A stretch of DNA of 49,481 nt from a bacterium (GTDB lineage Bacteria; Margulisbacteria; Marinamargulisbacteria; SXXA01; JAHFDB01). Below are positions 1-49,481 of this stretch, one piece after another (the first letter of the stretch is position 1; each line of letters begins with the position of its first letter). Position numbers and translations under genes: made by a program. Below the pieces are notes generated by a model. It saw only the letters and a list, made by a program, of their open reading frames with translations. It had not been told where the DNA came from and made no database searches. The stretch lies in assembly GCA_023249195.1 (NCBI GenBank), contig JAHFDB010000006.1, forward strand, positions 1-49,481, in the 5' to 3' direction.

Positions 1-1
1 T

Positions 2-1654
2 AATTCAAATATTATCAACAATATTCGACTTTGGAATGAAGGACCTCTCAAACAAACATTTGGACAACTCCAGGAAATTCGACCCTATTATGAATTTAAT
101 AATATTGATGTAGATCGATACCAAACTGACCACGGGCTCGAACAAGTGTTGCTTTCTCCCCGTGAAATGAATATTTCTCAACTTCCAGACAAGGCCCAAA
201 CATGGGTCAATCAACACTTGGTTTACACCCACGGATACGGCGTCTGCATGTCACCTGTCAACGAAGTGAGTCCAGAAGGTTTGCCCCATTTTTACATTAA
301 AGACTTACCTCCTGTGTCTACCCTTTCGCTTACACTAGACAATCCTCAAATTTATTTCGGAGAAGCGCAAACCGAATACAGTATTGTGAATACAGGTCAA
401 CCTGAATTTGATTATCCTAAAGGCGATACCAATGTCTATAGTCAATATCAAAAAAAAGGAGGTGTTGCGCTTGACTCCTTCTTAAAGCGATTGGTCTATT
501 CCATTAAATTATCTGACCTCAATATGGTGATCAGTTCACTGGTGACACCTGAAAGTCGTCTTATTTACGATCGAGACATCCAAACTATTGTGTCTAAACT
601 GACACCTTTTATCACTTATGACAAAGACCCTTATCTTGTTGTGATTCCGGGGCATTTGGTTTGGATGATTGATGGGTATACCCTTTCAACCCGATTTCCT
701 TATTCTGAGCCGTTTAATGGCCACTGGAACTATATTCGCAATGCCGTCAAGGTCACGCTTGATGCCGGAACTGGAGATATTCATTTTTATATCGCAGATC
801 CTAAAGATCCTATCATTAGAGGTTATGCCCACCTTTTTCCAGGAACCTTTGAACCTTTTGCAAAAATGCCACTCGCGCTTCAAGACCATGTTCGATATCC
901 TAAAGGCCTTTTCTCTATCCAATCAAAACTTTACAGCACCTATCACATGACAGACCCTCAGGTGTTTTATAACAGAGAGGATATTTGGGCTCTTCCTAAA
1001 CGAGCGGTTGAAGGAAATTCGGCAGTTGGAGATGCGTATTACATGGTCACCAAAATCCCAGGTGAAACCCAAGAATCTTTTGTTCTGATGCAGCCCTTCA
1101 CACCTGCCAACAAAAGCAACCTTATCGCCTGGATTGGGGCCAAGTGCGATCGGGAAGATTATGGAAAGCTCAAGGTGTTTAAATTCCCTAAAGAACGTAC
1201 CCTTTATGGACCTGAACAAATCGAGTCTCGCATCGATCAAGACACTGAAATTTCTCAAAAACTAACACTTTGGGGACAAGTGGGATCTCGTGTTATCCGA
1301 GGAGACCTCTTAGTGATTCCTATTCAAGATTCTGTTATCTATGTTCAGCCCGTTTATCTTCAAGCCACTAACGGAAAACTGCCCGAGTTAAAACGCGTTA
1401 TTTTTGCTTATCGCGACGATATCGTCATGGCACAAGACTTAGACTCTGCCATGCGAAGTGTTTTCGACACGCAAAGAACAAGCTCTGATAAACTTCAGCC
1501 TAATCTTTCTGAAGCAAAAAAAACAAATGATCCATTTAACTCAAAATTAAGTGCCCTTAAAAAAACTTTTTTTGAACTCAAAAAGGCCGCAAGCCAAGGA
1601 CAGTGGGCCGAGTTTGGAAAAGCACTTGAAACTATCCAAAAACTTTTAGACTAA
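2..1654 (+). CDS. UPF0182 family membrane protein, 5'-truncated by window edge
   Basis: Frame is open from base 2 (NIRLWNEGPL..QLQEIRPYYEF..DVDRY); family motifs HLVYTHGYG, DPYLVV, YIRNAVK, FYNREDIW, GPEQIESRIDQD, LPELKRVI. Confidence 0.9.
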   Translation, partial: NSNIINNIRLWNEGPLKQTFGQLQEIRPYYEFNNIDVDRYQTDHGLEQVLLSPREMNISQLPDKAQTWVNQHLVYTHGYGVCMSPVNEVSPEGLPHFYIKDLPPVSTLSLTLDNPQIYFGEAQTEYSIVNTGQPEFDYPKGDTNVYSQYQKKGGVALDSFLKRLVYSIKLSDLNMVISSLVTPESRLIYDRDIQTIVSKLTPFITYDKDPYLVVIPGHLVWMIDGYTLSTRFPYSEPFNGHWNYIRNAVKVTLDAGTGDIHFYIADPKDPIIRGYAHLFPGTFEPFAKMPLALQDHVRYPKGLFSIQSKLYSTYHMTDPQVFYNREDIWALPKRAVEGNSAVGDAYYMVTKIPGETQESFVLMQPFTPANKSNLIAWIGAKCDREDYGKLKVFKFPKERTLYGPEQIESRIDQDTEISQKLTLWGQVGSRVIRGDLLVIPIQDSVIYVQPVYLQATNGKLPELKRVIFAYRDDIVMAQDLDSAMRSVFDTQRTSSDKLQPNLSEAKKTNDPFNSKLSALKKTFFELKKAASQGQWAEFGKALETIQKLLD

Positions 1655-1665
1655 AGGAGCCTATA

Positions 1666-2130
1666 ATGCTTGAACCCGGTAAACTTGCCCCCGCCTTTTC
1701 ATTAAAAGATGAGCAAGGAAAAATACGCACACTTGAAGAATTTAGAGGGAAAAACGTCGTTCTCTATTTCTATCCGAAAGATGATACTCCCGGTTGCACC
1801 CGTGAAGCGATAGGTTTTACACACCTCAAAGTTGAATTTGAGAAACAACATGCCATTGTTTTGGGATTGTCTAAAGACAGCGTCGACTCTCATCAGAAAT
1901 TTTGCATCAAACATGCTCTCGATGTGATCTTATTGAGCGACCCAGATGGCAAAACTGTGGAGGCCTACGATGTTTGGAAAGAGAAAAATCTCTACGGAAA
2001 AGTATCTATGGGAATTGTACGTACAACCGTCTTGATTAATGAAGAAGGGGTTATCTCCCAAGTATGGTCCAATGTTAAAGTGGATGGCCATGCCGAAGCC
2101 GTTTTAGAGGCTATCAAAGCACCCCAATAG
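1666..2130 (+). CDS. bcp: Peroxiredoxin Bcp/PrxQ
   Basis: VVLYFYPKDDTPGCTREA motif; AAGGAG RBS upstream. Confidence 0.93.
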   Translation: MLEPGKLAPAFSLKDEQGKIRTLEEFRGKNVVLYFYPKDDTPGCTREAIGFTHLKVEFEKQHAIVLGLSKDSVDSHQKFCIKHALDVILLSDPDGKTVEAYDVWKEKNLYGKVSMGIVRTTVLINEEGVISQVWSNVKVDGHAEAVLEAIKAPQ

Positions 2131-2673
2131 ATGAAAGACGCTTACCACGAAATTTTAAAAAGCATCGGAGAAGATCCCCATCGTGAAGGTCTTATTAACA
2201 CGCCTTCCCGTGCTGCAAAAGCCATGGCCCACCTTACACAAGGTTATCATCAAAATTTAGATGATATCGTCAATGGTGCTATTTTTGAGTCTGAAATGGA
2301 CGAAATGGTCATCGTAAAAGATATCGAACTTTATTCTCTTTGTGAACATCATTTGTTGCCCTTTTTTGGAAAATGTCATGTCGCTTATCTTCCTGAGGGT
2401 AAAATTATTGGCCTTTCAAAAATTGCGCGCATTGTCGATGTCTTTGCAAAACGGCTTCAGGTTCAAGAAAACCTTACGACCCAAATTGCCAAGGCTATTT
2501 CACACTATACCCAGGCTAAAACCGTAGGGGTGGTTATCGAAGCAGAGCATTTGTGCATGAAAATGCGTGGGGTTGAAAAACAAAACTCTGTTATGACCAC
2601 CTCGTGTATGCTAGGTGGATTTAGAAAAAATACGGGTACTCGTGCTGAATTTCTAAGCCTTATTCAACGATAA
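2131..2673 (+). CDS. folE: GTP cyclohydrolase I
   Basis: [45 protein letters not shown]. Confidence 0.97.
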
Positions 2674-2677
2674 GCCT

Positions 2678-3454
2678 ATGCCACATCTTACCCTGAGTAA
2701 ACGTTTTGAATTTTGTGCTGCCCATCGACTCTATAACGAAGACTGGTCTAAAGAGAAAAATATCGAATACTATGGCGCAGAGAGTTTTTCCCCAGGACAT
2801 GGACATAATTATACCTTACACACCCTATTTACTGGCCCAATGGACCCTAGAACAGGAATGGTCAAAGAACTTTCTCAAGTCAAAACTTTTGTGAATAAGC
2901 AGCTGCTCGATCATGTCGACCATTACTTTTTAAATGAGTTCCCAGAATTCAAAAAAATAGTGCCGACAACAGAAGCGTTTTGTGCCTATTTATTTGCAAA
3001 AGCCCAACCCCTTTTTACACAAAATGGACTCAGACTTGAGGCCTGTCACCTTATAGAACATCCAGAGAAAACAGTTTGGTATCCTGAAAATTTATATAGC
3101 CCCTATCAAAATGAAGATCACAGCCATACTTTCTATCTCATTGCTTCTCATTCACTCTATAATCCTTCATTGACCCCTGAAGAAAACAAGGATTGTTTTG
3201 GAAAATGCACCCGATTTCATGGGCATAATTTCACCCTTACCTTTACCACGCTAGGCCCTATTACCCCTTATCTTTCCAGGATTGAAGCCATTCTGGCACC
3301 CCTGCAATATCGCTCGCTATGTGAGAGCATCCCCATGCCCAGCTGCGAAAATGTGATTGATTATTTTTGGAAAAAAAGTGCAGAGATTATGCCCCTCACG
3401 ATGATAAAACTGTGTGAAACCCCTAGTAATACTTTTATTCTAAGAAAGTCATAA
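2678..3454 (+). CDS. Dual-domain 6-pyruvoyl-tetrahydropterin synthase / QueD-like protein
   Basis: Two T-fold repeats: AAHRL..HGHNY..PTTE and ASHSL..CTRFHGHNF..SCEN..ET; directly follows folE. Confidence 0.85.
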   Translation: MPHLTLSKRFEFCAAHRLYNEDWSKEKNIEYYGAESFSPGHGHNYTLHTLFTGPMDPRTGMVKELSQVKTFVNKQLLDHVDHYFLNEFPEFKKIVPTTEAFCAYLFAKAQPLFTQNGLRLEACHLIEHPEKTVWYPENLYSPYQNEDHSHTFYLIASHSLYNPSLTPEENKDCFGKCTRFHGHNFTLTFTTLGPITPYLSRIEAILAPLQYRSLCESIPMPSCENVIDYFWKKSAEIMPLTMIKLCETPSNTFILRKS

Positions 3455-4220
3455 CCTGTTGGGTAACAGACTTTGAGTAAAGCCCTGGATACCCCACGAC
3501 TTCGGAAACAGGCATAATACCCATTAAAGAGTTTGTTAAAAAAAGTTCTTCAAATTCTGTCAATTCGGAATGGTCTATTCGGCACTCTTCGACAACATAC
3601 CCATTTTTTCGGCACTTCTCAATCAGAACGTGCCGTATAATTCCCGGCAAAATCTGCCCCAAGCGCGGGGAAAACAGTGTGCGCCCCTTAACAAAAAATA
3701 CATTTGATACCGTCGATTCCAACACTTCGCCCGACTCAGAATACAAAATGACATCATCTCCGTCCTCTAGGTGACGTTTTTCATAAACAGGGCGAATATA
3801 GGCCAATGTTTTATGCGTATCAAATACCGTTCTGGCACAAAAATCTTGTTTAAGACTAAGCCTTTGTGACACTTGAAGCGGTGGGAATGGACGCATCACC
3901 ATGGCCAGTTGAGAGGGCCCAAAGACAACTCCCTGCTGACGAACCCCGGCGGTTAAATAAAGGTTCAATACCGCCTCTTGAAGTCCGTTTATCTTGATTA
4001 AAGCCGCTATTTGCGACTCAATTTTGTCATAATCAAAAGAATAGTCTATTCCTAAAAAACGCACCGTCTGGGACATACGCTCAAGATGGAGAAACACATG
4101 CTGAGCCTCTCCAGCGGCTATTTTTAAAGTTTCAAACGCTCCATATCCATATAAAAACCCTGCGTCTTGAATGGGGAGTACCAACGAGTCAACCAGTTTG
4201 CCATCGAGTGAGGCTAACAT
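3435..4220 (-). CDS. PLP-dependent aminotransferase class IV (PabC/IlvE-like)
   Basis: [22 protein letters not shown]...SNVF, ILPGIIR, FLTNS motifs. Confidence 0.85.
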
Positions 4221-6142
4221 GTCGCCTGCATTTTGAGGGCCAAGTCGTCCATAATACCCGGATTCGACAACGTGGTGGTGTCTCCGGCAGCCTTCCCTTC
4301 AGCTAAATTTTTAAGCAGACGCCGCATAATTTTACCGCTTCTTGTCTTAGGTAATTCCGGTGTAAATATAATTTTTTGTGGTTTCGCAATAGCGCCAATT
4401 TCTTGCGAGACATGTGCGATTAATTCCTTGGATAAAATCTCAGAAGCAGAGACTCCTTCTGTTAAAGTTACAAAGGCTAAAATGGCCTGGCCTTTGACAA
4501 GGTCGGGCATTCCCACAACGGCAGCCTCTGCAACACCTTCGTGACCCACTAAAGCACTTTCTACCTCCATTGTTCCAATGCGATGTCCAGCCACGTTTAA
4601 AACATCATCTACCCTGCCCAAAACCATCACATATCCATCTTCATCCACAGTTGCCCCATCGCCAGCAAAATAGGTTTCAAACTGACTCCAATATACCGAT
4701 TCAAATCGATCCGAATCTCCCCAAATTCCCCGTAGCATCGAGGGCCATGGTTGAGTCAGTGACAACAGCCCCCCCCCAGATGTTATTTCGTTTCCTCGTT
4801 CATCCAATACTTTAGCCTCAATACCAGGCAACGGCAGCCCGGCACGACCGGGTTTCATGGCATGAAGACCAGGTAATGTTGTAATCATAATGCCGCCTGT
4901 TTCAGTTTGCCACCATGTATCCACAATGGGGCATCGAGACTGGCCGATCACTTCGTAATACCACACCCATGCTTCTGGATTAATGGGCTCACCTACCGTT
5001 CCCAATAACCTCAGCGAGCTTAAATCATGCTTGTCAGGATAATCCCGTCCCCACTTCATAAAACTTCTAATGGCTGTGGGTGCCGTATATAAAATGCTTA
5101 CCTTATGCCTTGCAACAATACCCCAAAACCGGTCAAAGTCCGGATAATCAGGCGACCCTTCATACATCATCACAGTGGAACCATTCGACAAAGGTCCGTA
5201 GATCACATAGGTATGTCCTGTTATCCAGCCTATATCTGCGGTACACCAATAGATATCTTCGTCCTTGAGGTCAAAAACAACTTTGGTTGAATATTTAGCG
5301 TGGGTTAAATAGCCCCCTGTTGTATGCACAATTCCTTTCGGTTTTCCTGTGGTTCCAGAGGTGTACAAAATAAACAAAGGGTCTTCACTGTCCATCGACT
5401 CTGGCTTCATAAAATGAGGTTCTTCCATGACCTGGCTATACGCCACATCGCGACCTTCTACCCAAGCAATAGTCTCTCCAGTATGCCGAACCACTAAAAC
5501 AGTCTTTATCGGTGTATCTGGGTCCGATAGAGCCACATCTACCATTTCTTTTAAGGGAATTATTTTTCCTCGGCGATAACCCCCATCTGCAGTCATTAAA
5601 AGACTGGACTGAGAATCTAAAATGCGGTCTTTTAGTGAAGCTGAGCTAAAACCACCAAAAACCACACTGTGAATCGCGCCAATTCGGGCACAGGCTAACA
5701 CGGCTATCGCTAATTCTGGAATCAAGGGCATATACAGGGTTACTCGGTCTCCTTTTTGAACACCAAAACGGTGTCTCAATTGAAAAGCTAGTGTATTTAC
5801 TTTTTCATATAATGCTTGATACGAATAGGTACGAACTTCGCCATTTTCACCTTCCCAAATGAAGGCTGTTTGGTTCGCTTTTGTCGCCAAGTGTACATCT
5901 AAGCAATTTTCAGATGCATTGAGTTTCCCCCCCTCAAACCATGTGGCATAGGGACGTTTCCAATCTAAAACCTGATTCCAAGGCTGGTGCCACAACAATT
6001 TTTTTGCCTGAGATTCCCAAAATGAAAGCCGATCCTGATGGGCCTGCTCATATAAAGTCTGGGTGGACACATTCGATTGTGAAGAAAACGAGTTTCTTGG
6101 GTAAAAAACACGGGATTCATGTAACAAGGTTTCAATAGACAT
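4214..6142 (-). CDS. acs: Acetate--CoA ligase
   Basis: [49 protein letters not shown]. Confidence 0.97.
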
Positions 6143-6165
6143 GGGCGCCCTCTCTACCTAGACAT

Positions 6166-6603
6166 TTAATGGGATTTCTTTGTACACTTTCCACACTGAC
6201 CATAAAGATGTAAAGAACGATATTCGGGAGTAAACTCCATCTTCTCACAAATTTTCTCTAAATAGTCTTCTATTACAGATTCTTTTATCTCAAAGATTTT
6301 TCCGCACGTATTGCAAATTAAATGATCATGCTGTTTTTCTGGAACACGCCGTTCGTAATAGACTTTCCCCTCTTTTGTAGAAATCTTTTGCAACAACCCG
6401 GCTTCCAGTAACTGTTTAATGGTTCTGTATACCGTTGCCCGAGAAAATTTATTGTCTTCAGATCTCAATTTATCAATAAAAGTTTCGACCTCAAAATGAG
6501 ATCTTACTTTGAAAATTTCGTCTGCGATGGCCCTTTTTTGTGACGTATAACGCCCCTCGTGAGTCTCTAGATACGTTTCAAATACTTTGTGTGGATTTTT
6601 CAT
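6166..6603 (-). CDS. Fur family transcriptional regulator
   Basis: SRATVYRT helix, HDHLICNTCG and C-terminal CxxC. Confidence 0.92.
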   Translation of the reverse strand: MKNPHKVFETYLETHEGRYTSQKRAIADEIFKVRSHFEVETFIDKLRSEDNKFSRATVYRTIKQLLEAGLLQKISTKEGKVYYERRVPEKQHDHLICNTCGKIFEIKESVIEDYLEKICEKMEFTPEYRSLHLYGQCGKCTKKSH

Positions 6604-7007
6604 CAGTGGTCCCCTTGATGATGAGAAATAGAGGCTATTTTGACGTCGATAGTCTTAATATGAATGACCAACTTGTCAATAAACATGCGAATCGCAAAGT
6701 ATAATTTAGCCGGAGAAAATCCAGAATCAAAATCATGCCTAAGACTAAATACACGGGCCTTAAAAATGTCATGATCTTCTTTATGATGAGAATATCCCTC
6801 AAAGTGATGGGCTAACATCAGGTTTTCTTCTTCTGAAAAGTGGGTGTCAACATAATGTTCTAAAAAGAGGATAATCGATTCTATTTTGTCCAAAGAATTG
6901 GCGTGGATTGCTGAATCCAACATTGACACCAACTGAAAGAGTTCTTGATGTTGATTGTCAATCGATTCATGGCCAATTTTAAGATCATTTGTCCACTGTG
7001 CGCCCAT
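6603..7007 (-). CDS. Bacteriohemerythrin
   Basis: W...L.IG..IDNQH, HFSEEE, HHKEDH, HI...D di-iron ligand pattern. Confidence 0.92.
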   Translation of the reverse strand: MGAQWTNDLKIGHESIDNQHQELFQLVSMLDSAIHANSLDKIESIILFLEHYVDTHFSEEENLMLAHHFEGYSHHKEDHDIFKARVFSLRHDFDSGFSPAKLYFAIRMFIDKLVIHIKTIDVKIASISHHQGDH

Positions 7008-7026
7008 GCGCTATAAAGTAGCATAA

Positions 7027-7590
7027 TTATAGATAATACGTCACGCCCAAGCTATAGTTTTTCAAACTAGAAGAGGTCATTACTGCGGCATCCCAGCTGT
7101 CGTTAAAATGATGAAGAACCCCATAGTAGGTAGAAGAAGAAAATGCAGATTCCCCACCTACCGATAAATCAGACCAAATAAGTTTTACAAAAGGCCTTGT
7201 TTCATTATGAGGAGCAATGTAAAAACTCACAGTGGTGTCTCCACCCGTAGATTGAATTGAATTTAACTCATTATTGGGATCACGATGAGACTCAGAAATA
7301 AAAGACCTGCCTACTTTTAGGTCTCCAATAACCACATGATAGTTAAAATTCAAAAACACAGAAAAAGATTGACTCTGTTGATAATTCTGTGAAAAACTTC
7401 TACCAGAAAGTCCAATTTCCCAGTACTTAGTGATGCCATAGGCCCCCCCATAATTGAGACGAGATAGTCGATTTGGGCCTAACTCATAGGACATTTCTAC
7501 AGAGGTTCTTTCTCTTGGCGTTTGAATAAATCCAAACACAGAAGACCCTATAACCCCACACAAAATCACCATACAGAACACTTTTTTCAT
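7027..7590 (-). CDS. Hypothetical secreted protein, probable small outer-membrane beta-barrel
   Basis: Signal peptide MKKVFCMVIL..; alternating beta strands; C-terminal YSLGVTYYL; AGGAG RBS. Confidence 0.6.
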   Translation of the reverse strand: MKKVFCMVILCGVIGSSVFGFIQTPRERTSVEMSYELGPNRLSRLNYGGAYGITKYWEIGLSGRSFSQNYQQSQSFSVFLNFNYHVVIGDLKVGRSFISESHRDPNNELNSIQSTGGDTTVSFYIAPHNETRPFVKLIWSDLSVGGESAFSSSTYYGVLHHFNDSWDAAVMTSSSLKNYSLGVTYYL

Positions 7591-7621
7591 ACAAACTCCT
7601 TATTTTAGTCTTATTACATCA

Positions 7622-7650
7622 TTATCGAAAAAAGATTGGCATTTATTTCA
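7622..7650 (-). promoter_or_regulatory. TGAAAT-N17-CGATAA motif copy 1 (putative sigma28-like promoter)
   Basis: Minus strand TGAAAT AAATGCCAATCTTTTTT CGATAA, 31 nt before ATG at 7590; same spacing as copies at 38868 and 46745. Confidence 0.6.
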
Positions 7651-7671
7651 AAGAAAAGTAGTATAAAGGCA

Positions 7672-9876
7672 ATGAAAAAAATGGGTATTCTTTTAGGACT
7701 TGCACTTTCTCTACAAGTGTCCGTAGCACCCCTCCATTTTGTACCTGGAGAAGTCCTCATTAGAACAAAAGAACCTCTGTCAAATTTCCAAACTGCTTCT
7801 ATCCATACCGCCACACTTGATCCCATTCTGAGAAAATACTATATCAAACAAATGATAAATTTGGATACCAATACTGCTGAAAACTTGAAGATTCAAGCAG
7901 AAAGCACTCCCTTTAAGTCAGAATTAATCTATAAATTTACGCTTCAAAGTCCCACAGAAGATGTTCTTGCCGTTGTCAAAGACCTTTCTCGGGCTCCTGA
8001 AATTCTGTGGGCTCAGCCCAACTATGTATATCACACCTGCCTCACGCCTAATGATACCGAGTTTTTTAGGCAGTGGGGAATGCAGACTATTCAGGCCCCT
8101 GAAGCTTGGGATTTAACCACCGGAGATGCCACTGTCAAAATTGCTATTATTGATACAGGTATTGATAGCACGCATTCTGATTTAAGCACTAAAATTATTG
8201 AGGGAAAAGACACGATTGATAATTTAAATAACATAACAGACCAAGCCGGACATGGAACCCATGTGTCAGGCATTGCAGCCGCCATTACAAACAATAGCAA
8301 CGGAGTTTCTGGTGTCGGGTTCAATTGCAGCCTTATGCCCATTAAAGCCGGCAACAGCGACGGAAATTTTTCAAGTCAAAGCATTAAATCTGGCTTAAAT
8401 TATGCCACGAACCACCATGCCAGTGTCATTAATATGAGCTTTATTTCTGAAGATCCCAATGTAGAAGATAATGACATTAAATTAGGTGTCGATACCGCAT
8501 TTTCCGCAGGCATTCCTATGGTTGCTGCAGCTGGAAACTCGAGTACCAATATTCTTATTAACCAGCTTTATCCTGCGTCTTACACAAAAGTTCTCTCGGT
8601 CAGTGCGATCAAGTCAGATGGCACTTTCGATTCTCGGTACAGTAATTTTGGGAAAATAGACCTAGCTGCACCAGGAACAGCTATCCCCTCAACTTATCCC
8701 GGCAATCAATACGCCTTTGAAACGGGCACTTCTATGGCCGCACCCCATGTAACGGGTTTAATCGGGCTTATTAAATCTGTATCTCCTAATATTTCACTTG
8801 CTGCCCTATATAAACTTATTACCCAAAATGCCACAGATGCTGGCCCTGCGGGATTTGATGCCCAATATGGACATGGCATCATTAATGCACGGGCAACACT
8901 TCTTGCACTAGACAAAGCCGCCCCGGTTATTACAGCAAGAGCCCAATGTCCGACACAAAATATTAATACCCCGCTTCTTATTACGGCCAATGTTACCGAT
9001 GATATTAATTGGAATAACAGGCCTTCAGTTACGCTTAACTATCAGTTTTTTCAAAATTCAACGTCTATAGGTAATCTTCATGCTCTCAAGATGACCAAAT
9101 CTCGCTCCCTATATAGGGCCATTGTTCCTACGCCTTCTCCGCTCATTACAAAAGTAACCTATTTTTTTGTGGCTGAAGACCCTGTCTCCCACAGAACCAC
9201 CTTCCCGCTCCTGGGGGGCAATGCCGCACTCTCCTTTGCCATTTCAGACACAACAGGGCCCGTCATCACGACCTCTTATCAGAGCCAAGATTTTTACACA
9301 CCCGGATCAGATCTCCACTTTACGATTACAGACAATATTGGCGTAAGCGCGAACACACTTCGGGTTACTGTCCAATCTACTTTAGGAAGCACTGCGTATG
9401 CCTACCCTACAGACTCTCAACTCCAATTAAGTCAAGGAACTCTGACCCTATCAAATAGCATTTTGCCTCATTCAGGAAATTTTACGGTTCAAATTCGTGT
9501 TCAAGATATCAATCACAATAGCTCAGAAATGTCTCTCAGCCTGCTACAAACCCAAGAATTTACTTTATCGGGCCCTCAGACCAATCAAAGTAAAGTGATC
9601 AATGGTCCAAACCCTTTTAATCCAGATAAAGAATGGACTTACATAGGTTACCAAATCAGCCAAGACGCAGCTGTCTCTATCTCAATTTATTCGCTTAATT
9701 TACAGCTTGTCAAACAATTTTCTCTCCAAGATAGCGCAGGTTATCACGAAGTATCGTGGAACGGAAAAGACGACTCTGGGGACACTGTTCCAAACGGGGT
9801 TTATATGATGATCATTCAGGCAAAGTCAGGTGGTAAAACCATTACAAAACAGAATAAAATAGCGGTACTCAGATAG
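7672..9876 (+). CDS. Secreted S8 subtilisin-family serine protease with C-terminal FlgD-Ig-like domain
   Basis: Catalytic IDTG, HGTHVSG, AAAGN, GTSMAAPHV; signal peptide from ATG 7672 (ORF track starts at 7636); C-terminal NGPNPFNP..WNGKDDSG..VPNGVY. Confidence 0.92.
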   Translation: MKKMGILLGLALSLQVSVAPLHFVPGEVLIRTKEPLSNFQTASIHTATLDPILRKYYIKQMINLDTNTAENLKIQAESTPFKSELIYKFTLQSPTEDVLAVVKDLSRAPEILWAQPNYVYHTCLTPNDTEFFRQWGMQTIQAPEAWDLTTGDATVKIAIIDTGIDSTHSDLSTKIIEGKDTIDNLNNITDQAGHGTHVSGIAAAITNNSNGVSGVGFNCSLMPIKAGNSDGNFSSQSIKSGLNYATNHHASVINMSFISEDPNVEDNDIKLGVDTAFSAGIPMVAAAGNSSTNILINQLYPASYTKVLSVSAIKSDGTFDSRYSNFGKIDLAAPGTAIPSTYPGNQYAFETGTSMAAPHVTGLIGLIKSVSPNISLAALYKLITQNATDAGPAGFDAQYGHGIINARATLLALDKAAPVITARAQCPTQNINTPLLITANVTDDINWNNRPSVTLNYQFFQNSTSIGNLHALKMTKSRSLYRAIVPTPSPLITKVTYFFVAEDPVSHRTTFPLLGGNAALSFAISDTTGPVITTSYQSQDFYTPGSDLHFTITDNIGVSANTLRVTVQSTLGSTAYAYPTDSQLQLSQGTLTLSNSILPHSGNFTVQIRVQDINHNSSEMSLSLLQTQEFTLSGPQTNQSKVINGPNPFNPDKEWTYIGYQISQDAAVSISIYSLNLQLVKQFSLQDSAGYHEVSWNGKDDSGDTVPNGVYMMIIQAKSGGKTITKQNKIAVLR

Positions 9877-9881
9877 TCAGA

Positions 9882-10244
9882 CTACTCTAGAAAGAAAAAA
9901 CCTGCAAAACTGGCAATATCCTGCCCACCCTCTAAGAATAAAGAAGAAAAAATCTCCTCATAGTCATAGTCCCCATGGGGTGTAAAATGATGAGGGTCCA
10001 GTTTAAATTCTTCTAAGATATCCTCATGACAATAGTACACCATTCCATTGTCCACAAAAACCATATAAACAGGATCATTTTTAAGTTTATGTATGGAAGT
10101 AAGGTAGACTTTAATAACACGGTATATAGGAAGTCCGGTAGAGGGATGAGGTAACTCTAATTCAAGAAGTTTAGAAGAGGAACTGTAGCGAATCATATCC
10201 GCCCCTACTTCTTTTAAATGCAACACAACTGAAGTAAGAGACAT
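9882..10244 (-). CDS. Hypothetical protein
   Basis: 120-aa ORF filling the gap directly downstream of slyD on the same strand. Confidence 0.6.
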   Translation of the reverse strand: MSLTSVVLHLKEVGADMIRYSSSSKLLELELPHPSTGLPIYRVIKVYLTSIHKLKNDPVYMVFVDNGMVYYCHEDILEEFKLDPHHFTPHGDYDYEEIFSSLFLEGGQDIASFAGFFFLE

Positions 10245-10250
10245 AGAAAA

Positions 10251-10736
10251 CTAGTGGTGGTGATGTCCCTTAGAATGAACATGTCCATGCTCAATTTCTT
10301 CTGGAGTAGCAGGACGAACTGATTTGATTTCAACAGAAAAATGCAAGGTTTCACCTGCTAATGGATGATTGGCATCCATCATTACTTGGTCTTCCTGAAT
10401 TTCTTGCACTCTTAGTACAATTGGGCCATGTCCAGACTCGGTTTCAAGTTCTAAACCGACGTAAAGTTCTAAATCGTCAGGAAAGGCATCTCTTGGGAAA
10501 GGCTGTATCAAGTCTTGTTCCCAAAGACCATAACCCTCTTCTGGAAGTACCACCACAACCTGCTTATCTCCGACAGAAAGACCTTCGAGCGCAGATTCTA
10601 AACCAGGCACAATATTCTGATGCCCTTGTAAATACTCCAAAGCCTCATCTTCAGATTGATCAAGAAGAACCCCATTTGAATCTTGCAAGGTGTAAGTAAA
10701 ACCCACAACATTATTTTTAGAAACTTTGCCACTCAT
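10251..10736 (-). CDS. slyD: FKBP-type peptidyl-prolyl isomerase SlyD
   Basis: YLQGHQNIVPGLE, PEEGYG, DANHPLAGETL, His-rich tail HGHVHSKGHHHH; start placed at MSGKV (10736). Confidence 0.93.
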   Translation of the reverse strand: MSGKVSKNNVVGFTYTLQDSNGVLLDQSEDEALEYLQGHQNIVPGLESALEGLSVGDKQVVVVLPEEGYGLWEQDLIQPFPRDAFPDDLELYVGLELETESGHGPIVLRVQEIQEDQVMMDANHPLAGETLHFSVEIKSVRPATPEEIEHGHVHSKGHHHH

Positions 10737-10763
10737 AAGGTTTTCAAGTATACTCGTAATTCT

Positions 10764-11540
10764 GTGTTTATCGCAAGAACTAATTTTAAAAGAGTATGGG
10801 CCGTCTGTGTGTGTGTTGTCGTGGGGGTATACGCCACCCCAAGCCATTCCCTTACCTATAGCAATAAACATCATGTTCGAACTCAGTCAGTCAAAACAGC
10901 TAAAATTGAAACCCCACTTCGAACCCTCAATAATTCTGAATTGGATCTCAATGAAAAAGCGTTTACTCACTATCAAACCTATTTGCAGTCCGATTTTCTA
11001 GAAGATGTCAACGATTCCTCGGCATATGAGGCCATTCGAGAATATATTACCCAACACCATAATGATATTCGGGATAAAGATGCAGAAGAAATTTCGAAGG
11101 AAATTGTCGAACAAGGCCGGCTTTATCAAATTGACCCCAAATTTGCTGCTGCAGTGATCTCTGCTGAATCTGGATTTAACAAAGAAGCTATTAGTAAATC
11201 TGGTGCTAAGGGCTTAGGGCAACTTATGGACTCTACTTACGCAGATTTTGGCATTCAAAACCCCTATAATATCCAGGAAAATGTGCGTGGGACAGTGCTG
11301 TATTTAAAGGATTTAATCAGCCTTTGGAACGGACATTCTTTGCAACTTTCACTTGCCATTACTTCTTACCTCAGAGGGCCTGTTCTTGTCAAAAAAGCAG
11401 AAGGAAAGTTTTCGGATCATACCTTGCAATATTTAGGGCTCATACTCAAAAAATATAACACCCTTTGCGCTATTGAATCGAAAATTCAAAAAAAGCACAC
11501 AAACGAATCTGACAAGGATGCAGTAACCTCACTCAATTAA
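10764..11540 (+). CDS. Lytic transglycosylase (SLT domain), exported
   Basis: AVISAESGFN, SGAKGLGQLM, ENVRGTVLYL; start uncertain (GTG 10764 avoids overlap with slyD and gives a signal-like N-terminus). Confidence 0.85.
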   Translation: MFIARTNFKRVWAVCVCVVVGVYATPSHSLTYSNKHHVRTQSVKTAKIETPLRTLNNSELDLNEKAFTHYQTYLQSDFLEDVNDSSAYEAIREYITQHHNDIRDKDAEEISKEIVEQGRLYQIDPKFAAAVISAESGFNKEAISKSGAKGLGQLMDSTYADFGIQNPYNIQENVRGTVLYLKDLISLWNGHSLQLSLAITSYLRGPVLVKKAEGKFSDHTLQYLGLILKKYNTLCAIESKIQKKHTNESDKDAVTSLN

Positions 11541-12875
11541 AAGAGATTGATTTTCTAAGACGCGGTTTTCAAGAAGAAGCGTTTTTCCAGGAACAACTTT
11601 TACCACCACATCCCCTTTGAAAACAACATTTTTTCCAAGCGTAATATCTCCATCTAATGTCAAAGAACGGAGATGCTTAAGTGATGGGACTTGAGTGACA
11701 CGGGCATTAAAGTTCTGTATCGATTCAAAATGAGTACTTAAGTTTACCTCTGGAACTTGGGCTAAAAGGGTGTCTCTATCTCCAAAACACAGGGTATCTA
11801 GGGCCCCTTTTTGGACCAAATCGGACTTAATAACGAGAAGATCACTGGTTTTTTTAACCGGAAGAAAACGGTCCCTGCCGACCACGATGGTGGCTGATTT
11901 TTCAAACAAAGAAATAGCAGATCCAAGAGCCGTCTCTAGCTGAACAATCGAACGTCCTTCTATTATTTTAGTGTTAACAATTAAGGATAAATGAAGCGGC
12001 TCTTTTTCAAATAACGTTTTTAAAGAAGCTAACCGCACCCAAATATTATTGGTATTAAATACGGGGAACATGGACATATCTTCAAATTCCGAAAGATGCT
12101 CATGAGGAACTTGTGCTCTTTCCAAAAGCTCTAAGCAGCCTTGCCGTCGAATAAGTGTTCCACCTTTCACATCCATCTTTGTTTTGGGGGTTGTCTCCAT
12201 TAAAAAATCACGCTGGGTCTCCATAATATACCCTAGGATAGCCGGATCGAAGGTGGGCCCTAAATTATCTGCGTTTGAAATAAAGACATACTCTATTCCT
12301 TGTGCCATAAGACGATCTAAAGTACCGCTTAAAACCAAACTATAATAAAAATCGCCATGTCCTGCGGGGCTCCACTCCTGCTGGGGATCATCGGAAAAAG
12401 AAACGGGAGCTTGAGTCAGCGTATCGATTCGAGGAAATTCGTGTTGAAGAAGGTCATTGTAGGAAATTTTACCCTTCAAAAGGGCCTCTGTTTCTTTGGC
12501 GGTACTTTCACTGTTCATTAAAATGAGGGGAAAAGAAGCCCCGTATTTCTGCTGCAAGTCTTTAATTTGATCTGCAATGATATCTAGAAAAGTTTGGCCA
12601 TGATGGATAGGAATGGCTGATTTGGGCCCTTTACATCCCATTGTTGTACCCAATCCCCCATTCAACTTAACCATGGCCACCTTAGAAGCAGACTCTGTAC
12701 CTAAACGGACATGAGATTCTGTTAACGAATCAAGAAAAACAAAATCAGACTCCAACAAGGGTTGTATTTCTAGCCAATTAACCTGACCGGTATCTCCCAG
12801 AGCATAGCGTCTAAACACGGTCATGAAATGCTGGATGACTGTGGGGTGGTATTTCCGTTGTAAAAGCTTATTCAC
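11529..12875 (-). CDS. UTP--glucose-1-phosphate uridylyltransferase, eukaryote-type UDPGP family
   Basis: KLNGGLGTTMGCKGPKS, PAGHGD, SNADNLG, DVKGG, LLERAQV, FNTNNIW, RFLPVKKTSDL. Confidence 0.93.
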   Translation of the reverse strand: MNKLLQRKYHPTVIQHFMTVFRRYALGDTGQVNWLEIQPLLESDFVFLDSLTESHVRLGTESASKVAMVKLNGGLGTTMGCKGPKSAIPIHHGQTFLDIIADQIKDLQQKYGASFPLILMNSESTAKETEALLKGKISYNDLLQHEFPRIDTLTQAPVSFSDDPQQEWSPAGHGDFYYSLVLSGTLDRLMAQGIEYVFISNADNLGPTFDPAILGYIMETQRDFLMETTPKTKMDVKGGTLIRRQGCLELLERAQVPHEHLSEFEDMSMFPVFNTNNIWVRLASLKTLFEKEPLHLSLIVNTKIIEGRSIVQLETALGSAISLFEKSATIVVGRDRFLPVKKTSDLLVIKSDLVQKGALDTLCFGDRDTLLAQVPEVNLSTHFESIQNFNARVTQVPSLKHLRSLTLDGDITLGKNVVFKGDVVVKVVPGKTLLLENRVLENQSLLIE

Positions 12876-12998
12876 AAAAAGTTGCTCAACCAGGGTCTGT
12901 GTACTCCTGTTCCATTTATTCTATTTTTTTGTATAATAGGAGGCTTATTCTAGCACAGATAATTAAGATTAAAAAACGTCGAAGGAGGCCCCATCAAG

Positions 12999-14621
12999 AT
13001 GAGTGCAACATTACTCAACGAGCTAAAATTAGAACAAATTGGTATCACTGAATTTCAATCTCTACAGAGAAACCTTTCGTATGAAGAGCTTTATAAACTA
13101 GAAACAGATCCTTCCTTGACGGGTAGTGAAAAAGGACTTCAAACCAATTTGGGCGCCATTTCAGCAGATACAGGAAAGTTTACCGGTCGTTCTCCTAAAG
13201 ATAAATATATTGTAAAGCAGTCAGGCTCAGAGCAAAATGTGTGGTGGGCAGACCAAGGATCTGATAATAAAGCTATCGATCAAAATACATGGGAACACCT
13301 TAAATCACTTTCTACGCAACAACTGAATGGAAAAAAACTGTTTATTATGGACGGTTTTTGTGGTACCAACAAAGAAACCCGTTTATCTGTACGATTGGTT
13401 ACAGAGATTGCCTGGCAGGCTCACTTTTTCAAAAATATGTTTATTCGACCCACGCAAGAAGAACTTGAAAATTTCAAGCCTGATTGGACCATTTTAAATG
13501 CCTGTCGAACCTCATGTAAGGATTTTGAAAAATGGGGCCTTCGTTCAGAAGTGTTTATTGCTTTTAATATCGATGAAAAAATGACCCTCATTGGCGGAAC
13601 CTGGTACGCAGGTGAAATGAAAAAAGGCATTTTTTCGATCATGAATTATTTCTTGCCTTTGAAAAACATTGGAGCCTTCCATTGCTCGTCAAATATGGGG
13701 GACAATGGGGAAACGGCCTTGTTTTTTGGTCTCTCAGGCACTGGAAAAACAACCCTTTCAGCAGACCCCAAGAGAAAACTTATTGGAGATGATGAACACG
13801 GATGGGACAACGAAGGGGTTTTTAACTTTGAAGGGGGATGTTATGCAAAAACCATTAATCTCTCTGCAGAAAAAGAACCTGATATTTTTAGAGCGATCAA
13901 AAGAGATGCCCTTCTAGAGAACGTCGTTATTGATGGTGAAAAAAATATTGATTTTGATTCTGATGCAAAAACAGAAAACACCCGGGTTTCCTACCCCATT
14001 TATCATATTGATAACATTGTCAAACCCGTCTCAAAGGGGAGCCACGCGAATAAAATTATCTTTTTGACCTGTGATGCCTATGGGGTATTGCCTCCGGTAT
14101 CAAAGCTCAATAAAGAACAAGCGATGTACCAATATCTCAGTGGTTATACTGCAAAAGTAGCGGGAACCGAGCTTGGAATTACAGAGCCCACAGCCACATT
14201 TTCGGCCTGTTTTGGAGGCCCTTTTTTGCTTCTGCACCCCATTAAATATGCGGAAATTTTAGGTAAAAAAATGAAAGAGCACAACTCGGAAGCTTATCTT
14301 GTCAATACAGGGTGGAGCGGTGGAAGTTATGGGGTAGGCAAGAGAATGAGTCTTCCTGCCACCAGAGCGATCATTGATGCTATTTTGAATGGCTCTTTAG
14401 GGGAAGAAGGATTTGAAAATTTTCCTGTTTTTAACTTTCAAATTCCTAAAGGCGTTAGAAACGTCGAAAGTACAATTTTAAATCCAAAAAATACTTGGAC
14501 CAATAAAGACGAATACGAGGCTTCTTTGCAAAAGTTAGCCCATAAATTCACCCATAATTTCAAGAAATATGCAAACAATCCTGAGACTCAAAAATTGAGT
14601 CAAGCAGGACCTCAAGCCTAA
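12999..14621 (+). CDS. pckA: Phosphoenolpyruvate carboxykinase (ATP)
   Basis: [45 protein letters not shown]; GGAGG RBS. Confidence 0.97.
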
Positions 14622-14631
14622 CGGACCCAGA

Positions 14632-14674
14632 CTACTCCCTTCCAAAAATGTTTATAGTTTTTGGAAGGGAGTAG
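14632..14674. terminator. Bidirectional hairpin between convergent pckA and DAHP synthase genes
   Basis: Perfect 17-bp inverted repeat CTACTCCCTTCCAAAAA / TTTTTGGAAGGGAGTAG with 9-nt loop. Confidence 0.8.
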
Positions 14675-14677
14675 CCC

Positions 14678-15715
14678 TTAGACCCTTTGGAAAACGGTTT
14701 TAATAAGCCGTTCAGTTGTGTCCCATCCAATACATGCATCTGTAATAGATACCCCATAGTGAAGTTTTGTAAGATCCTCTGAAATGCTTTGATTCCCTTC
14801 GAACAGATTGCTTTCTATCATTACTCCAATAATGGAATGATAGCCTTTTGTTCGTAAATCCATGACCTCTAGGCATACACTTTCTTGATTTTCGTGCTTT
14901 TTTCTTGAATTTCCATGACTGCAATCAATCATAATGCTGGGTTCAAAACCTGCTTTTGAAAGTTTCTCTAAAGTGTCTTTAATTGTTTGCTCATCGTAGT
15001 TAGGTGTTTTTCCTCCACGTAAAATCACATGGCCGAGGCTATTTCCTTTGGTCTTGATAATCGAGGTTTGACCCTCTTGGTTAATGCCTAAAAAATCATG
15101 CGGATGACATGCCGATTGCATGGCATTGATGGCCACATCCAAATTGCCCTCGGTACTATTTTTAAAACCTACAGGCATAGAAAGCCCGCTGGCCATTTCT
15201 CGGTGAGTTTGAGACTCGGTCGTTCTTGCCCCAATGGAAGCCCAAGAAACCAAATCGGCCATATACTGAGGCACAATAGGATCGAGCATTTCTGTGGCTA
15301 CAGGCAACCCCATTTCCGAGATTTCCAATAAAAGTTTCCTGGCTAGAAATAACCCCTCTGATATATCACCCTTGCCGGTTAAATGCGGGTCGTTGATATA
15401 TCCCTTCCATCCAACTGTTGTACGCGGTTTCTCAAAATAAGCCCGCATCACAATAAAAATCGAATCATGAACCTCATCGCTTAATTTCTTGAGTTTTCGG
15501 GCATATTCCAAAGCAGCCTTTGGGTCATAGATCGAGCAAGGTCCCACGACACATAACAGCCGCGAGTCTTCTTTTTTCAAAATACGTTCGATAACGGCAC
15601 GGCTTTCTAATACATGCTGAGAAATAGCGGGGGTAATAGGCAGTTTTTCCTTTAGCAATTTAGGAGAAATTAAGGGAACAATTGCTTCGATATTCACATA
15701 TTGAGTTGGTTTCAT
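14678..15715 (-). CDS. 3-deoxy-7-phosphoheptulonate (DAHP) synthase, class I alpha (AroF/G/H type)
   Basis: VVGPCSI, YFEKPRTTVGWKG, IGARTTESQTHR, GFKN, DCSHGNS, YGVSITDAC. Confidence 0.96.
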   Translation of the reverse strand: MKPTQYVNIEAIVPLISPKLLKEKLPITPAISQHVLESRAVIERILKKEDSRLLCVVGPCSIYDPKAALEYARKLKKLSDEVHDSIFIVMRAYFEKPRTTVGWKGYINDPHLTGKGDISEGLFLARKLLLEISEMGLPVATEMLDPIVPQYMADLVSWASIGARTTESQTHREMASGLSMPVGFKNSTEGNLDVAINAMQSACHPHDFLGINQEGQTSIIKTKGNSLGHVILRGGKTPNYDEQTIKDTLEKLSKAGFEPSIMIDCSHGNSRKKHENQESVCLEVMDLRTKGYHSIIGVMIESNLFEGNQSISEDLTKLHYGVSITDACIGWDTTERLIKTVFQRV

Positions 15716-15776
15716 CCTTCAAATAGTAGCGCAACACATTTCATTTGTGAATGGAGGGTGTTAAAATAGCCTCCTT

Positions 15777-16550
15777 ATGTCAGAAATTCTCAAAATTGCA
15801 AACCAGCCCCTCACTTCCAGACTGTTTGTAGGGACAGGAAAATTTTCTTCGCCAGAGTGGATGAAAAAAGCCATTGAGGCTTCTGGGGCAGAAGTCATTA
15901 CTACGGCTATTCGACGGGTGGATATGAATAATCCGGAAGATTCTTTTATTCACATTATTAACCCTAAAAAGTTTGTGTTTCTACCCAACACTTCTGGGGC
16001 TAGAAACGCGGAAGAAGCCGTTCGTATTGCTAAAATCGCTCGTTTTTCTGGCCTTTCCGATTGGATTAAACTCGAAGTTACCCCCGAACCCAATTATCTA
16101 TTGCCAGATCCTATTGAAACCTTAAAAGCTGCAGAAGAATTGGTAAAACTAGGATTCACTGTCCTGCCTTACATCAATGCCGACCCCATTTTGGCCAAAC
16201 GCCTTGAAGAAGTGGGTTGTGCAACTGTAATGCCCTTGGCGGCCCCTATTGGGTCTAACAGAGGGCTTCAGACCAAAGATCTTATTGGTATTATTATTGA
16301 GCAAGCCAAAATCCCTGTCGTGGTCGACGCTGGCCTAGGGGCCCCTTCCCAAGCAGCTGAAGCTATGGAAATGGGTGCATCAGCCGTTTTGGTCAATACC
16401 GCCATTGCAACTGCCAGAGACCCTGAATTAATGGCCTTAGCCTTTAAACAAGCCGTTATAGCGGGGCGCAATGCCTATTTATCAGGCCTTCCAGGTTCCT
16501 ATATCGTCGCCAGAGCCTCGTCTCCGCTCACGGGTTTCTTGCAAAAATGA
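15777..16550 (+). CDS. thiG: Thiazole synthase
   Basis: [39 protein letters not shown]. Confidence 0.97.
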
Positions 16551-17656
16551 GTTTCGCGAGCATCTTTCCCACACTGCCTATTGATAGTTGGGTAAGTCGC
16601 GCAAAATCTACTACAGAAGCCGAGGTTATACAAACCCTTTCCAAAACCCATTTTGGGCTTCAAGATCTGCCTGTTTTAATCTCGAAATCTGCCTTTTCTT
16701 ATATTGAAGAACTTGCGCAACGTGCACATGCCCTTACCCGTCAACGCTTTGGAAATGTGATGCAAGTGTTTATCCCTATGTACATCTCTAATGTTTGTTA
16801 TAACAGCTGTTCTTATTGTGGGTTTAGCATGGAAAATGACTATAAGCGCATCACTTTAAATTCAGAAGAAATTGTCAAAGAAGGAACCCTTCTTAAGCAA
16901 AGAGGCTTTCAACATTTGTTGCTATTAACAGGAGAAGCAGACAAAAGCAGCGTCGGTTATATTGCCCACGCAGTTGAGTTGCTACACCCCTATTTTTCAT
17001 CTATAGGAATTGAAGTTCAACCCCTTTGCGTAGAGGACTATCAAAAAATGATAGCGGCAGGTGTAGATAGTCTGACTGTGTATCAAGAAACCTATCATCC
17101 CGAATCGTATCAACGCTATCACAAGGCAGGTAAAAAAAAGAATTTTACCTACCGACTCGATACTCCGGATAGAGGTGGGAAAGCGGGGTTTTACCGACTC
17201 AATATAGGCGCCCTAATGGGCCTTTATGAATGGCAATATGAAGCCATTGCATTGGGATTCCATTTAGACTACCTTCAGAAAACCTATTGGAAAACCAAGT
17301 ACTCTGTCTCTTTTCCACGCATTCGAAACATGGTTGGAGACTTCACCCCTCAATATGAGCTTTCAGACGGAGAACTTGCTCAACTCTTTTGTGCATTTAG
17401 ACTCGTTTTTCCAGACATTGGCATCACACTCTCTACGCGAGAATCGGCCCAATTAAGAGACCATTTGTTCAAACTAGGCGTTACCACCGTATCAGCAGAA
17501 TCTAACACAGCTCCTGGAGGATATTCAGGTAAAGAAAACACAGAAGCACAATTCGAAATCAGCGATCATCGGAGCCTTGAAGAAATCAAGCACATACTTT
17601 TGGAAAACGGTTTTGAACCTGTGATGAAAGACTGGGACAGACAATGGATCGCCTAG
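16547..17656 (+). CDS. thiH: 2-iminoacetate synthase (radical SAM)
   Basis: CYNSCSYC radical SAM motif, [30 protein letters not shown]; ATGA overlap with thiG. Confidence 0.95.
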
Positions 17657-18825
17657 CCAACAAGCTCACTACTTATGTGGGCTCTTTTGAGCGACTTAAA
17701 TTGGCTTTGAATTATGGCGCTGAACACCTCATTTTTGAAGACCCTAAACTTTCTGCCCGAAGCTATGCAGAGGCCACTTTGCAAATAGGCTTTCAGCATT
17801 TAGAAGATTGGGCACAATACGCGCGTATCCAAAACCCCGATATAGAGATCTCCTTCAATCTAGATATCATGATTCACGATCGCCATTTCCCATTGATACT
17901 TTTGCTCATTAAAACACTTGAAAAAGCTAATATTCAACATATTCGTGTTCAAGATACGGGCCTTACCCTTTTTTTTAAAACACATTTTTCGAAGGCTCAT
18001 CTCACACTTGCCATGGAGACAGGAAATCAAAATCTTGAAAGCATCTATAGGTATACAACCCTTTTTGACTCCCAAGTTTTGAACAACGAAATGCCCTTCT
18101 CTGAGCTTAAAAAAACGGTCTTAAACTGCCCCCATTATCCTTTTGAACTTCAAGTTCAAGGCCCTCTTTTAATTCAATATTCCAATCGCCGTTATATGGC
18201 TGGTTTTGAAGAGACAGAAGCGCCGCTTTATCGCATAGCACAAGACGAGCAGTATCCTAACCGTTTTTTTCCTTTTTATGACAATGTCCATGGACACTTT
18301 ATGTATCTCTATTTTGACCGATGTCTCCTTACTTATATTCCCGACCTTTTATCTTTAGACCTCAGCGGGTGGATTATCGATGCACGGGGAGAAAGTGACT
18401 CGTATCTTATTCAAACGCTTACGCTTTACAAAAAATACCGCACACTTACTGTTGCCATATCCGACCCTGATTTAGAAAGCCTAGCTTCCCTGGCCCAAAG
18501 ACCCCAAAAGGGTGGTTTTTTCAGAGCCAATCGTACTGACCAAGACCGTGAATCGGTGGTCAAGGAAGTCGAAGGATATCACTATACGGGCATTGTGATA
18601 GATACGGTCTCTAAAAAACAATTCACTTTTGAAACACTGTGGCCGCTTTCACTTGGAAATGAGATTAAAATCCTCACGCCTGAAGGGCATGAAGCAAATT
18701 TTACGCTCGCACAGATGAGCTCGGCTTTTAATATCCCCTTAATTCAGGCTCAAGTAGGTGATATTATTTCCCTTCCTTGGCAAAAAAGAGTGGTCACTCA
18801 AAGCAAGGTATTTCTTAAAAAATGA
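17644..18825 (+). CDS. Divergent U32 'peptidase' family protein
   Basis: AL.YGA, ELQVQGP...YSNRR, DRCLL..IPDL, IIDARG TIM-barrel pattern plus beta-rich C-terminal domain. Confidence 0.7.
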   Translation: MDRLANKLTTYVGSFERLKLALNYGAEHLIFEDPKLSARSYAEATLQIGFQHLEDWAQYARIQNPDIEISFNLDIMIHDRHFPLILLLIKTLEKANIQHIRVQDTGLTLFFKTHFSKAHLTLAMETGNQNLESIYRYTTLFDSQVLNNEMPFSELKKTVLNCPHYPFELQVQGPLLIQYSNRRYMAGFEETEAPLYRIAQDEQYPNRFFPFYDNVHGHFMYLYFDRCLLTYIPDLLSLDLSGWIIDARGESDSYLIQTLTLYKKYRTLTVAISDPDLESLASLAQRPQKGGFFRANRTDQDRESVVKEVEGYHYTGIVIDTVSKKQFTFETLWPLSLGNEIKILTPEGHEANFTLAQMSSAFNIPLIQAQVGDIISLPWQKRVVTQSKVFLKK

Positions 18826-19031
18826 TGACCCGTCGCGAATTAAAATGGGTTCAAAAACAACTTCCTAGACTGGAAGAAAAAGGACTTATTTCACCCTTCC
18901 AAACCGAAAGTTTGTCACTCCATTTTCATGAGCAGTTTACTCAAAACAGAAAAAAGTTTTTGCTATTTTTATGGGGATCGATAGCCACCATTTCTTTGAT
19001 CCTAGTCGGCTTGATGTGGTTTTTGAAATGA
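18822..19031 (+). CDS. Small membrane protein
   Basis: ATGA overlap with upstream gene; EEKGLIS..Q motif and one C-terminal TM helix. Confidence 0.55.
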   Translation: MMTRRELKWVQKQLPRLEEKGLISPFQTESLSLHFHEQFTQNRKKFLLFLWGSIATISLILVGLMWFLK

Positions 19032-19034
19032 ATG

Positions 19035-19370
19035 TTATAAAAACACCGCCACAGCCACTTCAAAAATGGTTAAAAATAGCATCCCAAAGTAAAGCCTGTG
19101 GGAAATTTCGCGGTTTTTGTGTTTAAATAACAATCCGACAATCACCAGCAAAATTAAAAGTTTAATCCCTATTTTAGCATGATCAACATAGGGTTCTTTG
19201 ATAGCTACCATGGCAAGTCCTGTCACTAATTGAATATAAGCACCGTGCTTCATGGCTGTATTTACCCGCTTAGCCTTGTCTTTAAGCTGGCTAAGGGTTC
19301 CACCCACTAATGAGGCCATCCCTAATAAATGCAAAAATCTTAAAATCATCGTAACGCCATATACTATCAT
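19035..19370 (-). CDS. Small integral membrane protein (4 TM)
   Basis: Hydrophobic helices, LHLLG, QLVTGL, KIGIKL; AAGGAG RBS before ATG at 19370. Confidence 0.75.
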   Translation of the reverse strand: MIVYGVTMILRFLHLLGMASLVGGTLSQLKDKAKRVNTAMKHGAYIQLVTGLAMVAIKEPYVDHAKIGIKLLILLVIVGLLFKHKNREISHRLYFGMLFLTIFEVAVAVFL

Positions 19371-19393
19371 TATCGTATTCTCCTTTAAAAAAT

Positions 19394-19618
19394 TTACCAA
19401 CCTTCTCCTCGACGTTTTTCAATGGCCTTTTTTTGAATCTCTGATTCTGAAATATAGTCTCTTTCTAGTTCATTTCTTGGAACATTTAGAAATAGATTTT
19501 CCTTGGTCAAACATCCAGCAGATCCATCTGCATTCCATTTTCCAAATAGAATTTTAGCTTTACTTTCTTTGTGAATCAAGGTCATTCCACGTCGATATGT
19601 TTTTGCTCGTTCGGTCAT
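19394..19618 (-). CDS. Hypothetical protein
   Basis: 74 aa; ATGA overlap with gshB stop. Confidence 0.6.
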   Translation of the reverse strand: MTERAKTYRRGMTLIHKESKAKILFGKWNADGSAGCLTKENLFLNVPRNELERDYISESEIQKKAIEKRRGEGW

Positions 19619-20565
19619 AGCGATTCCTTTTCAGATAGGAGTGTGTGCACAAAAGCAATCACCGTATCTTCTAATTGAAGATGATATAACCGATTCATTT
19701 CTTGAAGGCAAGTAGGCGATGTCACATTGACCTCCATGAGTCGATCGCCAATGATATCGATTCCCACAAAATAGAGACCTAAAGCTTGAAGATGCGGCGC
19801 TAAAATGGCCACAATCTCGCGGTCTCTGTCGGTAATATTGGTAGCAACCGCTTTTCCTCCTGAAAAAAAGTTATTACGATGATCCCCTTCTGGGTGGACG
19901 CGTAAAACAGCCCCTAAAATAGTGCCGTTTAATAGTAAAATACGCTTATCACCTTTGTCTGCTTCAGGAATGAATTGCTGTAAAATAGCGTCATATTTCC
20001 CTGTCTGGGTGACCGTTTCAAAAATAACTGAAAAATTAGTGTCCCCCTCTTTAATAACAAAAACGGCGGATCCTCCAAATCCGTTTGTGGGCTTTACTAC
20101 CACAGTGTTATGCTTTTTTCTAAATGCTAGGGCATCTTGTTTATGTCGAGTAACCAAGGTCGCAGGTATCAGATTGTGAAACTGTGTCGCCCAAATCTTT
20201 TCATTGACCATTCGAATACTGGAAGGCCTATTCATCACGATCACCGAGCTTGAAAGCCGATCTAAGAGCCAGGTATGCATGAGATAATCTGCATCAAACG
20301 GAGGATCGGTACGAATAAAGACCACTTGAACCTCTTCCTCTGAAAAATGGGCCCATTGATGAGAAAGAAACGGATGCGCATACTCGTTTTGAGGGGTCAC
20401 ATGAAGGGCATGAAACCAAACCCTTTCATCTTTTAAAACAATGCCTCCTTTGGGTAAATAATACACCGGATTTCCTGCACGATGCGCTGCCAACATGAGT
20501 ATATAAGTCGTATCCTTCTCTGGATGGATGGTTTCTAGGGGATCCATCAAAAAAAGCCACTTCAT
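19615..20565 (-). CDS. gshB: Glutathione synthetase
   Basis: FLMDP..KDTT, RTDPPFD, NEK, GDKRI, VGIDIIG, EVNVTSPT; start MKWLF overlaps the gshA stop. Confidence 0.95.
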   Translation of the reverse strand: MKWLFLMDPLETIHPEKDTTYILMLAAHRAGNPVYYLPKGGIVLKDERVWFHALHVTPQNEYAHPFLSHQWAHFSEEEVQVVFIRTDPPFDADYLMHTWLLDRLSSSVIVMNRPSSIRMVNEKIWATQFHNLIPATLVTRHKQDALAFRKKHNTVVVKPTNGFGGSAVFVIKEGDTNFSVIFETVTQTGKYDAILQQFIPEADKGDKRILLLNGTILGAVLRVHPEGDHRNNFFSGGKAVATNITDRDREIVAILAPHLQALGLYFVGIDIIGDRLMEVNVTSPTCLQEMNRLYHLQLEDTVIAFVHTLLSEKESL

Positions 20566-21767
20566 AGAGATTCGCTCAATTCTGTGATTTCGTGGGAACA
20601 AGCAATGCCTGAAATTCTGGCCAAAGCAGACATGGTGTCCATGTGTCCCTGGGCATCGGCCTCGGTCATAGGCTCAAATAACATGCCTTGAGAATTTAAG
20701 TTTTCACGCTCAGACTTGAGGGTATTTACCCGAAAAAAGCCACCCGCTACTTGATTGTAAACTGAATACAAACAAGGCTCAGCGGGATATCCCTTTGATT
20801 TAAAAAGAGTTGAAACCCCTTCTTGAAGAATAAATCGCTCCATTAGCTGACCACTTTTCCCCTTGGATAAATTATTGCGGGCTTTTCTGTTTAATGTCAG
20901 AAGCTCTGAAGGATCTTCAATAGAAATAACCCCCATGCCATAGGTACCTGAATCACTTTTTAAGAAAATCAGGGGCTTTTCTCTAATCCCATATTCTGTA
21001 TATTTTAAATCAATTTTTTTAAACAAGTCTGATGCTGATTGCGCAAGACGTTCACGAGACGCCTCGTCGTTAATATCTACAGAATGAACCATATCGAAGT
21101 CACATCTCCACAGCCACGGATCTAATCCCTCTGTTTGACACATCTCTTCAATAATCTGATTCGCATGATGAAAATGGCGTGATTTCAATCGTGAATGCCA
21201 GCCTGCAGCAATGGATGGGAAAATGGGGAAGGGTAAATTCTGTAAACTTTTAGCAATGCCGGAAGTCAAATCATTGTTAAGAATGGCGGCATCAAAAACA
21301 CGCTCACCACTTTGAATGCCCTTTAACAACCGCATAAAGCAATACATCTGTAAAAGCTGCCCGGTTGCGGTTTCCAACATCACAAAATCAGAGTGGTCAC
21401 AGATGTTATCTACTTTAGGGTCTAGAAAGGTTGCACAGATAACACTTAATCCTGCTGATTCAATCAAAGCTTTTAAAACACGTACATTCTCTAGATACCA
21501 GGTATTGCGTGTGTGTTCTTCCGCAATCAATAGAATCGAGTGTGCCTTGGGAAGTTTTTGAGCAAAGAACCTTTGAATAGCCAGAGCCGCTTTTGTGCGA
21601 GCCTCTTCACTGAGATTATTAAACCCTGCAGGAAATAAATTGGCATCTACCACTGCCATTTTGAACCCAGAATATCGAATATCCACCGATCCGTAGAAAG
21701 GCAGATCACAAGAAAGTTCTCTCTGTGAGAGTAACGACATGAATTCGGAGGAAAATAGTGGTAGCAT
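20562..21767 (-). CDS. gshA: Glutamate--cysteine ligase (ATP-grasp-like GshA type)
   Basis: PFYGSVDIR.SGFK..VDANLFPAGFNNL, EEHTRN..Y, LNNDL, GWHSRLKS, GTYGMG, ENLNS.G; adjacent to gshB. Confidence 0.92.
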   Translation of the reverse strand: MLPLFSSEFMSLLSQRELSCDLPFYGSVDIRYSGFKMAVVDANLFPAGFNNLSEEARTKAALAIQRFFAQKLPKAHSILLIAEEHTRNTWYLENVRVLKALIESAGLSVICATFLDPKVDNICDHSDFVMLETATGQLLQMYCFMRLLKGIQSGERVFDAAILNNDLTSGIAKSLQNLPFPIFPSIAAGWHSRLKSRHFHHANQIIEEMCQTEGLDPWLWRCDFDMVHSVDINDEASRERLAQSASDLFKKIDLKYTEYGIREKPLIFLKSDSGTYGMGVISIEDPSELLTLNRKARNNLSKGKSGQLMERFILQEGVSTLFKSKGYPAEPCLYSVYNQVAGGFFRVNTLKSERENLNSQGMLFEPMTEADAQGHMDTMSALARISGIACSHEITELSESL

Positions 21768-21790
21768 AAGAGAATATTATACCCGATCTT

Positions 21791-22573
21791 ATGAGAATCA
21801 AACTTATCTTTTTCTTTGCCATCGCAATCGCGTCCTCTGTTGTAGCCAGTACGATCGACACAGTTGCCTATACCTATGCAGGAAATTTCAAGGCTTGGGT
21901 CAGCATTCCAGATACACCTGGCAAACATCCGGTACTTGTGTATAACTATGACGAATATTTTGACTGGGCCGGAGAAAGAGCCGCTGTACTAAGAGGCTAT
22001 GACATTAGAAAATTCATGGAAACCTTTGTTAAGTGGGGCTATATCTGTATTGTGCCTATTGAACGTCATCATAAAGTAAACGCGATTAAAGGCGCCGTTT
22101 TTTATGCGGAAAAAATGACACAAACAGATAAATCAAGAATCCATCTGGTCGGTATTTCCGAAGGTGCTTTTTTATCGATGCTGACCTTGGATGTTCTGCC
22201 CGAAGTCGCTTCTATTACCCTTATTGCACCTATTACCATTCACTACTCAGGCTACTATTCTTTCCCAGAAGCCCTCAGAAAAATGCCTAAAATGACACTC
22301 CCTATTCTTTATTTGGTCGGCCGAGAGGATAAAATCTGGAAAATGAAAATCACAACGCTGCTTTATCAACTGCTCAAACAAGAAAACAAAACGGTAACCT
22401 ACAAGGAATATGACGAAGAAAGAAGGTTTTTTTGGGATTCAAGCAGTTCATTTATGACCGATATTCACCAATTTATTGAAAATAAAACCCGAATCAAGGG
22501 GGCTACTCCAGGACCACAGGAAGTCCCCGTATCACAAAATATTTTACAGGAGCTCCTTGGTTTTGCGCATTAG
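21791..22573 (+). CDS. Exported alpha/beta-hydrolase fold protein (dienelactone hydrolase-like)
   Basis: Signal peptide; GKHPVLV, RIHLVGISEGA nucleophile elbow, PILYLVGRED. Confidence 0.75.
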   Translation: MRIKLIFFFAIAIASSVVASTIDTVAYTYAGNFKAWVSIPDTPGKHPVLVYNYDEYFDWAGERAAVLRGYDIRKFMETFVKWGYICIVPIERHHKVNAIKGAVFYAEKMTQTDKSRIHLVGISEGAFLSMLTLDVLPEVASITLIAPITIHYSGYYSFPEALRKMPKMTLPILYLVGREDKIWKMKITTLLYQLLKQENKTVTYKEYDEERRFFWDSSSSFMTDIHQFIENKTRIKGATPGPQEVPVSQNILQELLGFAH

Positions 22574-23183
22574 AACTCATACGAATCCTTTTAACTACTT
22601 TACCCGAATGGAATCCCTTGATTTTTCAACGGTACTCCCCCACTTTTCTGGAACTTTTGACTTTGAAGTGGGCTTCGGCAGAGGCCTGTTTATTCGCCAC
22701 TATGCGACCATGTTTCCTGAACGGTCTATTGTGGGAATTGAAGTTAGAAAAAATCCGGTAGAGCTTTTGAAAATCAAACTTAAAAAAGAAGCCATAAAAA
22801 ACGCCTATGTTATTCACGGTACGGCAGAAATTTGCCTTGCTGATATGATTCCGGACGGTAGCCTTAATCGTGTTTTTATTTTTCATCCGGACCCTTGGTT
22901 CAAAAAAAGGCACCATAAACGTCGGGTTATAAACCCTAAATTTCTGGTTCAATTACGCCCTAAATTAGCACCTAATGCCACCCTGTATGTGTCCACAGAT
23001 GTCGCCCCCCTATGGGACAGCATGGAAGAAACCATTCTCGATAGTGGTTATTTTAATACGATTGAAGATCCTGTCTTTTGGGAAACCTGTTACCTCACCA
23101 ACTGGCAAGCCTTTAGTAAAAGAGACCAACGCACTACCTATTTTGGAACCTACCAACTCCGCCATGAAGAAAATTCGCACTAA
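22563..23183 (+). CDS. trmB: tRNA (guanine-N7)-methyltransferase
   Basis: RIRTHTNP, EVGFGRG, GIEVR, HPDPWFKKRHHKRR; probable TTG start at 22563 after AGGAG. Confidence 0.93.
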   Translation: MRIRTHTNPFNYFTRMESLDFSTVLPHFSGTFDFEVGFGRGLFIRHYATMFPERSIVGIEVRKNPVELLKIKLKKEAIKNAYVIHGTAEICLADMIPDGSLNRVFIFHPDPWFKKRHHKRRVINPKFLVQLRPKLAPNATLYVSTDVAPLWDSMEETILDSGYFNTIEDPVFWETCYLTNWQAFSKRDQRTTYFGTYQLRHEENSH

Positions 23184-24669
23184 TTTAAGCAAATCGCTTT
23201 ATTTAAAGGGCCTGCAATGTCATAAATCACTTTGGCTGATGAAAACCCAACCTGAACTCAGACATATCGATACCCACCGCAATGCACTTTTTGAAGAAGG
23301 CATTCTGATAGGAAAAATGGCACACTCACTCTATCCGGGAGGTCGTCATATCGACCAAGAAGCCTCTGCGTTTCCCCATCGATTGGCGCTCACGGAAGCC
23401 TTGCTCAAAGACCCTGCCTGTCCGACTTTGTTTGAAGCTACCTTCCAATATCAAAACACCTTAATTATGGTTGATATTCTTCACAAAACCCCTGAAGGAA
23501 TGGAACTTATTGAGGTTAAAAGCAGCACCTCAGAAAAAGCCATTTTTATTGACGATTTATCCTTGCAATACTATGTCTTAACAGGTCTCACTATTCCAAT
23601 AAAAAATGTCTTTCTTATGCATATTAACGCCCACTATGTGAGGAAAGCCCAACTCAAACTTTCTAAACTCTTTAAAAAGTCAGCGCTGACTGACAAAGTG
23701 AGTCAGAACCAAAACAAAGTTCATACCCAGATTAATGCGATGAGAAACTCTCTTCAAAATGCTCAGGAACCCTTGTTTTTTCAAAACAGTCTTGAAAATA
23801 TCGACATTGGCACTCATTGTTTTCACCCGTACAATTGTGATTTTATGCCTCATTGCTGGAAACACATTCCCCCACACTCTGTATTTAACCTCACAGGGTT
23901 GCCTATCGAGAGTAAATTCGAACTCTATAAAAAAGGTCATACCCTCATTCAAGATATCCCTGATTCGCATCTACTTTCCGAATCTAGCCAAGTACAAAAA
24001 AAAGCCGAAAGCGAGTCTCCGCTTATTAACAAGCCTGCTATTCAAGACTTTCTTAAAACACTGCATTACCCTCTCTATTTTATGGATTTTGAGGCCTTTC
24101 AAAAAGCCATTCCTCCCTATCCAGGTGTTCGACCTTACCAGCAAATTCCTTTCCAGTTTTCTATCCATTATTTAAACAGTCCCTTCGATACCCTTAGTCA
24201 TAAAGAATTTTTAGCAGACCCAAAAAAAGACCCTCGATATGAGTTTGCAAGGGCCTTGGTTAAGCATATTCCACAAACCGCATGTGTACTCACTTATGAC
24301 AGTGGTTATGAAAAAAGTGTGGTTAAACAACTCGCCGAAACCTTTCCTAAGTTATCCACCCATTTAATGGCCATTCATGCCAATATTATCGACTTGATGA
24401 TCCCTTTTCAGAAGCATTACTATTACACCCAAGAAATGAAAGGAAGCTGTTCTATTAAGGCTATTTTACCTGCACTTGTTCCCGAACTGACTTACACCAA
24501 TCTCCATATCCCTAATGGAGAGATGGCCAGTAAAAGTTATTCCAGACTTGCTCACCTTAAAGATCCCAAAGAAATTCAAACCATTAGGCAAGATCTTCTT
24601 GACTATTGCAGATTAGATACCTTTGCAATGGTCAAAATAGTCGAAGTCTTAATAAAGGAGTCCCAGTGA
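23164..24669 (+). CDS. DUF2779-domain protein (N-terminal PD-(D/E)XK nuclease-like region, C-terminal RNase H/DEDD-like region)
   Basis: LSKS..L.GLQC.K.LWL, VDIL..IEVKSST, HC..PY.CDF..HCW, YPLYFMDFE, PYQQIPFQFS, SIK.ILPAL, YC.LDT. Confidence 0.85.
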   Translation: MKKIRTNLSKSLYLKGLQCHKSLWLMKTQPELRHIDTHRNALFEEGILIGKMAHSLYPGGRHIDQEASAFPHRLALTEALLKDPACPTLFEATFQYQNTLIMVDILHKTPEGMELIEVKSSTSEKAIFIDDLSLQYYVLTGLTIPIKNVFLMHINAHYVRKAQLKLSKLFKKSALTDKVSQNQNKVHTQINAMRNSLQNAQEPLFFQNSLENIDIGTHCFHPYNCDFMPHCWKHIPPHSVFNLTGLPIESKFELYKKGHTLIQDIPDSHLLSESSQVQKKAESESPLINKPAIQDFLKTLHYPLYFMDFEAFQKAIPPYPGVRPYQQIPFQFSIHYLNSPFDTLSHKEFLADPKKDPRYEFARALVKHIPQTACVLTYDSGYEKSVVKQLAETFPKLSTHLMAIHANIIDLMIPFQKHYYYTQEMKGSCSIKAILPALVPELTYTNLHIPNGEMASKSYSRLAHLKDPKEIQTIRQDLLDYCRLDTFAMVKIVEVLIKESQ

Positions 24670-25274
24670 ATACACATTTTTTAGAACAATACGAACTAGG
24701 TCCGATGCAGAATCAGATCTATTTATTGGCAGATCCAAGTACACAGCAAGCCTATCTTGTGGATCCTGCCTGGGACATTCCCTTTTTACTCAAAAAAATC
24801 GAAACCTATGGATTTCACTTGATGGGGGTCCTTCTTACTCACGGACACCCTGACCACACGAATGGGATACCTGAGCTTATCAAAATATACCCTACTCTTC
24901 CTATCTATGTCTCAAAACACGAAGCTGCGATTCTAAAACCAAAGGTTTCTACCCTCATCGAGGTGCTCGATCAAGAGATTATCATGCTTGGAAACCTTGA
25001 AATCACTTGCATTTTTACCCCTGGGCACTCTCCAGGAGGTCAATGTTTCTGGATCGACGACATCTTACTTACCGGGGATAGTTTATTTATTAATGGCTGT
25101 GGACGTGTCGACCTTCCCGGGTCTAACGCCGATCACCTATTTGAAAGCCTTCAAAAGATTGGAAAACTACCTGACCACACCGTCATTTATCCGGGACATC
25201 GCTATCATCCTAAAACCAGCGATACCTTAGGCAATCAAAAATTAAGCAATCGATATCTGAGTCAACGTCGGTAA
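24666..25274 (+). CDS. MBL-fold metallo-hydrolase (glyoxalase II-like)
   Basis: THGHPDH, TPGHSPG, TGDSLF..GCGR.D, YPGH; GTGA overlap with upstream stop, AAGGAG RBS. Confidence 0.9.
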   Translation: MNTHFLEQYELGPMQNQIYLLADPSTQQAYLVDPAWDIPFLLKKIETYGFHLMGVLLTHGHPDHTNGIPELIKIYPTLPIYVSKHEAAILKPKVSTLIEVLDQEIIMLGNLEITCIFTPGHSPGGQCFWIDDILLTGDSLFINGCGRVDLPGSNADHLFESLQKIGKLPDHTVIYPGHRYHPKTSDTLGNQKLSNRYLSQRR

Positions 25275-25883
25275 AACTGCTCGTAATTGATCAAAAGAAA
25301 GGCTTCCTTCCCGCAACAGGAGGGGATTGGGTCGCGTCACATCGACGATGCTTGAACTTACGCCTAAGAAGGGTTCCTCATTGGGCACACTAAACGCCAA
25401 AGACATCCCAAAGATAGCCTCAATTTCTGCAACGGTGTTTAAAGACTGTTCCCCTGAAATATTGGCGCTAGTCACGGCTAATGGCCCCACCCTTTTGAGT
25501 AATTCTAAGCAAAAAAAATGATTAGGCATGCGAACCGCTAGGGTGGATTGCCCGGCTGTTACTAAATCTGAAATGTGAGTTTGTTTTTCTAAAATTAGGG
25601 TCAAAGGGCCTGGCCAAAAAGCATCCCATAATCGATAGGCCGATTGAGGGACGTTTTGCACAAGGCTTAAACAGGTGTCGATAGAATCTACCAAGACAGG
25701 CAAAGCCTTATTTCGAGAACGTTTTTTCAAATCATACAATCGAGATATGGCCGTTTCATCGTAAAGAAAGGCTGCAATGCCATACACCGTGTCTGTGGGA
25801 ATCGCAATTAAGCGTCCGCTTTCTAAGTTTTGAATACTATTTTGAAGATTCGCGATAGCCATAGACATCCAGTTTAACCCCAT
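25242..25883 (-). CDS. tsaC: L-threonylcarbamoyladenylate synthase (YrdC/Sua5)
   Basis: PTDTVYG, LKKR...KAL, FWPGPLT, AVRMP, TSANISG. Confidence 0.93.
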   Translation of the reverse strand: MGLNWMSMAIANLQNSIQNLESGRLIAIPTDTVYGIAAFLYDETAISRLYDLKKRSRNKALPVLVDSIDTCLSLVQNVPQSAYRLWDAFWPGPLTLILEKQTHISDLVTAGQSTLAVRMPNHFFCLELLKRVGPLAVTSANISGEQSLNTVAEIEAIFGMSLAFSVPNEEPFLGVSSSIVDVTRPNPLLLREGSLSFDQLRAVLPTLTQISIA

Positions 25884-25914
25884 ACAAAAACATGGTAAAG
25901 TAAGTTACTTACTT

Positions 25915-26670
25915 ATGTATCCAGAACTCAATCAAAAAGTAGCCCTTATTACTGGCGCAACCCGAGGTTTCGGTCGGGCCATTGCGATTCGCCTTGCCCA
26001 GGAAGGGGTTCGAATTGTCATTAATTATCGCCGCAGCATGACCGAAGCACAAGAAGTATTGGATACCATCACCTCAATGGGTGGGACGGCCAAAGCTATT
26101 CGATGTGATATTGGAGACGAAGACAAAATTTATAAGATGTTTGACGATATTCAAGCTGCTTTTGGACGGCTGGATATACTTATTCCCAATGCCTCGTTTG
26201 GTATTCCTGGAAAACTTATGGACGCAAAATCCAAATATTGGGATGTCACCTTCGATTCTACGGCAAAATCCTTGCTTTTAATGGCTCAAAGAGCGGTTCC
26301 ACTGATGAACCAGTGGGGGCGCATTGTTACCGTGACAAGCTATGGTGGGCAAAGGGTTCTAGATGCTTATGGTGTCGTCGGACCTGCCAAGGGAGCCGTT
26401 GAATCTTTAACCCGATCTTTGGCGGTAGAATTGGCCCCCATGAACATTATTGTCAATGGGGTTATGCCAGGATTAGCTGACACGAAATCATTTCGCGCGA
26501 TTCCTGGTGCAGACCAAGCCTTAGCACGAATCGCACAAAAAACCCCCGCTGGCCGTGTTGTGTCATGTGAAGAAGTGGCCAATGTTGTCGCTTTTTTGTG
26601 TTCGAATCAAGCAAATATGATCGTCGGACAATTTATTATCATCGATGGTGGAGCCTTTATTGTTGGCTAA
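25915..26670 (+). CDS. SDR oxidoreductase, FabL-like enoyl-ACP reductase
   Basis: TGATRGFG Rossmann motif; Y-x6-K (YGVVGPAK); TPAGR. Confidence 0.8.
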   Translation: MYPELNQKVALITGATRGFGRAIAIRLAQEGVRIVINYRRSMTEAQEVLDTITSMGGTAKAIRCDIGDEDKIYKMFDDIQAAFGRLDILIPNASFGIPGKLMDAKSKYWDVTFDSTAKSLLLMAQRAVPLMNQWGRIVTVTSYGGQRVLDAYGVVGPAKGAVESLTRSLAVELAPMNIIVNGVMPGLADTKSFRAIPGADQALARIAQKTPAGRVVSCEEVANVVAFLCSNQANMIVGQFIIIDGGAFIVG

Positions 26671-27208
26671 ATACACACGGTTCCTAGGCATTGGCTTTTT
26701 TATGCTTTTGGGATGTCAAAAAGCCCCGATTGAGAGCTATATTATTCCCAAAGAAACCCCACCTGCCTTGCCTGCTATGATGGCTACGGCACCCTCTTCA
26801 AAACTTCGTTGGACTATACCCAAAGAATGGACTTCTCAACCTGCAACAGCCATGCGTCTTGCAAGCTTCTTGATCAACACACATTCCAGAGAAAAATGTG
26901 AGGTTTCAGTGGTCAGCTTATCGGGTGAAGCCGGTGGGATATTAGCAAATGTGAACCGCTGGAGAGGGCAACTTCAGCTCGACCCCGTGTCTGAATCAGC
27001 GCTCAACAACAGCCTGTCTCACCCAAAATTAGGGTCAAATATCTATACCACGACATGGCTTCATAATGAAACAAAGGCCATCCTTGTGGCTATTCTAAAA
27101 GTCCAAGATGAGACCTATTTTTTTAAACTGGTTGGAAATCTTAGTGATGTTAAAGATGCGACCCCCGCCTTTCACATGTTTCTAGCCTCAATCACATCTC
27201 GCCCATGA
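26645..27208 (+). CDS. Hypothetical lipoprotein of the type found next to ResB-like genes
   Basis: Lipobox LLGC; W..P..W, MRLASF, GGILANVNRWRGQL, YFFKL.G; start uncertain. Confidence 0.65.
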   Translation: MVEPLLLAKYTRFLGIGFFMLLGCQKAPIESYIIPKETPPALPAMMATAPSSKLRWTIPKEWTSQPATAMRLASFLINTHSREKCEVSVVSLSGEAGGILANVNRWRGQLQLDPVSESALNNSLSHPKLGSNIYTTTWLHNETKAILVAILKVQDETYFFKLVGNLSDVKDATPAFHMFLASITSRP

Positions 27209-28356
27209 CACTACCTATACGTTCCAAATTAATCAAAATAGCCGCTTCGCTCAATCTAACAGTGGCTTGTCTTATTGTTCTGATGATCTTGGTTTTTGCA
27301 GCCACACTGTCACAAATAAACCTCGGTATTTATTTTGCAAAAAAAACCTTCTTTCAGACTTTATGGGTCTATTGGGAACCGCAACCTCACATGAAGATAC
27401 CTGTCTTTCCCGGAGGCCTTTTGGTAGGTTGGGTGTTGTTTGTCAATCTCATTGTGGCTCACGTTACACGGTTTAAATGGACGTTTCAAAAAACAGGTAT
27501 CTGGCTCACACACGTTGGACTTATTCTGTTGATAGCAGGCAGTGGGTTGTCGAGCTATCTTGCCAAAGAAAGCCAAATGGCCATTCAAATTGGCGAAACA
27601 AAAAACTATACCACCAGCGCACAAGAGTTCGAATTGGCCATTATAAGCGAGGCTTCACCCACTACCCAACAGGTTATCAGCATTCCTCAATCCTCTATCA
27701 ACTCACATGTTAAAATCACTCCACCGAGCCTCCCTTTCACACTTGTAATCAAAGATTTTTTTTCCAATTCCAAGCTCAGTATGAACAAAGAAGGATCAAG
27801 CATAGCTACCCAAGGCATTGGCCCTCAAATTGCAGTCGATGAATTACCGCTAGACAAACATGAAGGGGGAGTCAACACACGCACCGCTTATGTCGAAATT
27901 TTTGAAGGCACACACTCGAAGGGTATTTGGCTTCTTTCAACCGGGTTAGGGGCTCCACAAACCGTTGTTATTGGATCAAAAATCTATACCTTATGGCTCA
28001 GACCTAAGCGTGTGTATCTTCCTTACACCGTCACATTATTAAAATTTAGCCACGATGTATATCCAGGCACCACCATTCCTAAAAATTTCTCATCGCATGT
28101 GAGAGTGGTTAATCCTGTTCAAAAAGAAACCCGCGATTTCTTAATTTACATGAACAACCCCTTGCGTTATCAAGGACAAACATTTTATCAAGCTAGTTTT
28201 GGGGGAAACGATACGCTTTCTGTTTTACAAGTTGTGCAGAACCCGAGTTGGTTAGTCCCGTATATTTCTTGCAGCATGATCTTTTTAGGACTGCTTATTC
28301 ATTTTATGACAATGGTCGTACAACGAACTCAAAGGAAACCCCATGCACACCCATAA
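27205..28356 (+). CDS. ResB-like cytochrome c biogenesis protein
   Basis: N-terminal TM helices, GIWLTHVG, PKNFSS, IYMNNPLRY.G..FYQAS, C-terminal TM. Confidence 0.8.
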   Translation: MTLPIRSKLIKIAASLNLTVACLIVLMILVFAATLSQINLGIYFAKKTFFQTLWVYWEPQPHMKIPVFPGGLLVGWVLFVNLIVAHVTRFKWTFQKTGIWLTHVGLILLIAGSGLSSYLAKESQMAIQIGETKNYTTSAQEFELAIISEASPTTQQVISIPQSSINSHVKITPPSLPFTLVIKDFFSNSKLSMNKEGSSIATQGIGPQIAVDELPLDKHEGGVNTRTAYVEIFEGTHSKGIWLLSTGLGAPQTVVIGSKIYTLWLRPKRVYLPYTVTLLKFSHDVYPGTTIPKNFSSHVRVVNPVQKETRDFLIYMNNPLRYQGQTFYQASFGGNDTLSVLQVVQNPSWLVPYISCSMIFLGLLIHFMTMVVQRTQRKPHAHP

Positions 28357-29041
28357 TCACAATGAAGAACACTTTACGGCTTCCGATAGGTTGCGAGATA
28401 GTGTTATCGGGCTTTCAGATGGGCTTACGGTTCCGTTTGCTTTAGCTGCGGGTCTTAGTGGGGTCGTCAATTCTAACCATATTATTATTATCGGAGGGAT
28501 TGCAGAAATAGTTGCCGGATCTATCGCCATGGGATTAGGGGGCTATCTAGCTGGTAAAACTGACGTCAATCATTACCACTCTGAGCTCAAGCGAGAATAT
28601 GATGAAATAGAAAGATTACCCGAAAAAGAAAAGCAAGAAGTGCGAGATGTTTTTGCTTCTTATGGGCTTTCAGAAAAAGCCCAAAATGAGATCACCGATG
28701 CCATTAGCCAAGACCCAGACAAGTGGGTTGATTTTATGATGAAATTTGAGCTTGGATTAGAAAAACCAGAACCTGGACGTGCACTAAAGAGTGCCCTCAC
28801 TATTGCCTCTGCTTACATCATCGGTGGATTTATTCCACTTTCAGGTTACTTTTTCACCACACAGCCCATAGACGGACTGCGAATTTCAACAATGATTACC
28901 TTGATCTGTTTATTTCTATTTGGTTATCTTAAGAGTAAACTTGTTGGACAATCCCCCATTAAAGGTGCTTTTTCTGTTATGTTGATTGGTGCTATTGCTT
29001 CATTAAGTGCCTTTTTGATCGCCAAAGCCGTGAGTCATTAA
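28343..29041 (+). CDS. VIT1/CCC1 family Fe/Mn transporter
   Basis: RDSVIGLSDGLTVPFALAAG, AGSIAMGLGGYL, ELKRE..EI, MMKFELG. Confidence 0.93.
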   Translation: MHTHNHNEEHFTASDRLRDSVIGLSDGLTVPFALAAGLSGVVNSNHIIIIGGIAEIVAGSIAMGLGGYLAGKTDVNHYHSELKREYDEIERLPEKEKQEVRDVFASYGLSEKAQNEITDAISQDPDKWVDFMMKFELGLEKPEPGRALKSALTIASAYIIGGFIPLSGYFFTTQPIDGLRISTMITLICLFLFGYLKSKLVGQSPIKGAFSVMLIGAIASLSAFLIAKAVSH

Positions 29042-29800
29042 ATGAAAAAATACTGCGTTGGCTTAATAGCACTAGTGGTTTGTTCTCCCCTTTTTGCGGA
29101 CATGCCCTTTAAACCCCCTCAGATGCCAACCGCAACTGAGCTCAGAGAACGGTATCCTACTATTGAAAAAATTGAGGCTATTATTGCCAATACCGATCAA
29201 GGCGAACCCTATTTTAGGGCTGGAATTGCCACTTTTTTTGAAGGCTCTATGACCAATATAAGACCTGTAGAATATTCTAAAGAAATCAAAAAAAAATACA
29301 ATGAAAGGGCTATTGAATTACTTGAGAATGCCAATCGTATTACCCCCAACAACCCCTACATTTTAGGCATGCTCGGAAGTGCTTATGGGGTTGAAGTCAC
29401 TTTTTCAAGCTTTCCAGGGCTTATTCATTGGGCTAACAAATGTCGAGCTATGATCAAGCGGGCCGTTGAAATTGCCCCTAATAACCCTGAAATACGCATG
29501 ATTCGACTTCGATGTGATGTGCGATTTCCCTATCAATATTATGCTTCAGTCAAAAACGAAATTTTAGAAGATCACTCATTGATTCAAGCTTGGATTAATC
29601 AGTCAAAAGAAGAAGACCTGACTGAAAATCAAATGAATTATTTTATAGCCCTTCACAACGAACTTAATTATTGGGTAGGTTATTACTTTACATACGAAGT
29701 CAAAAATAAAGACCAGGCTAAGCCTTTTTTACTCACCGTGCAACCAGGCTCAATTGAATATAGACAAGCCCAGATTTTGTTATCCAAGGTGTCTTTATGA
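29042..29800 (+). CDS. Exported TPR-like helical protein
   Basis: Signal peptide; AIELLENANRITPNNP and RAVEIAPNNPEIR TPR-like repeats. Confidence 0.65.
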   Translation: MKKYCVGLIALVVCSPLFADMPFKPPQMPTATELRERYPTIEKIEAIIANTDQGEPYFRAGIATFFEGSMTNIRPVEYSKEIKKKYNERAIELLENANRITPNNPYILGMLGSAYGVEVTFSSFPGLIHWANKCRAMIKRAVEIAPNNPEIRMIRLRCDVRFPYQYYASVKNEILEDHSLIQAWINQSKEEDLTENQMNYFIALHNELNYWVGYYFTYEVKNKDQAKPFLLTVQPGSIEYRQAQILLSKVSL

Positions 29801-30837
29801 CAAAAATGGGTGTCCTACTTGGCATCATTATGTGTACAACATTGGTAATAATGGGGCTATTTGTATGGTGGGGAACACGCCCCTCTCTTCCTAAAACTCT
29901 CTACCAAAAAGGATTGCTTCAACACTATCCTTACACGCCCACGCTTTCTTCCTCGCTCACGCTTATGACCTATAATATCGGCTATGCAGGGGGTCTGGAT
30001 ACGCTTCGAGGCACTCACCTTAAGGCCTCTGAGATACAAACAAATCTCGATCACATCGCACAGACCATTTTGGCCCATAATCCGGATGTCTTGTGCGTCC
30101 AAGAAATAGATCTTCATTCAAGACGTTCTCGTGGAATCGACGAAGTTGCGTATTTGGCAAAAGCCTGCCATTTTCCCTATGTTGCGATTGCTTATACCTG
30201 GGATTGCCGCTATATCCCTTTTCCCTATACTATTCGCATCACCCGCCATTTTGGACGGGTATTGGCAGGGCAAGCTGTTTTTTCCAAATATCCGATTCTG
30301 AGTCAAACCATTCTGCGATTTCCAAAACCCAAAAAAAAGTCTTGGCTTGTCAACATGTTCTATCTCGATAGAATCGCCCAAACGGTGTGCATTAAAGCCC
30401 CCAGCGATGAAACCTTTACAGTCTGTAATGTTCATCTTGAGGCCTGGGACAAGCAGGCCCGCCAAGAACAAGCTAAAGAAATTCTTTTTAGCCTTCAACC
30501 TCTGACAAACCCTACCGTCATTGCAGGTGATTTTAACGCCTTAAACCCTGTTGCAACCACCCAAGAAGGGTTTCCAGACGAACCTGGATATAGCTATAAT
30601 AACGATGCCACGCTGTCACAATTTTTAGATACGCAAACACTCTCCTCAGCCCCTCGCATTCAAAGTCCAGAGGAAGAGATGGCATACTGGACCTTTCCAA
30701 GTGACGCCCCGACAAGGCGACTTGACCATATCTTTTACACCCACGACGCCCTCTATTTAAGACGGGCTTATCTTCTCAAAGACGCGACAGATGCCTCAGA
30801 TCATCTGCCCTTAATAGGAGAATTTTCATGGCTTTAA
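29797..30837 (+). CDS. Endonuclease/exonuclease/phosphatase family protein, membrane anchored
   Basis: TYNIGY, DVLCVQEID, NVHLE, AGDFNA, LDHIF, SDHLP. Confidence 0.92.
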   Translation: MTKMGVLLGIIMCTTLVIMGLFVWWGTRPSLPKTLYQKGLLQHYPYTPTLSSSLTLMTYNIGYAGGLDTLRGTHLKASEIQTNLDHIAQTILAHNPDVLCVQEIDLHSRRSRGIDEVAYLAKACHFPYVAIAYTWDCRYIPFPYTIRITRHFGRVLAGQAVFSKYPILSQTILRFPKPKKKSWLVNMFYLDRIAQTVCIKAPSDETFTVCNVHLEAWDKQARQEQAKEILFSLQPLTNPTVIAGDFNALNPVATTQEGFPDEPGYSYNNDATLSQFLDTQTLSSAPRIQSPEEEMAYWTFPSDAPTRRLDHIFYTHDALYLRRAYLLKDATDASDHLPLIGEFSWL

Positions 30838-31385
30838 CGAAAGCAGAACTGAGGGTATCCCTTTTATCTCAAAGAGAGGCCCTCAGTCCAGACACCATTG
30901 CTTACGCTTCAAAAAAGGTGTGCCGCACACTCAGTGAACATCCGCATATTCAAAAAGCACAATCGATTGCCGCCTACCTGCCCTTCAAAAACGAACTTAA
31001 CCCTTGGCATTTTATTCATGACTGCCTTCATCAGAAAAAAAACATATATATTCCGCGATATAACCCCGAAAACAACAGTTATAGTCTCGCTCAACTCACA
31101 GAAAAAACGGTCTTTGTCAAAGGAAAATATGGCATTCCAGAACCTGGACATAAGTCTCTTACTCTCTCTATGGAACAGGCTCTTACTGCCATTGAAGCCT
31201 GGGTTATCCCCGGTGTTGCATTTGATAAAACAGGGGCTCGTTTAGGTATGGGGAAAGGGTATTATGACCGATTCTTAAACAACAGTACCGGGCTTAAAAT
31301 AGGTATTTGTTTTAGATTTCAATATCTTGAAAGTATCCCACAAGATGATTGGGATGTTAAAATGGACACCATATTTTCAGAATAA
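30828..31385 (+). CDS. 5-formyltetrahydrofolate cyclo-ligase
   Basis: KAELR, YGIPEP, PGVAFD..G.RLG.GKGYYDR, WDVKMD. Confidence 0.93.
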   Translation: MALTKAELRVSLLSQREALSPDTIAYASKKVCRTLSEHPHIQKAQSIAAYLPFKNELNPWHFIHDCLHQKKNIYIPRYNPENNSYSLAQLTEKTVFVKGKYGIPEPGHKSLTLSMEQALTAIEAWVIPGVAFDKTGARLGMGKGYYDRFLNNSTGLKIGICFRFQYLESIPQDDWDVKMDTIFSE

Positions 31386-31397
31386 CTAAGGGATTTT

Positions 31398-32120
31398 ATG
31401 ACTGTTTTAAGTGTTAATGTTAACAAGTTTGCACTCCTTCGAAACTCTAGGGGACAAAACACTCCCGATGTACTTTCGATAGCCAAGCGCTGTATTGACG
31501 CAGGCGTTATTGGCATTACGGTGCACCCCAGACCTGACGGACGACATATCCGAACTGAAGATGTTGCCCAGCTCTCACGCTATCTTCATTCTGCGCAAAA
31601 AGAATTTAATATCGAAGGATACCCCTCAGAGGCGTTTATCGATATGGTCTTGGCTCACAAGCCTACACAAGTTACCTTGGTGCCAGATCCACCTGAAGCA
31701 CTCACCTCTTCTTTTGGATGGGACATTGCCCAACACCAACCGTTTTTAACTCAGGTCATCGCTCGGTTTAAACAGGCAGGCATTCGTACCGCTATTTTTG
31801 CAGATCCCACTTATTCAGATTGGATGCCTTTGTGCAGCATTCAAACCGATCGTGTTGAGCTTTTTACCCATTTTTATGCCCATCATTGTTCAGAAGGAAG
31901 AGAAAAGGCCATTGAACCCTTTATCAAGGCAGCACAAGCCATTACCCAACTAGGCATCGAATTGAACGCAGGACATGATTTAAACGCACTCAACTTGCCC
32001 TATTTTGTTGAGCAAATTCCTCAGATACGCGAAGTATCTATTGGTCACGCCCTGGTATGTGATGCACTTGATTTTGGACTTGAAAAAACGTTGCAACGCT
32101 ACTTGGCAGTCCTGTCATGA
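31398..32120 (+). CDS. pdxJ: Pyridoxine 5'-phosphate synthase
   Basis: LSVNVN, GITVHPRPD.RHI, FNIEG, TLVPD, NAGHDL, EVSIGHAL. Confidence 0.95.
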   Translation: MTVLSVNVNKFALLRNSRGQNTPDVLSIAKRCIDAGVIGITVHPRPDGRHIRTEDVAQLSRYLHSAQKEFNIEGYPSEAFIDMVLAHKPTQVTLVPDPPEALTSSFGWDIAQHQPFLTQVIARFKQAGIRTAIFADPTYSDWMPLCSIQTDRVELFTHFYAHHCSEGREKAIEPFIKAAQAITQLGIELNAGHDLNALNLPYFVEQIPQIREVSIGHALVCDALDFGLEKTLQRYLAVLS

Positions 32121-32938
32121 AAAAGGTTGGGGTGACCGGAAGTACCGGATTTATTGGTCAGCGTTACTTTGAATCGAATCCAAATCAAGTCCAGCTGGTA
32201 CCCCTTCCTTTGAGGGAAGGGCTTCAGTTACTTCCCTTAACGGGTCTAGATGCGCTTGTTCATCTTGCCGGGAAAGCCCATGTCACGGCTCACCCTCATG
32301 ACCCTTCTTATTTTAAAATCAATACCGAACTCACGCTGAAACTTGCTCAAAAAGCCAAAGAAAAAAAGGTGCGTCATTTTATCTATATGAGTTCTGTAAA
32401 AGCAGAAAGTAACGATATTTATGGTCAAAGCAAAAGAAAAGCCGAAGAAGGCCTTCTAGAAATGGCCTCCCCGGAATTTAAAGTTGCCCTCATTCGCCCC
32501 CCTCTCGTATATGGTCCGAATGTCAAGGCCAATATGCTTTATTTAATGCGTCTGTGTCAACGGCCTATTCCCTTGCCTTTCAAAGGGATTCACAATGCTC
32601 GCAGTATGGTCTTTGTCGATACCCTTTTAAGCTTAGTAAGCACCATTATCGATCAAGAAGCCGAAGGCCTTTTTATCGCGGGAGACCCACATCCCCTTTC
32701 TACTGAATTTTTAGTCAAAGAAATTCGGAAAAATTTACACATGCCCGAGCGCCTCTTTTCGCTTCCATCGATCCTGACACACCTTATTAAACTTCTAAAA
32801 CCTGGCCTTTATGACAGGCTATTTGGGTCTTATATCATCGACAATCAGCCTAGCAACCAGGCCTTGCATTTTACGCCCCCTTTTTCATCTGAACATGGCA
32901 TCAAAGAAATGGTAGAATGGTTCAAGAAACTTTCATGA
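32117..32938 (+). CDS. NAD-dependent epimerase/dehydratase
   Basis: VTGSTGFIG, HLAGKAH, YGQSK, RPPLVYGP. Confidence 0.92.
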   Translation: MKKVGVTGSTGFIGQRYFESNPNQVQLVPLPLREGLQLLPLTGLDALVHLAGKAHVTAHPHDPSYFKINTELTLKLAQKAKEKKVRHFIYMSSVKAESNDIYGQSKRKAEEGLLEMASPEFKVALIRPPLVYGPNVKANMLYLMRLCQRPIPLPFKGIHNARSMVFVDTLLSLVSTIIDQEAEGLFIAGDPHPLSTEFLVKEIRKNLHMPERLFSLPSILTHLIKLLKPGLYDRLFGSYIIDNQPSNQALHFTPPFSSEHGIKEMVEWFKKLS

Positions 32939-34149
32939 ACATGTCCTTTAATCTCGATACATTTATCTCGGAAAAAATAACGCAAAGGCCTCAGAGCCTT
33001 TTGGCAGAAGATTTGTCTGTTTTTGACACCCCTATTCGGAAAGAAATTACAGGGAAATCGGTCTTGGTGATTGGGGCTGCAGGTACCATTGGAGCTTCTT
33101 TTGTAAGGGCTATTCTTACCTATGCACCTCAAAAACTCGTCGTCGTCGATATTAACGAAAACGGCCTCACAGAATTAGTAAGAGACTGCAGAAGCCGAGA
33201 TACGCTAACGCTACCAAACGCCTTTAAATCTTACCCTATTAATTTTGGCGAACCTGTTTTTAAAAAAATATTCCTTGCTGAAGGACCCTTTGACATTGTC
33301 GCTAATTTTGCCGCTCACAAACATGTCCGAAGTGAAAAAGACATCTATTCTATAGAAGCCATGATTGAAAACAATGTGCTCAAAGCTAAGGGATTGCTTG
33401 ATTTACTTCTAGAATATCCCCCCCAACATTTTTTCTGTGTCTCTACAGATAAAGCAGCAAATCCGGTCAATATTATGGGGGCTAGCAAAAAACTTATGGA
33501 AAATCTTATTCTTGCTTATTCAAAAAAACTACCCATTACCACCGCACGCTTTGCCAATGTTGCCTTTTCTAATGGCAGCCTACCCGCAGGATTTATTGAA
33601 CGTGTGATGAAACGCCAACCCCTTTCTTGTCCATCGGATGTCCGACGATATTTTGTGTCTCCTGAAGAATCCGGACAACTGTGCTTAATGGCCTGTGTTC
33701 TAGGTAAGTCCGGTGAGATTTTTTTTCCAAAGCTTCAGGAAAAAGACTTGATCTATTTTTCCTCTATTGCTGAAAATTTTCTAGAAGCACTTGGACTCTC
33801 CCCTGAAGCATGTGATTCAGAAGAGGATGCCAAAAAAAAAGCAGCTTCCTTAACTAAAACTTCTCAAAAATATCCCTTGTATCTTTTTAAAAGTGATACC
33901 TCCGGAGAAAAATTATACGAAGAGTTTTACACACAAGATGAAAAAAAAGATCTCACCCGGTTTAAGGCTTTAGGGGTCATTCAAGACGCTGCTCACCCTA
34001 GCCTATCTGAACTCAATACTATGATCAAGAGCCTTGAAACTTGTTTTTCAAAACCTACTCAAAAATCCGACATCGTCGACTTGCTCAAACTGCTTCTTCC
34101 AAACTTTCAACATATTGAAACCGGTCTCAATTTAGACCAGAAAATGTAA
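32935..34149 (+). CDS. Polysaccharide biosynthesis protein, UDP-GlcNAc 4,6-dehydratase (CapD-like)
   Basis: GAAGTIG, AAHKHVRSE, STDKAANP..MGASK, RFANVAFSNGS, GEK.YEE. Confidence 0.9.
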   Translation: MNMSFNLDTFISEKITQRPQSLLAEDLSVFDTPIRKEITGKSVLVIGAAGTIGASFVRAILTYAPQKLVVVDINENGLTELVRDCRSRDTLTLPNAFKSYPINFGEPVFKKIFLAEGPFDIVANFAAHKHVRSEKDIYSIEAMIENNVLKAKGLLDLLLEYPPQHFFCVSTDKAANPVNIMGASKKLMENLILAYSKKLPITTARFANVAFSNGSLPAGFIERVMKRQPLSCPSDVRRYFVSPEESGQLCLMACVLGKSGEIFFPKLQEKDLIYFSSIAENFLEALGLSPEACDSEEDAKKKAASLTKTSQKYPLYLFKSDTSGEKLYEEFYTQDEKKDLTRFKALGVIQDAAHPSLSELNTMIKSLETCFSKPTQKSDIVDLLKLLLPNFQHIETGLNLDQKM

Positions 34150-34817
34150 TGCCAATGTACCTATTTCTGAAACGTAGTCTTGATATCTTCATTTCTTTAT
34201 CTGCCCTTGTTTTATTACTGCCATTTTTAGTTCCTATTGTGATAGTGTTGCGCCTCACTGGTGAGGGCTATGTTTTTTATAGGCAAAGACGCATAGGCCT
34301 GCACAATGTCTATTTTGATATCCTCAAATTCGCCACCATGCTCAAAGACAGTCCTAATATGGGGACGGGAAGCATCACATTGCGACAAGACCCTCGAATT
34401 ACCCCTATGGGGACGTTTTTGCGCAAGACGAAGATTAATGAGCTTCCGCAAATTTTAAACGTCCTTAAAGGGGATATGAGCATCGTGGGGCCAAGGCCTT
34501 TAGTAGACAAAACCTTCAACGCCTATCCAGAGGCTATTCGAGACAAAGTTTATCAGTCCCGTCCGGGAATTACTGGCATTGGGTCGATTATTTTTCGAGA
34601 CGAAGAATCGCTCATTTCAGCCTCTCCACTTGAACCCCATGCTTTTTATGCACAGATTATTGCTCCCTATAAAGGGGCCTTAGAAATGTGGTACTTAACC
34701 CATAAGTCGATGGGAGTGGATTTGAAAATTATTTTTCTGACTGCCTGGGCTATTCTATTTTCCAAAAATGAGTTAGTTTATCGCTGGTTCAAAGATCTGC
34801 CTCCGCGCTCTTTTTAG
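34149..34817 (+). CDS. Bacterial sugar transferase (polyprenyl glycosylphosphotransferase)
   Basis: KRSLDI, KFATM, DPRIT..G.FLRKTKINELPQ, GDMSIVGPRP, RPGITG. Confidence 0.93.
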   Translation: MPMYLFLKRSLDIFISLSALVLLLPFLVPIVIVLRLTGEGYVFYRQRRIGLHNVYFDILKFATMLKDSPNMGTGSITLRQDPRITPMGTFLRKTKINELPQILNVLKGDMSIVGPRPLVDKTFNAYPEAIRDKVYQSRPGITGIGSIIFRDEESLISASPLEPHAFYAQIIAPYKGALEMWYLTHKSMGVDLKIIFLTAWAILFSKNELVYRWFKDLPPRSF

Positions 34818-34819
34818 CG

Positions 34820-35674
34820 ATGAATGCCGTCATTGTTTCCAAATTAGGAGAGATGGGGTGGCATCCCCCTACGGCTGACGGATTAAAACATAGCATGGAA
34901 GTGTTATTTAAGCATGCCCCACGGGTGCTTAGTAAACCCATTAAGGCCCTCGTTTTACCCCATGCGGGATACACCTACTCTGGACTCACTGCCGCGATGG
35001 GAATCACTCAAATCGACTCCAAAACAAGGTATTCAAAAATTCTGATATTGGGTCCAAGCCATTACGTTCCCTTGAAAAACAAAGGCCACATCACGTCTGC
35101 AAGGGCAATCCAAACCCCCTTAGGAGAAGCCCCCCTTGATACGGAGTCACTTGCTTTTTTAAAAAAAGCTCCTATTTTTGAGTCTATTGATGCCATTGAT
35201 CAACAAGAGCATTGCATCCAAATCGAGGTTCCTTTTTTTCAGACGGTTTTGCCAGGCATCCCCATCTTACCGATTGTTCTCGGATCGCTTGACCGCGCAG
35301 CTGCACACGGCATTGCCGAGTTGCTCGAACCTTTTTTAGACGACACCACCCTACTCGTCATTAGTAGTGACTTTACCCATTACGGAGCTTCGTTTGGATA
35401 TGTTCCTTTTTCTCACAATATCGAAGAAAACATTCGTTCTTTTGATGCTGAAGTCATAGCGCCTCTTTGCGACTTGAACGAGTCAAAGGTGTATAATGAA
35501 TTTCGTCGAAGAGAACGCACTATTTGTGGTGAATCTGCTCTTAAAGTGATGGTGCCACTCCTTCGATCCAAGTGGCCTAGTCTGGAAGGAACATGCATTG
35601 ACTATCGCATGTCTGGCCAACTTAATTCCGACTGGTCTTTTAGCGTCAGTTACGCAGCCCTTACATGGACATAG
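34820..35674 (+). CDS. amrB: AmmeMemoRadiSam system protein B (MEMO1-like)
   Basis: PHAGY.YSG, LGPSH, TPLG, EH.IQIE.PF, ISSDFTHYG, TICG, VSYA. Confidence 0.9.
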   Translation: MNAVIVSKLGEMGWHPPTADGLKHSMEVLFKHAPRVLSKPIKALVLPHAGYTYSGLTAAMGITQIDSKTRYSKILILGPSHYVPLKNKGHITSARAIQTPLGEAPLDTESLAFLKKAPIFESIDAIDQQEHCIQIEVPFFQTVLPGIPILPIVLGSLDRAAAHGIAELLEPFLDDTTLLVISSDFTHYGASFGYVPFSHNIEENIRSFDAEVIAPLCDLNESKVYNEFRRRERTICGESALKVMVPLLRSKWPSLEGTCIDYRMSGQLNSDWSFSVSYAALTWT

Positions 35675-36228
35675 AACTCTCTTCTGAAGTTAAAACATGG
35701 TTACTTACCCAGGCCCGATCCTGCCTTGGTCATTATCTTTCTTTTGGAAAAATCCCCTCTCTTGACGGGCTGCCTACCGACCCTGTTCTACAAGAAAACC
35801 GTGGCGTATTTGTTACCCTCACACAGAGAAAAACCCACCAATTAAGAGGCTGTATCGGCACCCTTCAAACACAGGATCCTCTATGGAAATCTGTTATGCT
35901 CTATGTCATTTATGCCGCCCTAAATGACACTCGGTTTGTACCTGTAACCCCACCAGAACTCCCCCATCTGCGAATAGAAATTTCAGTCCTCTCCCCCTTT
36001 TTGCCTATCTCTTCTTATACCGATATTGTCCTAGGAAAGCATGGGATTTTATTTGAAAAGTCGGGAAAAAGGGCGGTATTCCTTCCTCATGTTCCCCTCG
36101 AACATGGCTGGACCCTTACAGAAACACTCGATCAACTGGCCCTAAAAGCAGGTCTGCATAAAGAGGCTTGGAAAGACCATTCTCAATTCAAAGTTTTTGA
36201 GAGTCTGTATTTTAGCGAAACGCTATGA
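35665..36228 (+). CDS. amrA: AmmeMemoRadiSam system protein A (AMMECR1-like)
   Basis: GVFVTL, LRGCIG, D.RF.PV, IEISVLS, GKHG, FLP.V, L.LKAGL. Confidence 0.92.
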   Translation: MDIELSSEVKTWLLTQARSCLGHYLSFGKIPSLDGLPTDPVLQENRGVFVTLTQRKTHQLRGCIGTLQTQDPLWKSVMLYVIYAALNDTRFVPVTPPELPHLRIEISVLSPFLPISSYTDIVLGKHGILFEKSGKRAVFLPHVPLEHGWTLTETLDQLALKAGLHKEAWKDHSQFKVFESLYFSETL

Positions 36229-36269
36229 CCTCATCCTGCTCAAAACGCACTTTCCTATAAGCTGCTGAG

Positions 36270-38768
36270 TTAGACTACCCCAAATGGTGCTACATCCCTA
36301 ATAACTGGCGGTAATTCGCCGAAAGTATGCCCAGATCGTAAGACTGGCACCGTAGACACCGAGGCTTGCTGTGCTTGAAGTTGCTCAAGATACTTAGGAA
36401 TTTCTATCTTAAAGAATGCAATAGCAGCCGAAGATTCCTCCACTTTATCGCTGGTCAGATTTTCCAAATGACTCACAACCTCAGAATTCTCCATTAATCT
36501 AGGGTCCGCAGAACGAACCATATCTTGAATACTATGCCCCACTTGTTTGAGCAATACCTTTTTGGCATTCTCTCGGGGATTTACTGGATTCCCAAACACC
36601 GGATCTAACTCACGCCCTAAAGACACCACCACGGTTGGGACATCGCTGTATCGTTCGGTATGTGCGTTTTGCAATCCAATCCATAAAGGGTCTTCGGCAT
36701 TTATTGGAATCCCGTTTGCAAAGTCAAATTCACCCCCTAATTGTACATAAGCTTCAGAAACAACCCCCGTTGAATCTAGTACAAACCAAGAATATCCACC
36801 CACACCCGTTTTACTAGGAATACGCACACCTGAATCAGTCACACTCGTCCCCTGGTTATAGGCCCCATTGTGACTTAATTGATCACGCAGGTCAGCTTGA
36901 AGTGAGGCAGAAATGTGGGGGCAAGTCCACATCGAGGTTATGATCCTTGCATAGGACTCTGGATCAGTCTCCATAGCACATCCCGATGTATATACTTCCA
37001 TATAATGTTTGGCCTTTGCCAAGACCCCTGCCCTCTCTTCTTCGGTTCCTGTGAGCAACATTTGCTGCAAGTCTTTCCCCAAGAGCCCCTTAGAAATAAG
37101 TCGAAGCATTCTAGATTCATTATCCTGTGGATTTAAATTGAGCTCAGCCTGCTTACTCTTGCACGCACGTTTATAGGTATCAAAATCTTTCTTAGAGATA
37201 CTCGGCTTTGCCATCTCCATTAATTGATCCAACAAATGGTATTTCACTGTTTGATATTCAAATTCAGATCCCATAATCGTTTTTTTGAAAGGTTTCTTCT
37301 GAATAACACCTAAAATAACCTCGGCAAACTTTCGCATGTTTTGAGTGATTTCAGGATTGTCTAGCACGGCTTCAACCTCACTCGAAAATTTAGAGACTGT
37401 TGTTGGCCCACATTCAAGCAGCGTTTGGAGGGATAGAAACAAACGGTATCCGCATGCGCTTTCCTCATCCAACTTAGGTGCGTAACTTTTCAAAAGACCC
37501 TCAATTAAACCCGCTTTATGTGCCTGATAGGCTTCTACTTTGTCTTTATCTTTTCGATTTCCTAATACCGATGCTCTACTTTCTTCGGTATCTTTCAATT
37601 CCCCTTCAAGTACCTGAGCATTCACCTTAACAGGATCTCTTTTTTCAGAATCAAAAGAATTAACAAAAGCGGTAAATATTGAAGCATGATCGGTATATTC
37701 AACCCCTCTAATTACAGCATAATCGATATTCAAACAAAACCCTGCAACGTTAGCCAAAGCACCATAATTGGTAGAAATCCCCGCAATATCATGAACTGTT
37801 TTATAGTGTCCTTCTTTCTCATCAATGCCTTGGCTAGGTCTTACATTATAGGCGTGTCCAAAAGGCACATCGCTATGCACGGGAGGCATGGCTAAACAAA
37901 CGGAATCCACAACCGCATCTAAAGGGCTTAGACCTTTTTCCTTCATGTCTTCTTTTGAAAGGGGAGGAAACACAAAAACATGTTTCCCCGTTGCGTCTTT
38001 AAATATATGTCGACAATCTTGAGAAAGCCTTTTTAGCAGAAATGCAAAAGGCTTCGAGGTTGATTGCAAGGTAGCTCTATCATCGCCTTTCCCAGGAACA
38101 GAACGGCACATTTCTGTTACGATATCTCCCTCAGATTCTTTTGCTACCACAAGAACATTTGTGCGTTGATCGTTAATTCTAGCTTTCTCAATGTATCCCC
38201 TTGTTGTCATCCCTCTTTGTAAAATAGCTTCAACATCCTCATCGAGACTTCCTGAAAGTGTGAGGCGTGTATCTTTGCTTCCACTTTCAATAACCACAAG
38301 CTCTCGGCTATCGTTTTTTGTATCTAAATTGACTTGATCTAATTTCCAAACGATGCCATTAGTCATGGTAATGCTTAGTGCCAAAGCACCGATATAGGTA
38401 GCGGTTCGTCTACCATGAGTTTCTTCCTCTTTTGTTCTTGGTGCGGGGGGCAAAGAATCTGGTAAATCCAGGGACAATATTCTTGAAGCTCTCGAAGCGC
38501 TGCTTTCAACAGAAACAGACCTAGACGCTATAGGAGAAGACCATTCTGAACTTGATGGAGACCCAGAAGGTGTTTTTCTGAGCTTAGCTTTAGCGTCCAT
38601 TAGAAGCTTAGAAGCCCCAGACACACGTTCATTGGCCTGTGACATATCCAGCCCTGAAGAAGCCCGAGAAGATAGCCCACTTTGAACAGGGCCAAACATA
38701 GCCGCCAGTTGCCTAACAGAAGGTTTTTGATCTTTTTGATCAGGGGGTAAAAATGGTAGATTTGCCAT
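36270..38768 (-). CDS. Large divergent glutaminase-fold protein with Ser-rich N-terminal extension (candidate secreted effector)
   Basis: Ordered glutaminase motifs QSTSKPF, NYGAL, VLEGE, YTSGCAME, NGAYN, PSKTGVGG, LD..GNP align with those of the canonical enzyme at 42301; GGGAG RBS. Confidence 0.7.
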   Translation of the reverse strand: MANLPFLPPDQKDQKPSVRQLAAMFGPVQSGLSSRASSGLDMSQANERVSGASKLLMDAKAKLRKTPSGSPSSSEWSSPIASRSVSVESSASRASRILSLDLPDSLPPAPRTKEEETHGRRTATYIGALALSITMTNGIVWKLDQVNLDTKNDSRELVVIESGSKDTRLTLSGSLDEDVEAILQRGMTTRGYIEKARINDQRTNVLVVAKESEGDIVTEMCRSVPGKGDDRATLQSTSKPFAFLLKRLSQDCRHIFKDATGKHVFVFPPLSKEDMKEKGLSPLDAVVDSVCLAMPPVHSDVPFGHAYNVRPSQGIDEKEGHYKTVHDIAGISTNYGALANVAGFCLNIDYAVIRGVEYTDHASIFTAFVNSFDSEKRDPVKVNAQVLEGELKDTEESRASVLGNRKDKDKVEAYQAHKAGLIEGLLKSYAPKLDEESACGYRLFLSLQTLLECGPTTVSKFSSEVEAVLDNPEITQNMRKFAEVILGVIQKKPFKKTIMGSEFEYQTVKYHLLDQLMEMAKPSISKKDFDTYKRACKSKQAELNLNPQDNESRMLRLISKGLLGKDLQQMLLTGTEEERAGVLAKAKHYMEVYTSGCAMETDPESYARIITSMWTCPHISASLQADLRDQLSHNGAYNQGTSVTDSGVRIPSKTGVGGYSWFVLDSTGVVSEAYVQLGGEFDFANGIPINAEDPLWIGLQNAHTERYSDVPTVVVSLGRELDPVFGNPVNPRENAKKVLLKQVGHSIQDMVRSADPRLMENSEVVSHLENLTSDKVEESSAAIAFFKIEIPKYLEQLQAQQASVSTVPVLRSGHTFGELPPVIRDVAPFGVV

Positions 38769-38867
38769 AACAACATCTCCCTCTCAGTCTAAATCTTCCC
38801 CTTATTTTGGTTGATTTAAACATAACTTGCATAAAAAAATGCGCCTAAGGAACCCATGCTGTTTCAA

Positions 38868-38896
38868 TTATCGTATCAGGATCAAAAAAAATTTCA
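38868..38896 (-). promoter_or_regulatory. TGAAAT-N17-CGATAA motif copy 2 (putative sigma28-like promoter)
   Basis: Minus strand TGAAAT TTTTTTTGATCCTGATA CGATAA, 99 nt before ATG at 38768. Confidence 0.6.
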
Positions 38897-38904
38897 ATTG
38901 GATT

Positions 38905-38949
38905 AAATTATAAAGCCTGCTTAAATTTTTATAAAAACTATGCTATAAT
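38905..38949 (+). promoter_or_regulatory. Putative MntR/DtxR operator and extended -10 promoter of the metalloregulator gene
   Basis: Imperfect palindrome TAAAG-CCTG-CTTAA within AAATT/AATTT flanks (38905-38930); TGCTATAAT at 38941-38949. Confidence 0.45.
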
Positions 38950-38989
38950 TTTTTTTAAATCAAACTTCAATCTAAGAGAGCGAACCTCT

Positions 38990-39652
38990 ATGAAACCAGT
39001 CACAGAAAACTATTTGAAACTTATATTCAACCTCCAGCAAAACCATCCAGGAGCAGTGAAGCCTCTGCTGATTTCTAAAAGCCTAGAAGTGACGCCTCCG
39101 GCTGTATCTGAAATGCTCAAAAAACTTGCTGATGAGCATTATATAGAATACATCCCTTATCACGGAGTCAAACTTACAAAAAAAGGGCTTATCCAGGGTC
39201 AAAACATGGTCAGACGGCACCGATTATGGGAACTTTATTTACACAAAATTCTAGGGTTTCCCTGGGACAAGGTGCACCAAGAAGCCGAATTATTAGAACA
39301 TGCCTCTTCTGATGACGTCATCAATAAACTTGAAGAAGTGATGGGATTTCCCGAATATGACCCCCATGGAGACCCGATTCCTTCTAAAGAAGGCATTTTT
39401 CCAAAGGCGCTTGCAAGCCTGCCCCTGTCAAAGTGCAAGGTAAACGATAGTTTAAAGGTTGTTAGGGTCAGCGACTTTGACAATGAGTTTTTGCACTACA
39501 TCGATACTTTGGGCATCCAACTGCAACAACACCTTGTTGTAGAAGATATTCGGTCCTTTGATCACTCGTTTTTAATTTCTATTGGATCTAGAAAAGAAAC
39601 CATTAGTGAATTTACCGCACAGCATATTTTTGTGATTCGAGAAGGAAACTAA
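38990..39652 (+). CDS. DtxR/MntR family metal-dependent transcriptional regulator with FeoA domain
   Basis: ENYLK.I, V.PPAVSEM.KKL, RRHRLWE, EAE.LEH, DPHGDPIP. Confidence 0.95.
   Translation: MKPVTENYLKLIFNLQQNHPGAVKPLLISKSLEVTPPAVSEMLKKLADEHYIEYIPYHGVKLTKKGLIQGQNMVRRHRLWELYLHKILGFPWDKVHQEAELLEHASSDDVINKLEEVMGFPEYDPHGDPIPSKEGIFPKALASLPLSKCKVNDSLKVVRVSDFDNEFLHYIDTLGIQLQQHLVVEDIRSFDHSFLISIGSRKETISEFTAQHIFVIREGN

Positions 39653-49481: not shown

Follow-up and report, generated by a model that had tools for sequence, protein, structure and literature searches.

Among the serine-dependent glutaminases (PF04960), the roles of the active-site residues have been described in the numbering of the human kidney-type enzyme KGA, and alanine mutants of KGA Tyr249, Ser286, Lys289 and Tyr466 lose activity (PMC4929687). 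We found no Margulisbacterial glutaminase in the literature. The window analysed here, 49,481 nt of contig JAHFDB010000006.1 (assembly GCA_023249195.1) from a genome of the Margulisiibacteriota, contains one canonical GlsA gene and one gene for a much longer protein, hereafter the query. From sequence, we read the query as a member of the serine-dependent glutaminase superfamily that is confined to its lineage, has diverged to an extreme degree, resides in the cytoplasm and probably remains an amidohydrolase; we give this reading a probability of about 0.5.

At 832 residues against 302, the query is 2.75 times the length of the canonical GlsA, whose gene lies about 3.5 kb away; both the near tripling in length and the nearby canonical copy had been pointed out in an earlier note on this DNA. 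As also described there, the query is encoded by a lone minus-strand gene between plus-strand genes (32917-36228 and 38990-40396). Its GC content (0.43) and codon-position pattern (GC1>GC2>GC3) are those of the neighbouring genes, and its first 185 codons are truly coding, as none of 20000 shuffles stays open and the other two frames contain 6 and 14 stops. A Shine-Dalgarno-like sequence and a promoter-like sequence precede the gene (Table 1); the four promoter-like sites found compare with a shuffle mean of 5.9 and are not significant alone. The gene is letter-identical in contigs of three groundwater samples from one study, with 27 of 30 bins covered by X2 and 5 of 30 by X3. No difference inside the ORF was seen among the contigs of these samples, so that no within-population dN/dS could be obtained. 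The neighbourhood shows no mobile or virulence context, and no neighbour is common to the query gene and the related genes described below.

Table 1. Features of the query gene, with residue numbers of the encoded protein, and the canonical GlsA gene used as comparator.
Feature	Position	Strand	Basis
Whole ORF, long-form glutaminase-like protein, 832 aa + stop	36270..38768	-	ORF list; GC and codon positions like neighbours
Promoter-like TTTATA-17-TATAAT, 10/12 consensus	38907..38935	-	Consensus match only
Shine-Dalgarno-like AGGGAG	38777..38782	-	8 nt 5' of ATG at 38768, read from sequence
Residues 1-120, Ser/Pro-rich, probably disordered, specific to query	38409..38768	-	Composition; pLDDT <50; frame open
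Residues 121-172, linker, Arg-Arg then weakly hydrophobic stretch (KD19 1.23, below TM strength)	38253..38408	-	Low-confidence model
Residues 173-251, N-terminal core block: Y192, Q235, putative nucleophile S236, K239	38016..38252	-	hhalign; shuffles; z=7.1 vs G009
Codons of S236-T-S-K239, predicted Ser-x-x-Lys catalytic dyad	38052..38063	-	Alignment; residue roles PMC4929687
Residues 252-514, probably rebuilt helical subdomain and extra sequence	37227..38015	-	Conflicting registers; pLDDT <50
Residues 515-592, block strongly conserved among three long forms	36993..37226	-	BLASTP; invariant columns; z=6.6 vs G009
Residues 593-740, C-terminal core	36549..36992	-	Pfam 585-665; hhalign; shuffles; z=12.7 vs G009; pLDDT 64-89
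Residues 741-832 + stop, helical C-terminal tail	36270..36548	-	Not shared with G009, z=1.7
Comparator, canonical GlsA, 302 aa	42301..43209	+	PF04960 378.5 bits; NF002133 467 bits, cut-off 368

Family models barely register the query. Against PF04960 (gathering cut-off 27 bits) it scores 13.1 bits (E=0.056), below the cut-off and over residues 585-665 only; its N-terminal half alone has no Pfam match, and none of the NCBIfam glutaminase equivalog models (TIGR03814, NF002132-4 and NF009020-1; cut-offs 255-557 bits) matches at E<=1. Searched alone it also falls below threshold in the PDB sequence search, and aligned directly with the canonical GlsA it does not rise above chance (best BLASTP E=0.14). 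The connection is provided by a 686-aa relative in a second Margulisbacterial genome, G009, which a genome search with the query recovered (E=1.4e-5) and to which the query aligns at E=4e-9 (BLASTP, spanning 515-658). This relative scores 54.1 bits against PF04960 in two colinear stretches, passing the 27-bit cut-off, and 52.5 bits against an NCBIfam glutaminase equivalog, under its cut-off of 255.4 bits. Compared with the short glutaminase type it reaches 36-40 bits, and with the GLS-like type 22-29 bits. The query is thus joined to the glutaminases via a bridging relative.

A profile of the long forms matched five PDB entries at E<=1, all five of them glutaminases (best 2pby, E=8.5e-8), and hhalign against the canonical rows returned 85% (E=6.5e-6) for the C-terminal half and 74% (E=2.7e-5) for the N-terminal half. 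With 40 column shuffles per half, the observed scores of 39.7 (N-terminal) and 47.8 (C-terminal) compare with shuffled maxima of 24.2 and 20.7, and the query without its relatives still beats all shuffles, narrowly (28.7 against a maximum of 27.6 for the N-terminal half). Judged from these comparisons, the query is a true but extreme relative of the serine-dependent glutaminases (PF04960), linked to them through G009, in agreement with the earlier proposal of a remodelled glutaminase-fold protein. Motifs resembling those of penicillin-binding proteins (PBPs) and serine beta-lactamases can also be read in the protein (S236-x-x-K239, S332-x-N334, with S280-x-N282 in G009, and K653-T-G655), of which the placement of S-x-N depends on a register that differs between methods, so that the presence of the motifs is all that is meant here. 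Neither the query nor G009 contains a beta-lactamase or transpeptidase Pfam family at E<=10.

Structure prediction is consistent with this assignment. A single-sequence AF2 model of the query was unusable (pLDDT 34.5), and the ESM Atlas gave no usable feature match (own model pLDDT 0.35). The alignment-based AF2 model has a mean pLDDT of 50.4, with values of 64-89 over approximately residues 571-780 and below 50 over residues 251-560. Its best VIA match is the glutaminase 2pby (Z=11.5, rmsd 3.7, 203 of 291 residues), a match that is partly circular since the AF2 input alignment contained glutaminases. Among the best 50 VIA entries listed, five are glutaminases by title, alongside penicillin-binding proteins, beta-lactamases and their relatives. 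Foldseek against the PDB returned no match at E<=0.001; its best five rows are glutaminases, but weak (E=0.02-0.4). As modelled, with glutaminases in the input alignment, the query has the beta-lactamase-like two-domain glutaminase fold, and superposition on that fold was the check proposed earlier.

The core is embedded in sequence that is largely specific to the query. Residues 1-120 contain 20.8% Ser and 10% Pro, matching the Ser/Pro-rich N-terminus of about 110 aa noted previously, and residues 1-185 have nothing in common with the N-terminus of G009 (z=0.6). A Kyte-Doolittle hydropathy scan, on which the earlier statement that a Sec signal is absent can be upheld, found no Sec-type hydrophobic or TM segment, with no 19-residue window above 1.24; from this absence of a hydrophobic segment the long form is probably cytoplasmic. 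Scanned against Pfam, the N-terminal regions, insertions and tails of the query and of G009 gave only sub-threshold noise, with no ankyrin or EF-hand-like region in the query, and tblastn found no second copy of any of five query segments in its own genome at E<0.1. Between the two core blocks, residues 252-514 contain a candidate Asn loop (P302, G304, N308, N334) and a candidate Glu (E390). They are followed by the block shared by all long forms, whose invariant residues include D549, N550, R553, L557, S559, K560 and G561; in a low-confidence pairing, this block may be the counterpart of the canonical R161-N162 helix. The C-terminal core carries Y593, C597, E600, Y637, K653-T-G-V656-G-G658, L721 and G726-N727, and is interrupted by an insertion of about 45 aa (668-711) in its last beta-hairpin, before L721.

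Five motif pairs were aligned alike by hhalign and MAFFT and scored above every shuffle: Q235-S236-x-x-K239, Y593-x3-C597-x2-E600, Y637, K653-T-G-V-G-G658 and G726-N727. In every alignment made, canonical S61 and K64 are matched by S236 and K239 (the counterpart of S236 in G009 being S221), and canonical Y238 and Y186 by Y637 and Y593. The K653-T654-G655-V656 strand is present, with Thr in place of the Ser that all 28 canonical rows carry. Y192 is paired with canonical Y24 (KGA Tyr249) by hhalign and one residue off by MAFFT, and G009 has a gap there. Of the columns in the robust blocks, the query retains 19 of the 37 that are invariant across 28 canonical plus GLS-like rows, against 18 of the 137 variable ones, the retained invariant positions including Q, S, K, Y, C, Y and K-x-G-V-x-G; this enrichment is biased, since such residues are what alignments anchor on. 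The catalytic core, with the Ser-Lys dyad, both Tyr and the K-T-G-V strand, accordingly looks as intact in these alignments as the earlier note had claimed.

The remaining substrate contacts are less clear. N334, a candidate for KGA Asn335, was chosen by the greedy hhalign path and by MAFFT with GLS-like rows, and the corresponding G009 Asn pair by BLASTP and Pfam end-points. The pair is weak (hhalign E=0.047; query against G009 z=2.0, a score attained by 16 of 300 shuffles), and MAFFT with short forms prefers other registers. The candidate Glu, E390, lies 7 residues from the candidate Asn-motif position, as in the canonical Asn-to-Glu spacing, and is marginal (z=3.4, 4 of 300 shuffles), with four other registers emerging from other row sets or methods; on the greedy hhalign path it is N550 that meets canonical N162, and the Glu has no partner. 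The register of residues 245-592 was tried seven ways, including a local HMM of canonical rows, an hhalign slice, the hhalign greedy path, and MAFFT with five row sets in three modes, with GLS-like rows, or with the query and canonical rows only. These disagreed with each other and we adopted no register for the Glu. Canonical rows cut into fragments were misplaced by MAFFT, and that approach was rejected. Across the alignments, Glu381 and Asn388, the alpha-amino binders of KGA, have no identifiable equivalents in the query. Of the seven motif pairs previously said to run in the GlsA order, five are thus solid, the Asn pair is weak and the Glu pair is not established. An insertion of roughly 200 aa between the Glu and Tyr motifs had also been proposed; an enlargement is probable, and the limits given for it are one possible reading and uncertain, given the weak Asn pair and the conflicting Glu registers.

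By these alignments, the query retains the nucleophile (Ser236) and the general base (Lys239), with Tyr637 in the place of KGA Tyr466 (proton relay) and Tyr593 in that of Tyr414 (contact with the alpha-carboxylate). It also retains Gln235 and the K653-T-G-V656 strand, with the equivalent of KGA Val484, the backbone of which forms the oxyanion hole together with that of Ser236. Ser236 would attack the side-chain amide of glutamine or of a glutamine-like (gamma-glutamyl or amidated) compound, ammonia would leave, and water would then hydrolyse the acyl-enzyme. In ordinary glutaminases, free L-glutamine is gripped at its alpha-amino and alpha-carboxylate groups by the helical, substrate-binding subdomain of the fold. 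In the query this subdomain has probably been rebuilt, with a gain of at least about 150 residues, so that a difference from GlsA in substrate range, gating or regulation is probable. With the canonical GlsA covering ordinary glutamine hydrolysis in the query genome, the long copy would have been free to diverge further.

The same features could describe a pseudoenzyme or scaffold in which the glutaminase fold, and perhaps the ability to bind a ligand, persists without turnover. By means of its disordered tails and of the large helical part added to it, such a protein would sense glutamine or another metabolite, or would serve as a binding partner. The missing Glu and Asn equivalents, the canonical copy 3.5 kb away, the long disordered or helical additions that match no known family and the extreme divergence of the protein, which has no NCBIfam match and recovers only itself among 1.84 billion representative proteins, all suit such a role. 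We nevertheless hold it to be unlikely, because the catalytic Ser, Lys, two Tyr, Gln and K-T-G-V survive about 75-80% replacement and a scaffold needs none of them, and because the two other genomes that carry a long form show no further match to the glutaminase family.

Those genomes, G009 and G007, belong to another Margulisbacterial genus (g8), and together with the query genome (G000) they are the only carriers among 146 genomes of the phylum; all three are uncultured groundwater or lake bacteria. The three long forms stand at about 25% identity, too few and too distant for an informative tree. No further long forms were found in metagenome contigs or genome contigs, nor in 5.8 billion clustered proteins searched with the query and G009 within a near-length window. 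Between G009 and G007, dN/dS is 0.27 over 237 codons and 0.26 in the 515-592 block. The long form is under purifying selection in these two genomes, the pair that the dN/dS values cover, as the query has no close orthologue. Neither contains a PF04960 match besides its long form, and at 83-84% completeness a canonical GlsA could be unassembled there. The earlier note had named widespread orthologues in metabolic operons as evidence against its interpretation; relatives of the query are carried by two other genomes only, neither of them in an operon.

This distribution raises the alternative that the long form was the ancestral glutaminase of the order, still works in genus g8, and became dispensable in the query genome once the canonical GlsA was present, so that the query is now diverging toward loss with no new function. 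The query genome is the only one with both forms, and its canonical GlsA shares about 70% identity with proteins that carry the labels of several other phyla, a pattern compatible with transfer. It also fits that G009 lies far closer to the canonical glutaminases (54 bits) than the query does (13 bits) and that the two show no conservation in their N- and C-terminal parts. A drifting copy would hardly be expected to maintain an open frame of 832 codons with a good ribosome-binding site, to keep catalytic positions far more often than others, or to share the well-conserved 515-592 block across genera, and we judge this account rather unlikely.

A bolder variant of the amidohydrolase reading is that the long forms constitute a new class of Ser-Lys amidohydrolase that arose from glutaminase and acts on larger amides, not free glutamine. 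The target would be a Gln residue of a protein or peptide, or else a piece of amidated cell wall, for instance an iso-glutamine muropeptide, and the rebuilt, enlarged helical subdomain would be a new binding surface. This would give meaning to the lost or displaced Glu381/Asn388 clamp, to the PBP-like S-x-N and K-T-G motifs, and to the lytic-transglycosylase gene directly upstream of the G009 long form; we regard it as highly improbable. Its extreme version, with export through a flagellar-type apparatus, leads to the effector idea.

The earlier note had favoured such an effector, secreted or injected to deplete host glutamine or to deamidate Gln residues of host proteins. The Ser/Pro-rich, probably disordered N-terminus without a Sec signal (by hydropathy), the monocistronic orphan gene, the presence of one type-III-type export apparatus in the genome and the occurrence of one intracellular animal symbiont in the phylum (PMC6784892) would accord with it. 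The single type-III export gate (one FHIPEP gene), however, lies within a cluster that is flagellar by gene content (FliM/N, FliN, FliP, FliR, FlhB, FlhA and an FlhG-like ATPase). In this genome, which is 92.9% complete and whose absences are to be read with that, FliG_C has two matches, Flagellin_N was not found, and both the T6SS sheath protein VipB and the T4SS protein VirB4 have none. The N-terminus is absent from the G009 relative and from other proteins of its own genome, there is no recurring module or virulence context, and no host link emerged: the query gene was found only in groundwater metagenomes of one study, with no RNA data set among the holders listed, and the records of the G009 and G007 relatives are titled environmental metagenome-assembled genomes. 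Titles and abstract openings in the literature yielded no effector with the serine-glutaminase fold. Since G009 and G007 have no PF04960 match other than the long form, an ordinary metabolic role fits at least as well. The effector idea is unsupported, and we consider it the remotest of the explanations discussed.

If the diverged amidohydrolase that we favour is active, it would show how far a glutaminase can be rebuilt with its catalytic machinery kept, here at about 13% identity at variable positions and with a catalytic domain that has taken in at least 150 residues, and would offer a natural case for how the helical substrate-binding subdomain sets specificity. For annotation, Margulisbacterial genomes seemingly lacking a glutaminase, such as G009 and G007, may carry one that is missed by equivalog models.

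Among known systems, the effector deamidases CNF1, Cif/CHBP and OspI, which use a Cys-His mechanism, resemble the query only in the proposed chemistry of Gln deamidation; they have no sequence or fold relation to it, with no match at E<=10 in Pfam, and the fold matches of the query are beta-lactamase-like. PBPs and serine beta-lactamases share the motif triad, but the query has neither membership in their families nor a signal peptide or TM segment. The salt-tolerant glutaminase Mglu of Micrococcus luteus (PDB 3agd/3if5, 456 aa) is also longer than the minimal form and is matched by the long-form profile (E=0.04) and by the query model (VIA Z=11.0); in Mglu the extra part is a separate C-terminal domain and the catalytic domain is canonical. 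Kidney-type glutaminase (human GLS/KGA/GAC; PDB 8gwr and 5fi2; VIA Z=11.1 and 10.9) and the ankyrin-tailed GLS-like proteins L013-L017 of other Margulisbacteria likewise combine a core with large extra regions, and the query shares its nucleophile motif Q-S-T-S-K-P with L013, one of four GLS-like Margulisbacterial forms. The GLS additions are terminal (an N-terminal helical region and C-terminal ankyrin repeats), whereas the expansion of the query lies inside the catalytic domain. The short glutaminases GlsA, YbaS and YbgJ (PF04960; PDB 2pby, 1mki/3brm and 1u60) belong to the same superfamily and fold as the query and have Ser-x-x-Lys, Tyr-x3-Cys, the catalytic Tyr, K-[ST]-G-V-G-G and the C-terminal G-N in the same order. 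In contrast to them, the query reaches none of the curated thresholds, reads Thr for Ser in the K-S-G motif, has no identifiable Glu381/Asn388 equivalents, and carries an N-terminal addition of 170 residues, an enlarged helical subdomain, a beta-hairpin insertion of about 45 aa and a tail of 90 residues.

The 832-aa product of the minus-strand gene studied here (the query) is real and intact: a protein of the glutaminase superfamily that is restricted to its lineage and has diverged extremely. The ORF listing and the neighboring families bear out the earlier note's picture of a minus-strand gene among plus-strand genes: a CapD-like dehydratase, a sugar transferase, Memo and AMMECR1 on the left, and a DtxR-type regulator and a MetA-like outer-membrane protein on the right. 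A Shine-Dalgarno-like AGGGAG lies 8 nt upstream of the ATG, and further upstream is a promoter-like site of a kind no more frequent here than in shuffles. The gene has a GC of 0.43 and the codon-position GC pattern of its neighbors. Its first 185 codons truly encode protein: over this stretch none of 20000 shuffles remains open, and 6 and 14 stops occur in the two alternative frames. In one groundwater study, contigs of three samples (X1, which may be the source sample; X2, covering 27 of 30 bins; X3, covering 5 of 30) carry the gene with zero differences inside the ORF, which is therefore no assembly artefact.

The overlapping Memo-like and AMMECR1 genes to the left typically occur together in the AmmeMemoRadiSam system. 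To the right, a 454-aa protein with a signal-like hydrophobic N-terminal start has neither a Pfam nor an NCBIfam family; the overlap of its stop with the start of canonical glsA suggests that GlsA and an exported or outer-membrane protein form a two-gene operon.

Coordinates of the query and of other features in the window and in related genomes
Feature	Location	Positions	Strand	Remark
Query ORF, 832 aa	window	36270-38768	-	plus-strand genes on both sides
Arg-Arg pair and weakly hydrophobic stretch	window	38364-38414	-	query residues 119-135
Memo-like and AMMECR1 genes	window	34820-36228	+	overlap of 10 bases, 35665-35674
454-aa protein	window	40937-42301	+	
Canonical GlsA, 302 aa	window	42301-43209	+	
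Flagellar-type export cluster	G000, contig C21, L039	7-8484		
DUF2326/AAA_23/ABC-3C CTD10 protein	G009, L008	598-2334	+	3.7 kb upstream of long form
SLT lytic-transglycosylase-domain protein, 211 aa	G009, L008	5255-5890	+	110 bp upstream of long form
Long form	G009, L008	6001-8061	+	
GLS-like loci	L013 (G017), L014 (G019), L015 (G050), L017 (G032), L018, L028			

Taken alone, the query lies at the edge of detection as a glutaminase relative. It scores 13.1 bits against PF04960 (Pfam cut-off 27), over residues 585-665 only, and its best BLASTP E-value with the canonical GlsA 3.5 kb away is 0.14; searches of PDB sequences and of NCBIfam returned no match, and its sole match was itself, both among 1.84 billion representative proteins and, within a near-length window, in a 5.8-billion protein collection. 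A search of 41 relatives' genomes gave weak matches in two, both of genus g8 in a sister family (E=1.4e-5 and 1.2e-4): a 686-aa protein in genome G009 and its orthologue in G007, split over two contig ends. The G009 protein shares the query's architecture and matches the query (BLASTP E=4e-9), the window GlsA (E=5e-7 and 5e-5) and, above the cut-off, PF04960 (54.1 bits in two stretches). With a profile of these three long forms, five PDB sequences were found at E<=1, all glutaminases (best 2pby, 8.5e-8). In profile-profile comparison with six canonical and GLS-like (longer, kidney-type) Margulisbacterial glutaminases, the C-half reached 85% (E=6.5e-6) and the N-half 74% (E=2.7e-5), with scores of 47.8 and 39.7 against maxima of 20.7 and 24.2 in 40 column shuffles per half; the query alone scored 25.3 (maximum 21.9) and 28.7 (maximum 27.6), respectively. 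The query is thus homologous to glutaminases, as established via the G009 bridge and not directly; it falls outside the curated glutaminase equivalogs, yet is a homologue.

In the phylum, 146 genomes yielded three with a match to the long-form profile (G009, G007 and the window genome, G000); in the class, PF04960 has matches in 11 of 55 genomes. G009 (84% complete) and G007 (83% complete) have the long form only, where dN/dS between the two is 0.27 over 237 codons (core 0.21, conserved block 0.26, tail 0.47); the long form is therefore a maintained gene in these genomes. G000 carries canonical GlsA as well, and its long form could be a redundant copy that has been drifting since canonical GlsA arrived, a reading we consider quite unlikely. 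The G009 protein resembles short GlsA more closely than it does the GLS-like forms.

The latter occur in six other genomes, with open frames of 441-581 aa. In several genomes they are eukaryote-like kidney-type glutaminases some 500-560 aa long that begin with a helical region and end in an ankyrin-like tail, the tail being present in 5 of 5 genomes with ORFs read. At least five genomes have a second, separate ankyrin-like frame after the gene. Across the phylum, glutaminases of whatever type are patchily distributed, with matches to a GLS-like query in 11 of 146 genomes.

Three segments are not shared between the query and the G009 protein: the N-terminal 185 residues (z=0.6), the first part of the extra region (z=0.4) and the C-tail (z=1.7). 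These query segments matched no Pfam family and have no copy elsewhere in G000, and the two loci have no common neighbor. In G009 the long form has an SLT-domain gene upstream on the same strand, gcvP further upstream and a convergent prfC. The SLT gene is absent beside the window gene; its position in G009 may be coincidental or may hint that the substrate is related to the cell wall. The DUF2326 gene of the same locus is a candidate ABC-three-component-type defence gene.

Query residues ~245-592 have no confident placement on canonical glutaminases. In the Asn loop, the register read by the earlier note (P302, G304 and N308 on canonical P87, G89 and N93; N334 on N111) is chosen by greedy hhalign (E=0.047 in the hhalign slice) and by MAFFT with GLS-like rows, and the end-points of the G009 Pfam stretches fit it (188-325 on profile 14-140; 188-308 on 14-121). 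BLASTP with G009 also fits the loop but is 4 residues off at the Asn, with N278, not N282, on N111; MAFFT with short GlsA rows favors other registers, and between query and G009 the segment has z=2.0, a score reached by 16 of 300 shuffles. Several methods choose N334, but none is significant alone. The proposed Glu, E390, has the canonical Asn-to-Glu spacing of 7; this pairing is marginal (z=3.4, 4 of 300 shuffles) and competes with four other positions in other alignment runs. Among blocks of the long forms, residues 515-592 rank second in conservation (z=6.6; D549, N550, R553, L557, S559, K560 and G561 invariant) and are paired by hhalign, with low confidence, with the canonical R161-N162 helix. 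Given this conservation and pairing, the truly extra sequence, about 150-195 residues, may precede this block. A Glu-Tyr insertion of ~200 aa had been proposed; extra sequence is indeed present, but its extent and place may differ, as the 515-592 end is conserved.

AF2 on an alignment of 31 rows gave a mean pLDDT of 50.4 (64-89 over ~571-780, 67-74 over 231-250, below 50 over 251-560). VIA-align against 48161 chains ranked glutaminase 2pby first (Z=11.5, rmsd 3.7 A, 203/291 residues, model 195-744), and by title its best 50 entries comprise 5 glutaminases with penicillin-binding proteins, beta-lactamases and relatives. Foldseek returned no match at E<=0.001, its first five rows being Bacillus glutaminases at E about 0.02. 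Because glutaminases were in the input alignment, the match shows compatibility with the glutaminase fold and is no independent proof; it leaves the middle of the protein unplaced.

The earlier note had also raised a deamidase effector. Against a secreted effector, which we regard as highly improbable, speak the lack of any hydrophobic segment of signal or TM strength in the query (maximum KD19 1.24), the lack of a match to VipB or VirB4 in G000, the position of its sole FHIPEP gene in a flagellar-type export cluster (FliM/N, FlhG-like, FliN, FliP, FliR, FlhB, FlhA) and the groundwater label of the holder samples. Margulisbacteria are mostly known from sediment, groundwater and ocean sequences (PMC6349859), and one of them lives within placozoan cells as a symbiont (PMC6784892); host-associated life is possible, yet without any indication here. 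Literature searches turned up neither an effector of glutaminase fold nor work on glutaminases of Margulisbacteria. The Arg-Arg pair and weakly hydrophobic stretch (KD19 1.23) at residues 119-135 loosely recall a twin-arginine signal, but are internal and below TM strength. The export cluster includes an unassigned 318-aa ORF between FliP and FliR; Flagellin_N had no match in the 92.9%-complete G000, and FliG_C had two, both within open frames of unusual length (675 and 509 aa).

Five of the seven motif pairs of the earlier note lie in blocks aligned alike by hhalign and MAFFT (Q235-S236-x-x-K239, Y593-x3-C597-x2-E600, Y637, K653-T-G-V656-G-G658 and G726-N727); the Asn and Glu pairs are not firm. 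In human kidney-type glutaminase (KGA), the counterparts, with numbering carried to the window GlsA by motif position, are the Ser286-Lys289 dyad, Gln285, Tyr414, Tyr466 and Val484. According to a study of KGA with DON, Gln285 contacts the alpha-amino group and Tyr414 the alpha-carboxylate, Tyr466 is the proton relay, the Val484 backbone belongs to the oxyanion hole, and activity is lost when Tyr249, Ser286, Lys289 or Tyr466 is mutated to Ala (PMC4929687). Y192 is paired with the Tyr249 equivalent by hhalign, MAFFT being one residue off. Of the invariant columns in the robust blocks (those the same in all 28 canonical and GLS-like rows), 19 of 37 are retained in the query, versus 18 of 137 variable ones; the G009 protein retains 18 of 32 versus 26 of 118, an enrichment that is partly built in because the alignments anchor on conserved residues. 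The query keeps the catalytic core, with a rebuilt and enlarged helical subdomain and species-specific tails. That it is a pseudoenzyme is unlikely; most likely, with a probability of roughly one in two, it would be a cytoplasmic amidohydrolase that departs from GlsA in substrate range or regulation.
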